From positions 2,848,001 to 2,912,000 of the forward strand of contig OZ219791.1 in the NCBI GenBank assembly GCA_964291215.2: a stretch of DNA of 64,000 nt, in the 5' to 3' direction. Below the pieces are notes generated by a model. It was not told the DNA's origin, did no database searches, and saw only the letters and a list, made by a program, of their open reading frames with translations. A program made the position numbers and the translations under genes. This DNA is from Alphaproteobacteria bacterium. Lineage in GTDB: Bacteria; Pseudomonadota; Alphaproteobacteria; MPNO01; UBA830. Of this stretch, positions 1 through 64,000 are shown piece by piece (within the stretch, counting starts at the first letter, position 1; each line of letters opens with the position of its first letter).

Positions 1-1293
1 GGTGCGGCGGATGATGTCGATGTCGTGCTCGGGGTCGCAGCGCGATGCCATCGCCCACATCACGTCGTGGACGCTGGTCGGGTCGATGTCGTGGTCGACG
101 ACGACGACGAAGCGGCCGAGATAGTTGGCGGCGTGCGATCCCGCGGTCAGAAGCAGCGCCTGGCGCGCGTGACCGGGATATTTCTGCTCGATGGCGACGA
201 CGTTGAACATGCGGCCGCCGCCGAATTCCATGCTCCAGACGCCATGCACGCCGGGGAGGCCGGCGCGTTCGACGTCGTCCCAGATCATCGCCGCCTTCAC
301 GGTGCACTTGGAGAACGAATAGTCCGACGGTGGGCGGCCGGGGCGGGCCATGGTGTGGATCGGGTTGTCGCGGTGATAGACACGTCGGATCCTGACCGCG
401 TAGTCCTCCCGTTCGGCGCTGGCGTAGTAGCCGGTCCACTCACCGAAGGGGCCCTCGATCCGCTTCTCGTCGGGCATGATCTCGCCCTCGAGAACGATCT
501 CTGCCGCCGCCGCCATCGGCAGCCCGTGCAGCTCGGTATTGGTGATCTCGAACGGTATGCCGCGATGGCCGCCGGCGTGCGAGAACTCCGGCGTGCCCCA
601 GTGGACCTCGTTCGCGGCCGAAAGAAACAGAAGCGGATCCTGGCCGACGCTGATGGCTACCGGGCAGGGCTCGCCTTTCGCAAAGTACTTGTCACGGATC
701 TGGCGTCCGTGCTTGCCCGGCGACATCCACAGCCCGACGGTGTTCTTGTCGTGCACCATGACGCGGTAGGTTCCGAGATTGACCCAGCCGCTCTCGGGGT
801 CGCGGATGGTGACGAGGTCGGCTGTCCCGAAATACCGCCCGCCATCCTCTTCATGAAGTAGCGGAACCGGAAACTTGTAGAGGTCGACGGCGTCATCGCG
901 GTCGATGTTCTCCATGACCGGGCCGGTGTTGCGCTCCTGCGGCGGGATGATCTCGAACTCTTTCAGGCGGTTGCGGTAGCTCTGCACAACGTCGAGCGGG
1001 CTCTCGGGCTTCGGAAAGCCGAGGGTCATGGCGAGCCGGTTCATGGAATTGGTCGCGCCCGAAAGCACGCTGTATTCGGGCCCGTAATTCGGAATGTTCT
1101 CGAACAGGATGGCCGGCGGGTTGTCGGGCTTGGCGTGGTAGATCATCTCGGCGACCGACCCCATCTCGAGGTTCCAGTCGACGCCGTCGACGCGGATCAG
1201 TTCGCCGAGTTCCTCGGCGCGCCCGATCCATTCCCGGAGGTCCTCGTGGGGTTTCTCATATTCGCCGTAAGCCTTCGTGCTCCGCGCCGTCAT
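1..1293 (-). CDS. UbiD-family (prFMN-dependent) decarboxylase; 3' end runs off the window
   Basis: Not in the ORF track; translated by hand: MTARSTKAYGEYEKPHEDLREWIGRAEELGELIRVDGVDWNLEMG...DGGRYFGT...NLGTYRVMVH...EIVLEGEI...EGPFGEWTGYY (UbiD motifs). GGAGAG RBS upstream of ATG 1293. Confidence 0.93.
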   Translation of the reverse strand, partial: MTARSTKAYGEYEKPHEDLREWIGRAEELGELIRVDGVDWNLEMGSVAEMIYHAKPDNPPAILFENIPNYGPEYSVLSGATNSMNRLAMTLGFPKPESPLDVVQSYRNRLKEFEIIPPQERNTGPVMENIDRDDAVDLYKFPVPLLHEEDGGRYFGTADLVTIRDPESGWVNLGTYRVMVHDKNTVGLWMSPGKHGRQIRDKYFAKGEPCPVAISVGQDPLLFLSAANEVHWGTPEFSHAGGHRGIPFEITNTELHGLPMAAAAEIVLEGEIMPDEKRIEGPFGEWTGYYASAEREDYAVRIRRVYHRDNPIHTMARPGRPPSDYSFSKCTVKAAMIWDDVERAGLPGVHGVWSMEFGGGRMFNVVAIEQKYPGHARQALLLTAGSHAANYLGRFVVVVDHDIDPTSVHDVMWAMASRCDPEHDIDIIRRT

Positions 1294-1454
1294 CCTGCTC
1301 TCCGTCAACCTGTCCCTGCCGGGGCCGACCCTGCGCCCGATGCCGCGGGGATCCGCCAAACGCGTTCGGCGCACCAGCAAGGGGTGTTCGTGGAGCGCTA
1401 CGGGGATGAAACCGTTCGGTGCGTCGGGGTGATATAGGAGCGCAACATATGCGC

Positions 1455-3131
1455 TCAGTCGGGTGCCGTCAAAATTTCGCGGCCGTAATCGCGCCGGGCG
1501 CCGTTCAGTGAAACATAGCCTTCCGCGATGTCGCGGCGCAGCGCGTCGGAATCGCGCCGGCCGGCATCGCCATAACCGCCTCCGCCTGCCGTCCTGAGGC
1601 TGAAGCGGGTGCCGGGGCCGAAATCGTCGCGGAACGATGACGGGCAACGGCGCTCGCCGCAGGTGTCGGGATCGATGACGAAGCCGCTGGTGGCGCCGTT
1701 GCCGCCGCCGGCGAGGCCGCTTGGCGCGACGGCGGCACGGTCACCGCGATAGACGACACTGGCGTGGTCGAGCAGTTCGTAGTCGCGCCTGAAGGCGAGA
1801 CCGCCGCGGAACTCGCCGGCACCACCGGAATCGGTGATCGGCTCGTAGCGGGTCACGCGGCAGGGGAATTCCGATTCGACGATCTCGATCGGCGTGCTGT
1901 AGAGATTGGCAAGATGGGTGGTCACGCCGGTCGCCCCGTCCTGTCCGCGGCCGGCACCATAGGCCGAGCCAAAGATCTCATACTGGTTCCCGCGGCCCGG
2001 CTGCCGATCTCGCCATGCCATGACGATGCTGCCGCCGCTGCCGCCGGCATTCGCGATCGCACGGCCGGGGATGAACGGGTCAAGGGCCTGCAGGATGACG
2101 TCCACGAGCTTGTGGCAGGTCTTCATGTATGACGAGCACGGCGCGGGCGGTTCGGGGCTGACGATCGATCGCGGCGCGAAGGTGAGGTCCACGAGATTCC
2201 GCGCCGCGTCACTGTAGGGAATCTCAGGATCGAGAAACCCCATGAGGCAGTAGAAGCAGCAGGATTCGACCATGGCAATGCGCAGGTTGGCCGGCCCCCG
2301 GGTTTGGGGTGCGCATCCCGAAAAGTTGAAACCGAGCCTTCCGTCTTCCGCCGTGATCGCGACATGGAGGCGCACGCGGGTTTGGCCGATGCCGTCATTG
2401 TCGAGGAAGCCCTCGGCTTCGTGCCGGCCTTCGGGAAGGCGCTGCATGGCCGACCGAAAGCTGCGCGCCGATGCGTCGATAACGGCTCCGATGGCGGCAA
2501 CAACAACGCTGGCGCCGAACTGTGTGCACAGCGCCTGAAGGCGTTCCCGGCCCTTGCCGATGACGCCGATCTGGGCATGCATGTCGCCGAGCACGAGATC
2601 GGGCGCACGTGAATTGGCCGCGATCACGCGCTCGAGACCGCGGTTTGGCGCGGCGCCGCGGGTGATCCGCACGGGCGGCAGCAGCAGGCCTTCCTGGAAC
2701 AGCTCCGTCGCCTGTCCCCAGGTACTGCCCGGCACCGCGCCGCCCATGTCGGCCTTGTGGGCGATGCTTGCGGTAAACGCTACGAGCTCCCCGTCGTGGA
2801 AGACCGGCGCCGCGAACGCCATGTCGGGCACGTGCGGGAGGTTGCCCTCGTAGGGATGGTTGCAGACGAAGACATCGCCGTTTGCGAGTCCGTCCATGCC
2901 GTAGAGGTCGAAGATGCGCTGTATGAGATGGTAGTAGACCGGGCCGTGGAAGAACATGGGCGGTGCCACGGCGAGGCGGCCATTGCGGTCGGTGATGACG
3001 CAGCTGAAATCTCGCGACTCGCGCACGATCGTGGAATATCCCGACCGGTAGAAGCGGTAGTCCATCTCCTCCATCACGCTCGCGATGCGGTTGCGGACGA
3101 TCTGGACGGTAACAATATCCGGGGCAGCCAT
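1455..3131 (-). CDS. Hydantoinase B/oxoprolinase family protein
   Basis: SGYSTIVRESRDFS, NHPYEGNLPHVPD, AHKADMGGAVPGS, DSGGAGEFRGG, TAGGGGYG motifs; start placed at MAAPDIVT (3131). Confidence 0.92.
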   Translation of the reverse strand: MAAPDIVTVQIVRNRIASVMEEMDYRFYRSGYSTIVRESRDFSCVITDRNGRLAVAPPMFFHGPVYYHLIQRIFDLYGMDGLANGDVFVCNHPYEGNLPHVPDMAFAAPVFHDGELVAFTASIAHKADMGGAVPGSTWGQATELFQEGLLLPPVRITRGAAPNRGLERVIAANSRAPDLVLGDMHAQIGVIGKGRERLQALCTQFGASVVVAAIGAVIDASARSFRSAMQRLPEGRHEAEGFLDNDGIGQTRVRLHVAITAEDGRLGFNFSGCAPQTRGPANLRIAMVESCCFYCLMGFLDPEIPYSDAARNLVDLTFAPRSIVSPEPPAPCSSYMKTCHKLVDVILQALDPFIPGRAIANAGGSGGSIVMAWRDRQPGRGNQYEIFGSAYGAGRGQDGATGVTTHLANLYSTPIEIVESEFPCRVTRYEPITDSGGAGEFRGGLAFRRDYELLDHASVVYRGDRAAVAPSGLAGGGNGATSGFVIDPDTCGERRCPSSFRDDFGPGTRFSLRTAGGGGYGDAGRRDSDALRRDIAEGYVSLNGARRDYGREILTAPD

Positions 3132-3248
3132 GGCCGCGACAGGATAGGCGGCGCACCGGTGGTGGCAACATGCGCTCGAGGCCATGGGCGCTTATACTGC
3201 GCGTGCGGTCGGCGTGACCAGCCGTAGTCGTCCGGCGGGGGAAGGATC

Positions 3249-5579
3249 GTGGGGGAATACGGAATTAACCAGTCTGTTCGGCGCTTCGAGGACGCGCGCT
3301 TGCTCACTGGCGGCGGTGACTATGTCGCCGACGGGAATGCGCACGGCCAACTCCACGGCTTCATGGTGCGCTCGCCGTACGGCCATGCCGCGATCCGGAA
3401 CATCGACGCCGCCGCGGCGTTGGCGGCGCCCGGCGTGGCGGCTGTCGTCACCGGACAGGATTATGCGGATCTCGGCTGGGGACCAATTCCGCATGTCGGT
3501 CCGGCGGTGAAGCGCCGGGGCGGTGCCGACCTTGCCGTCCCCGAGTTCTGGCCGGTGGCGGTCGACCGCGTCCGCATGGTCGGGGAGGGGGTTGCCTTCA
3601 TTGTTGCCGAGACGGTGGATCAGGCGCGCGACGCAGGCGAGCTGGTCGGGATCAAGTACGAACAGCTGCCCGTGGTATCGGGGGCCGAACCAGCGCTTGC
3701 CGCCGGCACATCTGTGCTCTGGCCCGCGATCGGGGACAACGAGGCGCTGGTCCACGAGATCGGTGACCGTGCGGCGACGGACGCGGCGTTCGCCGCCGCC
3801 CATTATGTGGTCGCACGCCGCTTCGACATCAGCCGCGTGCTCGCGAACGCGATGGAGCCTCGGGCCTGTCTGGCGGCCTGGGACGGCCGTGCCGACCGCT
3901 ACACGCTGCGGGCCCCTGTACAGCATCCGTGGATGGTACGCCGCATCTTGGCGGCGAGGATCCTCGGTGTCGACGAACTGCAGGTGCGCGTGATCACGCC
4001 CGATGTCGGCGGCAGTTTCGGGATCAGGTCAAACATCTATCCCGAGTATCTCGCGGCACTCGCGGCATCGCGGCTGACGGGGCGTCCGGTCAAGTGGACG
4101 GGCGACCGGAGCGAGGGCTTTGTCAGTGACTACCACGGCCGCGACAACATCGCCGAGGCGGCGCTGGCGCTTGACGCGGAAGGCGGGTTTCTCGGTTTTC
4201 GGCTCAGGAACCTGGTCGATATAGGCGCCTATTTTTCACCGATGGGCGCCGGCCCGGCGACCAACAACCTCGGGACGCTGTCCGGGGTCTACACGACCCC
4301 GGCCTCGCACGTCGAAGTCGTCGGCGTCTTCACCAACAGCCATCCGACGGCTCCCTACCGCGGAGCCGGGCGCCCGGAAGCGGCCTACATCATCGAATGC
4401 CTCGTCGATGAGGCGGCGCGGGAACTCGACTTCGATCCGGTGGAATTGCGGCGCCACAACATCATTCCGCCGTCTGGGATGCCATTCAAAACGGCACTGA
4501 CCTTCAACTACGATTCGGGAGAATTCGAGAAGAACATGGACGATGCAGTGCGGCTCGTGGACCGTGAGGGCTTTCCGGCGCGGCGTGCGGCGTCCGAGGT
4601 GTCCGGGCGGCTGCGCGGGCTCGGTTTTGCCTACGCCATAGAGCGGGCAGCTCCGCCGGGCCTTGAGGCTGCGGAGATCCGCTTCGATCCGGGCGGCACG
4701 GTGACTGTGCTCTCCGGCACGACGCAGCAGGGTCAGGGCCATGTGACGATGTACACGCAGCTGCTCTGCGGCTGGCTGGGGATCGAGCCGGACCGGGTGC
4801 GGGTGGTCCAGGGCGATACTGACCGGCTGGCTTTCGGCCAGGGGGCAGGCGGGTCGCGGTCGTCGGCAATGGGGACAGCGGCGCTCCAGATGGCGAAGGA
4901 CAAGGTCATTGCCAAGGGGTGCGAACTTGCGGCCCATCTTCTTGAGGCGGCCGTCGACGACATCGTCTTTGCTGATGGAGAATTCACGGTTGCGGGGACC
5001 GACCGTTCCCTGCCACTTGGCGAGATTGTCCGGGTGGCGTTCAGTCCGGGTAGCCTGCCCGACGGGATCGAGCCGGGCCTTTCGGCGCACGCCGTCTACA
5101 GGGGGTCGGTGGCGAGCTATCCGAACGGGTGTCACGCCTGTGAGGTCGAGATTGATCCCGAGACCGGCGCCGTGGAGCTGTTGCAGTATGTGGTGGTCGA
5201 TGATTTCGGAACGGTGCTGAATCCGCTCATGGTCAAGGGCCAGGTCCATGGCGGGGTCGCCCAGGGCCTCGGGCAGATCACCCTGGAGAACGCCGTCTAT
5301 GACGTCGACGGACAGTTGCTGACAGCGTCGTTCATGGATTACGGAATGCCTCGGGCCGATGATATGTCCGGTTTTGCGGTAGTCACCAATCCGGTGCCGA
5401 CGGCAGCGAACCCCCTTGGTGTCAAAGGTGCCGGCGAGGCGGGAACGGTCGGCGCCATGCCCTGCGTCATGAACGCAATCAGGGATGCGCTGACATCTGC
5501 CGGTGCGGAAGCTCTCGACATGCCGGCGACGCCGGCCCGCGTCTGGTCAGCCATTCAGGCCGCGAAGGACACCGGATAG
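3249..5579 (+). CDS. Xanthine dehydrogenase-family molybdopterin-binding large subunit (form II CoxL-like)
   Basis: 776 aa; RSPYGHA, GGSFG, PYRGAGRPEA, GQVHGGVAQG, GVKGAGEAG; lacks the form I AYxCSFR motif. Confidence 0.93.
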   Translation: MGEYGINQSVRRFEDARLLTGGGDYVADGNAHGQLHGFMVRSPYGHAAIRNIDAAAALAAPGVAAVVTGQDYADLGWGPIPHVGPAVKRRGGADLAVPEFWPVAVDRVRMVGEGVAFIVAETVDQARDAGELVGIKYEQLPVVSGAEPALAAGTSVLWPAIGDNEALVHEIGDRAATDAAFAAAHYVVARRFDISRVLANAMEPRACLAAWDGRADRYTLRAPVQHPWMVRRILAARILGVDELQVRVITPDVGGSFGIRSNIYPEYLAALAASRLTGRPVKWTGDRSEGFVSDYHGRDNIAEAALALDAEGGFLGFRLRNLVDIGAYFSPMGAGPATNNLGTLSGVYTTPASHVEVVGVFTNSHPTAPYRGAGRPEAAYIIECLVDEAARELDFDPVELRRHNIIPPSGMPFKTALTFNYDSGEFEKNMDDAVRLVDREGFPARRAASEVSGRLRGLGFAYAIERAAPPGLEAAEIRFDPGGTVTVLSGTTQQGQGHVTMYTQLLCGWLGIEPDRVRVVQGDTDRLAFGQGAGGSRSSAMGTAALQMAKDKVIAKGCELAAHLLEAAVDDIVFADGEFTVAGTDRSLPLGEIVRVAFSPGSLPDGIEPGLSAHAVYRGSVASYPNGCHACEVEIDPETGAVELLQYVVVDDFGTVLNPLMVKGQVHGGVAQGLGQITLENAVYDVDGQLLTASFMDYGMPRADDMSGFAVVTNPVPTAANPLGVKGAGEAGTVGAMPCVMNAIRDALTSAGAEALDMPATPARVWSAIQAAKDTG

Positions 5580-5703
5580 AGAACTCGTTCCGATCCGACG
5601 CGGCCCGGATTTCGGGTGTGTGCCATGCCACGGCGAATCTGCCGTGGTCGATTCCGTCCTTCAGGCAACCGTGCCGGCAAGTGTCATCGGATTTTGCATC
5701 CGG

Positions 5704-6477
5704 TCAGTGCATCTGCTGTCCGCCGTCCACATTGAGCGTCTGGCCGGAAATGAAGTCGCTTCCGGGCGAGAGCAGGAACATGACGGCGCCTACCAGGTCC
5801 TCGGGATACTGATGGCGCTGGATGCAGCGGTCCTCCGGCGGCGCATTGGTCCGGGCATATTCTCCGGACGAGGCGACTTGGGTATCCGAGAGCGTGAAGC
5901 CCGGCGTGATCGCATTGACGCAGATGTTTTCGGGTCCGACTTCCCGCGCCAGCGATCTCGTGAGGCCGATGACACCCGCCTTCGACGTCGAGTAGTGAAG
6001 GCGGTTGGGTGCGCCGTTCCAGAACCGGCCTGACGAGATATTGATGATCTTGCCGCCGCCCTGCTCCTTCATGTAGGGAAACACGGCCTTGCAGCACATG
6101 AAGATGCCGCGCAGATTCACTTCCATTACCCGGTCCCACTCGTCGCCGGGTATGAGCTTCCAGTCGCGGCGCTCGAGGACGCTCATCAGCGAGGCGTTGT
6201 TCACGAGGCCGTCGATGCGGCCGAACGCCTCGGCGACCGTCCGCGCCATTTCGGCGGTCTGCCGTTCGTCGGCGACATCGGCCGTTGCCGTGATTGCCTC
6301 ACCGCCGGCTTCCCTGATCTCGGCAACCGTATCCTCGTTGGCGTCGTGGTCGATATCGGCGGCCACCACCCTGGCTCCGGCCCTGGCCAGTTCACGGCAA
6401 TAGACCCGTCCGATTCCCTTTCCCCCGCCGGTCACGATGACGACGCGTCCCTCGATGCTAAGCAGGTACTGGCTCAT
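5704..6477 (-). CDS. Short-chain dehydrogenase/reductase (SDR)
   Basis: TGGGKGIG, NNAS, YSTSK catalytic motif, SGQTLNVDGG. Confidence 0.93.
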   Translation of the reverse strand: MSQYLLSIEGRVVIVTGGGKGIGRVYCRELARAGARVVAADIDHDANEDTVAEIREAGGEAITATADVADERQTAEMARTVAEAFGRIDGLVNNASLMSVLERRDWKLIPGDEWDRVMEVNLRGIFMCCKAVFPYMKEQGGGKIINISSGRFWNGAPNRLHYSTSKAGVIGLTRSLAREVGPENICVNAITPGFTLSDTQVASSGEYARTNAPPEDRCIQRHQYPEDLVGAVMFLLSPGSDFISGQTLNVDGGQQMH

Positions 6478-6789
6478 ATACGGCGATTCCTTCGCTGATT
6501 CTGGTCCGGGAGAGTCCTTGGTCGGTGGAACGGACACTGTGCGTGGGGTCCATGGTTGTCAAGCTGGGCGAATGGTTGCTTGCCCTCACCATAATCCCAC
6601 AGTCCTGTTGGGTGGCGATCACGAGCTGCTCGCCCGATCGCTGCCTTGCGCCCGTTTCGCGGTGACGGGAGAAGGCGGGTCGGCTGGAGGATCATCCGGA
6701 ACTGGCCGAGGTTCCGGAAGGACACGGAATCGGCCGGAGCGTGCAGGTGCATGGCGGGATGACCGAGGCGGATGGAGCGTTCTGTGAGC

Positions 6790-6950
6790 GGGTGCCTTTG
6801 GCGGCCGGCAGGTCACCGCTGGCGAAGCGGATGCCGGAGGTTGTGAATGCTCGTATTGTCGAACTCCGTCTGGACCCCGATGTGCCACCCGGGATTCTGC
6901 AGATCCGGGGATTGACGGCCAGAGCCTGGTCTCCCCGCGGGAGGGAGTTC
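6790..6950 (-). pseudogene. Tyrosine recombinase (phage integrase) C-terminal relic
   Basis: Minus strand reads PDLQNPGWHIGVQTEFDNTSIHNLRH/(frameshift)FAS, resembling the integrase box II 'RIHDLRHxFAS'. Confidence 0.5.
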
Positions 6951-6961
6951 CGACGACCGCA

Positions 6962-7182
6962 CCACTGACGGCATCCACGATGATCCCACGCTGCTAATCC
7001 GGCGACGACTGGCGAGATTTTCTCAGTTTGCGTCGCGCTGCAATCGTGCCGCCAAGGCTTGATGGGGCCTTCTTGGCACGAAAATTTCGATCAAGGAGGC
7101 GATCTGTGATGACGCGAGCTCCAACGCATTCGGATTTCGCGTCTCCGAATTAGCATGGGATTGTCGTGGACGGCATCGGTGG
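6962..7182. mobile_element. MITE-like relic with ~40-bp imperfect terminal inverted repeats
   Basis: 6962-7007 ccactgacggcatccacgatgatccca..tgctaatccggcgacg is an imperfect inverted repeat of 7140-7182 cgtctccgaattagcatgggattgtcgtggacggcatcggtgg; internal AAGGAGG plus ATG with no long ORF. Confidence 0.5.
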
Positions 7183-7261
7183 AATATTGCAGTCCGGCAC
7201 ATCGCCATCTATTTCTAACAGCGCAGCTTCCAGCTGCCGCCCGCCCCTCTTGAGAAGGCTC

Positions 7262-8542
7262 ATGGTCCGGCCACTTCATGAACTGTCGGCCACGGAAATA
7301 GCTGAAGGCGTCCGATCCGGCGCGTTCTGCGCGGAAGCCGTGGCCGAGTCCTGCCTCGAGTGGATTTCGATCCGCGATGGCGCGGTCATGGCTTGGGAAT
7401 TCCTCGACCCCGAACTGGTGCACCGGCAGGCGCGCGCGATCGACGCGTCGAAGCACGTGGGGGCGATGGCCGGCGTGCCGGTCGGCATCAAGGACATCAT
7501 CGACACGTCCGAGATGCCCACGGAGATGGGCTCGCCGATATACGCGGCCAACCGGCCGGAAAGGGATGCGGACTGCGTTGCCCTGCTGCGCGCGGCGGGT
7601 GCGGTAATCGTCGGCAAGACGGTCACCTGCGAATTCGCCGGCCTTGCCCCCGGCAAGACCGCCAATCCGCATGATCCGGGCTGCAGTCCCGGAGGATCGT
7701 CGAGTGGTTCCGCTGCTGCGGTGGCCGACCGGATGGTGCCGGTTGCTCTCGGGACCCAGACCGGCGGATCCGTCATCCGCCCATCGTCCTATTGCGGCAT
7801 TGTTGGCTACAAGCCGAGTTTTGGAACATTCAGCCTTGCCGGGGTGTTTCCCGCTGCGCCGAGCCTCGATACGCTCGGCCTTCATGCACGGACAATTGAC
7901 GACCTCGATCTTGTGGCTTCGGTGCTGACCGGTCGCAGTGCAGGGCCTGCGGTTCCGCCCGCCAAGCCGCCGGAGATCGGCGTGGTACGGACCTGGTTGT
8001 GGGACGAAGCAGAGCCGGAAACCCGGCGCGCCGTCGAGAGCGCCGCGCGGCGGCTTGAGGCTTCCGGGGCCGGTGTCCCGGATGTGGAACTTTCCGGAGA
8101 ATTTCGCGAGCTAGCCGAGGTCCGCGGCATCATCAACGCCGTGGAAAGAGCTGCGACGCTCAAGGACGCCTGGGCCGGCGATCGCGAACGGATCTCCGCC
8201 GGAATGCAGAAGACCATCGAGGAAGGCCTTGCGGTTTCGCAGTCGGAGTATAAGGACGCGCTGCGGCTCATGGAGGCCTGCCGGAAGGCAAGTGACACGG
8301 CTTTTGGGACCTGCGATGCCTTCCTGACGCCTGCCGTGGACGGCGAGGCGCCAGCGGGGCTCGGCGATACCGGAAGCCCGCGCTTCCAGGCGCTCTGGAC
8401 CATGCTCCGTACGCCGACCGTCACCTTGCCGGCCGGCACCGGGCCCGGAGGATTGCCGGTCGGAATCCAGCTGGTCGCGCGGTACCGTCAGGACGACGTG
8501 CTGCTCGGACTTGTCCGCTGGGCCGAGGAGGTCCTGCGGTGA
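7262..8542 (+). CDS. Amidase-signature family amidase
   Basis: GVPVGIKD, PGGSSSGSAAAVA, GTQTGGSVIRP (Ser-cisSer-Lys triad motifs). Confidence 0.93.
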   Translation: MVRPLHELSATEIAEGVRSGAFCAEAVAESCLEWISIRDGAVMAWEFLDPELVHRQARAIDASKHVGAMAGVPVGIKDIIDTSEMPTEMGSPIYAANRPERDADCVALLRAAGAVIVGKTVTCEFAGLAPGKTANPHDPGCSPGGSSSGSAAAVADRMVPVALGTQTGGSVIRPSSYCGIVGYKPSFGTFSLAGVFPAAPSLDTLGLHARTIDDLDLVASVLTGRSAGPAVPPAKPPEIGVVRTWLWDEAEPETRRAVESAARRLEASGAGVPDVELSGEFRELAEVRGIINAVERAATLKDAWAGDRERISAGMQKTIEEGLAVSQSEYKDALRLMEACRKASDTAFGTCDAFLTPAVDGEAPAGLGDTGSPRFQALWTMLRTPTVTLPAGTGPGGLPVGIQLVARYRQDDVLLGLVRWAEEVLR

Positions 8543-10800
8543 AAGCACGGGCACAGGATCCTGTCGGCCGGCCTCTACCTCGCCTGGAGGACGGGCCGCT
8601 TCTGGCAGGTGCGGGGACGTTCGCGGCCGACTGGCGGTTTCCCGGCGAGATTCACATGCGCATCGTTCGTTCGGATCGTGCGCATGGCGAACTTCGCGGC
8701 GTCGACATCTGTGCGGCGGAAGGCCTCGACGGCGTGATCGGCGTATGGCGTGCTGCCGATGTCGCCGAAATCCCGCCGATCGGCTTCCGGGCCACAAAGT
8801 ACCAGGGCCTGGAGCCCTACCGGCAGCCGGTTCTGGCGGCGCGCAAGGTGCGCTATGCGGGCGAACCGGTGGCCGCGGTCTTTGCCGAGACCCCGGGCAT
8901 TGCCGAGGACGGTGCGGCCGCGGTAACGATCGATGCGGCCGAAATGCCGCCACTTCTTGACGCAAGCAACCCTCCGGAGGCGTTCGATTCTGGACACAAT
9001 ACCGAGGCGGCCGTCATCCGGAAGGGGTACGGCGATGTCGAGGGCGCTTTCCGCGACGCGCATGACGAGGTTGCGCTCGATCTTGTCGTCGGGCGCCATA
9101 CCGGAGTTCCGCTCGAATGCCGGGGCGGCGTCGCCCGCGTCGATCCCGACACCGGCATTCTGGAGCTCTACGGCGCGACCAAGCGCGCGCATCCCAACCG
9201 GAACCAGATCGCCGCTGCTTTTGGCCGCGAACCCGAAACCGTCAATCTCTTCGAGGGAAATGTCGGCGGCGGATTCGGGATCCGGGGAGAGCTCTACCCC
9301 GAGGACTTCCTGATCTGCGCCGCGGCTCTCCGCTACGACCGTCCCGTCAGATGGATCGAGGATCGCCGCGAACATCTTGCGGCCGTCAACCATTCCCGCC
9401 AGCAGCGCCACCGCATCCGGGCCGCGGTTGACGGGGAAGGACGCATCCTTGCCATCGACAGTGAGTTCTTCCACGACCAGGGCGCGTATCTGCGCACCCA
9501 TGGCGTCCGGGTGCCGGACATGACGGCCGGCCTGATGCTTGGCCCCTACCATGTCCCGGCCTACCGCGTGGCCGGCCACGTCCGCCTGACCAACAAGACG
9601 CCGGCCGCCACCTACCGCTCGCCCGGCCGGTTCGAGGGCACGTTCGTGCGCGAGCGTCTCCTCGACGCCATAGCCGCCCGCGTCGGGGTTTCGCCGGTGG
9701 AGATCCGCGAGCGCAACATGGTGCCCGCCAGCGCCATGCCGCACGCGCGGCCGCTCGACGCGCTCGAAGTCGATGTCGTCCTCGATTCGGGTGATTATGC
9801 GGGCCTCCTCGCCAAGGCCCGGGACGCGATCGGCTGGCCGGCTCTCAACAAGGAGCTTGCAGGACGCCGCGCTGCCGGCGAACGGGTGGGGGCCGGTCTC
9901 GGTTTCTTCGTCGAGAAGTCCGGCCTCGGGCCCACCGACAAGGTCCGCATCGAGATCGACGGGGAGGGACGCATCGAGATCGTTACCGGTGCGGCCGATC
10001 TCGGACAGGGTGTGCAGACGGTCATGGCGCAGATCTGTGCCGCCTCCCTCGGTGTTGACTACGCGTCGCTGAGCGTCGTGCAGGGACGCACCGACCGCAT
10101 CGACGAGGGGTATGGATCCCATGCGTCGCGGACCACGGTGGTGACCGGCGAGGCGGCGAGGCTGGCCACGGAGGCGCTGCGCGAGAAGCTTGCTGCCGTC
10201 GCGGCGCCGCTTCTCCAGGCGGAAACGGACGAGCTGGAGGTCTCGGGCGGCATCGCACGAAAGGACGGGGCGTCGCTCTCCTGGGCGGAGATCGTCCGCC
10301 AGTCCGGGGAGACGCTCATCGCCGCGGAAGGGCGTTACGACACCGATCACATGAACTATCCCTATGGCGTCCACATGGCCGTGGTTTCGGTTGACGGTGA
10401 TACTGGAATCGTCACTGTGGAACGATTCCTCGTCGCCTACGACATCGGCCGCGCCATCAACCCGCTGCTGGTGGCGGGCCAGCTCTCCGGCGGCCTGGCC
10501 CAGGGAATCGGGGGCGCGCTGTTCGAGGAGTTCCTTTATGACGATAGCGGCCAGCCGCTGTCGCTGACTCTGGCCGACTACGTGATGCCGGGGCCGACGG
10601 AAGTGCCGCGGCCCGACATCTTGCTTACCGAGGACGCGCCGAGCCCGCTCAATCCGCTGGGCGTCAAGGGTGCTGGGGAGGGCGGCATCAATGCCGTCGG
10701 CGCTGCCGTGGCGTCGGCCATCGACGATGCGATCGGAAGGCCTGGAGCGGTGACGGAACTGCCGGTGACGCCGCGGCGAATGCTGGAACTGCTGGCTTGA
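8539..10800 (+). CDS. Second xanthine dehydrogenase-family Mo-binding large subunit
   Basis: 753 aa; GGGFGIRGE, TYRSPGRFE, GVKGAGEGG; 4-nt overlap with the amidase stop. Confidence 0.93.
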   Translation: MKARAQDPVGRPLPRLEDGPLLAGAGTFAADWRFPGEIHMRIVRSDRAHGELRGVDICAAEGLDGVIGVWRAADVAEIPPIGFRATKYQGLEPYRQPVLAARKVRYAGEPVAAVFAETPGIAEDGAAAVTIDAAEMPPLLDASNPPEAFDSGHNTEAAVIRKGYGDVEGAFRDAHDEVALDLVVGRHTGVPLECRGGVARVDPDTGILELYGATKRAHPNRNQIAAAFGREPETVNLFEGNVGGGFGIRGELYPEDFLICAAALRYDRPVRWIEDRREHLAAVNHSRQQRHRIRAAVDGEGRILAIDSEFFHDQGAYLRTHGVRVPDMTAGLMLGPYHVPAYRVAGHVRLTNKTPAATYRSPGRFEGTFVRERLLDAIAARVGVSPVEIRERNMVPASAMPHARPLDALEVDVVLDSGDYAGLLAKARDAIGWPALNKELAGRRAAGERVGAGLGFFVEKSGLGPTDKVRIEIDGEGRIEIVTGAADLGQGVQTVMAQICAASLGVDYASLSVVQGRTDRIDEGYGSHASRTTVVTGEAARLATEALREKLAAVAAPLLQAETDELEVSGGIARKDGASLSWAEIVRQSGETLIAAEGRYDTDHMNYPYGVHMAVVSVDGDTGIVTVERFLVAYDIGRAINPLLVAGQLSGGLAQGIGGALFEEFLYDDSGQPLSLTLADYVMPGPTEVPRPDILLTEDAPSPLNPLGVKGAGEGGINAVGAAVASAIDDAIGRPGAVTELPVTPRRMLELLA

Positions 10801-10806
10801 TGGGGC

Positions 10807-11205
10807 TCAGCCCCCGGTCACGGCGACGGCTTGGATCTCCACCATCATTTCCGGCTGGGCGAAGCCGGCTACTGTGATGAGGGCGCTGCCCGGATAGTTG
10901 CCGTCGGGATAGTAGTCCTTGCGGATTTCGACAAAACGGTTCCCGTGGCGTACGTCGAGAATGAAGACCGTCATCTGGACGATGTCGGCGAGTCCGGCCC
11001 CACATTTTGCCAGGGTGGTCTGCAGGTTGGCGAAGGACTGGCGCGCCTGGGCCTCGAAGTCGCCGGCGAGCGACATGCCGTCCGGGGTCTGCGGGGCGCC
11101 GTGTCCGGCAAGCCAGATGATCCTCTGGTCAGCGCCGGCGGTGATGACGGCGGGTGAAAACGACCTGTTTTGCTGCCAGGTCCCGGCAACATGCGTGGAT
11201 TCCAT
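10807..11205 (-). CDS. RidA/YjgF/UK114 family protein
   Basis: FSPAV, GDFEAQARQSFANL, EIQAVAV. Confidence 0.9.
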   Translation of the reverse strand: MESTHVAGTWQQNRSFSPAVITAGADQRIIWLAGHGAPQTPDGMSLAGDFEAQARQSFANLQTTLAKCGAGLADIVQMTVFILDVRHGNRFVEIRKDYYPDGNYPGSALITVAGFAQPEMMVEIQAVAVTGG

Positions 11206-11242
11206 ATCGCTCCTCCGTCGCGATGCCTGATCCGGGCGCCGG

Positions 11243-12313
11243 TCAGTTGCGGATGTCCTGCTGAAACCAGGCCATCGGTATCTCCACGCCGAGGCCCTGT
11301 TCCCGCGCCTTGTCGTAGACTACCCGCCCCACGGCAGCGAACTGCAACCCGGCCGAGTTGTTGTCGAAATAAATGGTCTCGGTGTCGTTCTCGCGGCCGG
11401 GAATCTCCCCGGCGATCACGTCGGCGAGGAACGGATAGTCGCGGATCTCGTAACGCCGCCGGTATTCCCGGTTGGCGGGCCGGCGCTCCCGTTCCTGGCG
11501 CGGTCCGAGCACCAGGTCGGTATAGGGCTCGCGCTGGTTTCCGAAGATCTTGTCCACGGCCTTCAGCACCGGCTCGTCGATCTCGTCGATCCGGCAGCGG
11601 ATGAAGGTTCCGCCCGGCGCCTGGGCTTCCAACATGTCCATCGTGTAGACTGGAACCCGCGAATCCGTGCACAGCGCCACGATGTCGGCGTCGTGGGCTA
11701 TGTCGAGTCCGCTGTCCTTGGCGATTACCGGGATTCCGAGCCGGTCCGACATCTTTTCCGCGTAGGCGTCGCGGTTGCTGCGCGTCGGGCTGTAGACACG
11801 GATTTCCTCGATCGCCCGGACTGCGCAGATGGCTTCGGCATAGGTTTTCGCCATGCCGCCGGAACCGACGACGCCGAGTACGGCCGAATCTGCTCGCGCA
11901 AGGAATTTTGCGCCCACGCCAGCGGTGGCGCCGACCCTGACATGCTGCAGGATTCCGTCGTTGAGAAGCCCGATGATCTCGCCGTTCGCCATGTCGATCA
12001 GGATGACGAAGCCACAATACGTACCGGGCTTCATGTTGTGCCATTCCTCCGTGACCCCGCCGTCGTATTCGGTCCAGCTGATCAGGTCAGACTTGAAGCG
12101 GAAAGCGAGCGTCGGCGGGTCGTACATGGCACCGAGAAGCGAGCCCCAGCGATAATAGTCCGCGCCGACGGCGGTCGGCGCCCAGAGATCGGTGCGGGGC
12201 TGGAAAGTGGCGAGGCCTTGGGCATATTGGCGCAACACGTTTTCCATCGCGTTGACCGCATCCTTCATGGCCAGAACCCGGGCGGTCACATCGTTGCTGA
12301 TCAAAAGTGCCAT
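11243..12313 (-). CDS. Ornithine cyclodeaminase/mu-crystallin family protein
   Basis: RVGATAGVGAKFLAR, GSGGMA, GLQFAAVG, GLGVEIP. Confidence 0.9.
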   Translation of the reverse strand: MALLISNDVTARVLAMKDAVNAMENVLRQYAQGLATFQPRTDLWAPTAVGADYYRWGSLLGAMYDPPTLAFRFKSDLISWTEYDGGVTEEWHNMKPGTYCGFVILIDMANGEIIGLLNDGILQHVRVGATAGVGAKFLARADSAVLGVVGSGGMAKTYAEAICAVRAIEEIRVYSPTRSNRDAYAEKMSDRLGIPVIAKDSGLDIAHDADIVALCTDSRVPVYTMDMLEAQAPGGTFIRCRIDEIDEPVLKAVDKIFGNQREPYTDLVLGPRQERERRPANREYRRRYEIRDYPFLADVIAGEIPGRENDTETIYFDNNSAGLQFAAVGRVVYDKAREQGLGVEIPMAWFQQDIRN

Positions 12314-12466
12314 GAATTCTCCATTCGAACCTGCCGGCCGCAGCGCCACGCCGCTTCCGCTTACAGGACGGAATTACCCGGACAATCTGGCGCCGAGCGA
12401 GTGTGCGGGTTCTGTCGACAACTTGCCTTCCGACGAAGGCCGTGCTAACTGCGCATCTAGGTTAGC

Positions 12467-12542
<76 letters not shown>

Positions 12543-12929
12543 TCCCTCCCGAAAATCGGCCGCTCCGGCGTCGTCGAACCGCTGCGCTTTGACGAATTCT
12601 CTGATCGACGCGTCCGGCGGTTTCGACCAGCGTTGAAAGCTTCCCGACCGGTTTCTGCCAACGGCTCGAATGCCGCCGCGCATTGCAGAGATGTTGCGTT
12701 CGCGTCGAATGTGCAGTGGATAGCCGCTGCCGAGGCGGAGGTGTTCTCGCTAACGCTGCGGTATAGCCCGTCATGGATACGCAAGACGCCAAGGTTCAGA
12801 AAGGGGCGGTCCGTGTATCCGTGCCGGCGTCCCGGCGGTCGTACGCGAGTTCCCCTTGGGAACAGCGTTGGCATGGATGGAATCTTCGAATATTCGGCTG
12901 GTTGGCCATGATTTTCGCTATAAATTAAT

Positions 12930-14755
12930 GTATCTACTCACCCCTTGTTGGGTTCTGATTGGCCATAGTGCTCGTTGATGATGTCTGCGGCTTTTCCGTC
13001 GAGGGCGATCTGGGTGGCGACGTGATGATTGTAGCCGAGTGCGGCCATGGAGGTGAGGTAGCTTGGCACCATGCTTTTGCGTGGAGCGGAAGCATCCGGA
13101 CACCTTGAGCTTTGCCATCCTGATCTTCTGTTCTCCGGCATTGTTGGTGAAGCTGACGTCGGGTGCGCCAGGCAAACTGGTGGAATGTGGCCGGGTGCAA
13201 GTCCCGAGAGAGGCTAATTTCTCCGTGAACCATGCGTCGCCAGGCGAAGCGTTGGGGAGCGGCAGGCTATTGAGCCACGAGATGCTTTGAAACCGGAGTG
13301 CCGAGGTCGTGGCCGAAGGCAACGAGCCGCGTTGGTGAGGGGGGCTCCGCGGGGTCCGAGAACCATGGCCGAAGCAGGGACCTGGGAGGTCTTGCCCCTC
13401 TGTCGTGGAGGGGCCGCAGAGGAAATTCCGTAAGCCGATGATGAACGAGAAGTCAGATTCGGCCATAGTACCGCTGAAGGCGGCGAACAAGGGCTCTCCG
13501 GAGCCTGCGGAGTTGCTGGAGGGAAGGGCAATGCGGTTGGCCCGCGCCGCGCGCAGAAGCGGGGGTCACAGGCGGCAGGTAGCGAAGAGGAACCCGGAAG
13601 AGCGTCTTTACTCCACCACGTGATGTTCTGCGTTCCATTCCTTGAGGAAGGATGCGGCGGCGGGGCGTTGTGTGGCAAACGTACGGGGTGGAACTGCTGC
13701 ACGCCCGTGTGCACAGGGGCGGGCGCCTCCAGGGTCTACATTCCCAAGGAGGGGCAACTTGCCTCGGACAAGATTCTTCAGCGGGCGGTGTGATTCTGGT
13801 GCCGCGAAACGGAGTTCCTCGGTTCCGGCCGGGGCGCATCATGCGCCGTCACGGTGGAACGGCGGAAGGTCAACTGGATCGTTGACGCCCCTTCGACAAC
13901 CGCGACCATCTGGTTGCGATGCTCGGGAAACGGATCGGGGGGTCTGATCATCAAGTGACGCCGGCGTCATGGAAGGGGCCGACTGGCAAGGGAACACCGC
14001 AAGGGGCGGCGCCTTGCGAACCTGCACTACGTGCGACTGGTTCCAGAACCACTGGCGCAAGCGGGACACGATCATTATGCGGACGACTTCGTGTGCGGCT
14101 TTCAGAATCTGGGCGACGCTGAGACCTTGGGGAGAGACTGGCCCACTTGAACTGCACCCGGAAAATCATCGAGTTCGGTCGGTTTGCCAGAGCGAACCGC
14201 CGGAAGCGTGGACAAGACGTTCGACTTCCTCGGCATGACGCACTTCTGCGAACAGACGAGGAAAGGCAGGTTCAGGGTCGGTCGCAAACGGGCACCCTGC
14301 GGCGGATCAAAAAGGCCTTGCGCAAGCGGTGGCACGATAACCGGCACGAAACGGCCAAGTGGTGAGTTATCAACGGCTGCTACTACGCCGTTCCAGGAAG
14401 CAGCCTGCAGAAGTTCATACACCAATGCAAACAGCTGCGTGCCCTTCGGCGACGCTCCCAAAAGGACTTCACCGGGGACATAGACACCCTCACCGCTGCC
14501 CACTGAGCCCGTGGCCAAACCAGCGCCTTGTCGTCAGGGGAGGAGCGAACAGCGCACGTCCGGTTCTGTGCGGGGGGTAACCCGGTTCCCTACCGCGATG
14601 GTCGTCTGTGAAGCGCAGGTTTTCGTATTTCACGAGACGTTCGTGCAGGTTGTGCGCGTTTGCGATGCGTCCACGTTTTCCTTTCGTCGGCGGCGGGATG
14701 TCGGGCAGTTCCCTGGCGCCCTGATGGTGCGCTTGCGCACGGCCCGGCGGTCGGC
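12930..14755 (-). mobile_element. IS66-family element, right portion; interrupted by a group II intron and truncated by IS110 copy 1
   Basis: Right end GGGGTGAGTAGATAC as at ~31018-31032; transposase fragments FTNNAGEQKIRMAK..VSGCFRS and YLTSMAALGYN; colinear with 29430-29800. Confidence 0.88.
13163..14599 (+). mobile_element. ltrA: Group II intron with degenerate reverse transcriptase/maturase
   Basis: Starts GTGCG (13163) and ends ...CCCTACCGCGAT (14599) after a domain V/VI-like GCACGTCCGGTTCTGTGCGGGGGG. RT remnants GTPQG (~13990), YADDFV (~14076), LELHPE, TFDFLGMTH. Exons rejoin to match the intron-less IS66 at ~29571-29592. Confidence 0.92.
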
Positions 14756-14851
14756 CTTATATGATCAGGTTTTATCCCCATGATGATGAAATCATCCACA
14801 GCGGTTGGGGTGGGAAAAAATGTGGATAACCTCGACTATGGGAGAGCTATG

Positions 14852-15047
14852 GTTGCAGAGAGATTCCGCTCCCCTGTGTGAGAACGTACAGGGGAGCGGG
14901 GATCAAACGATCTCCGCGGAGATTGCCGTTCCGTCCTTGGCTTTATAGAGCCGTTCCCGAGCGTGGCAACCTCCTTTGGCGTCCCTTGCGTCCTGAATGG
15001 ATGCTTGAGTTTGAACCGTATCATCATAAGGCGAGGAACAAGGGACG
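14852..15047 (+). ncRNA. Putative bridge RNA (IS110 copy 1)
   Basis: 5' hairpin (GCAGAGAGAT..CCGCTCCCCTG/CAGGGGAGCGG..); loop closed by GGAGATTGCC/GGCAACCTCC contains TCCCGAG (complement of right flank CTCGGGA); second loop has ATGGATGCT (= element right end) and ATAAG (complement of left end CTTAT). Confidence 0.8.
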
Positions 15048-15800
15048 ATGGTAGCAGGGGTCAGCCAGTCTGGACATCTGGGGCGTCGTTTTACGAACGA
15101 CGCCACGGGCACGTGGCTTCGCAGCCTCGAGGTAACCCGTGTGGTGGGCGACAGGCCGCTATCACCGCAAGGTTCACCAGTGTCTTCATGACCGGGGCTT
15201 CGAGGTTGTCCTGCCCGTTGAGGGCTTCGCCGAGGCTTTGGGCCAACCGCGTTGACGCCAAGATCGGCACGGTGCGATCTCGAGCCTGTGGCCCCTCAGG
15301 AAGCCTTCCTCAACTGCCTGGGGGATCTCCTGGTGCCGCGCTTGTCGACGTGCGGACCAAGTTGAGGCAAGTGGCAGATGAGGTGGATGGCGAGACCGTC
15401 ACAAGGGCTTCGGCGGCCGATCTCGATGATTGCCGGTGCGGCGATCAAAGCGGTGATCGCCGGTGATCCCGAGCAGAGGTACCCTGACCTCGATCCCCGG
15501 TCCAGTGACCGCCGCAGCCCTTCCTTGTTGGATGCCCGAACTCGGCAGCGTCGGCAGCCTTGATCGGGGTGGCGCCGATGGCCAACGACAGTGGCCAGCA
15601 CCACGGTGCTCGGCATATCCGTGGCGGGCGCCGGAGGCCACGTGATCTCCTGTTCATGGCCGCGACCTCGGCAGCACGCTTCAACGCGGATCTAGTGCGC
15701 CACAAGGCCTACAAAGTCGCCATTGTCGCCGTGATGCGCAAGCTCTGGCGAACACCTTGCTGCGACAGCAGCGTTGCTGGTCGCCCGAAGCACCGGTGAG
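15048..15800 (+). pseudogene. IS110 recombinase/transposase pseudogene (copy 1)
   Basis: NRVDAKI, GPVTAAAL..WMPELG, IGVAPMANDSGQHHGARHIRGGR (Transposase_20 serine motif), KVAIVAVMRKL; many deletions and frameshifts. Confidence 0.9.
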
Positions 15801-16075
15801 TGAGCGAAGGAGACACGGCCCTCACCTCTGCCGAGAAACAGCGCCGTTATCGGGAACGCCGCAAATCTCTGCCCACGGAAAGCCCCGTCGTTCCCGTGCG
15901 CAACGCTGGCGCGATGCGGTGGCTCGGTGCAGTGCAGGAGCACTGTCGGGACTGTCTCGACAGTCTCCCCGACTCCCTGCGCGACACGGCTTGCGGAGAA
16001 CGTCTGCAGATCATCGTCGAGGCTGACATCGCGGATCTTGAGGACATCGAACCGCCGCGCGGCTACGGACGGAAC
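15800..16075 (+). pseudogene. Small passenger protein within IS110 (AEKQRRYRERRK...LDSLPDSL...IEPPRGYGR)
   Basis: Present in all three copies directly after the transposase; function unknown; frameshifted. Confidence 0.65.
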
Positions 16076-16309
16076 ACCTGGAACCCCATTGACCACGGTA
16101 ACGTTACCATGCACGGGGACGCTGGACGGCAAGGTGGCCGCGCTCACGTGACCGTGAGCAATGGACGGCAACCCGCCGCCGGGACCACAAGCTGCATCTC
16201 GTCTCACTCGCAGGACATCGACAAGGCGGAACCTCGGACCGCCTGTGGACAACCACAGAAAAAATCACCGCGGACACCCGCAAAAACCTTGCCTGGAAAC
16301 ATGGATGCT

Positions 16310-16712
16310 CGGGATGCCAGGTCGCCATCATCGCCAGGCGCTTGTCCTCGCCGTCGCTCCACGGTGACCTCGCCAAGCTCCTCCGGAGAACATGCGAGTT
16401 CCTTGTCGGGACAGTCCTGCTCAAAGGTGCCGGTGTCGAGGCCATGAGGCCCTGGTGCAGGAAGGACGATGCCGAGCGACGAGGCAAGATCAGGCAGCGC
16501 CGCACGCGGCAAGGCACAACTCGCCCTTCGCGTTGCGCCAGTCCTCGCGTTCGCACAATCCCTGCGCCAGGGGCGAGCGCGTGTTGCCCTCGGCAACCGA
16601 CGCCGCCTTCAGCCAATCAACCGTCGTCGTGGATAGATGTCGAAAGCCAATTCTCATGGGCCACTATATAAGGCCTCATGAACGACGATTCGATCATGGT
16701 TCGTTGAAAGGA
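16310..16712 (-). mobile_element. 5' fragment of a DUF4338-associated IS4-like element; carries the empty IS110 target site
   Basis: IGFRHLSTTTVDWLKAASVAEG..LAQGLCEREDWRNAKGELCL..MMATWHPE; end motif CTTTCAAC; homologous to 59960-59997 joined to 61523-61830. Family assignment is recalled, not searched. Confidence 0.6.
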
Positions 16713-17150
16713 TGAGGGTCGACCTCCTCGACTGCATCCGCCGAGCGGAGGGCGCTGATGAAATCCGCGCCATCGTCATCACCGGCAACGGCGACCGGGC
16801 ATTCTGCGCAGGTGCGAACGTCCCCGAACTCGCAAAGCGGACGCCGGGACGGGGACTGCAGCAACGCCAAGAAAGGAACTGCCGACAGCCCTCGAACGGC
16901 CCGGCAAGCCGTCCGTGGCTGCAATCAACGGATACTGCTTCGGCAAAGGGCTTGAGCTGGCGTTGTGCGGCACGCTCCGCATCGCCAGCGAGAACGTCAC
17001 CTTCGCCCAGCCTGAAATCACGCTGGGCCAGATATCCGGCGGCGGCGGAACGCGGCGGCTCTACCGGTTCGTCGGCCCGGGCCGGGCCATGCAGATGATC
17101 CTCACCGACCCGCTTCATCGAACCGCCACAATTCCCGCGCCTCAGCGATA
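16712..17150 (+). pseudogene. Enoyl-CoA hydratase/crotonase pseudogene
   Basis: IRAIVITGNGDRAFCAGA and AAINGYCFGKGLELAL..FAQPEITLG..GGGGTRRL split across frames. Confidence 0.85.
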
Positions 17151-17308
17151 ACAGGATCGACAGGAAAGCGCTCCTTGGCATGGTTTCGCCGCCACAGGTC
17201 GATTCGGCAGTCAGGGATGCACGGCACCGGCAGGTCAACATCGCGGGACCGGTACTTCCGTCCCCCCGCCGGTTGCCTTTTTCCGCGCCAGCGCTGATGC
17301 TTGCGGCC

Positions 17309-19057
17309 ATGTGGAAATTAGAATGGCGAGACGATCCGGGAGAGGGCAGCCCGCTCTACAGGATCCTCGTGCTTACCGCGACGGCTCTCGTGCTCGGTTT
17401 CGCCGCCTCCTTCGCTGCGATCCTGTTTGTCGAATGCGTCGCCTGGTTCAACAATGTTCTGCTGATCTCTCCGAGAACGCGCATACAATACGAGGATGTG
17501 CCGTGGATCGTGCCCACGGCAACCGTCGCAGTTCCCACGGCCGGCGGCCTCATTGTCGGAATCCTGCTCCGCCACTGTTCCCGCACGAAGCGCCCCCTCG
17601 GGCCGCCGGATGTAATTCAGGCCGTGCAGTTCCGGGTGCCGTTGCCGGACGCGCGGTCGGGCACGGTTTCGATAGCCGCGGCCACGATCTCGCTTGGTTT
17701 CGGCGCTTCGGTCGGCCAGTACGGACCAATGGTCTATCTGGGCGCGATGTTCGGAAACGCGGTGTCCCGACTCCGGCTGCGCGTCAGCAATCTGCCGGCC
17801 ATTGCCGTCGCCTGCGGCGTCGCGGCCGCCATCTCGACCGCCTTCAACGCGCCGATTGCCGGACTGGTCTTCGCGCACGAGGTGGTCCTGCGCCACTATT
17901 CCACCCAGGCCTTCGCGCCGACGACGATTGCTGCGGCTGCAGGATATGTAGTCGCCAACGTCGTGTTCGAACGGCCGGCCCTGTTTCTGGTCGATTTCAC
18001 GGGCGTGGGCCACGGACACGAATTCGTCCTGTTCGGCCTGCTGGGGGCTCTTGCCGCCGGCGTGGCCATCGCCTTCATGTCGGCGGTACTCGGCGGCGCG
18101 AGGCTTGCGACGAGGTTTCCCGGCCCCGCAACGCTCCGGCCTGCAGCCGCAGGCATCGTGCTGGGCCTGACCGCGCTCTGGCTTCCGGAGATCCTCGGAA
18201 TTGGCCAAGAGTTGCTGCGTTTCGCGACCATCGAGGGCGCTTTCGACCTGGCCGAACTGCCGGTACTCTTGATCGCCAAGATCGCGTTGACGGCGCTGTG
18301 CGTCGGTTTCGGATTTGCGGGCGGCGTTTTCAGCCCGGCCCTTGTCATCGGCGCGCTGTTCGGCGCACTTTTCTGGGGCGCCGTGACGGCCGCCACTCAG
18401 ACTGAAAATTCGGGTGTCGCGGTCTACGCCATCTGCGGCATGATGGCGGTGGCGAGCCCGGTGACCGGCGCCCCGCTGACGATGATCCTGGTTGTGTTCG
18501 AGCTCACGCGAAACTACGACATCACGATCGCGGCCATGGTCGCGATCGTGATGTCCAACCTGATCGCCCACCGCGTGTTCGGCCGGTCGCTGTACGATGT
18601 GCAGCTCGCGGACCGGGGTATAGACCTGTTCCAAGGGCGCGACCGAGCCCGCCTCGCCGCCGCCAAGGTAGTGGAGTACGGCGTCGACAGCTTCGCCCGG
18701 GCTGACGCGAACGAGCCGGTTCGGGACGTGCTGGAACGGCTGGCCGGCACGCTCCAGCGCGAGGCGTTCGTGGTCGATTGCAACGGCTGCCTCCTAGGCG
18801 TCATCCGCGAGGTTTCAAGCGCCGGCGACACTCCCGCCCTTGTGGGCGACGCCATGGAAGCACCGGCCGTCCGTTTCGACGAAACGACAACGGTCTGGCA
18901 GGCCATCGGGCAGATGGACACCCTTGCCGACGAAGCGATTCCGGTTGTCGATTCGAAGTCGGATGTCCTGATCGGCGTCGTCACGAAATCGGCGCTCGTC
19001 CAAGCCTACCAGGACATCTCTCAGCAACTCAGGCGAGAAGAAAATGCGCCGCTCTGA
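17309..19057 (+). CDS. ClC-family chloride channel-like protein with C-terminal CBS domains; non-canonical pore motifs
   Basis: GASVGQYGP, FNAPIAGLVFAHEV, GGVFSP, GAPLT..FELT; CBS-like tail. Start may be 17297. Confidence 0.9.
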   Translation: MWKLEWRDDPGEGSPLYRILVLTATALVLGFAASFAAILFVECVAWFNNVLLISPRTRIQYEDVPWIVPTATVAVPTAGGLIVGILLRHCSRTKRPLGPPDVIQAVQFRVPLPDARSGTVSIAAATISLGFGASVGQYGPMVYLGAMFGNAVSRLRLRVSNLPAIAVACGVAAAISTAFNAPIAGLVFAHEVVLRHYSTQAFAPTTIAAAAGYVVANVVFERPALFLVDFTGVGHGHEFVLFGLLGALAAGVAIAFMSAVLGGARLATRFPGPATLRPAAAGIVLGLTALWLPEILGIGQELLRFATIEGAFDLAELPVLLIAKIALTALCVGFGFAGGVFSPALVIGALFGALFWGAVTAATQTENSGVAVYAICGMMAVASPVTGAPLTMILVVFELTRNYDITIAAMVAIVMSNLIAHRVFGRSLYDVQLADRGIDLFQGRDRARLAAAKVVEYGVDSFARADANEPVRDVLERLAGTLQREAFVVDCNGCLLGVIREVSSAGDTPALVGDAMEAPAVRFDETTTVWQAIGQMDTLADEAIPVVDSKSDVLIGVVTKSALVQAYQDISQQLRREENAPL

Positions 19058-20123
19058 GTTCGTGATCGCGCTGCTCGCAGCCGGGCTGGCGGCCGGACAT
19101 GCGCATGCCCGGGAGGCCGTAACGGTGGTGACATGGGGCGGCGCGTACGAGGAGGCGCAGAGAGCCGCGATATTCGAACCGTTCACGGGCAAGACCGGAA
19201 TCGGAGTCGGCGTGCGCCGTCACGACGGCAGACCCGAGACCCTGCGCACGCGCTCGGAACCCGAAGCATGGGACGTTGTCGACCTCACCGAGGACCAGGC
19301 GATCGCGGCCTGCGAGTCCGGCCTTCTGCAGCGCCTGGACCACGCTGCCATTTTCAAGACGGTGCCGGCAGCTTCGCTCAAGGCGGACTTCGCGGCAGGC
19401 GCTTTCCGCGACTGTTCGATAGCCCAGAACGCGTTTGCATCGGTGATCGCCTACAACGACGACGCGTTTCCCGGCGTAAAGCCTCGTCGCATAGAGGATT
19501 TCTTCGATCTCACCTCCTTCCCCGGCAAACGGGCCATCGAGCGCAGTCCCGACGCGATCCTGGAATGGGCGCTGCTTGCCGAGGGCGTTCCGCCAAGTCA
19601 GGTCTACGATCTGCTGAGTACACCCCGCGGACTGCAGCTGGCTTTCCGGAAACTCGACACGATTCGCGCTTCCGTCATCTGGTGGACCGATGTCACGGCA
19701 CCGGCCGAACTGTTGCGGAGCGGCCGGGCGAGCATGGCGAGCGGCTACAACGGTCGTTTCTTCGCGGCCGCCCGGGACCAAGGCACCCCGATCATCATCG
19801 TCTGGGACGGTCAGGTCATTGGCTACGAGGTCTGGGCGATTTCTGCAGCATCGCAAAACACCAAGGCAGCGGAGAGGTTCATCCGCTTCGCCACCGCGCC
19901 AGAGCGGATGGCGCGCCTCGCCGAGAAGATCCCCTACGGTCCGACGCGGCGCTCGGCCATGGAACGGATAGGCCTCGATGCCGACAGGCGGATTCCGATG
20001 CGCCTCCACCTGCCCAACGCCCCCGGACACATGAAGCGGGCCCTGGTGCGCGACAGCGCTTGGTACGCCCATACGGCAACAATTCGGAACAAACGTTTCG
20101 CCAACTGGCTTGAAGGGAAATGA
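19044..20123 (+). CDS. PotD/PotF-like extracellular solute-binding protein
   Basis: Signal peptide; VVTWGGAYEEAQ, WDVVDL, FFDLTSFPGKRAI, IPYGPTRRSA; overlaps the ClC stop. Confidence 0.9.
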   Translation: MRRSEFVIALLAAGLAAGHAHAREAVTVVTWGGAYEEAQRAAIFEPFTGKTGIGVGVRRHDGRPETLRTRSEPEAWDVVDLTEDQAIAACESGLLQRLDHAAIFKTVPAASLKADFAAGAFRDCSIAQNAFASVIAYNDDAFPGVKPRRIEDFFDLTSFPGKRAIERSPDAILEWALLAEGVPPSQVYDLLSTPRGLQLAFRKLDTIRASVIWWTDVTAPAELLRSGRASMASGYNGRFFAAARDQGTPIIIVWDGQVIGYEVWAISAASQNTKAAERFIRFATAPERMARLAEKIPYGPTRRSAMERIGLDADRRIPMRLHLPNAPGHMKRALVRDSAWYAHTATIRNKRFANWLEGK

Positions 20124-20126
20124 TCC

Positions 20127-21686
20127 TCAGTCCCCGCCAACCGCACCGCCGCCACCGATCCGCTCCTCGATCCAAGCCTTGGCGAGCGCACGATCAATCT
20201 TGCCGGCCCCGTTCAGCGGCATCTCGTCGACAACGAAGACTCGTCGCGGATGGGCATAGGCCGGGCCGTTGTCGAGCGCGAAGCGTTTCAGTTCCTCCTC
20301 GTCCGGTTCCGACCCCTCGCCCAGGACAACCAAGGCAGCCGGCGCCAGGCCCTTGACCACATGGGCTACCGGAGCCACCACAGCGTCGATCACGTCGGGA
20401 TGCTGGACCAACAGCAGCTCCACTTCCTTGGGGTTTATGTTCTCGCCACCGCAGGAGAACTGGTCGTCCGTTCGCCCCATGAAATAGAAGAAACCGTCTT
20501 CGTCGCGCCGGAAGATGTCGCCGGTGCGGAGATAGCCATCAACGAGCCATTCGGCATCGAGTTCCGGCCGGTTGTTGTAGCCTTCGAGCACCGCAGGCGA
20601 ACGCACCCATAGTTCCCCCTCACCGTCGGCTACATCACCATCTGCTGACACCAGCCGGACATCGACTTCGGGTGCTACAAGGCCGCAGCTGCCGCGCGGC
20701 ACCGGCCGCGAATCAACGGGTTCACGCAACGGCCCTCCGCCTTCGGTAAGGCCGTAGGCCTCGATCACCGGAGCGCCGAAGGCCTCTTCCACCGCGACTA
20801 TCAGGTCGGCTCCCACCACGGCCGAACCCATCTCCAGGCTGCAAAGCTTGGCAAACGAGAGCGTCCGCAGCAGGTCGCGTTCCGCCAATACCATGCGGTA
20901 CATCGCTGGAACGCCGCCAGCATGCGTACATTCGTATTCGCAAAGCGCCTGCAGGAACGATCTCGGCTCGAACCTCGGAAGGATGACGACGGATCCCCCG
21001 ACCCGGAGCTTTGGCTTGATCGAAACCCGCATCGCGTTCTTGTGAAAGAGCGGCCCGGCGATCAGCGCACGGTCATCCGGTGCCGCGGGCCAGTATTTCT
21101 GTGCATGGCGGATGCCCCAGAGCATGCCGTCATGGGTAAGCAGTACGCCCTTCGGCTTGCCGGTCGATCCCGACGTATAGGGCAGGAACGCCGTCTGGCG
21201 CGGAGCAATCGTAGGCGCCCTGACCGGCAGGACTACGGACGCGAGCATGGTCTCATAGTCTTCCCATCCCGCAATGCCGGGAGCCGTCGCGATCTTCGGT
21301 CCGAGACCAGTTTCTTCGACGATTTCCGCGATTCGAGGATGGCATCCAGGCGAGACGATCGCAGATCCGGCGCCAGAATCGGCAATGATGAACCGTATGG
21401 TATCGGCACCGAGGCGGTGGTTCAGCGGTATCGGCACGACACCGGCGCGCATCGCCCCGAAGAAGACCTCGATGAATTCGAACCGGTTCTCCATCGCGAG
21501 GAGCAGACGGTCGCCGGGTACGAGGCCCAGACCCTGCAATGCTGCTCCGACCCGTTCCATCCGTTCGTTGAGCAGGCCGTGGGAAAGCTCCGCCGGCTGG
21601 TCACGCGACAGATCAACGATGGCAAGGCGCTCCGAATGATCGTGGGCAGCCTGCCGATTGAAATAGCCTAGGTTCCTACCGTTCAT
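20127..21686 (-). CDS. AMP-dependent acyl-CoA synthetase (class I adenylate-forming enzyme)
   Basis: YTSGSTGKPKG, AYGLTE, RTGD, GRTDD..GGENINPKEVE, GKIDR. Confidence 0.93.
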   Translation of the reverse strand: MNGRNLGYFNRQAAHDHSERLAIVDLSRDQPAELSHGLLNERMERVGAALQGLGLVPGDRLLLAMENRFEFIEVFFGAMRAGVVPIPLNHRLGADTIRFIIADSGAGSAIVSPGCHPRIAEIVEETGLGPKIATAPGIAGWEDYETMLASVVLPVRAPTIAPRQTAFLPYTSGSTGKPKGVLLTHDGMLWGIRHAQKYWPAAPDDRALIAGPLFHKNAMRVSIKPKLRVGGSVVILPRFEPRSFLQALCEYECTHAGGVPAMYRMVLAERDLLRTLSFAKLCSLEMGSAVVGADLIVAVEEAFGAPVIEAYGLTEGGGPLREPVDSRPVPRGSCGLVAPEVDVRLVSADGDVADGEGELWVRSPAVLEGYNNRPELDAEWLVDGYLRTGDIFRRDEDGFFYFMGRTDDQFSCGGENINPKEVELLLVQHPDVIDAVVAPVAHVVKGLAPAALVVLGEGSEPDEEELKRFALDNGPAYAHPRRVFVVDEMPLNGAGKIDRALAKAWIEERIGGGGAVGGD

Positions 21687-22451
21687 GGCCCTCGGGATTC
21701 CACATCGCCCATCAGGCAGCCGGGACTGTGCGATCGCAATCCACATTCGGTCCGCGAGCCGTCCGCAGCGTCCATTTTACCCCAACCGAATTCCAGCGGG
21801 CTGCACGTCACCATAGCCGGCGCGATGAATCGCGGTCCATGACGGTCGGATACCAGATTCGGGGCAACGCGAGCCCGGTCTCTCGGATCACTTCTGTAGC
21901 AGGCGGAACAGCGAGAAGAAACCTCTCCGGCCTATCGACTCCCGAATGGAAAAGAGCATCACATATCGAGCATCGCCAACCAACAGAACCGCCGCGCATG
22001 CGGTCACCACAAGGTCGGCGCAAGGCGTTCCGAAATGGTGCGAGGAATCATGTCGATACTTCGAATTCTGCCTGATCGCTCCCAAGCCAGCGATCCAGTT
22101 CGCTAGCGACGCCAACTTCCTCACTATTTCGCGACACACATTCCCGCACGATCGCCACTCGCCTCCCGGAACTTCCCTCTGATGCCGCTGTTCGCGCACG
22201 ACATTGGCATCAAATTTTGCCTGCCAGAAATCCCGGCGAGTCGCAGGCGTCGTGACGGACCGTGACGTACCGGCAATTCGGATGACAACGTCTACAGGTT
22301 TGCCTGATCCAGACGCGCATCAAGACCGTTCTGGCCCCCTCCCGAACAAAGGTCTCAGCATGCGGATAATCGACACGATCGAATATTTTCGAATCAACGC
22401 CTTGATTTATTTGCATTTACCCAACAACAAACCATATTCATATCTGACATT

Positions 22452-22691
22452 TTATATTGGATATATTGATTTTATAAGAAATTCTTCTTCAATCAGGTCA
22501 TCATCTCTACCAAACCGGTTCTTGGCGGCATCTAACTCCTTTTGGAGAGTCTTGAAAATTTTCCGGACATCATCATTGCCGTAAGCATAGGCACTACGGT
22601 TGGAAAGATTGCCTATCAGACGAATATTTTTGATCGTCCGGTTAACGCGCAATTAGGCGAGTTCCACGAATTTTGCTCGTTTGTCCCGCAT
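22452..22691 (-). pseudogene. Small low-GC hypothetical protein with an in-frame stop
   Basis: MRDKRAKFVELA*LRVNRTIKNIRLIGNLSNRSAYAYGNDDVRKIFKTLQKEL..; TAA at 22655-22653; AT-rich compared with flanks. Confidence 0.65.
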
Positions 22692-22816
22692 TACTCGTCC
22701 TCGAGAATCCAGCATAGATTTTACTGACATTCCGTGGATGTGTCTAACATTTCATAGATATTAAATTTTTCCCAACAATATTTCTCATATTCTTCTTCTG
22801 TGAGCTATGAGAGCTC

Positions 22817-23170
22817 TCAGATCGTCAGGACAATACCCCTCCGACAGCCTTCGTTCCTGACCTCATTCATGAAAGACATGTCGCTCCTGCCATCGCGCGA
22901 CTGCGCTACCGTGAAATCGCTCTCGTGGACGCGGTCGCCGAAGAGCAGGCAGGCGTCGTCGGGGTCGCACTGGTTGGAGGTCCAGACGAGACTATCAGCG
23001 CTGGCATTATCGCGGTGGATGGCCGCGGCCCACAACACGGTCTGACCGTACAGGACCGGACTCGACGAGATCAGGTCACTGCGCGAGATACCGCATTGGC
23101 TCAGTATAACACTGCGCAGTTCGACCAATTGCAGCTCACGGTTCGTCAGAAGCTCCGAATTTTTTGCGTA
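22817..23170 (-). pseudogene. RES-domain (NAD+ phosphorylase toxin-like) C-terminal half, 5'-truncated by IS insertion
   Basis: LQLVELR..ISRSDLISSSPVLYGQTVLWAAAIH..ADSLVWTSNQCDPDDACLLFGDRV; the frame is open up to the IS256 end at 23171. Confidence 0.7.
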
Positions 23171-24427
23171 GGTACTGTAACTTGATGTCTGGAAATTTGT
23201 CTGAGGTTTGCGCTTTGAGGCGTTTCACTGGGGGGCTAGTGTCTTGTCATTCGTCAAATGTCGAATAAGGGCGTTTGAGTTTCACGCGGGCATCGTCGGT
23301 GGTGAACTGCCAATCCACCTTGGCCTGAATGCGGTCGCCTGCCAGGCGGCAACTTCCCGGCGTAGCACCTCGATGCAGTCGATGCGGCGGTTCAGGCGGA
23401 TCATGACGTTGAGTTCCACCACGTTCAGCCAACTGCCGTGCTTGGGGGTGTAGACGAACTCGAAGCGGTCCCACAAGGCCTCGTCCGGCGGGTAGGCCTC
23501 GTAGAGGGCGCCGGGGAGTGTTGAGATTGTCCATCACCAGGGTGATGGTGGTGGCGTCCTGGTAGCGCCCGGCGATGTCGGCCAGGAACTGCGCCCAGTC
23601 GATCTTGCGCTCGGTTACCTTGGTCATGCGCTTGCCGGCCAGGGGTTCCGTGAAGACGTTGCAGGTGCCGCAACGTCGATACTCGTAGTCGTTACGTCCG
23701 TCCCGGCGCCATGGCGATCGGTTGCCGTGTCTCGCCGGTCGGGGCGTTTCGTCCATGCAGACCACGGGGAAGGCGGCGGGACGGCGATAGACATCGAGCA
23801 CCTTCTCCATCGCCGCGGCGAAGTCGGCGTTCCCTTGAGGAGGAATTACCCACCCGCTGCCATGGCTTGAGGCAGTTTTTTTTAGAACACGCCGCACCGT
23901 CTCGTGTGACACGGTATCAATGTAACCAAGCTCGACAACGCGGTTGGCCAGCAGCCGCAACGACCATTGCGCGTAACCCTCAGGCGGTTCACCACAACTC
24001 AGGGCCACGCGCCTCGAAGGTGCCGTCGGCTTTTCGCATGTAGGTAGGACGGCGTCCTTGCCGGCCACCCAATGCCGCCTCCAACCCCTCGAAACGCTTT
24101 TTCACCCGGTCTACTTTGCGCATGCTGATGCGCAGAATCTCGGCAATGACCTTCCCGGTCATCTGGCATTCATTGAACGCGCCCTCGTCGCAGTTAAGCA
24201 GGGCGTTGATTACCTTTTGCGACAGGTGCGAGCCCTTGATCTCCGAAAGTTCTGCCCGTTCGTCCAGGGTCACCACGTAGCGTTTCATACTCCGACCTCC
24301 ATCCCGAATGGACGGACAGTCTAGCACCAAATGTACGACATATCATTGCTGACATAACACTAGCCCCCAGTGAAACGCCTCAAAGCGCAAACCTCAGACA
24401 AATTTCCAGACATCAAGTTACAGTACC
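23171..24427. repeat. ~68-bp near-perfect inverted repeats (IS256-type end) flanking an IS630
   Basis: 23171-23239 is the reverse complement of 24360-24427 except for one base in a G/C run; the terminal 29 bp resemble the IS256 right end at ~24930-24959. Confidence 0.9.
23236..24363 (-). mobile_element. IS630-family element (eroded two-ORF transposase)
   Basis: CTAG at both ends; MKRYVVTLD, QWSLRLLA, VVCMDET, DYEYRRCGT, MDNLNT, YTPKHGSWLN, DWQFTTDDARVKLKR. Confidence 0.92.
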
Positions 24428-24429
24428 CC

Positions 24430-24959
24430 CCGTTGTTGGCCTGCATGGTACGACCTTCATCGTCTCGGATGACCATGCTGGGCTGAAAGCAGCACGACGC
24501 GCGGTGCTGGGCGCGGCGACGTGGCAGCGCTGCCAGTTCCACCTGGCGCAAAACGCCGTGCAGCACGCACCGAACAATGACATCAGGAAACGTATTGGAA
24601 AACAGCTCGGAGCCATGCGTCCTCACTCCAAACCGCCGAGGCTGAACTGGGCGTCCTCGTGGCCAGCTATCGCGACAAGCATCCGGGCTTCCTGGCTGGA
24701 AAACAATGCGGGGCTCGCTGTCTTCACCTTGCCCGATGCTCACCGCAAGCGCATGCGAACCTCGAACGGCATCGAGCGACCGATCCAGCAAGAACTCAAG
24801 CGGCGCACCTCCAAAGTCAGGGTCTTTCCAAACCTCGCCTCGTTGGAGCGCCTCTCAACCGCGGTCCTCATCGACGAAAAATGGGAAACCGAAACCAAGA
24901 TCAAATGGGAACAGCTCGATCAGCTTCACGACAATTTCCAGACATCAGGTTGCGTAATC
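24430..24959 (+). pseudogene. IS256-family transposase 3' half plus right end
   Basis: IVSDDHAGLKAAR, WQRCQFHLAQNA, RTSNGIER..QELKRR..VRVFPN. Confidence 0.9.
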
Positions 24960-24974
24960 GGCTTGAACCCGGGG

Positions 24975-25181
24975 TTCGGTGCGGTGATGGCGGGCGGTGA
25001 GGAGCGGTTGGGGACGGATTCGATATACATGGCCACTATATATGGCTGATATATTTTTCTCTGTCAAAAATCGGCCCACAATTACATGGGTATACTTTGA
25101 TGTATGGAAAATCCGATAAACCACGCCAAATCAATAACTTGAGGTGGAAATCAGCCGAAATTTTCTGGAACTTCGGATTAG
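24975..25181 (-). mobile_element. IS1634-family left end and N-terminal fragment
   Basis: Minus strand MYIESVPNRSSPPAI; end sequence CTAATCCGAAGTTCC. Confidence 0.75.
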
Positions 25182-25184
25182 GAG

Positions 25185-25475
25185 ATTCCCGAGATCCCGA
25201 AAAGGGCCGCCGGGGACCGGTCGCCAGGTCCGATGCCCACAACCTTCTCGAACGCCTCGCCGCCCGGAGACGGAACGTCCTGTGCTTCACAAGGCGTGCC
25301 GACATCCCGTTCTCCAACAATCGCGTTGAACGCGACTTCCGCATGGCCAAGGTCAGGCATAAGGTCTCCGGCTGTTTGCGAACCATCGCCTTCGCAAACG
25401 CTTGGTGCCGCATATCCAGCTACCTGCGGACAATGACGGCACTCGGATACAACCTGCTCGTCGCCATTGATATCG
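25185..25475 (+). pseudogene. IS66 transposase C-terminal fragment (divergent copy)
   Basis: SDAHNLLERL..IPFSNNRVERDFRMAKVRHKVSGCLRT..SSYLRTMTALGYN. Confidence 0.85.
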
Positions 25476-25578
25476 GAGCAAGCGGTCACTCTAGAATTTC
25501 GTATCGCGTACCCTGAATGTTGATGACGTTCCGACCGTCCTGAAAGTCCACGATCGTGTCGCTGCCGATTTGTCCAGA

Positions 25579-28134
25579 TTATCCGAAATCGAAGTCCCCG
25601 GCATTCACCTCGGTCACGCCTTCAAGAACGATCAGGCTGCCGCCCACATCCGTCAGATCAATGACTGTTTCGCTTCCGTCTCTCGTGGTGATTCTGCTCT
25701 CGAGATCGCTGAAGTCATCTATGCTGGCGTAGCCGGAAATCTGGATGGTGTCTTCCCCGTGTCTGCCGAAATCCTGGATCGTGTGAACAGCGCCACTGGT
25801 GCCGCCAATTCTGTTGAGGAAGACGAATGTGTCGTCGCCGTGCTCGCCGTACATGGTGTCGTCACCGGCGCCGCCACGCAAGGTGTCATCGCCCCAGCCA
25901 CCGTTCAGGGTGTCATCGCCGTCGCCGCCATGCAAGGTGTTATCGCCCCAGGAATTTTCCAAGGTGTCGTCGCCGTCGCCACCGTACATGGTGTCGTCGC
26001 CGTGGCCGCCGTACATGGCGTCGTCACCGGCGCCGCCATGCAAGGTGTCATCGCCCCAGCCACCGTGCAGGGTGTCGTCGCCGTCATCGCCATACAGCGT
26101 ATCGCCGCCCCTGTCGCTCCAACCGGCGAACAGCATGTCGTTGCCATGACCGCCATGTAGTGTGTCGTAGCCCTTGCCACCGAACAGGGCGTCGTCGCCA
26201 GCGCTGCCGTGTAAGGTGTCGTCGCCGTCGTGGCCGTACAGGATATCGTCGCCGTGGCTGCCATCCAGATGGTCGTCGCCGGTGCCGCCATGCAGGATTT
26301 CGCCGGCACTGGCCTTTATTTGGAAATTGCCGGTTGTTTCATCGAGCCCCAGGGAGATGCCCGACACATTCAACAACCTGATCATGACATCATCGTCGAC
26401 GGAGTCGTAGCGAATGACAGTATCGGCACCGTCTCGACTGATATCAAGCTTGATACCGGATCCTTGGATAAGAATCGTGTCGTCCGCCGTGAAATCGGCG
26501 ATGGTGTCGCTTCCATCTGCCGCAGGGTACCGGACGAGGTAGCCATCAGGGCCAAGGTACGACGGTCCTCCCGTCCAGAACACGAAGGTGTCAGCGCCCG
26601 AGCCGCCGTACAGGACATCGTCGCCGCCATCGCCCTCCAGAGTATCGTCGCCCGAACCGCCGTACATGGTATCGTCGTCGTCGCCGCCCGTCAGCGTGTC
26701 GTCGCCGTCATGGCCGTACAGGATATCGTCGCCGTCGTGGCCGTGCAGGATATCGTCGCCCGTGCCGCCGTTCAGGATTTCGCCGACACCGGCCTTTATT
26801 TGCAAATTGCCGGTTGTTTGATTGCCCTCCAAGGAGAGGCCCGACACATTCAACAACCTGATCGTGGCACCACCGTCGACGGAGTCGTAGCGGATGACGG
26901 TATCGGCACCGTCTCGACTGATGTCAAGCGTGTGTTTGATATGGATTCCTTGGATAAGAATCGTGTCGTCCGCCGTGAAATCGGCAATGGTGTCTCTTCC
27001 ATCTGCCGGATTGTACCGGCGTCCCCCTCCCGTCCAGAACACGAAGGTGTCAGCGCCCGAGCCGCCGTACAGGACATCGTCGCCGCGACCGCCCTTCAGA
27101 GTATCGTCGCCCGAACCGCCGTACATGGTGTCGTCGCCTTCGTCGCCGTGGAGTATGTCGTCGCCCTTGCCGCCCCCCAGCGTATCGTCGCCAGCCCCGC
27201 CGCGCAGGGTGTCGGCACCCCTGGCGCCGCGCAGCGTGTCGTCGCCCGCGCCGCCGTCCAGCGTGTCGTTGCCCTTGCCGCCCCCCAGCGTATCGTCGCC
27301 AGCCCCGCCGGTCAGCGTGTCGGCGCCCAGGCCGCCATAGAGGAGGTCGTCGCCGGCCCCGCCGGTCAGCGTGTCGGCGCCCCCGTAGCCACGCAGGGTG
27401 TCGGCGCCATCACCACCGGTGAGCGTGTCCGCGTCCTTGCTACCCTTCAGCACCTCGCCGCCAGAAGGCCCGCCGCTCGAGGCGTCGCCGGACGTGCCCT
27501 CCGGCGGCGCGCCCTGTGCAAGAGCGTCCTCGCCGCCGCCCTCCGGCGGGGCTGCCTCGACGGGAAGGAACCGGAAGTCGTCCGCGCCAAGGGAGGCCGC
27601 CGTCACGCCCTCCAGCTTGATCGTGTCGCCGTCGCCGTAGCGGATGACGGTATAGAAGCCCTTCTGCTCGATCACCAGATCCCCGAAACCGCCGGACACC
27701 CCGGCAATCTCGATGATGTCGCCAGCCTCGAAATCGCCGATGTAGTCGGCCCCGTCGCCGACCGCGAACGCAAAGACGTCATGGCCACTGCCGCCATAGA
27801 GCGAGTCCGTGCCCCGGCCGCCGGTCAGCCTGTCGGCGCCCCGGCCGCCTTCCAGACGGTCGTTGCCCGCACCGCCATCGACCGTGTCGTCACCGTCGCC
27901 GCCATAGAGCGTGTCGTTGCCCGTGCCGCCGTCCAGCGTGTCATCGTCCGAGCTGCCGGGGTTCATGAGGAGAAAGTCCGCGTCGGCTCCCGCGCTTGCG
28001 GTTCCGCCCGTCAGCGTGTCGTCGCCGTCGCCGCCCGTCAGGATGTCGTCGCCGAGGCCGCCCTTCAGGATGTCATTGCCGAGGCCACCCGTCAGGGTGT
28101 CGTCGCCAGCACCGCCGGTCCGCTCGATAGCCAT
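25579..28134 (-). CDS. RTX-repeat (hemolysin-type Ca2+-binding) protein, probable T1SS substrate
   Basis: 851 aa; dozens of GGxGxDxLx nonapeptides; internally duplicated DTIADF..DGADTVIRYD modules; AGGAGG RBS. Confidence 0.93.
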   Translation of the reverse strand: MAIERTGGAGDDTLTGGLGNDILKGGLGDDILTGGDGDDTLTGGTASAGADADFLLMNPGSSDDDTLDGGTGNDTLYGGDGDDTVDGGAGNDRLEGGRGADRLTGGRGTDSLYGGSGHDVFAFAVGDGADYIGDFEAGDIIEIAGVSGGFGDLVIEQKGFYTVIRYGDGDTIKLEGVTAASLGADDFRFLPVEAAPPEGGGEDALAQGAPPEGTSGDASSGGPSGGEVLKGSKDADTLTGGDGADTLRGYGGADTLTGGAGDDLLYGGLGADTLTGGAGDDTLGGGKGNDTLDGGAGDDTLRGARGADTLRGGAGDDTLGGGKGDDILHGDEGDDTMYGGSGDDTLKGGRGDDVLYGGSGADTFVFWTGGGRRYNPADGRDTIADFTADDTILIQGIHIKHTLDISRDGADTVIRYDSVDGGATIRLLNVSGLSLEGNQTTGNLQIKAGVGEILNGGTGDDILHGHDGDDILYGHDGDDTLTGGDDDDTMYGGSGDDTLEGDGGDDVLYGGSGADTFVFWTGGPSYLGPDGYLVRYPAADGSDTIADFTADDTILIQGSGIKLDISRDGADTVIRYDSVDDDVMIRLLNVSGISLGLDETTGNFQIKASAGEILHGGTGDDHLDGSHGDDILYGHDGDDTLHGSAGDDALFGGKGYDTLHGGHGNDMLFAGWSDRGGDTLYGDDGDDTLHGGWGDDTLHGGAGDDAMYGGHGDDTMYGGDGDDTLENSWGDNTLHGGDGDDTLNGGWGDDTLRGGAGDDTMYGEHGDDTFVFLNRIGGTSGAVHTIQDFGRHGEDTIQISGYASIDDFSDLESRITTRDGSETVIDLTDVGGSLIVLEGVTEVNAGDFDFG

Positions 28135-28167
28135 GATAAAATCCTCCTGATTCTGTTACGGACGCAA

Positions 28168-28205
28168 AGTCTACCCCCCCCCCCCCCCCCCCCCCCCGCC
28201 GTCAA
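28168..28205 (-). promoter_or_regulatory. sigma70-like promoter with poly-G spacer (putative phase-variable switch) for the RTX gene
   Basis: Minus strand: TTGACG (28205-28200), then GC plus G24 (28197-28174), then TAGACT (28173-28168); spacer 26 nt. Confidence 0.72.
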
Positions 28206-28339
28206 GCAAGTCCAGAAGTAACTGCTCACCCCCTGGTTCCGGCTTGATGTCGGGGTAGAGTAATGAACGGGTTTTCGTGGAGATTTGACACTGCAAGCCG
28301 ATTCGTTTAGTGGTGGTAATCGAGAACGACGGGGACCGC

Positions 28340-28536
28340 CAGGGGGCTACTTTGGATCGAAGGCGACGAGCGGGCTGTGCCAGCTGCTTCCGGGGCTCCA
28401 GCCCCCGCATGATCTGTATGTGGAAACGCATCTCGGAGGCGGCGTGCTGATGAAGCGCAAGGCGGAGTACCGGAAGATGCCGCCGGGCGAGCGCCAAGCG
28501 ATGCTCGCGACGATCATGACCGTCGAGGCCGGGTGA
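28340..28536 (+). pseudogene. Internally deleted DNA adenine methyltransferase-like passenger of IS66
   Basis: GYFGSKATSGLCQ..PPHDLYVETHLGGGVLMKRK resembles a D12-class N6-adenine MTase N-terminus, fused directly to a short C-terminal piece. Confidence 0.6.
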
Positions 28537-29803
28537 TGGCGACGGTCAACGCGGCGCGCGAGGAGTTCGAAGCGGCCAAGACCGCGGCGCTGCCGGCAAG
28601 GTGCCGAAAGAGGCCGTGATCCGCGTCTTCGTCATCCTGCTCGACATCCTCATCGTCGTCCTTCTGGAGAAGACCACGCACGAGCCGGAACTCCGGTCTG
28701 CCGTCGTCACAGACGGACAAGGACGAGAGCGCGAAGCATGCCGGGAGCAACGGCAAGGGCCCGAAGCCGAACCGGCAGATGGGCGACAACCTGCGCAAGA
28801 CCATCGTCGAGGAAACGGTCGCGGCCTGCGACGCCTGCGGCGCCGACATCGACGGCCCCGTCGATCAGGAGCGCCGCGTCCTCTATGACATCGTGTTCGA
28901 GGTTGTCGAGCGCCGCGCCGAGATCAAGGAATGCCCGAAGTGCAAGGCCCGGACCAAGGGCCGGTTCCCCGACAACATCCCGTGCAGTACGGCATCGACA
29001 TCCAAGCCCTCGTCATCAACCTGCTGGTCGCCCAGATGCTGTCCCTGCGCCGTCGCGTTCGTGCAGGCGATCTCCGGCATCAAGCTCTCCGAGGCCTCGG
29101 CTATGCTTTCACGATGCGTCATGGGAGGAGGCCGCCGTGGCGCACCTCCTGCAACGCCCGATGTCGATGATTTCGGATCAACAGCAAGTGGTTTCATGTC
29201 GTGGGACCCTGACGTGCAAGTTCCCGCACCGCAAGCGCGGGCAAGAGATCGGCCCGTGCTACAAGGACGTCTTGGGCCTCGTACATGGGCCAGTGTAGCC
29301 ACCAGCTGTGTGGCAGCCACCTGCTGCGCGAACTGACCTTTGTCGTCGAGGCTGCTGCGCGACTGATGAAGAGCCTGCTCCGCGAGGTCTGCCACAAGGT
29401 CAACAAGAGCGCATCCAAAACCCTGAACGAGGCCGTGCCGTGCGCAAGCGCTACCGCACCATCAGGGCGCCAGGGAACTGCCCGACATCCCGCCGAAAGG
29501 AAAACGTGGACGCAAGTCCGACGCGCACAACCTGCACGAACGTCTCGTGAAACACGAAAACCTGCGCTTCACAGACGACCCCGACGTCAGCTTCACCAAC
29601 AATGCCGGAGAACAGAAGATCAGGATGGCAAAGGTCAAGGTGTCCGGATGCTTCCGCTCCACGCAAAAGCATGGTGCCGGGGCTCAAGCTACCTCACCTC
29701 CATGGCCGCACTCGGCTACAACCCACTCGTCGCCACCCAGATCGCCCTCGACGGAAAAGCCGCAGACATCATCAACGAGCACTACGACCAATCAGAACCC
29801 AAC

Positions 29804-31017
29804 TAGTAGTCTGGCATTATTGGATTGACGGATATAGAGACTTCAGTTTCGTCCGGGCATCCTTCGTCGTGAAACGCCAGTCGACAGTGACATCGGCCGC
29901 ATTGCGGCGCTCGACCCACGCCACGGTCTCCCGCAGCATGGTGTCGCGGTCGGGAATGCGTCGCCGAAGGCATTGCCGCGACAGCGCGCCGATCTCGGCC
30001 ATGTTGAGCCAGCTTCGGCGTATAGCGAAACTCGAACCGCTTTCGTACCCGCCTCCTCGGGCTCGAAGGCTTCATACAGTGACTGTGCGTGTTCAGATTG
30101 TCCAGCACGATCTTCCTGTCGGGGAAATGGTCGTCGGCAAGCTCCCGGATGAAGTGCGCCCAGTCCCGCGGCGGTCGGTGACTTTCACCGTGCGCCAGTT
30201 TTCGTTGGGCGCAAAGGCCATGAAGAGGTTGGCCGTGCCGTTGCGCTCATATTCATAGTCGACCACCTCCGGCTGACCGGAGGACGGGGGGGGGGGGGGG
30301 GGGTCCTTCGTCTGCTGCCGGCTGGTCTCAGCACCTCGTCCCTGGCAAAGTCCCGCTGACAAATGTCAAGCACGTCCGCCGCCACGAACTGTGCGCTCCG
30401 GTGCGGTGGAATGCACCAGTTCAGCCACGGCTTGATCTTTTTTTTTAGCGTCTTCCTGACCGTCTCTTCCGAAATGCGCTCGACGATCTCCACCAGACGG
30501 CCGGCGAGCAGCTTCAGCGTCCACAGCCCTCGGGCGGGGACGAGACCAGCTTCGCCTCCATCGCCCCCGTTTTGGCCGGCGGTTCACCTGCTCCTTGCGG
30601 CTGAGGGCGGCGTCCAGCCCCTCCAGGACGCAGCGCTTGCGCAAGCGCTCGACCGTCGCCGTGCCGATGCCCAGCCCTTGCGCAATGTCGGCATCGACAA
30701 GCGCCCCCTCAGCATCAGGATTTGTGTCCGGCGCCAGGCAGCCCCGGTGCCGTCGACAATCGCCTTCAGATCCCGGCGCTCCTGCGCTGAAAGGGTCACC
30801 CGGTAGAGCTTCCTGCCCCGAGAGTTGGCCATATGCGCTGCTCCTGTCATTGCGCCGAAGACCTGCGGGCATGCCCGTTGTCCGGACCTGCGCATGGGGC
30901 TGCCTGCCTGTTCGGCATCTTGCCCGTGTGGATATCGGCACTGTCCAGATTCCAACGAACGCCGACACGAAAATACTACCCACAAAAAACCATCAATACA
31001 ATGCCGGTGGACTACTA
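29804..31017 (-). mobile_element. IS630-family element inserted at TA inside the IS66 right end
   Basis: Ends CTAGTAGTC../..GACTACTAG; KLYRVTLSA, DYEYERNGTANLF, LDNLNTH, DWRFTTKDARTKLKSLYP; flanks rejoin to match 12930-12962. Confidence 0.92.
30286..30303 (+). repeat. G18 homopolymer inside the IS630 transposase relic
   Basis: 18 consecutive G (C18 on the coding strand, reads as poly-Pro). Confidence 0.9.
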
Positions 31018-32464
31018 GGGGTGAGTAGATACGTCCAGAAAATAAAATTTGCGCTCATGGTGCCTGTTCGGCCGCAGGGGATGGGGCTCCATGGCAAGGC
31101 ATGATATGCATCCCGCGCCGAAAGGCTATTCCATGCCGGCAGCCGGGGCAAGCGCCCCGGCGGCCACAACACGGTGATCCCATGCCAGGTTTGTTGGAAG
31201 GATTGATTCCGCTTGTTCAGGATGATTCGCATTTTCGCAGGCTTTTTGTGAAGCGGCGCAGTATCCGTTGTCGTGGAGGCAGCGGATTTTTTTGAGACGA
31301 CTCCGGAGGGTTTTGCGCTCCGGGATGTGGTTGTGCGCCTTGCGCGGCCTAGTGCCGCTGGAACCGTGTGGTTGACCGTCATCACTATCCTGGTTTCAAG
31401 CAGTTTGCCGGTCGAGGTCTGCGTGTTCACTTGGCGCGGGCGGTGGATTGGTGCTGCGGGCTGGCAGACGGGCGCCCTCAGCTGCGCACCGCGGGACCGT
31501 TGGATTGGCTGGCGCCGCGAGGAACAGTTCAGGCGGTTGCCGGGAACAACACGAGGTTTGTTGTTCCTGGTGGTCGCCGGGTGTTTCCGGGCCTCGTTTG
31601 CGTTGTCGCGGATGGTGCGGCGGCGACCGGGAGGCTGCCGTTGCTTGTTGCGGAGAAGTTTGTCTCGCCGACGAAGTTCAGCGGCACCATGTACAAGGCG
31701 GCGAACCGGGAGGGCGTTGGCAGGGGCCATGCGCGCGCCATACCGACCGGCACGGGAAGGCGAAGGATCCTTACGTGTTTCCACTGCGTCGTGACGCGGG
31801 ATCGTTCGCCGCTTCCTGCGGCGTGGGAGTTGCGGGCGCCGCTGGTCGGCGCAGGAGTTGCGCTCGATTTATCAGCGGCGCTTTCCGGCGCGCGCAGGGG
31901 CACCGCATCGCCTCGGTACTGTGCGTGATTTTGCTGGCTTGCGAACCGGCGCGGTTGCGGCAGCGCACTACGACGCAGAAGGAGCTGGAGCAGCATGGAA
32001 GAACAGGGACAAGCCGGTCTCCACCGTGCACCGGGTGCTGCAGAACACCGACCCGGGATGGATCGAGGATGCGGCGCGCAGCCGCAGGTCGGCAACGCGG
32101 TCGACGGCAAGCGCACCGGCGAGGATCATTACGAGACGGTCTCGCTGGCCGGTATTCGATCCTCAACTGTCACGACGGGGAGATCGCTGCCGTCCACGCC
32201 GCGACGGCCGTCTGCTCACCCTCGACGCGTTCCACACCACCCGCGAGGCTGATCGTCGAGACCCGTCGCGCGGGCTGATGGTCAAGGGCAACGCACCTTC
32301 GAGAGAGCATCAACTGGAAGACCGCCAGCGCTACAACGAAAAGCCCGCGCATGGCCGCCAGCGCACCATCTTCACCCCGCTGGCGAAGATGATCAACTAG
32401 TCAAGCAGATCTTCCGCGTCACCCGGCGCGTCGAATTCAGGAAATCCGGAAAACCGAACACGCC

Positions 32465-33757
32465 ATATGATCAGGTTTTGTCCCCTTGATGATGAAATCA
32501 TCCACAGCAGTTGGGGGCGGGAAAATGTGGACAACCCCGACTGTGGGAGAGCGTCCGATCTATGGTTGCAGAGAGATTCCGCTCCCCTGAGCGAACACGC
32601 ACAGGGGAGCAAACGATCTCCGCGGAGGTTGCCGTTTCGACCTTGACAGAGCCGCGTCCGAGTTTGGCAACCTCCCTTGACGTCCCTCGCTGGATGCTTG
32701 GGTTTGAACCCGTATCATCACAAGGCGAGGAGCGATGGTCAAGGTAGTAGCAGGGGTCAGCCAGTCTGGACATCTGGCGCATTGTTTTGCGAACGACGCC
32801 ACGGGCAGGTGGCTTCGCGGCCTCGGGGTGAGCCGGGTGGTGGGCGACAGGCCGCTATCACCGCAAGGTTCACCAGTGTCTTCATGACCGGGGCTTCGAG
32901 GTTATCCTCGTCAACCCGTTGCGGGCGCTTCGCCGAGGCGATGGGCCAACCGCGTCGACGCCAGGATCGGCACGGTGAGCCTGTGGCTCCGCCTTCCTCA
33001 AGAACCTGGAGGATCTCCTGGTGCCGCGCTTGTCGACGCCAAGCAGGTGGCAGATGAGGTGGATGGCGAGACCGTCATAAGGGCCCCGGCGGCCGATCTC
33101 GATGATCGCCGGTGATCCCGAGCAGAGCTACGCCATCCTGACCTCGATCCGGTGACCGCCGCGGCCCTTCTGGATGCCCGAATTCGGCAGTGTCGGCAGC
33201 CTTGATCGGGGTGGCGCCAACGACCACGGTGCTCGGCACATCCGTGGCGGGCGCCGAAGGCCACGCGATCTCCTGGCCGCAACCAGCACGCTTCAACGCG
33301 GACCTGGCAAGCGTGTTCGAGCGCCTCAAGACTGCCGGCAAGCAAGGTCGCGATTGTCGCCGTGATGCGCAAGCTCTGGCGAACACCTTGCTGCGACAGC
33401 AGCGTTGCCTGAAGCACTGGTGAGTGAGCGAAGGAGACACGGCCCTGCCGAGAGCGCGACCGGGACTGTCTCGACAGTCTCCCTCTACGACACGGCTTGG
33501 GGAGAACATCTGCAGATCATCGTCGAGGCCGACATCGAGGAGACCGAACCGCCTTGGGACACCTGGAACCCGGACGGTCACGTGCCCGGGGACGGCAAGG
33601 TAGCCGCGTTCACGTGACCAATGGACGGCAACCCGCCGCCGGGACCACAAGCTTCATGTCGCCTCGCTCGCAGAGCAAATCCCACACCGCTTGTGGACAA
33701 CCACAGAAAACATCACCACAGACACCCGCAAAAACCTTGCCAAGAAACATGGATGCT
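32465..33757 (+). mobile_element. IS110 element copy 2 (most eroded; left core damaged)
   Basis: Colinear with copy 1; right end AAACATGGATG-CT at 33756-57; both flanks are ISAs1 transposase sequence. Confidence 0.88.
32565..32734 (+). ncRNA. Putative bridge RNA (IS110 copy 2)
   Basis: Same stems as copy 1; loop GTCCGAG (32656-62) predicts CTCGGAC against observed flank CTCGGTC; TGGATGCT and ACAAG donor guides. Confidence 0.7.
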
Positions 33758-34174
33758 CGGTCGAACGCGCCTCGCCGCAACAGTTGCTCGCATGGAATCG
33801 CGGATACCGGGTGGTCGAGAGCCATCACCACATACCCACCTTCCGCGAAGACTACTCCATGCTCCGAACGCGCCCGCAAACAACGCGATCACCCTCGCAA
33901 TCATCATCCACAACAAGCGCAAGCTGCGCAAACCCTTCAACAGCTTCGTCGACGCCACCATGCCGACAAGCGCAAGCAGGTCCTGCACGCAATCACAAGA
34001 CCAGGCTGACCGCGCCTCTCTCCCCGGCAGAAACCGCAAGCTTTCGAGCCCGGCAACCAAGGCCTCTCGCTCGCCCCGGATACGCCGACCAATCGCGCCC
34101 CGCGCCGCAACAGCGCGTCAGCAAATCTCAAAATCGCAGCCTCGAACGCGTCGACCCGCGCCGCGATCAGGACT

Positions 34175-34430
34175 CCGATCACATCACATCAACAAGCATG
34201 AGATCATCTTGGCGTGGACCTTACGATCCCGAACCGACCATCGAAGTCTTCGCCATCGAGGTCGCACGCGTGGCAGGCTTCATCCCCGGCAAACGCCAAC
34301 CCCTGCCGGGAACCGAGAAACTCTGGCAGGGTTACAATATCCTCCTCTATTTCACCGAATATCACCGAGCGATGCGGAAACTCGATATGCAGAAATCAAT
34401 GAACTCAGTGGTGTCAGATTGAAAGACCCT
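34175..34430 (+). pseudogene. IS4/Tn5-like transposase C-terminal fragment plus right end
   Basis: IEVARVAGFIPGKRQPLPGTEKLWQGY; ends GTGTCAGATTGAAAG. Confidence 0.75.
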
Positions 34431-34742
34431 CATCTGGCAATTCAGCGCATTGAGGCGTTCCGGCCGGCGCAGGGCGATGACCGGCGCCTCTCCAGCCATT
34501 TTAGTCTCGAGACCCGGGTATGCCATGAGATCGCTTCCGCTACAGGTTTTCCCGCGGGCGACGGTACCATGTCCCCGCCGCGTCGCGACAGGCCGGGCTC
34601 CGCCCGCCGGGTTTCGGATCCGGGGTGTTTTCAGGTATGGCCACGCGGCAGAGGATCAATTCTCGGTTATCCCGCACATGATTTCACACATTGCCGAAAC
34701 TCCGGTTTTGGCCGGCTCGGGCCGGCGGCAATCCCGGGCCGG

Positions 34743-35720
34743 TCAGGGAAACAGGACGATCTTTCCGAAGAATCCCCGCTCCTCCATGAGCCGTTCCGCC
34801 TCGCCGAGCCGTTCGAGCGGGAACGTGTGGCTTACGACCGGTGCAAGCCGGCCTTCGGCAACATGGGCGACGGCGCTCGCCACGTCTTCCTGTGAATAGG
34901 AATTGGAGCCGAGAACATCGAGTTCGCGTACCCAGATGAACCGCAGGTCAGTCTGCGGATCGTGGCCCGCGGTCGCGCCGCAGGTCAGCACGCGTCCGCC
35001 TCTTCGTGCTGCCCGGAGCGACGGTGCCCAGGTCTCGCCACCGGTGAAGTTGACGACAACGTCGCAGCCGGTCTTGCCGGTCAGGAGCCAGGCGGCGCGG
35101 CTGAAATCCTCGTCCCGGTAGTTGATGACGTGATCCGCGCCGAGTTCGGTGAGGCGGGCGCACTTCTCGTCGGATCCGGCGGCGGCGATGACCCGAGCTC
35201 CGACCATCTTGGCGAACTGGAGGCTGGCGAGGCCGACGCCGCCGCTGGCGCCGAGCACCAGCATGATCTCGTCTGCCGCTAGGCGGCCGCGTGCGAACAG
35301 CATGCGGTGAGCGGTGCCGTAATTGATGGGAATCGCGGCCGCGGTCTCGAACGGAACGTGGTCCGGAAGCGCAACGAGGCTGGCGGCGGGGACGCGGACC
35401 AGCTCGGCGAGGCCGCCGATCAGGTCTTCGCCGATCATTCCGTGGTCGGTCTGGGGGTTGAGGGTAACGCGGTCGCCGACGTCCCATCCGTGCACGTCTG
35501 CACCGAGGCTGTCGATGGTGCCGGCAATGTCGCCGCCGGAGATGAAGGGCATCGGCACCGGAAACCCCGGCATGCCGCGGCGAACGAAGATGTCGAGATG
35601 GTTGAGCCCGCAGGCGCCGACCCGGACCACGACATCGTCGGGACCCGGTGCCGGGTCATCCCAGTCGCGATAGGCGATGTTCTCGATGCCGCCCTGGGCT
35701 TCGATGACGGCTGCTTTCAT
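34743..35720 (-). CDS. MDR-family (quinone oxidoreductase-like) dehydrogenase
   Basis: MKAAVI, GLNHLDIFVRRG, GASGGVG, TCGATAG, FGKIVL. Confidence 0.92.
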   Translation of the reverse strand: MKAAVIEAQGGIENIAYRDWDDPAPGPDDVVVRVGACGLNHLDIFVRRGMPGFPVPMPFISGGDIAGTIDSLGADVHGWDVGDRVTLNPQTDHGMIGEDLIGGLAELVRVPAASLVALPDHVPFETAAAIPINYGTAHRMLFARGRLAADEIMLVLGASGGVGLASLQFAKMVGARVIAAAGSDEKCARLTELGADHVINYRDEDFSRAAWLLTGKTGCDVVVNFTGGETWAPSLRAARRGGRVLTCGATAGHDPQTDLRFIWVRELDVLGSNSYSQEDVASAVAHVAEGRLAPVVSHTFPLERLGEAERLMEERGFFGKIVLFP

Positions 35721-35721
35721 G

Positions 35722-36876
35722 TCATGCCTCCTGCGTGCGCCGAATCAGGGCGAGATAGATCTGCGCCATTTCGAGCATCTCGGACACCAGCACATGTTCG
35801 TCACGGGAATGGAACTGATCGATCCGTCCGGGCCCGAGCATCACCGATTCGATTCCGCGCTTTGCAAAATACCCGGCATCAAGCGCAAAATCGCAGACCA
35901 CAGTGCCTGCCTCGAGGCCGGCGTCCGCATAGGCCCGTTCAAGGAGCGGCATCAGCGTGCCGTCCGCTGCCAACTTGTTGGGGTACATGAGAGGGCCGCG
36001 CCGGCACTCGACCGCGTAGGGCGCGGGGTCGGGCAGCGCCGCGGCGACGGCGAAATAGGCGGCCTCCGGATCCTCGCCCGGCAGCAGCCTGCGGTCGAAC
36101 GTCATCTCGACCCGGTCCTGGACGGTGTGGGTTGCGTCGGGGAAACTTCGGATTGAGGTCGCAGTCAGTGTCGCCGGTCCGAACTGCGGATGGTCGGGAA
36201 CCCGGAGATCGAATGCCGCGAGCGCGTCGAGGCAGCGCCGTGCGCCGATGATGGCGTTGATTCCGTTCCAGGGCATGCTCGAATGGGTGGCCTTGCCGCG
36301 CACGGTGACTTCTATGTCGACCCGCCCCTTGTTGCCGGCGCCAATCCGGCTGTCGGTGCCGAGGCAGACGATTGCGTGGTCGGGCCGGGTACCGAGCGCG
36401 TCGAGCGCGCTTGCAGCGGCGTCGTGGCGCCCGGTTTCGCCGGAGGTAAGCAGCAGCAGCGCGAGGCCGTGCGTGAGGCCGCTGGCCCGGGCCTGCGCAA
36501 CCGCTGCCATGGCCGCGGCAAGGGCCGTTTTCTGTTCCGCGACGCCGCGCCCGCGGATTGCCGGACCGGCCGGCGTGTCGATCACGGCCGCGGTGAACGG
36601 ATCCGGCATCGCTGCGGCCGGATGGGTCATCGCATAGGTGACGAAAACCAGAGGGCAGGTGCTGGCGGCGGGTCCGGACTCGGCGATCAAGTTGCCCATG
36701 GCATCGTATCGCAGCCGGTCGAGGCCGAGTTCCTCCATTGCGGGCGCGGCGCAGTCGCGGATGAAGCCCGTCACCGCCGGGTCGGCCTCCTGGAATGCGC
36801 TCTGCTCGCTTGGGTAGCGGACAAGTCGCTGCAGCAGCGGGACGAGCGTTTCTTCCGTGACTGGTTCGGTCGCCAT
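35722..36876 (-). CDS. M20 (ArgE/DapE-like) hydrolase with altered metal-ligand motifs
   Basis: GKATHSS.PW.GINAI, DRRLLPGE, LGPG..FHSRDE; usual HxD/D/EE/E ligand positions changed. Confidence 0.85.
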   Translation of the reverse strand: MATEPVTEETLVPLLQRLVRYPSEQSAFQEADPAVTGFIRDCAAPAMEELGLDRLRYDAMGNLIAESGPAASTCPLVFVTYAMTHPAAAMPDPFTAAVIDTPAGPAIRGRGVAEQKTALAAAMAAVAQARASGLTHGLALLLLTSGETGRHDAAASALDALGTRPDHAIVCLGTDSRIGAGNKGRVDIEVTVRGKATHSSMPWNGINAIIGARRCLDALAAFDLRVPDHPQFGPATLTATSIRSFPDATHTVQDRVEMTFDRRLLPGEDPEAAYFAVAAALPDPAPYAVECRRGPLMYPNKLAADGTLMPLLERAYADAGLEAGTVVCDFALDAGYFAKRGIESVMLGPGRIDQFHSRDEHVLVSEMLEMAQIYLALIRRTQEA

Positions 36877-36889
36877 GCCTGGTCTGCGG

Positions 36890-38212
36890 TCAGAATCCGA
36901 ACAGGACATCGGGCAGCCAGGTCGCAGTCGCCGGCACCAGCGCGACAAGGGCCAACGTGATCAGCTGGGCGATCACGTAAGGGGTGACGCCGCGATACAT
37001 GTCGCCGTATGTGATCTCCTTGGGGGCGATCGAGCGAAGATAGAAGATCGACGGGGCCATGGGCGGTGTCAGATAGGACGTCTGCAGGATGATGCAGACC
37101 ATGACGCCGAACCACAACGGGTCGATATCGGCGCCGGTAATGATCGGGCTGGCGATCGGGAGCACGACGATGAGCACCGAGATCCAGTCGAGGATGAAGC
37201 CGAGCACAAAGACGACGAAAAGAAACGCAACGATGATTTCCACCGGTCCGAAACCCTGCCCCTCGATGAATCCGGCCACCAGTTCGTCGCCGCCATGAAT
37301 GATGAAGACGCTGGCGAACAGCACGCCGCCGACCACGATCAGCATGACCATGGAGGTGACCTTTATGGTCCGGGTCAGGGCGGCTGTCAGCATCGAGAAG
37401 GAAAACTCCCCGTAAAGGATGCTGAGCAGTACCGCGCCGAGCGCGCCGACGGCCGCGGCTTCCGTCGGCGCGGCGATGCCCGCAAAGATGCTGCCGAGCA
37501 CCGCCAGGACGAGAAACGTGGCGGGAATCAGCGCGGTTACGGTCAGCCGCAACTTTTCGCCCAGGGAATGGCTGTCCTCGCTGGCGTCGAGTCCCGGCCC
37601 GGCATCGGGCTGCAGTGCACAGCGCCCAATGATGTAAAGCAGGAACAGCGCCACCATGACACCGGCGGGGATCAGGATTCCGGCGAACAGATCACCGACC
37701 GACGTCTCGGTGATCGAGGCGTAGACGATGATCACGATAGACGGCGGAATCGTTGTGCCCAGAGAACCTCCGGCGCAGATCGTGCCAGCGGTGAGGTCGC
37801 GGCGGTACCCGGCGCCGAGCAGCGCCGGCACCGCCATGATGCCGACCACGATCTCGACGGCGCCCACCACGCCCGAGGAGGCCGCGAAGATGCCGCACAT
37901 GACGATGGTGGTGATCGCCAGCCCGCCGCGGAGCGCGCCGAACCAGATCTTGATGGCCTCGAACAGACGGGCGGCGATCCCTGCGCGTTCGAGGACGGCG
38001 CCCATGAAGACGAAGAGCGGGATCGCGGCGAGGATGAAGTTCGAAGACACATCGAACAGGCGGCTGTGAAACTGGGTCGGCAGCTTCATGCCGAATTCCA
38101 CGACCCCGAAGGCAAAGGCGATGGCGATCAGGCTGAACGCAACCGGAATGCCCGCGAACACGAGCAGGAACAGCGCCGGGAACATGAAGGCGGCGAGCGA
38201 TATCTCAGACAT
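36890..38212 (-). CDS. dctM: TRAP transporter large permease
   Basis: AIPLFVFMG, GGSLGTTIPPS, PTEAAAVG, QTSYLTPP. Confidence 0.93.
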   Translation of the reverse strand: MSEISLAAFMFPALFLLVFAGIPVAFSLIAIAFAFGVVEFGMKLPTQFHSRLFDVSSNFILAAIPLFVFMGAVLERAGIAARLFEAIKIWFGALRGGLAITTIVMCGIFAASSGVVGAVEIVVGIMAVPALLGAGYRRDLTAGTICAGGSLGTTIPPSIVIIVYASITETSVGDLFAGILIPAGVMVALFLLYIIGRCALQPDAGPGLDASEDSHSLGEKLRLTVTALIPATFLVLAVLGSIFAGIAAPTEAAAVGALGAVLLSILYGEFSFSMLTAALTRTIKVTSMVMLIVVGGVLFASVFIIHGGDELVAGFIEGQGFGPVEIIVAFLFVVFVLGFILDWISVLIVVLPIASPIITGADIDPLWFGVMVCIILQTSYLTPPMAPSIFYLRSIAPKEITYGDMYRGVTPYVIAQLITLALVALVPATATWLPDVLFGF

Positions 38213-38750
38213 GATCGCTGGCCTGGTCACTCCGATGCAGAAGCGGGGAGGGCTCGAAGCCGAGAGCGCTGCGGACGTGGCGGATGCACTCGGCTGTCAT
38301 CTGGAGGAACAGAGCGGCGAAGCCGATCAGGATTCCTGCGAACAGCGGCCACAGCAGCGGCTTCCAGGGGCTCGCGGGATCAAGCTCGTCGGTGAGATAG
38401 GCCTCCAGCCATTCCGTCCAGGCACCGATGAGCAGGAAGGCCATGGCCGGGAAGGTCAGGAAGATGTAGACGGCCACATTCACCCAGTCCTGCACTCTCC
38501 GGGGAAAGCGGGTCGACAGGAAATCGATGCGGATATGCCCGTTGTGGCGCAGCGTGTATCCGGCTGCAAAGAGGAATCCAACGCCGTTCAGCATGTAGGC
38601 GACATCGTAGGCCCAGAGCGTCGGCGCCGCGAACAGGCGCCGCGAAATGACCTCGTACACCATGTCGGCAACAAGGCCCGCGAGCATGATCATGGCGATC
38701 GCGGCCAGGAATCGCGAAACCTTGTCGATCGCGGCGAGATAGCGGGTCAT
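38205..38750 (-). CDS. dctQ: TRAP transporter small permease
   Basis: Four predicted TM segments; YEVISRRLF.APT.WA, GHIRIDF. Confidence 0.9.
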   Translation of the reverse strand: MTRYLAAIDKVSRFLAAIAMIMLAGLVADMVYEVISRRLFAAPTLWAYDVAYMLNGVGFLFAAGYTLRHNGHIRIDFLSTRFPRRVQDWVNVAVYIFLTFPAMAFLLIGAWTEWLEAYLTDELDPASPWKPLLWPLFAGILIGFAALFLQMTAECIRHVRSALGFEPSPLLHRSDQASDHV

Positions 38751-38760
38751 GGCCGATGCG

Positions 38761-38795
38761 CGCCGGCGGGGGTCGGGGCACGCCCCCGGCCGGCG
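38761..38795 (-). terminator. GC-rich hairpin between dctP and dctQ (mRNA stabiliser or attenuator)
   Basis: CGCCGGCGGGGG...CCCCCGGCCGGCG imperfect inverted repeat; no U-tail. Confidence 0.45.
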
Positions 38796-38801
38796 CGTCT
38801 C

Positions 38802-39866
38802 CTAATTGTGTCGGTAGATCCCGTATTTCTTCCAGCGGTCGTAGAAGCTCCAGTAGGAGCCGGATATCCGCGCCATCCACGGATTGCCCTTGGCCGTCTG
38901 CTTTTCTGTCTGTTCCTTCGACCAGGCGCGCCCGAGATCCTCGATCGTCTGCTGCGCGTTGGCGTCGAGCGCCGACCATTCGTTGCGTCCCTTCATCAAC
39001 TTCTCGATCGCATTGAGGTCGGCGGTTCCGACATGCAGCGCGGTCTGGACGCCGGCATGGATGGCGGCCGCCCGCAACTGCTTCTGCAGTCTCTCGGGCA
39101 GGGCCTTCCAGTCCTTGGCCCGGAACACCGCCTCGCTGGCATGCGCCGGCGAATGGAGTCCCGGCACGATGATGTACTTGGCGATCTTGTGGAAACCGAG
39201 GCTGATGTTGGTAGAAGGCGTGATGAACTCGGTACCGTCGATGACCCGCCTATCGAGCGCTGTGTAGATGTCGGCGGGAGGAAGCACGGTGGCCGATGCC
39301 CCGACCTTCTTCAGGATGTCCGCCCAGGCCCCGGCCGTGCGGATCTTCATGCCCTTGAGATCGGCGATCTTCTCGACCTTGCGGTGGGAATGGAGGAAGA
39401 TCTCCGTTGATCCGAAGCCTGTCGGCAGGATGTGGAGGTCCTGGGTCTGCTGGCGGAAATCGATGTTCAGTTTCTCTCCCTGATCCGCGAGGATCCAGTG
39501 CAGGAACTCTTCCATCGGCATGCCGCCGACCATGCCGGCGAGGATGCCGTTGGCGGGATCCTTGTTGACGGCGAACCCGGCATAGCAGTAGCAGATGTCG
39601 GCGGTGCCCTTTTGCACCGCGTCCCAGCCGTCGAACGGTCCGGCGAGGACGCCGACGCCGAAGCCCTTGATCTTGACTTCGTTGCTGGTGAACAGGTGCG
39701 CGGCATCGATGAAGCGTTGCATGTAGTTGTTCCAGGTGGGGGACTTGGCCGGGACGTAGGACGTGAGTTTCCACTCGTATTTCTGCGCTTCAGCGGGTCC
39801 GGAGAGCGGTCCGGCAATGACGGCTGCCGCGACCGCTGCGCCAGCAAGGGTTCTGATCCTGAACAT
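38802..39866 (-). CDS. dctP: TRAP substrate-binding protein (TakP-like)
   Basis: Signal peptide; DLKGMKIRT, IYTALDRRVIDGTE. Confidence 0.92.
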   Translation of the reverse strand: MFRIRTLAGAAVAAAVIAGPLSGPAEAQKYEWKLTSYVPAKSPTWNNYMQRFIDAAHLFTSNEVKIKGFGVGVLAGPFDGWDAVQKGTADICYCYAGFAVNKDPANGILAGMVGGMPMEEFLHWILADQGEKLNIDFRQQTQDLHILPTGFGSTEIFLHSHRKVEKIADLKGMKIRTAGAWADILKKVGASATVLPPADIYTALDRRVIDGTEFITPSTNISLGFHKIAKYIIVPGLHSPAHASEAVFRAKDWKALPERLQKQLRAAAIHAGVQTALHVGTADLNAIEKLMKGRNEWSALDANAQQTIEDLGRAWSKEQTEKQTAKGNPWMARISGSYWSFYDRWKKYGIYRHN

Positions 39867-40349
39867 CGGCTATTCTCCCAGTGAGATTTCGGTGCATTCA
39901 TGCACGGCAACTGGAATCCCTCGATCCTGCGCCGCGCGCCGGATCAATGACCGTGTGCCGGAGCATATCTTACCTGTTCTGCCACCGCAGATGCAAAGCA
40001 GCGTCAGGAAGGCCTGATGCGCATCAGGCACGGAATCGGAACGCTCCGGCAAGTCCGCATCGGGATTTCCCTTCTTCGCGCTGCTGGGCGTTGCGAAGTG
40101 TTCTGCATCCGGCGCAAACGGCACGACCCGGCCTTGGGGCACAGCTGCCGGCAGCTCTTCGCACGGCCGGCGGAGAACCGCGATAGTGATTGGCGCCATG
40201 ATGACACTGCGCGCGCTGTCGAAAATGAACTGCGACCGCTTCTGCGACTAGCGGTTGCAGCCTCCCATTGGTGCGGGTCAGCCATGCGGCCATCAGCAGG
40301 TCCAACCGTGCGTTTGGCTGGCGCCGGTGCCGGGCACAACATCCGCGGC

Positions 40350-41566
40350 ATGAGCAGGGAATCGGAAATACTCGTCATTGGTGCCGGGATTCGGCGGCCT
40401 CACGCTGGCGCTCATGCTGCATGGCCGGGGCTTCCGCTGCCGGATCTTTGAAGCGGCGCCCGAATTCCGGCTCCTCGGCGTCGGAATCAACATGCTGCCG
40501 CACGCGATCCGGGAACTGAGCGCGCTCGGCCTGCAGGCGAGCCTCGGGGCCTACGGCGTGGAGGCCCGCGAATTTGCCTATTTCAACCGCCACGGCCAGG
40601 CCGTCTTCGCGGAGTCGTGCGGCCGGTTTACCGGCTACGAGCACCCGCATTTCTCGATCCACCGCGCCGACCTTCACAAGGTGCTGCTCGACGCGGTGCT
40701 GGAGCGGCTCGGCCCCGACGCTGTCCGTCTCGGACACTGCTGTGTCGGCGTTGAGCAGGACGCGGAAGGCGTGACGGCGCGATTCGACGGTGTGGAGCCC
40801 GCGGCTGGCAGCATCGCCATCGCCGCCGACGGCTTTCATTCCGCCGTGCGCCGGCAGTTCCATCCCTCGGAAGGCGCCCCGCATTTCGGCGGCATCAATA
40901 TGTGGCGCGGGGCAACTCGGCGGAAACCGTTTCTCACCGGCGCCAGCGTCACCCGAATTGGCACCGTGGCGCGCGGCAAGATGGTGATCTATCCCATTCG
41001 GCAGTTTGGAGACGGCACCCAGCTGATCAACTGGAACACCGAACAGCCGCGCGCCGACCGCAAGCCGAACGACTGGGCAACTCCGGGACGCATGGAGGAT
41101 TTCATCGAGCCGTTCGCGGACTGGCGTTTCGACTGGCTCGATGTTCCGGCTCTGATCGCTGACGCCGAGTTCATTCTCGAATATCCGATGGTCGACCGCC
41201 AGCCGATGGACCTTCGGCCGCGTCACGCTGCTCGGGGACGCGGCACACCCGATGTATCCGCGCGGCGGTAACGGCGGCGCCCAGGCCATTCTCGACGCCG
41301 AAGCGCTGGCGCGGCTGCTCGACGGGTTCGACGATCCGAAAGCGGCGTTGCACGCCTACGAGGACGAGCGCCTGGGTCCCACCAGCGAGATCGTGCTGAC
41401 CAACCGCGATCAGCCGCCAGACTACATCATCGAAACGGTCGAGGCGCTGACCGGCGGAGAGCGCTTCGAACGCATCGATGACGTCATAGATCCTGCCGAA
41501 CTGGCGGCGATATCGGACCGGTACAAGGACATCGCCGGCTACAGCCTGGGAACCGCGAAACGCTGA
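40350..41566 (+). pseudogene. FAD-dependent monooxygenase (salicylate hydroxylase-like) with two frameshifts
   Basis: MSRESEILVIGAGI|GGLTLAL (+1 at ~40392), LGVGINMLPHA, ADGFHSAVR, YPMVDRQP|WTFGRVTLLGDAAHPMYPRGGNG (frameshift at ~41205). Confidence 0.88.
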
Positions 41567-41678
41567 TTCGTCGCAGATGGGCGGCCGGGCTGCGGCAATT
41601 CGCCGCCGTCGTCCTTGCATGTGCGGGTGACAGCATCTAATAAGAAGAGACGCACGACAAACGACGACAAATGGAATC

Positions 41679-41915
41679 ATGGAACAGGAAGCGCGAATCC
41701 GCGAACCGGAAAACACCGTCTGGCAGACACGCCTCCGGCCCCAGACCGAATTCGAACGGAGGCTTGCCGATGCTCTCGAACAGGCCTTTGCGGGAGGTGT
41801 GACCGAACTCGGCCCGCTGGTTGCGCAGCTGAACGCCGACGGCGTCTGCGACGAGAACCACAAACTCTGGACCGAAGAGAGCTTTTGCGCCGCCATGGCG
41901 CGACTGCGCGGCTGA
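41679..41915 (+). CDS. Small recombinase-like HTH domain protein (Rieske-cluster associated)
   Basis: WQTR..TEFERRLADALE..G..EL..LV..LN..WTEESF.AAMARL; first gene of the operon. Family name is recalled. Confidence 0.75.
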   Translation: MEQEARIREPENTVWQTRLRPQTEFERRLADALEQAFAGGVTELGPLVAQLNADGVCDENHKLWTEESFCAAMARLRG

Positions 41916-41917
41916 AC

Positions 41918-42712
<795 letters not shown>

Positions 42713-42756
42713 ATGACGATTGGTCCATAACCACCGTGAACACAGGGAGGTCAACC

Positions 42757-43737
42757 ATGCGATTCACGAAACAGGCACTTGCTGCGGCGGTCGTGGCGGT
42801 CGCGGCCGGGAGTATCTCGACCGGAGCGGCGGAAGCCGCGAAGAAGGTCAACTATCTCTTGCCGGCACCGGGTTTTCTGCCGGCCTTTGCACCCTGGCAG
42901 CTCGCAAAGCACAAGGGCTACTACGCCGCCGAGGGACTTGAGGTCACCTTCCAGACTTCGAAGGGCGGCGTTGACGTGGCCAAGCAGGTCGGTGTCGGCA
43001 ACGCGCCGATCGGTGGCGGGATCGGCGACACGCCGCTGCTCGTCCGCCCGAACGGCATCGATGTGCGGTCCGTCGCCCTGCTCGGCGGCGGCTCACTGGT
43101 CCAGCTCGTCGCCCGCGCCGACCGGGGGATTGAGAAGGTCGAGGACCTCAAGGGCAAGAAGATCACCGTGCTGTCCTACCAGGACACCACCTTCTACGCA
43201 TCGCAGGGTATACTGGCATCGCGCGGCTTGAACCGGAACGATGTCGACATCCAGGCCGCCGGTCCGCAGGGCGTGTGGAAGCTCTTCGTCGAGGGCAAGG
43301 TCGATGCCATGATGGGGGTCCCCGACTGGATCGGAATCGCCTTCGGCGCCAAGGTCAAGATGAAGATCTTCAACGCCAGGGACTACTTCCCGTCGATGGC
43401 GCAGGCGATCCTGGCGTCCGACGAGATGATCAGGAAGGATCCACAGCTCATTCGAAGCCTCGTCGGTGCGACGCTCAAGGGCCTCCGCGACCTGATGAAG
43501 GATCCGGCTGCGGCTGCAAAGGACTATGTCAAGGCGGTTCCGCGCTGGGCCAAGAGCGAAGCGGCGATGGCCGGCACCTTCAGACTCTACAACACCTACA
43601 CCTGGCCGGGGCAGAAGGTGCTCGGGGCGATGGACGAGAAGCAGCTCTCGCAGCTCCAGGATTTCTATCTCAAGGCCGGGTTCATCAAGAAGGCGACGCC
43701 GGTTGCGGATCTGTACACCAACCAGTTCGTCCAGTAG
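42757..43737 (+). CDS. ABC substrate-binding protein (NMT1/THI5-like)
   Basis: Signal peptide; KGYYAAEGLEV, DLKGKKI, DLYTNQFV; GGGAGG RBS. Confidence 0.92.
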   Translation: MRFTKQALAAAVVAVAAGSISTGAAEAAKKVNYLLPAPGFLPAFAPWQLAKHKGYYAAEGLEVTFQTSKGGVDVAKQVGVGNAPIGGGIGDTPLLVRPNGIDVRSVALLGGGSLVQLVARADRGIEKVEDLKGKKITVLSYQDTTFYASQGILASRGLNRNDVDIQAAGPQGVWKLFVEGKVDAMMGVPDWIGIAFGAKVKMKIFNARDYFPSMAQAILASDEMIRKDPQLIRSLVGATLKGLRDLMKDPAAAAKDYVKAVPRWAKSEAAMAGTFRLYNTYTWPGQKVLGAMDEKQLSQLQDFYLKAGFIKKATPVADLYTNQFVQ

Positions 43738-43800
43738 CGGCAGGCCGACGGTGCGGCGCCTGGGACGCCGCGCTGTCGCGCCTGCGGTGGAGGCCGTCCG

Positions 43801-44583
43801 ATGATGGCGGCCTTCACCCCCGTGCGCATCGCGGCCAGTCTCGCCCTGCTGGCGGTGTTCCTGGTTGCTTGGGAGTTCGGCCCGGCGGCGCTCGGGATCA
43901 AGTCCTACATCATCCCGCCGCTGTCTTCGGTGCTCGCCGGGCTCGTCGAGATGCAGGCCACCGACAGGCTCCTGTATCACGCGCAGATCACGACGTTCGA
44001 AGTCGTCGTCGGCTTTCTTCTGGGTGCGCTCTTCGGGATGGCGGTTGGCTATGTTCTCGGCATCTCGCTCACCGCAGAAGTCGTGCTCTCGCCCTACATC
44101 CTCGGTCTCCAGATCGCGCCCAAGGTCGCGTTTGCGCCGCTGTTCGTCCTCTGGCTCGGTTTTGGCCTCGAGCCCCGGATCGTGGTGGCGTTGCTGATCG
44201 TGTTCTTTCCCATCATGGTCAATGTCATGACCGCGGTGCGCGGCGTCGATCCGGATATGATCAACCTTGCGCGCTCGTTCCGGGCCAGCCGCATGCAGAT
44301 TTTCTGGAAAATCGAGTTCCCGGCCTCGATGCCGGCCCTGTTTGCGGGATTGCGGATTGGCGCTACACTTGCCGTGATCGGCGTTACCGTCGGCGAGTTC
44401 GCTGGCGGCAACACCGGTGTCGGCTACCTGATCGTGCTGACGGCCGGCGCCGCCGAGACGGCGAAGGTCTTTGGCGCTATCATTGTGCTGACCCTTATCG
44501 GCATTGTCGCCTACTGGCTGGTGATCGTCGTCGAGCGGAGGGTACTCCACTACATGCCGAGCCGATCCCTCGACAGCCTGTGA
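43801..44583 (+). CDS. ABC transporter permease
   Basis: PKVAFAPLFVLWLGFG, FFPIMVN, VGEFAG. Confidence 0.93.
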   Translation: MMAAFTPVRIAASLALLAVFLVAWEFGPAALGIKSYIIPPLSSVLAGLVEMQATDRLLYHAQITTFEVVVGFLLGALFGMAVGYVLGISLTAEVVLSPYILGLQIAPKVAFAPLFVLWLGFGLEPRIVVALLIVFFPIMVNVMTAVRGVDPDMINLARSFRASRMQIFWKIEFPASMPALFAGLRIGATLAVIGVTVGEFAGGNTGVGYLIVLTAGAAETAKVFGAIIVLTLIGIVAYWLVIVVERRVLHYMPSRSLDSL

Positions 44584-44597
44584 ACGGAGACAGGATC

Positions 44598-45653
44598 ATG
44601 GTGGAATCCGTTGCGAGTTCGGAGGGCGTCCGCGAACGAGTGGCGCTCGGCCCTCTCAATCGCTGGTGGCCGGTCGCCGCGGCGTGGATGGTCAAGGACA
44701 CACCGGTCGGGCTCACGCGGCTTGGCGAGCGGATCGTCCTGTGGCGGGACCGTGACGGGGCCGTCCACTGCCTCGAGGACCGCTGTCCGCACCGCGGCGC
44801 GCGGTTGTCCATGGGTTGGAATCTCGGCGACCGTATCGCCTGCTGGTACCACGGTGTCCAGACCGATGGCAGCGGGGTCGTGCGCGATGTACCCGCGGTT
44901 GCAGACTGCCCGATGACCGGGCACAAGATGGTAAAGCCCTACCCCTGTCTCGAGCACATGGGAGGCATTTTCGTCTGGTTCGGCGATGCGCTGCACGAGG
45001 AGCCGGAGGAGTTCCGGATGCCGGAGGAGTTCACCTCGCCGGACTGGTCGGCGATCCTGTGCACCGCGCACTGGAAATGCAACTGGGTCTATGCCGTCGA
45101 CAACGTGATGGATCCCATGCACGGCGCCTATCTGCACGCTGTTTCCCATTCCATGGCCGAGGGCGACCGCGAGGCCCGGATGAAGGTGCAGGACACGGAG
45201 ACCGGCTTCGTATTCGGCAAGGTCGGCCAGCGCGACGTCAATTTCGACTGGATTGAATGGGGCGACACCGGCGCCTTCTGGCTCCGGGTCTCGCCGTTGC
45301 CCTACCGCCGCGAGGCGGGGCCGGGGGGGCATTTCGGAATCATGGGATTCGTGACCCCGATCGACCGCGACAACTGCCGGGTCTTCTTCTGGCGCACCCG
45401 TCGGGTGACCGGCTGGCAGCGCGACCTCTGGCATTTCATGTATCGCAACAAGCTGGAGGCGCTGCACTGGACGGTGCTAGAGCAGGACCGCGTCGTCCTT
45501 GAGGCCATGTCGCCCGACGCCCGCGATCACGAGTTCCTCTACCAGCATGATACCGGCCTTGCCCGGGTACGCCGCTATCTCGAACGCGAGGCCGAGGCGC
45601 AGCTCTCGGCGCTTGCTGCGGAGAGCGCTCCGGCTGCCGAGGCCGCGGAATAG
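44598..45653 (+). CDS. Rieske non-heme iron oxygenase (VanA-like)
   Basis: CPHRG..CWYHG Rieske motif; DPMHGAYLH and EQD mononuclear Fe motifs; true start lies inside track ORF 43275. Confidence 0.93.
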   Translation: MVESVASSEGVRERVALGPLNRWWPVAAAWMVKDTPVGLTRLGERIVLWRDRDGAVHCLEDRCPHRGARLSMGWNLGDRIACWYHGVQTDGSGVVRDVPAVADCPMTGHKMVKPYPCLEHMGGIFVWFGDALHEEPEEFRMPEEFTSPDWSAILCTAHWKCNWVYAVDNVMDPMHGAYLHAVSHSMAEGDREARMKVQDTETGFVFGKVGQRDVNFDWIEWGDTGAFWLRVSPLPYRREAGPGGHFGIMGFVTPIDRDNCRVFFWRTRRVTGWQRDLWHFMYRNKLEALHWTVLEQDRVVLEAMSPDARDHEFLYQHDTGLARVRRYLEREAEAQLSALAAESAPAAEAAE

Positions 45654-45666
45654 CGCACCGGGTGCG

Positions 45667-46428
45667 ATGGCCGCGATTTCGCTGCGGGACCGGCGCCTTG
45701 TGATCACCGGCGCCGCCCGGGGTCTCGGCCGGGCGTTTGCCGAAGCGGCGGCAAAGGCCGGGGCGCGCGTCGTGGTCGCCGACATTCTCGAGGAGGCTGG
45801 GCAAGCGACCGCGAGGGCCCTTGCCGGGGCCGGATACGCAGCGGAATTTGTGGCCGTCGACACCGCCGATCCGGATTCGGTCGAAGCGCTTGCGGCGCAG
45901 GCGAGCGGCTTTCTCGGCGGCATCGACGGGCTGGTGAACTGTGCCGCGGTCGCGACCGGCATTGGCGGCCGGACCTGCGAGGAGATCGATGTCGAGACCT
46001 GGGACAGGGTCATGGCGGTGAATGCCCGCGGCACGTGGCTGGCGGTAAGGGCGATGGCGCCGGCGCTTCGCGAGTCCCGGAACGGCAAGATCGTCAACAT
46101 CGCCTCCGACACCGCGATGTGGGGGGCGCCGCTGCTTCTTCACTACGTGGCATCGAAGGGCGCGGTGATTGCCATGACGCGGTCGCTTGCGCGCGAACTG
46201 GGATCTGACGGCATCGCGGTAAACGCCGTCGCTCCCGGCCTGACGCTGGTCGAGGCCACGGAATACGTGCCCGAGGAACGGCACCGGGCCTATGTCGAGG
46301 GCCGCGCGATGAACCGTCCACAGCATCCCGGAGATGTCGTCGGGGCGGTGCTGTTCCTGCTGTCGGATGCCGCGGATTTCGTGACCGGGCAGGTGCTGCC
46401 GGTCAATGGCGGCTTCGTTCTCAACTGA
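45667..46428 (+). CDS. SDR oxidoreductase
   Basis: TGAARGLG, YVASK, TGQVLPVNGG. Confidence 0.93.
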   Translation: MAAISLRDRRLVITGAARGLGRAFAEAAAKAGARVVVADILEEAGQATARALAGAGYAAEFVAVDTADPDSVEALAAQASGFLGGIDGLVNCAAVATGIGGRTCEEIDVETWDRVMAVNARGTWLAVRAMAPALRESRNGKIVNIASDTAMWGAPLLLHYVASKGAVIAMTRSLARELGSDGIAVNAVAPGLTLVEATEYVPEERHRAYVEGRAMNRPQHPGDVVGAVLFLLSDAADFVTGQVLPVNGGFVLN

Positions 46429-46444
46429 ACGCAATGGAGGACAG

Positions 46445-46981
46445 ATGATGACCACGAAGGCGGCGGCGCGGAAAGAGGAACCACCGATCGATAGCCAGGG
46501 TTTCGGCGAGTGGATGGAATCGCGGGTGGCGCGGTTCGCGACCCGGCGCTATGACTGGGACGTGCTCAAGTTCCAGGCCGATTTCGATCCGAAATACCGG
46601 CGCGCCCAGATGCGCTATGTCGGCACCGGCGGCACCGGCAAGCAGTCGGATTCCAATACCGTGCCCTCGGAGCATTTCACGTTTTCCACGATGGTGCTGC
46701 CACCGGGCTGCGAGGGGCCGCCCCACATCCACACCGATGTCGAGGAGGTTTTCTTCATGCTGCGCGGCAGCATTCGCCTCACCATCCGCGATGGCGACAG
46801 CGAGTGGGAGACCGTGCTCGGTGAACGTGACCTGATCTCGGTGCCGCCCGGCGTCTATCGCGGGCTCGTCAATGAGGGCCAGGAGGAAGCGCTGATGTGC
46901 GTCATGCTCGGCAGCGCCAAGCCCGTGACCCCGTCCTATCCGCCGGACCATCCGCTCGCAAGCATCAAGCGTCAGGCATGA
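46445..46981 (+). CDS. Cupin domain protein
   Basis: PPHIHTDVEEVFF, ISVPPGVYRG. Confidence 0.9.
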   Translation: MMTTKAAARKEEPPIDSQGFGEWMESRVARFATRRYDWDVLKFQADFDPKYRRAQMRYVGTGGTGKQSDSNTVPSEHFTFSTMVLPPGCEGPPHIHTDVEEVFFMLRGSIRLTIRDGDSEWETVLGERDLISVPPGVYRGLVNEGQEEALMCVMLGSAKPVTPSYPPDHPLASIKRQA

Positions 46982-47790
46982 CCGAGGCCGATGGGCTCCG
47001 GGTGATCGAGACACCTGCGGGCAGTTTCACCTTTCTTGAAGCCGGCGAGGGGCCGGCGCTCGTGTTGCTCCACGGCATCGGCTCCGGTTCCGGCTCGTGG
47101 GCCGGCCAGATTCCGGCCTTTGCGGACCGCTTCCGTGTTGTCGCTTGGGATGCGCCGGGCTATGGCGGTTCGACCGCTCTTGCCGAGCGTGCCCCCGCGG
47201 CGGCCGATTTCGCGCAGGCGCTTGCCGTCTTCCTCGACACACTCGGCATCGGCCGCTGCCATCTCGTCGGCCATTCGCTAGGCGCGTTGATGGCATGCGC
47301 CTTCGCCCGCCGGCACCCCGAACGGCTCGCGAGCCTGATCGCGGCCTCGCCCGCGGCCGGCTACGGGCGCGCGGGCGCCCGCGTGCAGGAGGAGCGGCGC
47401 TCGGCGCGACTCGATCTTCTCGACGAGCTCGGGCCGGAAGGGCTGGCGCGCGAACGCCACGGGGCGCTTCTTTCGGACAGCGCATCGGCGCGAGCGCGCG
47501 AGCGCGTGCGTGTGCAGATGGCGCGGGTCCGGACCGACGGCTACCGTCAGGCGGTTGAAACCCTGGTCGACGGCGACATCTTCGTCGACACGCGCGAGAT
47601 CGCGCTGCCGACAACCGTCGTCGTCGGCAGCGCCGACCGCATCACGCCGCCTGATGGCTGCCGGGAGGTTTCCGAGAGCTTTCCCGCGGCGCGGTTCGAA
47701 GTCCTGTCCGGGCTCGGCCACGCCTGCTATGTCGAGGATCCTGACGCCTTCAACGCGGTGATGGAAGATCACCTGGCGCGGGCCGCGTGA
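46978..47790 (+). CDS. Alpha/beta hydrolase
   Basis: LLHGIGS, GHSLG, GSADRITP, GHACYVE. Confidence 0.92.
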   Translation: MTEADGLRVIETPAGSFTFLEAGEGPALVLLHGIGSGSGSWAGQIPAFADRFRVVAWDAPGYGGSTALAERAPAAADFAQALAVFLDTLGIGRCHLVGHSLGALMACAFARRHPERLASLIAASPAAGYGRAGARVQEERRSARLDLLDELGPEGLARERHGALLSDSASARARERVRVQMARVRTDGYRQAVETLVDGDIFVDTREIALPTTVVVGSADRITPPDGCREVSESFPAARFEVLSGLGHACYVEDPDAFNAVMEDHLARAA

Positions 47791-47900
47791 CGGCTGGCGA
47801 ATCGCGGCGCAGGGGCGCCGGGAGTTACGGGCGGGTGTCGGCGTGCGTCGATGGATGACCCGGCTCGGGCGGCGGCCTGCAGGGAGAGGAGGAGTGGCGG

Positions 47901-48698
47901 ATGGACACCGGACTGAAGGACCGCGTCGCGGTGGTGACCGGGGGCTCGTCGGGGATCGGCTTCGCCGCGGCCGCGGCCTTCCTGCGCGAGGGGGCGCGCG
48001 TTGCCATATGCGGGCGCGACGGTGGCAGGCTCGAGAAGGCGGCAGCTCGCCTCGCCGCGGCGGCCGGAAGCCAAAGCGTGGAAGCGGTGGTCTGCGATGT
48101 CCTCGACGAGGCCGCGGTGGCAGCGTTCCGCGACCGGGTCGAGACCCGTTTCGGGCGCTGCGACGCGCTCGTGTGTAATGCGGGCCAGGCGCGGAGGAGT
48201 GATTTCGAAAGTACATCGGACGAGGACTGGCGGGAGGAATTCGAGCTCAAGTTCTTTTCGGTGCTGCGTCCGGTGCGGGCGTTCCTGCCCCTGCTGGAGG
48301 CCTCCGGCCAGGGTGCGGTCGTCTGCACCGGCGCGCTGATCGCGCGTCGCCCTGAGCCCTTCCTGATCGCGACCAGCGCCAATCGCGCCGGCCAGCTCAA
48401 TCTCTGCAAGTCGCTGGCCTCCGAGTTTGCCCCGAACGGCGTCCGGGTGAACTCCGTCCTGATCGGCCTCGTCGATTCGGGCCAATGGAGCCGCCGTTAC
48501 GAGAACGGCGAGGCGCCTGCCGGGATGTCGAAGGAGGACTGGTTCGCCGGGCTCGCCGCGGACCGGGCGATCCCGCTCGGACGGCTCGGCACGCCCGAGG
48601 AGGCTGCGAACGCGATCCTCTTTCTTGCCTCGCCGATATCGTCCTACGTCACCGGAGATGTCATCGACGTGACCGGAGGGCAATCGCGCCATGTCTGA
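47901..48698 (+). CDS. Atypical SDR (YxxxK replaced by TxxxR)
   Basis: TGGSSGIG, NAG, ATSANRAG, TGDVIDVTGG. Confidence 0.9.
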   Translation: MDTGLKDRVAVVTGGSSGIGFAAAAAFLREGARVAICGRDGGRLEKAAARLAAAAGSQSVEAVVCDVLDEAAVAAFRDRVETRFGRCDALVCNAGQARRSDFESTSDEDWREEFELKFFSVLRPVRAFLPLLEASGQGAVVCTGALIARRPEPFLIATSANRAGQLNLCKSLASEFAPNGVRVNSVLIGLVDSGQWSRRYENGEAPAGMSKEDWFAGLAADRAIPLGRLGTPEEAANAILFLASPISSYVTGDVIDVTGGQSRHV

Positions 48699-50358
48699 AA
48701 CCATGACCGTTGGCGATGCCGTTGCCGCCTTTCTCGAACGCTGCGGCGTCGAACGCGCCTTCGGCGTCATCAGCATCCACAACATGCCGATTCTGGATGC
48801 CCTCTTGCGGCGCGAGCAGATCTGCTTCGTGCCCGCCCGTTCGGAGGGTGGAGCGGTCAACATGGCGGACGGGTACGCACGCGTTTCGGGGAGCCTCGGC
48901 GTTGCCTTCAGCAGCACCGGCACCGCCGCGGGCAATGCCTGCGGTGCGCTCGTGGAGGCGGCGACGGCGGGCACGCCACTTCTTCATGTCACAGGCCAGA
49001 TCGACACCCCGCACCTCGATCGCGGCCGCGGCTACCTGCACGAGGCCCGCGACCAGCTGGGGATGCTCGGCGCCGTGGGCAAGGGTGCATATCGCGTTGC
49101 CGCGCCGGAGACCGTCTCCGCGACGCTCCGCGAGGCGGCGCTTGCTGCCATGACGCCGCCGACAGGCCCGGTGAGCGTCGAGATCCCGGTCGATGTCCAG
49201 GCCGCGGCAATCGGCGCGGACCTTGCGCTGGATCCGCTTCGGGTCGAATCCCGCCGGGCGCACGAAGACGAGATCGACCAGCTGGCGCAACGGCTCCACG
49301 GTCGCAGTCGCGTCATGCTCTGGCTCGGCGGCGGGGCAAGAGGGCTCGAGGCGGAGGTCGAGCGACTGGCTGGCCTCGGCCTTGGAATCGTTACCAGCGT
49401 CCAGGGTCGGGGCGTGGATGGGCGCTGCGCCGGCCAGTCGCTCGGCGCGTTCAACCTCCAGCCGCCGGTGGAGGCGTTCTACGCGACCTGCGACGCGATG
49501 ATTGTCGTCGGTTCGCGCCTGCGGTCGAACGAGACCTTGAACTATTCCCTGAATTTGCCGCGTCCGCTCTTCCAGGTGGATGTCGACCCGGCTGCCGAGA
49601 ACCGTTCCTACCGCGTGGATCATTTCGTGTGCGGCGACGCCTGCGGCGTTCTGGATGGCTTGGCGAGAAGGCTTGAACAGTCCGGCTTCCGGCCGGACCC
49701 CGGGTTCGGGCACGATCTCCGCCAAGCGCGTGACGCCGCCGAAAGCGGGTTGCGGGCCATGCTCGGGCCATACGAGGTCATGCTCGATGCCGTATGTGCG
49801 GCCGGAAACGCCTGGTGGGTCCGCGACATCACGCTTTCGAATACGATGTGGGGCAACCGCCTGCCCGCGCTCGACGGCTCGCGGAAGGGCGTCCATGCGG
49901 CCGGTGGCGGCATCGGTCAGGGTCTGCCGATGGCCGTCGGTGCTTTGCTCGCGGCTCGCGACCTGCCGGGGCCGGAGAAGGTGCTGCTTCTGGTCGGGGA
50001 CGGCGGCTTTGCCGTCACCATCGGCGAGTTGGCGACGGCGGCGCAGGAGAACGCTGACATTGTTATTCTCCTGATGAACGACGGCGGCTACGGCGTGATC
50101 AGGAACATCCAGGACGCCCGCTATGGCGGCCGCAGGGCCTATGCAGACATTCTCGCGCCGGATTTCGGGGCGTTGTGCGGGGCCTACGGCATTTCCCACC
50201 GTACCGTCCGGGACCTATCCGGCTTTGACGAGACCCTGCGCGAAGCGATGGCGGCCAGCGGTCCGGAGGTCATCGAGATCGACATGGCGGCGGTCGGCGA
50301 CTTCGCGCGGCCCTTCGCCGGTCCGCCGGCGCGGCATGACGGGGGAAGCGGCCGATGA
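48691..50358 (+). CDS. ThDP-dependent enzyme (acetolactate synthase-like fold)
   Basis: RSEGGAVNMADGYAR; GDGGF..LMND ThDP motif. Confidence 0.92.
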   Translation: MSETMTVGDAVAAFLERCGVERAFGVISIHNMPILDALLRREQICFVPARSEGGAVNMADGYARVSGSLGVAFSSTGTAAGNACGALVEAATAGTPLLHVTGQIDTPHLDRGRGYLHEARDQLGMLGAVGKGAYRVAAPETVSATLREAALAAMTPPTGPVSVEIPVDVQAAAIGADLALDPLRVESRRAHEDEIDQLAQRLHGRSRVMLWLGGGARGLEAEVERLAGLGLGIVTSVQGRGVDGRCAGQSLGAFNLQPPVEAFYATCDAMIVVGSRLRSNETLNYSLNLPRPLFQVDVDPAAENRSYRVDHFVCGDACGVLDGLARRLEQSGFRPDPGFGHDLRQARDAAESGLRAMLGPYEVMLDAVCAAGNAWWVRDITLSNTMWGNRLPALDGSRKGVHAAGGGIGQGLPMAVGALLAARDLPGPEKVLLLVGDGGFAVTIGELATAAQENADIVILLMNDGGYGVIRNIQDARYGGRRAYADILAPDFGALCGAYGISHRTVRDLSGFDETLREAMAASGPEVIEIDMAAVGDFARPFAGPPARHDGGSGR

Positions 50359-51158
50359 ACACGCTCGTGATAGGATATGGCGGCATTGCGCGCGAGGTGC
50401 TGGAGCTTGTTGGTTCTGACGAGGAGGCTCGGATTGCCGGCATCCTGGTGCGCGAACACCGGCTTGAGGAGGTGCGCGCTGCGGTCGCCGTGCGCAGCGT
50501 CGAGGTCGGATGTGCGCTCGACGACTTTACCTTCTCTCCCGACCTCTGCGCCGAGTGCGCCGGTCACGGCGCCGTGCGCGAGTGGGGTGTCGAGGTCCTC
50601 CGCCGCGGGATTGATTTCCTCGTGGTCTCGATCGGCGTTCTTGCCGACGAGGAGTTGCATGACGCGCTTGCGGCCGCAGCGCACGCCGGCGGCGCGAAGA
50701 TGATTCTGGTGGCCGGTGCCGTTGCAGGGACCGATGCGCTGGCGGCGGCGCGCGCCGGCGGTCTCGAAAGCGTCGTCTATACTTCCCGCAAGCCGCCGGG
50801 AGCCTGGAAGGGAACGCCGGCCGAGGCGATATGCGATCTCGATAGCCTGACCGGTGAGGTCACCCTCTATGCAGGGCCGGCGGACGAAGCGGCCCGGCGC
50901 TATCCCCAGAACGCCAATGTTGCGGCGACGGTGGCCCTTGCGGGCGCTGGCCTCAAGGCGACGGAGGTGCGCCTCGTCGCCGACGCCGAAGCGGAGCGCA
51001 ACACGCACCGGGTGTCCGCCAAGGGCGCGTTCGGCGCGCTCGAGATAGAAGTTGCGGGACGACCGCTCCCCGACAATCCGAAGACATCCGCGCTTGCCGC
51101 CCATTCTGTGGCGGCGGCGATACGCCGGTACGCGTCACCGGTGCAGATCGGCGGTTGA
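50355..51158 (+). CDS. nadX: L-aspartate dehydrogenase-like protein
   Basis: GYGGIA, ECAGH, YPQNANVAATVALAG, NPKTSALA. Confidence 0.88.
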   Translation: MNTLVIGYGGIAREVLELVGSDEEARIAGILVREHRLEEVRAAVAVRSVEVGCALDDFTFSPDLCAECAGHGAVREWGVEVLRRGIDFLVVSIGVLADEELHDALAAAAHAGGAKMILVAGAVAGTDALAAARAGGLESVVYTSRKPPGAWKGTPAEAICDLDSLTGEVTLYAGPADEAARRYPQNANVAATVALAGAGLKATEVRLVADAEAERNTHRVSAKGAFGALEIEVAGRPLPDNPKTSALAAHSVAAAIRRYASPVQIGG

Positions 51159-51195
51159 AGAGGGGGCGGCCGACCGCGGGCAGCGACGCGGGTGC

Positions 51196-52518
51196 CTACG
51201 GTTCGGCCATGAAGGCGCGCCAGGCCGTGTACTGGGCGCGGAGCGAAAGTTCGCTGGTACCGATGTCGCCGACGGATTCTTCCGTGTTGCGGCTATGGTC
51301 GGTGCCGAGACCGCGGGACAGGTCTATCCATTCCGTGTCGGAGTCGCGGAGCGCCTTCTGGATTCCGTTGAATACCGCGATGTCGTCGGACGTGATCTGC
51401 GAGGCCGGAGAGTTGAGCGCGTTCAGAAACGAGACAGCGCGCGCGTGCATCTCTTCCGGCGCGCCGACCAGCCTGAAGCAGGCGGAGTGCACGATCGTTC
51501 GGTCCGCGGCGACGGGCTGCATGAGCCGCATCTGCTGATGCTTGGGGTTGAGGATGAGGTTGGGATAGATCAGGTGGTTGAACGTGTCCCAACCCGTGAT
51601 TTCCCTGGCCCGTTTCTCCCCGTAGGCCCTGACCATGCCGGCCTCGTAGGCGGCGTTCACCGGATCTCGCCGGATTCCGGGAGCATCGGTCTTCTGGGTG
51701 ATCGCGCCCTCGGTGTAGAATCCTCCCATGTAGGAATGGCCGCCCGTGAAACCGTGGATTTCGACCTTTTCCATCAGGCTGAGCGGGAGACCGTTGCCCT
51801 TGAACATCTGCAATGCGTGATGTTCCTCCTGACCGTCGAGCTGGCCGATGACCTCGCGGGCGCTCTCGATCGATGACACATGGGTGATCGAGGCGTGCAT
51901 GAGGTCATTGGCGTTCTCCATGTGCAGCTTCCAGTTGCCGGCATATTCCTGACGGAAACCGCTGGTTGCGATCTCGATCGTACCGGCCGGCGCACGATCG
52001 ACCATGTTGTCGATCGCGCGGCTCATCTTGCCGAGATGCTCTGCGAGCGACGGCCCCCCGGCACTGCGGCTGGCGAACACGAACCCGCGATAACTTTCCA
52101 CCCGCGCCGCCGGCGTCAGGTCGAGGTCGGGAACCCCCGGCCCGAGCCGCCCGCCATAGCCGCGCGCGCGTGGTATGGCGGCAAGCTGCCCGTCAGTGCC
52201 GAACGTCCAACCGTGATAGGGACAGATGAACTGCCGGTTCGACCCCCGCCGGGCCGCGCAGACTTGCATGCCGCGGTGGGTGCAGCGGTTGGCGAACACG
52301 TGGACCCGGCCGTCGGTGTGGCGCGCCGCGATTACCGGACGGTCGCCCATGGGGGCGGTGACGAAGTCTCCGGGGCGGGGAATCTGGCTTTCGTGGACGA
52401 CGAACAACCAGGTTCGGCCGTAAATGCGGTCCATTTCGGCGCGGAAGACATCCGCATCGGTATAGACGCGCTTGCTGACACGACCTTCCGGGGCGAGATC
52501 TGCAAAATTGCCATCCAT
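51196..52518 (-). CDS. Aromatic ring-hydroxylating dioxygenase alpha subunit
   Basis: NRCTHRG..CPYHGW; NWKLHMENANDLMHASITH; SDD. Confidence 0.92.
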   Translation of the reverse strand: MDGNFADLAPEGRVSKRVYTDADVFRAEMDRIYGRTWLFVVHESQIPRPGDFVTAPMGDRPVIAARHTDGRVHVFANRCTHRGMQVCAARRGSNRQFICPYHGWTFGTDGQLAAIPRARGYGGRLGPGVPDLDLTPAARVESYRGFVFASRSAGGPSLAEHLGKMSRAIDNMVDRAPAGTIEIATSGFRQEYAGNWKLHMENANDLMHASITHVSSIESAREVIGQLDGQEEHHALQMFKGNGLPLSLMEKVEIHGFTGGHSYMGGFYTEGAITQKTDAPGIRRDPVNAAYEAGMVRAYGEKRAREITGWDTFNHLIYPNLILNPKHQQMRLMQPVAADRTIVHSACFRLVGAPEEMHARAVSFLNALNSPASQITSDDIAVFNGIQKALRDSDTEWIDLSRGLGTDHSRNTEESVGDIGTSELSLRAQYTAWRAFMAEP

Positions 52519-52597
52519 GGCCCAAGAATACCGCAATTGGCGCCCCGCAGCCACATCGATTGCTTGCGCCGGGGCGGGTCGGAGGTAGGATGCGACG

Positions 52598-52939
52598 ATG
52601 ACCGACAAGCCGAGATACCGCACATTTCGGGAATTCTGGCCCTATTACCTGTCGGAACACGCGAATCCGGCCACGAGAGCGGTCCATCTGTTGGGGACGG
52701 GCGCCGCTGCGGTGTGCCTGATCGCGCTTGCCGTCACGGGCGACTTGCGCCTTCTGCCGGTGGCGCTGGTTGTGGGCTATGGCCCCGCCTGGCTGTCGCA
52801 CCTGCTGATCGAGAAGAACCGGCCGGCGACGTTCCGCTATCCGGTCATGTCGCTGTTCGGCGATCTCAGGATGTTCGTGCTTGCTTGCAGTGGACGCCTG
52901 TCAGGCGAAGTGGAACGCCTGCGGCGCGGGGAGCGCTGA
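52598..52939 (+). CDS. DUF962 (Mpo1-like) membrane protein
   Basis: FWPYYLSEHANP..H..GT, WLSH.LIEKNRPATFRYP. Confidence 0.88.
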   Translation: MTDKPRYRTFREFWPYYLSEHANPATRAVHLLGTGAAAVCLIALAVTGDLRLLPVALVVGYGPAWLSHLLIEKNRPATFRYPVMSLFGDLRMFVLACSGRLSGEVERLRRGER

Positions 52940-53282
52940 AGCGGCCCCCACTTGCGGGATCGTCTCTTCGCGAAGTATCTCTCGACATAGCCGATGCAGC
53001 GTTTCCCGTGGCCGGCACGCTCGATGATCTTCGAACGGGCGAGATGCGGCGTCCCGGGCCTGGCAGGCTGACGACGGCCCCCGGCAAGCGCCGCAGCGGA
53101 CCTTCCTTCCGGTCTGCCTCGGCCTGCCCGGAGAGGGCCTCGGCGGCCTCCGGCGGGCGCACCGCTCGTCCGGCGCCGGAAGCGATGGCAGGGTGTGCTG
53201 CGGGCCATCTTCGAACGGCGCGCGTCCGGCGGCTGTTGCGCATGGCAGAACATGTGGCGGGCAATGGACAGGACTATCTCAA

Positions 53283-54422
53283 ATGCTACGCTCGACAGGT
53301 GTCAAACGACAGGTACGAGAGACGACAGCAGTGCGCAAATTCACACGTAACAGGCTCAGCATCGGACTGTTCGGCGCCAATTGCGAAGGCGGTCTTGCGT
53401 GCTCGACCTTTCCGGAGCGCTGGCGGGCGAGTTGGGAGAACTGCCGGGATCTCTCGGTGATGGCTGACGAGGCAGGGCTCGACTTCATGCTGCCGCTCGG
53501 CCGCTGGATCGGCTATGGCGGCGAGACCAATCACAACGGCTCCAACTTCGAGACCATTGCCTGGGCCTCCGGCATCCTCGCCTCGACCAAGCGGATCATG
53601 GCGTTCGGCACCGTGCATGTGACGGCGCACAGCCCCGTGGTGGCCGCCAAGCAGATGGTCACCGCCGATCATGTCGGCGGCGGGCGCTTCGGGCTCAACA
53701 TCGTGTGCGGCTGGTACCAGAAGGAATTCGACATGCTCGGTGTTGATCTCGGCGATCACGCGCGGCGCTACGATCTCGGCCAGGAATGGATCGACCTGGT
53801 CGGACGCATCTGGAGCGAGAGCGAGCCGTTCGATTTCGAAGGGGAGTTCTTCCGCACGAGAAACACGGTGTTGGAGCCGAAACCCGTGGGCGGGACGCGC
53901 CCCATGGTCGTCAGTGCCGGCACCTCGGGGCGGGGTCGGGAGTTCGCGCTCCGTAACGCCGACATGCTCTTCAACGTCTTCTACGATCTCGAGACCATGC
54001 GTTCGGACAACGCGGAACTGCGTGCCGAGGCGCGCCGGCAGGGGCGGGAAGTCGGCCTGTTCACGAATGTCGGCGTGGTCTGCCGTCCAACACGAAGGCA
54101 GGCCGAGGACTACCATCACTACTATGCCGTCGAGCACGCCGATAGAGAGGCCTGCCGGGTGATGATGGTAGAACGCGGCCTCGACCGGCCAGAGGTCCCG
54201 GAGGAGGTACGGCAGCGGTTCAGCCTCCGGGCTGCCACGGCAAACGGCGCCACCCCGGTGGTCGGGGATCCGGACGACATCGCGGAGGCGCTGGCGGCGA
54301 TGGCCGAAGCCGGGTGCGACGCCCTTGCCATAGGCTTGCCGAACTACCTGGATGACCTGCCGATCCTGATCGAGGAGGTTCTGCCGCGCCTCGAAGCGCG
54401 GGGGCTGCGGACCAGGCCGTGA
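53283..54422 (+). CDS. Luciferase-like (LLM) flavin-dependent monooxygenase, RutA-like
   Basis: GLFGANCEGG, RWIGYGG, GRFGLNIVCGW, AGTSGRGREFA; start uncertain (GTG 53331 is an alternative). Confidence 0.9.
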   Translation: MLRSTGVKRQVRETTAVRKFTRNRLSIGLFGANCEGGLACSTFPERWRASWENCRDLSVMADEAGLDFMLPLGRWIGYGGETNHNGSNFETIAWASGILASTKRIMAFGTVHVTAHSPVVAAKQMVTADHVGGGRFGLNIVCGWYQKEFDMLGVDLGDHARRYDLGQEWIDLVGRIWSESEPFDFEGEFFRTRNTVLEPKPVGGTRPMVVSAGTSGRGREFALRNADMLFNVFYDLETMRSDNAELRAEARRQGREVGLFTNVGVVCRPTRRQAEDYHHYYAVEHADREACRVMMVERGLDRPEVPEEVRQRFSLRAATANGATPVVGDPDDIAEALAAMAEAGCDALAIGLPNYLDDLPILIEEVLPRLEARGLRTRP

Positions 54423-54507
54423 CGCGAAGCCGGGCCGCGCGGTTGCCAGGCGCATGGGTCCGGCGGGGATGGCATCCCCGGTTCGGGAACCGGGCGGGAG
54501 GCTGAAC

Positions 54508-55566
54508 ATGCAATCGAAACTGTCGGCATTCGGAATCGCGTTCGGTATAGCGGCGCTGAGCGTGTACCTGCTGGTGACCGGGCGGGAACTGCTGGTTCCG
54601 CTCGCCATCGCGGTCATGGTCTGGTACCTGATCAACGCGCTGTCGCGGTCGATCAGCCGCTACGCGCGGGCGCCCGGCTGGCTCGCCCTCACTTGCGCGA
54701 TAGTGGCCATCCTCGTCGTGATCGCGCTGATCGTCGAGATGATCAGCGGCAATGTCGAGGCCGTGCGCACGGCCGCGCCGGCATACCAGGCGAACATCGA
54801 GAGACTGATTGCCGGTGGAACGGCGCTGTTCGGGTTGCACGAGGTGCCGAGCTTCGGTCAGATACTCGACCAGTTCGACGTGCGCGCCGCCATTGGCTGG
54901 ATCGCGGGTGCGGTCGCGAACGTGGCCGGCAGCGCCGGGCTAATCCTGATCTACGTCATCTTCCTGCTCTCGGAACAGCGGACTTTCAGACGCAAGCTGA
55001 CGGCGCTGTTTCCCGAGCCGGGGCGCCGCGGCGAGGTCGAAAAGATCTTCCTTCACATCCAGGAACGCACCCAGACCTATGTCGCGGTGAAAACCCTGCT
55101 CAGCTTTGCCACTGGCCTTGCGAGCTATGTTGTGCTGATCGCGGTCGGCGTCGATCTCGCCGGCTTCTGGGCATTCCTCATTTTTCTGCTGAACTACATT
55201 CCGACGATCGGGTCACTGCTTGGCGTTGTGTTCCCGGCGTTGCTGACGATCATTCAGTTCGGCGAGCTTGCCCCGTTCCTGGTCGTCGTGGTCGCGCTTG
55301 GGGCGCTGCAGATGGTGATCGGGAACGTGATCGAGCCGCGCATGATGGGCAAGTCGCTGAACCTGTCGCCGCTCGTGGTCATACTGTCGCTGGCGATATG
55401 GGGCTCGCTCTGGGGCGCGACGGGCATGTTCCTGTGCGTTCCCATGACCGTGATCCTGATGATCGTCCTCGCCGAATTCGACCAGACCCGCCCCATCGCC
55501 ATCCTGCTGAGCGCCGATGGAGACGTCTACAGGCCGGGATCAGCCGAAGAACCCGATCAGGCGTAG
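54508..55566 (+). CDS. AI-2E (PerM) family transporter
   Basis: LNYIPTIGS, GNVIEPRMMGKSLNLSPL, WG..GMFL.VP. Confidence 0.92.
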   Translation: MQSKLSAFGIAFGIAALSVYLLVTGRELLVPLAIAVMVWYLINALSRSISRYARAPGWLALTCAIVAILVVIALIVEMISGNVEAVRTAAPAYQANIERLIAGGTALFGLHEVPSFGQILDQFDVRAAIGWIAGAVANVAGSAGLILIYVIFLLSEQRTFRRKLTALFPEPGRRGEVEKIFLHIQERTQTYVAVKTLLSFATGLASYVVLIAVGVDLAGFWAFLIFLLNYIPTIGSLLGVVFPALLTIIQFGELAPFLVVVVALGALQMVIGNVIEPRMMGKSLNLSPLVVILSLAIWGSLWGATGMFLCVPMTVILMIVLAEFDQTRPIAILLSADGDVYRPGSAEEPDQA

Positions 55567-56931
55567 CCACAGGAACTGCAGGGGCAGCATAACGAACGAG
55601 GCGACCATCGCCATGGCGAGCAACAGCAGCGCGAGCCTGCCGGCGGATGCGCTGACGATGTGTGCGGCGAGGATCCATGGCGGGAACTGATAGGCGAACG
55701 GCGCCATTGCCCAGCTCAGCGGCTGCGTCATCAGCACCGTGAGAAGCGGCCAGCCGGTCGCCGCCGCGATGTCGGGCATCAGCGTCGTCATGATGGCCGG
55801 CTGGCCCGGCAGCGTCGTGACTACCGCCATCGCGGCGCTTGCAACCGTAACGGCAACGAAATTGGCGAAGTCGGCGCCGTCGGCGAGCGGTGCGACGACG
55901 AACATGGCATCGCTCAGATGGCTGCCCATTCCGGCTTCCGAGACGACGGCGCCCATGCCGATCACGCCGCAGACGAAGAACCATGGTGCGTAGGAGACCT
56001 GGCCCACGACGACGCTTGACGGGATCATGCCGATGCGGGGAAGCATGCAGGCAGTGGCGGCGCCGAGCACGATCCACGCGGGCGACACGCCGTGTGCGAA
56101 GTCGGTCATCCAGAGACCGAGGGTGGCGGTCAGTATCAGGGCCAACCTGACGAGTTCGGGCGACGATCCCGCCGTTTCTTCGGTCCCCGGATCCGCAGCG
56201 TCGATCCGGTCGGGGAACAGCTTCGAGATGATCAGGGGAATCGCGGTCACCGAGACCAGGCCGATGACCGGAAAGTTGGCGAGCAGGTACTGGCCGTAGG
56301 TGATCTCGATGCCGTGGACGCTCTCGGCGGCGCCGAGCCAGCCGAGGTTCGGGACTGCCGCCGGAAGAACGCCGAAGCTCGGATAGATGGAACCGGCGGT
56401 CGCGGCGAAGGCGAGGCCGGTGCGCCCGGGGCGGCCCGGCCGCAGCCCGACCCGGTCGGCCATCGCGAGGAAGATGGGCAGCATGATGACGACGCGGCCG
56501 GTATTCGATGGCAGGGTGAAGCACAGCACCATGCCCGTCATCGTCGCGCCGAGGAGCAGCCCCGTGTAGCTCTTCGGGAATATGCGCAGCAATTGCCCCG
56601 CGAGAACCTTTCCGAAACCGGTTTCCTGGACAGCGGCGCCGAGCACGAGCCCGCCGAACACCATCCAGCCTGCGGCCGAGTGAAAGCCGGAGAACACGGT
56701 CGCGGGGCCAGCGTCGGTCAGCGTCATGGCGAGCAGGAAGAAGATCAGCGCCGTGAAGTACTCCGGCAGCGCAGCCGTCGCCCAGAGCGAAATCGCGACG
56801 ATCACGACGCCTGCGGTGCGCAGCATTCCGGGCGAGAATCCGTCCGGCGGCGGAAGGAAGAACACGGCAGTCCCCGCCGCAATGCCCAGCCACGCGATCA
56901 CGACCGGGATCCGGTGGGTCCGCTTGTCCAT
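55540..56931 (-). CDS. SLC13/DASS-family anion permease
   Basis: Highly hydrophobic; LPSNTGR, AAVPN, PFAYQFPP. Confidence 0.85.
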   Translation of the reverse strand: MDKRTHRIPVVIAWLGIAAGTAVFFLPPPDGFSPGMLRTAGVVIVAISLWATAALPEYFTALIFFLLAMTLTDAGPATVFSGFHSAAGWMVFGGLVLGAAVQETGFGKVLAGQLLRIFPKSYTGLLLGATMTGMVLCFTLPSNTGRVVIMLPIFLAMADRVGLRPGRPGRTGLAFAATAGSIYPSFGVLPAAVPNLGWLGAAESVHGIEITYGQYLLANFPVIGLVSVTAIPLIISKLFPDRIDAADPGTEETAGSSPELVRLALILTATLGLWMTDFAHGVSPAWIVLGAATACMLPRIGMIPSSVVVGQVSYAPWFFVCGVIGMGAVVSEAGMGSHLSDAMFVVAPLADGADFANFVAVTVASAAMAVVTTLPGQPAIMTTLMPDIAAATGWPLLTVLMTQPLSWAMAPFAYQFPPWILAAHIVSASAGRLALLLLAMAMVASFVMLPLQFLWLRLIGFFG

Positions 56932-57056
56932 CGTGACAGGATGTTGAAGCCTCTGAATTCTGTCAAACGCGGCGCGGGTTCGCCCCGGTGGAGCATCGTG
57001 CGGGTCATTGTCTCGTTCCGGGTTCTGGGCTATTCGGGTGCGCAGTGGAGGGTGCG

Positions 57057-58658
57057 ATGAACAACGCCGAACTTCTCGTCCGGATACTCAAGGCGTCGGG
57101 CGTCAGCCATGGATTCGGGGTGCCCAGCGGCAACGTGCTGCCGCTGATGGAGGCGATGCGCGCGCATGACCTGCCCTTCGTGCTGACGGCGCATGAGGGG
57201 TCCGCCGGTTTCGCTGCCGATGTCATGGGACGCCTCACCGGTGCGCCCGGCCTTGCTGTTGCCACCCTCGGGCCAGGCGCGACCAACCTGGCGACGGGTG
57301 TCGGCGACGCCTTCCTTGACCGATCGCCGATGATCGCCGTGACCTGCAATCTCGACGTTGCTCAGCACGGCCGGCGCATCCAGATGTACATTGATCATCA
57401 CAGGCTGTTCGCGCCGATCACCAAGGCCAGCCTCGGGCTGCGCCAGGGCAGTGTCGCTGCGACAACCGCCGAGGCGCTGCGAATCGCGCTCGCCGAACCG
57501 GCCGGTCCCGTACATCTTGACCTGCCCGAGGACGTGGCGCTGGCTCCTGCGGTCGAAGAGATGCCGGCGCCCGCTATTCCCGAACCTCCGGCCGCGGCAG
57601 GCGGCGACGCGATTGCGGCAGCGCTGGCGGTGCTGCGTCGCGCTTCGCGACCGATTGCCGTCATCGGCGCCAGCGCCATGCGGATGGCGGATGTGGAGCT
57701 TCTCCTCCGCTTCATCGAGAAACACGGCATTCCGTTCGCCTCGACGACGATGGCGAAAGGCCTGATCGACGAGGCTCATCCGCTGTCGATCGGCTGCATC
57801 GAACGGGCCAGGCGCCAGATCCAGCGCCGCTTCCTGCGCCGCGCCGACCTGGTGATCGGGCTCGGCTATGACACCGTGGAAGTCGAATACGAAGCCTGGA
57901 TCGGAGATGTCGAACTGCTCCATGTCGACATCGAGGAGGCCGATATCGCGCCGTCCGTTCGATTGGAATCGGACGTGATCGGGAACCTCGACAATTCGTT
58001 GGCGGCGCTCTCCGACGCTTCGGCTGCCGACAATGGCTGGAATCTGCAGGAAATCGCGGCCCATCGCGACGCGTTCCAGTCGGCGCTGCGGCCCGATGTT
58101 GCGGCATTCGCGCCCCATCAGGCAATCGACATCGTCCGCGAGGTTTTGCCTCCGGATGGCATCCTCACCTTCGATGTCGGTGCCCACACTCACCAGATTG
58201 CCGGCCAGTGGATCGCACATGCGCCGCGGCGGTTCTTGATCACCAACGGTTGGTCCTCGATGGGATTCGGACTTCCGTCGGCGGTCGCGGCCAAGCTCGC
58301 CCGGCCCGACCTGCCCGTGGTCTGCGTGATCGGCGACGGGTGTTTCCAGATGACCTGCGGGGAACTCGCCGCAGCGCGGCGGCTCGGGCTCTGCCTGCCG
58401 GTTGTCGTGCTTGACGACCGCTGGCTCGGCCTCATCAAGGTCAAGCAGGAGCGCCGCCAGCTACCGATTTACGGTACCGCGCTGCAGGACGACGAATATC
58501 GTGATCCGCCAGAGCATTATTTCGGGGTGCCGGCGGTCGGCGTGCGCGACGGGCCGGCGCTTCGCCGCGCGCTGGCCGACGCATTGCGTGCGGCCGGTCC
58601 AACCGTGATCGAGGCCGTAGTCGATGCCGACCACTATTCCGAGACCGTGTTCGACTGA
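57057..58658 (+). CDS. ThDP-binding protein (acetolactate synthase-like)
   Basis: HEGSAGFAA, TLGPGATN, GPVHLDLPED, NGWSSMGFGLP, GDGCF. Confidence 0.92.
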   Translation: MNNAELLVRILKASGVSHGFGVPSGNVLPLMEAMRAHDLPFVLTAHEGSAGFAADVMGRLTGAPGLAVATLGPGATNLATGVGDAFLDRSPMIAVTCNLDVAQHGRRIQMYIDHHRLFAPITKASLGLRQGSVAATTAEALRIALAEPAGPVHLDLPEDVALAPAVEEMPAPAIPEPPAAAGGDAIAAALAVLRRASRPIAVIGASAMRMADVELLLRFIEKHGIPFASTTMAKGLIDEAHPLSIGCIERARRQIQRRFLRRADLVIGLGYDTVEVEYEAWIGDVELLHVDIEEADIAPSVRLESDVIGNLDNSLAALSDASAADNGWNLQEIAAHRDAFQSALRPDVAAFAPHQAIDIVREVLPPDGILTFDVGAHTHQIAGQWIAHAPRRFLITNGWSSMGFGLPSAVAAKLARPDLPVVCVIGDGCFQMTCGELAAARRLGLCLPVVVLDDRWLGLIKVKQERRQLPIYGTALQDDEYRDPPEHYFGVPAVGVRDGPALRRALADALRAAGPTVIEAVVDADHYSETVFD

Positions 58659-58739
58659 TGGCTCCGCTGCTCCAGGGGGCGAGGCTTTGCGGTGGGTCCG
58701 TTGTGATATGATGGGACATCGAGATTCATAAGTGAAAGG

Positions 58740-59255
58740 ATGTCGAAGATGGTTTACACGCTTGAGCGATTCGCCGCCGATTGCCGTGCGGCGCTGGACA
58801 GGGATCCCGGACCGGTGGGGCGCGAGGAAATCCGGAAGTTCACCGAAAGGGCATGCGCCGACCGCGAATTCGTTTACACCCATCTCGGACCGGACAATAC
58901 GACTGGGCGCCAGATTCTCTACGAGGACGACAGGCACAGGTTTTGCATCCTTGCCCATGTCTACGAGGGCGCGAGGAACTCGCCGCCGCATGACCACGGT
59001 CCGAGCTGGGCGATCTACGGCCAGGCCGAGGGCGTGACCACCATGAGAGATTGGGAGAAGATTGCCGAACCGACGGACGGCGAGCCCGGCAAGGTTCGGG
59101 AGAAGGCCGTATACGATCTGACGCCGGGCAAGGCGCACCTTTACAACGAGGGCGATCTGCACGCGCCCAGCCGCGTCGACACCACACGCCTCATCCGCAT
59201 CGAAGGCCGGGATCTGACCGGCGTTCACCGCGACCGCTACGTCGTCACCGAATAG
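58740..59255 (+). CDS. Cysteine dioxygenase-like cupin protein
   Basis: SPPHDHGPSWAIYG, GDLHAP. Confidence 0.8.
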   Translation: MSKMVYTLERFAADCRAALDRDPGPVGREEIRKFTERACADREFVYTHLGPDNTTGRQILYEDDRHRFCILAHVYEGARNSPPHDHGPSWAIYGQAEGVTTMRDWEKIAEPTDGEPGKVREKAVYDLTPGKAHLYNEGDLHAPSRVDTTRLIRIEGRDLTGVHRDRYVVTE

Positions 59256-59385
59256 GGCCGGCCAACAGCGCGACCGTCCTGCGCCACGCTGCTGCGCCAT
59301 GGTGGGGCGCGGCGATACTGGCCGTGGCGCCGGGCCGTGCGGCGCGCGTCGATGACACCACCACTGCGAGAGGCGCTGACGATTT

Positions 59386-59945
59386 GTAAGCGTTCGTTCG
59401 TGCGGTGATGACGATCTGCGCCGAGGTTTATTCTGGTGACTGCAAGAAGGGGGCCGACAACCCGAATTCGGCAGTGCTACCAAGTCGTGCATGGTGATGT
59501 GCGTCGAGGATTTCGTGTCATCATCGGGTGCGGGCGCCGCTGGCGACGTGCCGCAGTCGTTGTGTTGTGATTCGGGCACCTGGAAGTCCCGGTACGATTG
59601 CGAGCGTATTCGAGCCGAAGCGGCGGAAGCCCGTGTGGCGGCTGCGGCCAGCAGCGCGGCACTCCTGGCCATGGCCGCACACCGCGGCCGGCGCTTGAGG
59701 AGGTGGAGGAGCGGCTGGAGGTGGCGGAGGACGCACCCATCTGCTCGTGCTGCGGCGCGCCCTGCGTTGCCAACGGTTCGCATCAGGATCATCGAGATCA
59801 AGGAGCACAAGCGGCGGATTGTCCGCCTGCGCTGGCGCCGGCTGTTTCCCGGCACCGCATTCGGGTGTGGACGCATGTGCTGCATGCGGCCCTTGCGTCG
59901 CGGGCTGGCTGACCAGGGGCTTGCGGTTTTGCCGGGAACACTGGC
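59386..59945 (+). mobile_element. IS66-family left end and eroded transposase fragment
   Basis: GTAAGCGTTCG end; GHGRTPRPAL..CSCCGAPCVANG..IIEIK.HKRRIVR..LFPGT. Confidence 0.75.
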
Positions 59946-59997
59946 CGGCTGCATGAGCCGGATCTTTCAACGGGACGTGCTTAATTCGGGGTTCATG

Positions 59998-61522
59998 AGC
60001 ATCCATGTTTCCTGGCAAGGTTTTTGCGGGTGTCCGCGGTGATGTTTTCCGTGGTTGTCCACATGCGGTCCGGGGTACCGCTTCGCCGATGTCCTGCGAG
60101 CGAGGCGACATGCAGCTTGTAGTTCCGGCGGCGGGTTGCCGTCCATTGCTCAAGGTCACGTGAGCGCGGCCACCTTGCCGCCCAGCGTCCCCGGGCATGA
60201 TAACGTTACCGTTGTCAATGGAGTTCCGGGTGTCCCGTCCGTAGCCGCGCGGCGGTTCGATGTCCTCGAGAGCCTCGATGTCGGCCTCGACGATGATCTG
60301 CAGACGTTCTCCGCAAGCCGTGTCGCGCGGGGAGACTGCCGAGACAGTGCTCCTGCAACGCACCGAGCCACCGCATCGCGCCAGCGTTGCGTACGGAAAC
60401 GACGGGGCTTTCCGTGGGCGGGGATTTGCGGCGTTCCCGATAACGGCGCTGCTTCTCGGCAGGGGCGAGAGCCGCGTTTCCTTCGCTCGCTCACCGGTGC
60501 TTCGGGCGACCAGCAGCGTTGCTGTCGCAGCAAGGCGTTCGCCAGAGCTTGCGCATCACGGCGACAATCGCGACCTTGCTTGCCGGCGGTCTCGAGGCGT
60601 TCGAACACCAGGTCCGCGTTGAAGCGTGCCGCCGAGGTCGCGGCCATGAACAGGAGATCGCGTGGCCTTCTGCGCCTGCCTCGGATGTGCCGGGCACCGT
60701 GGTCGTTGGCCATCGGCGCCACCCCGATCAAGGCTGCCGAGTTCGGGCATCCAGAAGGGCGGCGGCGGTCACCGGATCGAGGTCAGGATGCCGTACCTCT
60801 GCTCGGGATCACCGCTTTGATCGCCGCACCGGCGATCATCGAGATCGGCCAGGCCCTTGTGACGGTCTCGCCATCCACCACATCTGCCACCTGCCTGGCG
60901 TCGACAAGCGCGGCACCAGGAGATCCTCCACGCTCTTGAGGAAGGCACCCTGAGGAGCTACAGGCTCGAGATCGCACCGTGCCGATCCTGGCCAGCGTCG
61001 ACGCGGTTGGCCAGATGGCCCAACGCTTCGGCGAAGCCCGCAGCGGGCAGGACAACCTCGAAGCCCCGGTCATGAAGACACTGGTAAACCCTGCGGTGAT
61101 AGCGGCCTGTCGCCCACCACACGGGTCACCTCGAGGCTGCGAAGCCACGTGCCCGCCAGCTCGCGGCGTCGTTCGCAAAACGACGCGCTGCCGCACGGAC
61201 TGGCCTTGCTGACCCCTGCTACTACCTTGACCATTGTCCCTTGCTCCTCGCCTTGTGATGATACGGTTCAAACTCGGGCATCCATTCAGGACGCCAGGGG
61301 AGGTTGGCCGACCACGCTCGGGAACGGCTCTGCAAAGCCAGGGGCGAAACGGCAACCTCCGCGGAGATCGTCTGATCCCCGCTCCCCCGTGCGTGTTCGC
61401 ACAGGGGAGCGGAATCTCTCTGCAACCGGGTACTCTCCCACAGTCGAGGTTGTCCACATTTTCCCGCCCCCGACCGCTGTGGATGACTTCATGATCACGG
61501 GGATACAACCCGGTCATACAAG
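59998..61522 (-). mobile_element. IS110 element copy 3
   Basis: CT cores at 61522-21 and 59999-98 (minus strand); rejoined flanks GGGCCACTATGTACGGC-CT-CATGAAC match the empty site at 16658-16683. Confidence 0.92.
61235..61426 (-). ncRNA. Putative bridge RNA (IS110 copy 3)
   Basis: Same fold as copy 1; ATGGATGC and ACAAG guides match this copy's donor junction ATGGATG-CT-TGT. Confidence 0.78.
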
Positions 61523-61830
61523 GCCGTACATAGTGGCCCATGGAATTGGCTTTCGACATCTGTCCGCGACGACGGTTGATTGGCTGAAGGCGGCGTCGGT
61601 TGCCGAGGACAGCACGCCCTGGCGCAGGGATTGTGCGAGCGCGAGGACTGGCGCAACGCGAAGGGCGACCTGTGCCTTGCCCCCGCGCTCGACATCGTCA
61701 TGCGCGTGACCGCAATCCTGCCCAAACTCCACGAAACGGGCTCGCCAGGTCAGTCGGGAACGCTGAAACAACGCAACGGTCTGACGCTGCCCCCGCCACT
61801 TGGCCTGAGCTGCCCAAAACCGCGTGGTTG
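61523..61830 (+). pseudogene. DUF4338-associated IS4-like transposase N-terminal fragment (left end at ~59960-59997, separated by IS110 copy 3)
   Basis: IGFRHLSATTVDWLKAASVAED..LAQGLCEREDWRNAKGDLCL..ILPKL. Confidence 0.6.
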
Positions 61831-62066
61831 CGCGGCAGCGGCTGTCATCCGGAGCGCAATAGGGTTGATCTCAGATCCTCGTCAGACGATATTGATGTCG
61901 AATGGCAGGGCACTTGGGGAATGTCGGGTGGAGTTTCTGCCAACTCCTGGCCGTCTGGCGGGAGGGGCTTGTGGATGCCGAGCGCTGCCCATGTCAACCG
62001 TCGCACGGCGGGTATATTCTTGGTCGCAAGCGGGCCCGCGGCCGCATCGCAAAGGGAGGAACAGCA

Positions 62067-63251
62067 ATGAACCAGATGCAATGGACGCGCCGCGCGTTCA
62101 TGTATGCGACATCGAGCATAGGCGCGGCTGCAATGTTGGGGCGGATTCCGGGTGCCTCTGCCGCCGATGGCCAGGTGCTCAAGATCTGGGCCAATCCGGG
62201 CGTGCACAAGGTCGGCGCCAAGGACTGGAGCGCCATGGAGGCGCAAGGCGGCATTGACATCGCCGCGACTGCGAAGAGCGCTCGCGCCGACGAGGCGATC
62301 CAGAAGATGGTCGTGGGCGACGGCAACAAGCTCTTCGATGCGGTCACCGACAACGGCGGCGGCATGGAAGACGCGCTCGCCTCGCAGGGTGCCATCGTGC
62401 CGCTCGACACGGGCCAGATCCCCAACTGGAAGAACATACTGCCCGTCTACAACGAAGGCGGTCTCGCCGCTCACACCATCCGCTATGAGGGCCAGGTCTA
62501 TTCGACGCCGATGATCTCGAATGCTGATTCGATGGCATACGACTACAAGGCGCTGGGTTTCCATCCGGACAGCTGGGGCATCATGTTCGATTCCCAGTTC
62601 AAGGGCCGCGTTGCGCTGCAGAACGATTTCGGGCCAACGCTCACCAATATGGCCATTTACCTCAAGGAAAGCGGCAAGATCGAGATCGAGAACCCCTCCG
62701 ACATGAATCCCAAGGAGGTGCAGGCGGTCTGCGAATTCCTGATCGACTGGAAGAAGAAGGGCCAGTTCCGCACCTTCTGGGACGGGTTCCAGAACGGCGT
62801 CGGCATCCTGGCCAGCGGCGAAGTGCTGATGTCGTCCTGCTGGGAGCCGATCCAGATCATCGCCAGCCGCAAGACCGGCGACAAGGCCGACATCCGCTAC
62901 GGCACCATGAAGGAAGGCCACCAGACCTGGAACAACATGATCATGTTGACCAAGGGCGGGCGCGAGCGCGGCGCGGACAAACTCTACTACAAGCTCGCCA
63001 ATGTCTATCTCTCGCCGTGGTTCGGTGCGCGGACCCTGTCGGGACTGGGATTTGCGCCGCAGATGATGGGCGTGGACGAGTATATCAAGGCGCACCCGGA
63101 AGATTTCGCGCCCGATGTGCAGGAGGTCGTGCTCGACATCCTCACGCGCAAGAACGCCCGTTTCGCCGTCAAGGGCAATGCGTGGCAGAACGTCTTCCCG
63201 ACCCACATCCGGGCCTATCAGGACTGGTGGGCGCGCCTCCAGGCCGCCTGA
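62067..63251 (+). CDS. PotD/PotF-family ABC substrate-binding protein with Tat signal
   Basis: TRRAFM twin-arginine motif; IPNWKNI, SWGIMFD..FKGRVAL; GGAGG RBS. Confidence 0.9.
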   Translation: MNQMQWTRRAFMYATSSIGAAAMLGRIPGASAADGQVLKIWANPGVHKVGAKDWSAMEAQGGIDIAATAKSARADEAIQKMVVGDGNKLFDAVTDNGGGMEDALASQGAIVPLDTGQIPNWKNILPVYNEGGLAAHTIRYEGQVYSTPMISNADSMAYDYKALGFHPDSWGIMFDSQFKGRVALQNDFGPTLTNMAIYLKESGKIEIENPSDMNPKEVQAVCEFLIDWKKKGQFRTFWDGFQNGVGILASGEVLMSSCWEPIQIIASRKTGDKADIRYGTMKEGHQTWNNMIMLTKGGRERGADKLYYKLANVYLSPWFGARTLSGLGFAPQMMGVDEYIKAHPEDFAPDVQEVVLDILTRKNARFAVKGNAWQNVFPTHIRAYQDWWARLQAA

Positions 63252-63257
63252 CGGGTC

Positions 63258-64000
63258 GTGACTTCCGCGGCGGACAAGAGCCCGCCGCCGGCGCGGAGGG
63301 GCCGGGAGCTTCCGGCCCCTCCCGCGCGATGGCGGCACTGTCTCGGCGAGAACGGCATCCAGAGATGGGTGTTCTATATCCCTGTCGTTTTCTTCGTCCT
63401 GTTCTTTGCGGCGCCGATGGCGCTCACTGTCGTGTGGAGCGTCTTCGAGCGCACGCAGTTCTGGATGGAGCCGGGGTTTACCCTGTTCGCATATGATAAT
63501 TTCTTCACATCCGCGCGGGCCGAAAACTACCTCTATTCCATGCTGCATGCGGCGGCGGCGGTCCTGATCTCGTTCATCATCGGCTTTCCCATCTCCGTAT
63601 TCATACGCCGGCGGGTGACCAGGGCGGCGCAGCACCGGGTCATTCTGCTGTTCATTCTGCCGTTCATGATTTCGGAGCTGGTGCGGGTTTTCGCCATGCG
63701 CCCGGTCTTGGGGCGCCACGGCGTCGTCAACTCCGTCCTGATGGATTTGGGCATCCTGTCGGAGCCGATCACCGCCATCCTCTATTCGCCGCTCGGCGTC
63801 ATCATCGGCGATGTCATGTCGTTCCTGCCCTTCATGATCTTCGCGGGCTTTCTGGCGCTGGAGGCGGTGCAGAGCTACATCTTCGAGGTTTGCGACGACC
63901 TTGGCGCCGGGCGGGTGCGCCTCTTCGCCGACATCATCCTGCCTCTAGCCGCGCCCGGCATTTTCGCCGGCAGCGTGTTCATCTTCGTCAATTCGATGGG
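63258..64000 (+). CDS. PotB-like ABC permease; runs off the window
   Basis: Hand translation: WVFYIPVVFFVLFFAAP..LPFMISELVRVFA..GVVNSVL..LPFMI..DLGAGR..ILPLAAPGIFAGS; start uncertain. Confidence 0.88.
   Translation, partial: MTSAADKSPPPARRGRELPAPPARWRHCLGENGIQRWVFYIPVVFFVLFFAAPMALTVVWSVFERTQFWMEPGFTLFAYDNFFTSARAENYLYSMLHAAAAVLISFIIGFPISVFIRRRVTRAAQHRVILLFILPFMISELVRVFAMRPVLGRHGVVNSVLMDLGILSEPITAILYSPLGVIIGDVMSFLPFMIFAGFLALEAVQSYIFEVCDDLGAGRVRLFADIILPLAAPGIFAGSVFIFVNSM

Follow-up and report, generated by a model that had tools for sequence, protein, structure and literature searches.

Three related insertion elements lie within the 64,000-nt stretch of alphaproteobacterial DNA analysed here (hereafter the window), and they raise the question of whether an RNA encoded by the elements themselves led them to their sites, and whether this can still be read from copies whose genes are broken. 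Our answer, drawn from sequence comparison, is that the elements belong to a decayed multi-copy IS110 family whose left-end guides match their own ends and insertion sites, and which very probably spread by bridge recombination of the IS621 type while it was intact.

The preliminary description had placed three homologous elements at 14756-16309 (+), 32465-33757 (+) and 59998-61522 (-), and both the coordinates and the letters hold. It was also right that terminal inverted repeats and target site duplications are lacking: among the 25 longest pairs listed for copy 1 and for the intact relative L172 none links the two ends, and the CT core alone is repeated. Empty sites contain one CT and filled sites one CT per end, which means that there is no target duplication beyond the core. 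The left end is long (292 nt) and non-coding. Regarding the proposed structured region of about 195 nt before the transposase, the structure is real (segment 14850-15050 has a fold z of -3.78, and 0 of 200 shuffles folded equally well), but the transposase reading frame is broken in all three copies. The sequence ATGGATGCT is present at 14997-15005 and again at 16301-16309, the right end of copy 1, as first described. The features of the three copies are:

14756-16309, forward strand: copy 1, IS110 element with the CT core at both ends; its flanks derive from two different original target sites.
14760-14765, forward strand: -10 hexamer of copy 1; the partner -35 at 16289-16294 stands at 17-nt spacing in the circular form only.
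14792-14800, forward strand: DnaA-box-like 9-mer, left end box 1 of copy 1, one mismatch to the consensus that we assume.
14821-14829, reverse strand: DnaA-box-like 9-mer, left end box 2 of copy 1, perfect match to the assumed consensus.
14866-14899, forward strand: 5′ hairpin of the predicted bridge RNA of copy 1.
14918-14974, forward strand: target-binding loop of copy 1, with left guide 14929-14937, right guide 14954-14961 and handshake bases 14962-14963.
14980-15047, forward strand: donor-binding loop of copy 1, with left donor guide 14997-15005 and right donor guide 15020-15030.
15048-15799, forward strand: broken IS110 transposase gene of copy 1, with 25 deletions, 20 of them frame-shifting, and three of five catalytic codons lost.
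15800-16078, forward strand: remnant of a 96-aa passenger gene of copy 1, of no known family.
16244-16252, reverse strand: DnaA-box-like 9-mer, right end of copy 1, one mismatch to the assumed consensus.
16289-16309, forward strand: -35 hexamer of copy 1 (16289-16294), then left donor arm and CT core (16301-16309).
32465-33757, forward strand: copy 2, inside another multi-copy insertion sequence (host A); the left junction lost 8 nt after insertion.
32635-32643, 32655-32662, 32691-32698 (shortened) and 32714-32724, forward strand: guides of copy 2.
59998-61522, reverse strand: copy 3, at a site that another genomic copy's guide pair matches perfectly over 11 nt.
61341-61349, 61317-61324, 61278-61285 and 61252-61262, reverse strand: guides of copy 3.

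In the linear element the -35/-10 pair of copy 1 does not form a promoter. The outer stem of the copy 1 target loop has been shortened by one deletion per arm, and in copy 2 deletions removed the CT core and part of the left donor guide. Elsewhere in the window, 25579-28134 (-) encodes an 851-aa protein rich in RTX calcium-binding repeats, and the remainder consists chiefly of metabolic and transport genes.

Using the three window copies in BLAST searches, we recovered 82 merged loci in this genome, of which 61 reach 1,100 nt or more, and the target guides could be read in 64. Compared with L172, the transposase gene carries 17-31 deletions in each of the 61 near-full copies, window copies included, and none of these copies retains all five catalytic residues; they are therefore fossils, or pseudogenes. 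Pfam fragments are above cut-off in copies of this genome, PF02371 also in window copy 1. No intact cognate transposase was found in the assembly (99% complete). The intact IS110 genes of this genome encode two 430-aa proteins of a different type (C1:480856-481836 and C1:883760-884740, 96% identical to each other), to which the lineage protein gives no match.

Relatives were found in other genomes. A DNA search of 60 related genomes resulted in a single weak match, in genome G001. A genome of the same genus carries an intact 315-aa relative (L022), which as query retrieved 79 related loci from Paracoccaceae, Amylibacter, Rhodobacter, Silicimonas, Albidovulum and alphaproteobacterial MAGs. A metagenome scan with the transposase of a relative gave no match; a scan with an alignment of the passenger gene recovered L172, an intact 1,840-nt member of the same sub-lineage that is about 85% identical to the copies in this genome. 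L033 is a further intact relative. Both DEDD (PF01548) and Tnp (PF02371) are above cut-off in L022 and L172. The latter matches IS621 with an E value of 2.4e-29, and its residues D9, E51, D93, D96 and S232 align on D11, E60, D102, D105 and S241 of IS621, five residues shown to be essential there (partial text of PMC11208158). The left end of L172 was above threshold for no Rfam family. Its right end contains a perfect 22-nt inverted repeat with 38-nt spacing, 3′ of the passenger gene (L172:2126-2207).

The two-loop RNA structure was examined in an alignment of 20 chosen left ends, in which the target loop was taken from RNAalifold and the inner donor-loop helices were assigned by hand. Here 94.5% of the cells are paired, compared with 35-59% when the structure is slid along the alignment, and 12 of the 32 stem pairs have changed on both sides. 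The left donor guide is invariant inside the lineage, so its covariation is visible only against distant relatives: of eight distant plasmid IS110s that have other donors, seven carry a left donor guide identical to their own end at 7/7 positions and one agrees at 6/7 (compared by eye). The right donor guide had been described as covarying with the end; this is true of copy 1 (ATAAG) and copy 3 (ACAAG) but fails in copy 2, which combines ACAAG with a TAT-type end. In this genome it pairs with the end in 34 of 40 copies (14 by G-T wobble) and mismatches in six, and it shifts together with the end between lineages. When the ends are joined, -35-like and -10-like hexamers come to stand at 17-nt spacing, a sequence pattern present in 85/85 elements; a junction promoter is likewise found in IS621 (partial text of PMC13626964).

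Target guides were compared with the insertion flanks. For the right target guide, the matches described for window copies 1, 2 and 3 (7/7, 6/7 and 5/7) were confirmed, and the collection of genomic copies and homologues placed the covariation on firmer ground than three copies could, as it holds in this genome and in related genomes. In 58 copies the right guide matches the five bases right of the CT core with a mean of 4.50/5 against 3.47 when shuffled (0/20,000), with 37 copies perfect, 16 with one mismatch and five worse; the four core-proximal bases of the left guide reach a mean of 3.46/4 in 41 copies. The copies are related by descent, which inflates significance in the shuffles, and does so even when each distinct pair is counted once. 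Counted in this way, the scores were 3.95 against 2.96 for the right guide (19 pairs, 0/20,000) and 3.0/4 against 2.24 for the left (18 pairs, 6/20,000) in this genome, and 3.92 against 1.96 (right) and 2.83 against 1.54 (left) in the relatives (24 distinct pairs and 0/20,000 each). Two interrupted copies of this genome were scored using the flank of the adjacent piece, and of the 79 related loci 62 were parsed and 17 were not. The two outermost left positions rarely match (6/41 and 7/41) and the sixth right position does so about half the time (25/58), so the target appears to be read over approximately 4-5 + 2 + 5 nt.

In total we count 17 guide pairs for this genome and 25 for the relatives, the donor arm being ATGGATG-CT throughout; guides vary between related genomes, each tracking its own flank. 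The guides of L172 match its own site with one G-T wobble (by eye). Moreover, 40 of 41 junctions have C at target position 7, and G is the first handshake base of the donor loop in 61 of 63 cases; both fit the handshake rule taken from PMC11208158 (partial text). The reading of this region as a bridge RNA is thus upheld by the two loops, the compensatory stems, the guide-flank covariation, the junction promoter, the handshake and an intact relative with the catalytic residues.

What counts against it is that, of the 37 copies in which both junctions are present, only 16 fit their own guide without a mismatch, and 11/37 have 2-4 mismatches; some guide among the 17 pairs of the genome is matched perfectly by 25/37. 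That the left-target guides of the window copies match only partly had been noticed from the start, and empty host copies revealed the cause for each. The left flank of copy 1 is the left half of one target, that of the guide pair carried by copy e4, and its right flank is the right half of another target; copy 1 is therefore a recombinant. Copy 2 has lost 8 nt across its left junction, and the full junction is kept in three copies in the same host. Copy 3 lies at a site that the guides of copy e61 match perfectly over 11 nt; its own guides do not. In general, recombination between copies, guides acting in trans or half-match insertion (partial text of 10.64898/2026.08.31.748434) can each produce a mismatch with a copy's own guide.

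A mechanism consistent with these observations would run as follows. The element would form a circle, and the promoter at the circle junction would make the bridge RNA. Its donor loop would bind ATGGATG-CT plus the left end, its target loop would recognise some 4-5 nt to the left and 5 nt to the right of a CT core, where the transposase would insert the circle. Point changes in the target guides would retarget sub-lineages to other insertion sequences, presumably abundant and harmless landing sites. The copies would later have been eroded by recurrent 5-7-nt deletions, and some flanks may have been swapped by recombination between copies. Finally, DnaA might bind boxes around the junction, gating transcription of the bridge RNA or aiding a copy-out step.

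This last step concerns the 9-mers at the ends, which we call DnaA-box-like on the basis of a consensus that we assume and that may not be the host's own box. Boxes with at most one mismatch are present in 85/85 elements with both ends, at 2.55 per 258 nt of end sequence versus 0.028 in shuffled sequence and 0.023 genome-wide. Their places are fixed and flank the junction, at about -75/-64, +36/+40 and +65 relative to the core; the window sub-lineage has the first left box in inverted orientation, and in L172 this box is a perfect match. The family holds 24 of the 29 perfect boxes of the genome and 162 of the 547 near-perfect ones. Alternatively, the 9-mers might be bound by the transposase or by some other factor, or they might be filler that was inherited. 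In keeping with this, boxes in the relatives are mostly one letter off the assumed consensus, and only 4 of 36 distant IS110 loci have boxes (within 400 nt upstream and 300 nt downstream, several loci having short flanks), the 32 box-free ones looking like normal elements. However, the strong enrichment, the fixed places on both sides of the junction, the inversion between sub-lineages and the family's share of the perfect boxes argue against this alternative, which we consider possible but somewhat doubtful. At the one 430-aa IS110 locus checked there was no DnaA-like box. Among the 36 distant loci, L274 (G581:C277, 34% identity) is the sole case in which boxes flank the transposase gene on both sides. 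Regarding the host origin of replication, no clear box cluster was found near hemE or dnaA; at C1:2314307, about 90 kb from dnaA and close to a tRNA-like sequence, two DnaA-like boxes lie 12 nt from each other and are at most a candidate for the origin. We found no literature linking DnaA to IS110 ends or bridge RNA.

Who moved the copies last is a separate question. The late spread may have been non-autonomous, dead copies with their own guides having been moved in trans by an intact transposase that was since lost. Several observations agree with this. Copies at unrelated sites are near-identical and have most of their deletions in common (e49 and e75, with 35 common deletions, diverge by 0.28% in substitutions), one clade that is spread over at least four site types carries five fixed coding deletions in every one of its 18 copies, and MITEPpu9 is an example of hitchhiking on an IS110 (partial text of PMC12288879). 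However, the assembly has no intact cognate transposase, its two intact IS110 genes being of the other 430-aa type; deletions recur at the same spots, and even copies of different clades share 21.5 on average; and gene conversion within a clade would yield equal likeness. Nor were the RNA loops spared, having lost 15% of their bases compared with 22% in the gene, values on which we also rejected selection still guarding the loops in dead copies. We regard late movement in trans as unlikely.

The insertion sites themselves bear on a further alternative. Right flanks fall within sequence present at least three times in 61 of 67 cases, such sequence making up 27% of the genome, and these repeat-borne insertions lie mostly in about ten host sites. 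One DruA-ISAs1 element, L125 (C2:460688-462697), is the target at three positions; it encodes an ISAs1-type transposase with a fused DruA (PF14236) domain and is present in about 25-40 copies in this genome. Other hosts look, by their motifs, like ISAs1 and IS1634 remnants; these gave no Pfam match. The relatives L172, L044 and L092 also lie inside apparent transposase genes of other elements, presumably integrase-core, IS630-like and IS30-like ones, again judged by motifs.

Such a distribution would also arise if a few insertions had multiplied as passengers of transposing hosts, most of the guide-flank agreement here then being inheritance. On the host trees, filled copies of host A cluster beyond chance (8 versus 14.3 changes, 0/2000), as do those of host C (70/2000), so that a measure of co-amplification is conceivable. 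In contrast, filled copies do not form a single clade on any of the four trees (8, 6, 9 and 4 changes), and in hosts B and D they are no more clustered than chance. The covariation, moreover, is still seen when distinct pairs are scored, and also among the 25 guide pairs of other genomes. Empty copies of hosts A and C mostly have a changed target: the right target arm is intact in 20/21 filled versus 9/23 empty copies of host A (p 9e-5) and in 13/14 versus 3/14 of host C (p 3e-4), with a search window that undercounts both filled and empty copies. No significant difference in the right arm was found in hosts B, D, E, F and G. A perfect 11-nt target is kept by few of the empty copies of A (7/23), C (1/14) and B (1/22); in host D 16 of 30 empty copies are still perfect targets, which counts against our explanation. 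The pattern fits repeated guided insertion with changed hosts escaping, and inheritance followed by erosion of empty sites could account for part of it; selection against hits in real genes likewise favours landing sites in insertion sequences. We consider multiplication with the hosts quite improbable as the main explanation, and repeated guided insertion remains our preferred one.

The decay has a pattern of its own. Deletion lengths have their main maximum at 5-7 nt and a secondary one at 12-14, and the 5-7-nt peak is also seen in 6/6 other repeat families (seven families including the IS110 element). Both main clades are polymorphic for the same 49 deletions, and 49 diagnostic substitutions stay almost wholly clade-bound, which means that the same deletions recur, after insertion. 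Conversion between the two main clades was rejected as a source of the shared deletions because the diagnostic substitutions do not travel along. Slippage at short repeats was rejected too, as microhomology does not exceed the random level: lengths of 0, 1, 2, 3 and 4 nt occur in 37, 19, 10, 7 and 1 of 74 events, against 54, 29, 11, 5 and 2% at random. In near-identical copies private deletions about equal or outnumber substitutions, and deletion starts are modestly enriched at ATC (57/429 versus 4.8%). No Ku for Ku-type end joining was found in this genome. The deletions look like the product of a site-prone process acting on insertion sequence DNA. The repeat content of the assembly (27%) and the unusual deletion pattern might suggest that the copies owe their breaks and mosaic structure to an artefact of assembly or polishing. 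This is extremely unlikely, since contigs of three other public runs (one study) have 5-7-nt indels at the listed places and the same shortened left end, the clade-diagnostic substitutions are clean along each copy and the guide-flank links survive.

The 96-aa gene 3′ of the transposase is, within the lineage, confined to the window sub-lineage. It is found at window 15800-16078, L172:1822-2109 and P0002, and its product, a conserved protein with a basic N-terminal helix, has 75 relatives, belongs to no Pfam family and falls into Atlas clusters that are all unnamed. We scanned 42 ORFs upstream of this gene in 80 metagenome loci; 8 are IS110, 21 IS21 IstB, 4 integrase-core, 3 Mutator-type, 3 HTH-led and 1 a reverse transcriptase, and 2 are unassigned. 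With neighbours of so many element types, in unrelated genomes, the passenger is a general hitchhiker of mobile elements and not specific to IS110. Cargo carried by IS110 elements has been reported (partial text of 10.64898/2026.08.14.744561).

Based on sequence features, we place the lineage in the IS110 group as IS621-like, with the catalytic residues found in intact relatives only. Elements of the IS1111 group have sub-terminal inverted repeats and a guide RNA in the right end; here no sub-terminal inverted repeats occur among the 25 longest pairs listed, and the guides are in the left end instead. With the bridge recombinases IS621 of E. coli and ISCro4/IS622 (partial texts of PMC11208160, PMC11208158, PMC13626964 and 10.1101/2025.05.14.653916) the lineage has in common the DEDD and Tnp domains with five catalytic residues, here in intact relatives, a left-end RNA, here predicted, with 5′ hairpin, target and donor loops and handshake bases, and a CT core, a junction promoter, here seen as a sequence pattern, and no terminal repeats. 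The right donor arm is nearly that of IS621, but the left one is ATGGATG versus ACAGTAT. Compared with IS621 the ends are longer and have DnaA-box-like sites, the window sub-lineage has a passenger gene, the target spans about 4-5 + 2 + 5 nt, the 17 guide pairs of this genome are aimed at other IS elements and all of its copies are dead. The alphaproteobacterial ISMno7 and plasmid IS110s of Rhizobium, Phaeobacter and Pseudosulfitobacter are 40-44% identical in protein and share the donor-loop layout, with a left donor guide that equals their own end as in the lineage; they differ in having other donor arms and shorter ends without DnaA-like boxes.

Insertion into repeated sequences is shared with IS4321/IS5075, which reportedly insert at Tn21 ends, and with ISPpu9. 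The latter targets REP sequences and is associated with MITEPpu9 (partial text of PMC12288879). In our case, in contrast to these elements, one family with many guide variants is aimed at several unrelated IS families. The outside end of IS50/Tn5 likewise contains a DnaA site, but that element is a DDE cut-and-paste transposon with one DnaA site overlapping the transposase site (partial text of PMC3347997), whereas the lineage is an RNA-guided element with 2-4 putative DnaA sites flanking the junction promoter.

The lineage had been proposed as a further programmable recombinase lineage with its own donor. It does have its own donor, ATGGATG-CT, and many target guides, but elements with their own donor are common among IS110 relatives, so it is not in itself a new kind of system, and its probable mechanism is the known bridge recombination. 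Where it appears to stand apart is in having DnaA-like boxes and a passenger, and in sitting nested within other IS elements. We found no related paper on the donor motif with IS110, and the 72 orthologues of 10.1101/2025.05.14.653916 may include the lineage; in the available part of the PMC11208160 supplements the motif occurs once, within a barcode.

As a tool, one more donor sequence extends the available set only modestly, and the intact L172 and L033 could be used unaltered for tests. The 17 guide pairs, many one letter apart, beside empty and filled targets are a natural record of bridge-RNA retargeting and mismatch tolerance. We tentatively suggest, while thinking it less likely than not, that this bridge lineage was wired to the replication initiator through the junction boxes and preyed on IS families by stepwise changes of its guides, hosts escaping by point changes in the target. 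Recent preprints, as far as their partial texts go, report that IS110 elements copy out and are not cut out; given these reports, the conserved DnaA-like boxes at the ends may point to a testable host factor.

Follow-up and report, generated by a model that had tools for sequence, protein, structure and literature searches.

IS110 bridge recombinases are usually regarded as one-protein, one-RNA systems, and for the extra ORFs of IS21- and IS66-type elements a regulatory role has long been surmised, with no evidence for it. IS621 and the IS110 group (Durrant et al. 2024, PMC11208160) have a short core at both ends, a long left end with guide segments matching target and donor, a junction promoter that in IS621 is rebuilt on the circle, and a recombinase with DEDD and Tnp20 domains. 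The element studied here is similar: its core is CT, its left end holds guide-like segments, a candidate junction promoter is predicted from a −35/−10 pair, and the two domains are found in the recombinases of intact relatives. It is unlike IS621 in that the intact relatives have a right arm of about 580 bp with a selected second gene and two palindromic sites, and in that the copies at hand are all pseudogenes. Hu et al. (2026, bioRxiv 10.64898/2026.08.14.744561) also describe extra genes inside the ends of expanded IS110 elements, the cargo of which is mostly plasmid-derived resistance DNA; by keyword, the main text of that preprint contains no small regulator or site cassette. In IS21 and IS66 elements (PMC3281130), an ORF located downstream of the transposition genes is suspected of regulating transposition; unlike those ORFs, the gene described below represents one family accompanied by its own conserved site across six element types. 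A likeness exists also to CopB/RepA2 of IncFII plasmids (PMC5717011), a small auxiliary repressor of a mobile element with a similar stretch of 18 N-terminal residues (PLSxAEKQR-type, not significant); beyond this stretch the cassette protein is unrelated to CopB, which works on a replication promoter in tetrameric form. IS110 elements with cargo and extra ORFs in IS21/IS66 are already in print in these sources; what appears to be new here, from sequence comparison and structure modelling, is a palindrome that lies beside the gene whatever the carrier, together with a predicted dimer whose basic helix is outside the interface.

The window, i.e. the whole stretch of 64,000 nucleotides that was analysed, contains three copies of an IS110 element of the IS621-like group (Table 1). 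With slightly better than even confidence, we read the right arm of this element as what is left of a broken portable cassette, the protein of which is likely a dimer that would bind an S-GTNACGTNAC-S site to regulate transcription, with no dependence on the IS110 recombinase.

Table 1. Positions of the element copies and of the parts of copy 1 in the window.
Feature	Position	Strand	Remark
IS110 (IS621-like group) element copy 1	14756..16309	+	decayed; CT core at each end
Element copy 2	32463..33757	+	arm 334 bp; N-terminal half of small gene deleted
Element copy 3	59998..61522	-	arm 493 bp; frameshift in small gene, which also lacks start and stop
Left end, predicted bridge RNA region	14758..15047	+	guide-like segments read by eye
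Guide-like segment matching target left flank	~14929-14937		by eye
Guide-like segment matching target right flank	~14954-14961		by eye
Guide-like segment matching donor left	~14995-15006		by eye
Guide-like segment matching donor right	~15020-15031		by eye
IS110 recombinase pseudogene	15048..15799	+	23 deletions of 1-17 bp and one insertion relative to intact L019
Ribosome-binding site AAGGAGA of small gene	15807..15813	+	ATG that follows in relatives deleted here
Pseudogene of 96-aa cassette protein	15818..16072	+	69% identity to intact L019 protein
Non-coding distal right end	16073..16307	+	open frame fortuitous
Palindromic site 1, GGTAACGTTACC, predicted operator	16097..16108	.	sole exact GTNACGTNAC in window
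Decayed palindromic site 2	16143..16152	.	one mismatch; relatives have an intact one 52 bp beyond site 1
Forms of the candidate palindromic site			GGTAACGTTACC, CGTTACGTAACG

The core-defined ends from which the original prediction started hold for copy 1, which is bounded by CT on either side. The window's genome (G000) has about 80 BLAST clusters of the element and 57 near-full copies; the CT core is present at 56 of the 57 right ends and at 37 of the 57 left ends of these copies. An empty site of the relative L013, recognized in three of the four runs examined, skips the whole 1,839 bp element precisely, with a 2-bp overlap. The recombinase gene in the window aligns with that of L019 over 750 bases, with 56 mismatches and 23 deletions; its remnant matches PF02371 (E 8.7e-8), and the recombinases of the intact relatives (315-332 aa) match both PF01548 and PF02371, so that the DEDD RuvC-like and Tnp20 domains of the IS110 family are represented. 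In the predicted bridge RNA of the left end, guides matching target and donor can be read from sequence only: the right-target segment is the reverse complement of the core plus four flank bases in 35 of the 57 copies (a count for which no null was computed), and, judged by eye, changes in the flanks of L013, L019, L026 and the window are matched by changes in their guide-like segments. The target-guide segments (14929-14961 in the window, and those of the other G000 copies) vary between copy groups and track the flanks; this amounts to a natural diversification of guides within one genome. A −35-like TTGCCT at 16289-16294 and a −10-like TATGAT of the left end would be paired, with a 17-nt spacer, only on the circle (a match to consensus only), and a sigma-70 scan of the intact integrated element found no promoter. 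The circle joint was not found in the contigs of the runs examined, an assembly product that drops rare forms. The words TGTGGATAA and TGTGGACAA, which we take to resemble DnaA boxes, occur at 14821-14829 and 16244-16252, one per element end, and are conserved in relatives.

A long arm with a remnant of the small protein is indeed present in all three copies, as had been claimed, but from the transposase remnant to the right core it spans 510, 334 and 493 bp in copies 1, 2 and 3, rather than 400-500 bp, and copy 2 has no N-terminal half of the gene. Likewise, the pieces of the small-protein peptide that had been quoted exist, but they are stitched together from two frames (RRSRAQRWRDAVA from frame 3, the rest from frame 1). 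By comparison with L019, the small gene of copy 1 has lost 6 bp including the ATG, and then 7, 6, 6 and 5 bp; two compensating frameshifts leave it out of frame from ~15864 to ~15921, after which the frame is regained, and a further 7 bp deletion takes out the stop codon. The frame reads through into the flank because the deleted 7 bp contain the stop. This distal frame, said to be open through the right core in copies 1 and 3, is open in all three copies and in seven relatives, and is shifted in five lineages; we consider it non-coding because its dN/dS is 1.08, there is no third-position bias, and the chance of surviving stop-free is ~0.3 per pair. The suggestion that the C-terminus depends on the insertion site or on circularisation is not supported. 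The overlap of the small gene with the end of the transposase is only apparent, because the native stop region of the transposase is deleted in the window: in the intact relatives the transposase ORF stops 14-32 nt before the small-gene ATG, with a ribosome-binding site in between. As for the captured ISAs1 fragment, the words from which it was recognized do not belong to one frame (LDGKVA is in frame 2, RSRD and LHLVS in frame 3) and are not conserved in relatives, while the best tblastn match between nine arms and two ISAs1-type proteins of G000, themselves decayed, has an E of 0.25. The apparent read-through, overlap and ISAs1 fragment are all products of heavy decay by small deletions.

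Further candidates were considered. A reading of the distal frame as a third ORF, from an ATGA overlap to the core, is rejected on these frame shifts and substitution statistics; a fusion protein across the circle junction is rejected because the joined-end translations vary in length (87-216 aa where the frame reaches the core) and have no conserved product; microhomology-driven deletion is not supported, most breakpoints having only 0-2 bp in common.

The decay extends to the whole genome. An intact small gene is found in none of the 69 G000 copies examined, and copy 70 is broken too; its N-terminal half, including the basic helix, is missing in 47 of the 57 near-full copies, and no intact recombinase of the window's clade was found in G000. 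All copies of the small gene in this genome are broken, and the gene is dead here. The element copies all bear deletions of 1-17 bp, and those with identical deletions are numerous. The 57 copies have only 16 distinct right flanks, three of which are common to 18, 13 and 9 copies: since the flanks are so few and three of them so widely common, many copies probably multiplied through recombination or as passengers of other repeated elements. An expansion in G000 caused by loss of the small gene is not supported, given this small number of flanks and an IS21 element with the intact gene that reaches at least 29 copies in another genome. A second genome, G314 (L089-L111), contains many decaying IS110s of a distant lineage with the small gene, the stop of which is often lost.

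When an 85-aa piece of the small protein was used as query, 27 proteins were retrieved (one from G000), most of them 96 aa long; the family proteins start with MALTPAEKQRRYRE and end with PPRGYGRDT, the C-terminus being mostly GRDT/A, and a profile search yields 1,479 representatives at E≤0.001 (clustering at 50% identity). Intact IS110 relatives occur in several alphaproteobacterial MAGs, and the runs with one are mostly labelled sponge metagenome. In these relatives the 96-aa ORF is a non-transposase gene that lies within multi-copy IS110 elements of 1.8-2.0 kb and moves with them. On IS110 its dN/dS is 0.10-0.35 in 15 of 15 pairs (0.19-0.40 for the transposase), and in the intact relatives 34 of 59 variable columns are third positions. 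The small gene is real, is under purifying selection, and is located inside IS110 ends in relatives; to this extent the prediction of a cargo-bearing IS110 was right. A neutral hitchhiker, i.e. a captured fragment with no current function, could account for the absence of any intact gene from G000, but the transposases are equally broken in that genome, and the substitution pattern in the intact relatives contradicts it; we regard this explanation as very improbable.

Sequence searches of the small protein in Pfam, NCBIfam and PDB returned nothing specific, and the gene has no match among PLSDB plasmids or INPHARED phages. A DNA search of 40 relatives of G000 gave only one 62-bp match, and the profile matches in three of 400 other genomes of the class, one of the matches being marginal. 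The literature surveyed (main texts, largely open-access) contains no description of the small gene or of the palindromic site; the sole match to the palindrome motif is a PCR primer.

The distribution of the gene was studied in 174 loci (75 from genomes, 80 from metagenomes, 6 of 11 viral, and 13 from the class scan), which were dereplicated at 90% to 83. The carrier is the same-strand upstream neighbour, an adjacency that is not proof of lying inside element ends; location inside the ends was set by repeats for IS110 and IS21 only, and the labels serine recombinase, ParA and IS21-toprim were assigned by hand from Pfam. By this definition the carriers of the 83 loci are IS21 (43), IS110 (22), IS256 (2), IS3 (1), and IS66 (1), with no carrier in seven loci and too little sequence in five; in one more locus the small gene precedes a large serine recombinase, and in one, plasmid-like, it adjoins ParA. 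Further loci of G441 add IS66 and serine-recombinase carriers. In a quick tree of the small protein the starred branches force at least five carrier changes, and the window's clade (99% support) comprises six IS110 and four IS21 loci. The other carrier IS110s are 23-33% identical to the window's recombinase over long alignments. The small gene is not IS110-specific.

Directionality factors are known for large serine recombinases, and such a factor is expected to be dedicated to one recombinase family. The original prediction had envisaged a two-component bridge recombinase, in which the small protein could be an accessory or directionality factor; as such it would bind the IS110 recombinase and tip the balance between excision and insertion. 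Several observations are consistent with this proposal: in the recombinase tree the small gene accompanies all seven members of the window's clade (100% support); in five genomes chosen for holding the gene it is carried by 21 of 25 IS110 loci of that clade, the four misses being transposase fragments; and the protein is helical and also adjoins large serine recombinases. However, the sister recombinase lineage (~45% identity) is without the gene, which is found beside none of the 22 informative IS110 loci at 34-46% identity (13 genomes; five more loci are cut by contig ends). Its carriers are unrelated enzymes, i.e. the DDE transposases of IS21 (more numerous than IS110), IS3, IS256 and IS66, serine recombinases, and the distant IS110s just mentioned, so that it is not dedicated to one recombinase family; the palindrome is left unexplained; and IS621 recombines with recombinase and bridge RNA alone (PMC11208160). 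We find a directionality factor improbable; gene and site occur together on many unrelated elements, and the protein is likely a regulator and not a dedicated helper of the IS110 recombinase. In the tabulation of neighbours that had been proposed as a check, the gene is not found beside the next-closest IS110s and follows IS21 more often than IS110, a distribution of the kind named beforehand as refuting the idea, though this is not a neutral capture.

Some of the carriers have features of their own. One MAG (L031-L059) contains at least 29 copies of an IS21-type element of more than 5 kb with a Cys-rich ORF, IstA, IstB, a Toprim-domain gene, the small gene, and a partial duplicate of the small gene. 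The cassette immediately precedes or follows large serine recombinase genes at L086, L263-L265 and L270-L272; L086 has a palindromic site ~35 bp ahead of a short ORF that is coupled to the recombinase. In the IS1111-type carriers (L137, L143, L152, L154, L173, L179, L180, L187, L201) the cassette stands between the transposase stop and the right-end non-coding region, and is followed downstream by a decayed repeat of the transposase 3' end, possibly a scar of cassette acquisition.

The distal arm of the intact relatives contains GGTAACGTTACC twice, at the spacing given in Table 1, and four times in L019. The pattern GTNACGTNAC was searched up to 130 bp before the AE[RK]Q codons or up to 110 bp after the stop in 80 of the 83 loci (three have no anchor): an exact match is found beside the gene in 68 of the 80, where 0.14 are expected from dinucleotide shuffles, and a match with one mismatch allowed in 75 of the 80, versus 5.2 in the shuffles; the remaining 264 kb of locus DNA has two matches. 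Since the pattern was picked after viewing the loci on which it was counted, and these loci are kin, bases outside the pattern and new loci were also checked. The flanking C and G, which were not part of the search pattern, are each kept in 63 of 64 sites, and in the window's clade 9 of 12 sites have G..C instead, changed on both sides; out of sample, a site is found within 130 bp in 12 of 14 further gene loci of G441 (some of them copies of one element), at a chance of ~0.5% each. The exact site is absent from 12 of the 80 loci and the one-mismatch site from 5, including the 29-copy IS21-toprim element; the site is missing also at 2 of 19 gene loci of G441. Several seemingly orphan sites adjoin decayed copies of the small gene.

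The position of the site depends on the clade. In distant members it is just upstream of the ribosome-binding site on IS21, IS110, IS3, IS256, IS66 and viral contigs; in most members ~8-22 nt separate it from the ATG/GTG that follows; the window's clade has it 12-23 nt past the small-gene stop; L078 and L274 have sites on both sides of the gene. A dyad beside its own gene is the arrangement of an autoregulatory repressor, the operator being in this case a predicted one. Of the elements checked for the exact site, four intact IS110s and two plain IS21s, none has it in the left end or ahead of the transposase. In G000 there are 20 matches outside the elements versus 25 expected genome-wide, and thus no host regulon is evident.

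An alternative is that the palindrome serves a host factor, or is a recombination/mobility site of the cassette, and that the protein earns its carriage in some other way (host benefit, anti-defence, addiction). The changing position of the site, upstream in most members, downstream in the window's clade and on both sides in L078/L274, is what a circularly permuted or tandem-duplicated unit would show, the transposase 3'-end repeat of the IS1111-type carriers flanks the cassette, and purifying selection reveals that the small gene has a function, not which one. Against this, G000 has no more than background numbers of the motif elsewhere, the site varies along with the protein clade, and the symmetry of the predicted dimer equals that of the site; all in all we judge this alternative rather unlikely. 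A different possibility is that the arginine-rich helix binds RNA, with the site working at the transcript level, either as an operator of translation or as a signal for antitermination. The closeness of the site to the ribosome-binding site and next start codon in most members would suit such a role, and in the window's clade the two sites and their flanks could pair as a long stem. However, only 36 of the 73 sites have N positions that can pair, and for this reason a dyad read by protein fits better than a hairpin; furthermore, the covariation term of RNAalifold for the distal arm is unfavourable (+1.24), and neither the arm nor the rest of the element has an Rfam match. We give little credence to an RNA target. 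At L013:4300-4395 and in relatives, the two palindromes, taken with ~8 bases of flank, make up a larger inverted repeat (TTGAWCAYG-site ... site-YGATCAA), and a CAYTGA-like word also precedes many other sites.

In the AlphaFold2 model of the 96-aa protein (pLDDT 89), a basic helix at residues 5-17 is followed by a linker and by helices at 34-85. The homodimer is predicted with an ipSAE of 0.76, the best of three controls being 0.00; the ipSAE mark is reached by 20 of 30 solved homo-pairs and by 1 of 23 single chains. The contacts of the homodimer runs agree at 93% or better, with pLDDT of at least 78. The confident part of the interface involves residues 34-95 only, including the near-invariant W38, A41 and L45 and the PPRGYGRD tail, and leaves the residues of the basic helix outside. 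These models support the formation of a dimer by the small protein. Foldseek and VIA-align recognized no DNA-binding fold, only generic helical hairpins (VIA-align best Z 6.3, rmsd 6.0); the coiled coil of the ISCro4 IS110 has rank 43 (Z 5.4), no better than unrelated rows, and an Atlas structure row has a TM of 0.54 to a cluster with 15% PF10723. The basic helix compared with RepA2/CopB gives an hhalign probability of 1.2% (E 0.044 over 18 columns, not significant), and NF010256 matches one of 71 family members (E 0.045).

The regulator reading can be spelled out as follows. The cassette, common to unrelated mobile elements, would consist of the 96-aa gene and the palindromic site. Its product would be a homodimer built from the helical hairpin and the PPRG[FY]GRD tail, leaving free two basic N-terminal helices that may read the dyad. 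In most members the placement of the site upstream of the ribosome-binding site would be operator-like, as for an autorepressor; in the window's clade the two sites downstream of the gene would lie ~150-200 bp before the −35 box of the circle junction, and the bound protein could damp transcription through the right end into the junction, the bridge RNA and the recombinase, or outward into flanking genes. Recombination itself would need only the recombinase and the left-end bridge RNA. Circular intermediates are listed for IS3, IS21, IS256 and IS110/IS1111 in a recent preprint (bioRxiv 10.1101/2023.06.07.543989), a list in which IS66 does not appear. Since these carriers have circular intermediates, and the cassette follows the transposition genes, it would end up upstream of junction and transposase on the circle. 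Counter-points to the regulator reading are that the window's clade has its sites after the gene, well away from any predicted promoter, and that most of the decayed copies in G000 (47 of 57) are without the basic helix.

A bolder form of this proposal, which we put forward as doubtful but worth stating, is that an undescribed dimeric DNA-binding family with its own GTNACGTNAC operator has been recruited repeatedly at the right ends of IS21, IS110, IS1111, IS3, IS256, IS66 and serine-recombinase elements, where it would throttle circle-junction transcription. If so, a bridge-RNA recombinase would for the first time be known to have a protein regulator encoded by its element, and copy number would be controlled across families, in trans, on every element that bears the site. 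Should the cassette regulate its carriers, it would represent a control module common to mechanistically unrelated transposons; should the protein regulate only itself, the cassette would still be a new compact repressor-operator pair. An unnamed widespread family (the 1,479 clusters mentioned above) now has a sharp candidate binding site, which makes its function directly testable.

Other repeats are present in the window. A decayed group II intron with RT remnants occupies 12944-14690, just left of copy 1, with an Rfam D1-D4 match at 13198-13364 and an adjoining tRNA at 12467-12539; the intron ends are repeated, inverted, near 29.5 kb (29448-29806). Another repeated fragment flanks copies 1 and 3 (16508-16653 and 61543-61681), and similar peptide text in L082 suggests that it belongs to a further transposase family. 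Finally, a large ORF at 25579-28134 contains ~34 copies of a 27-nt (9-aa) repeat, a pattern that is presumably that of RTX-type calcium-binding proteins.
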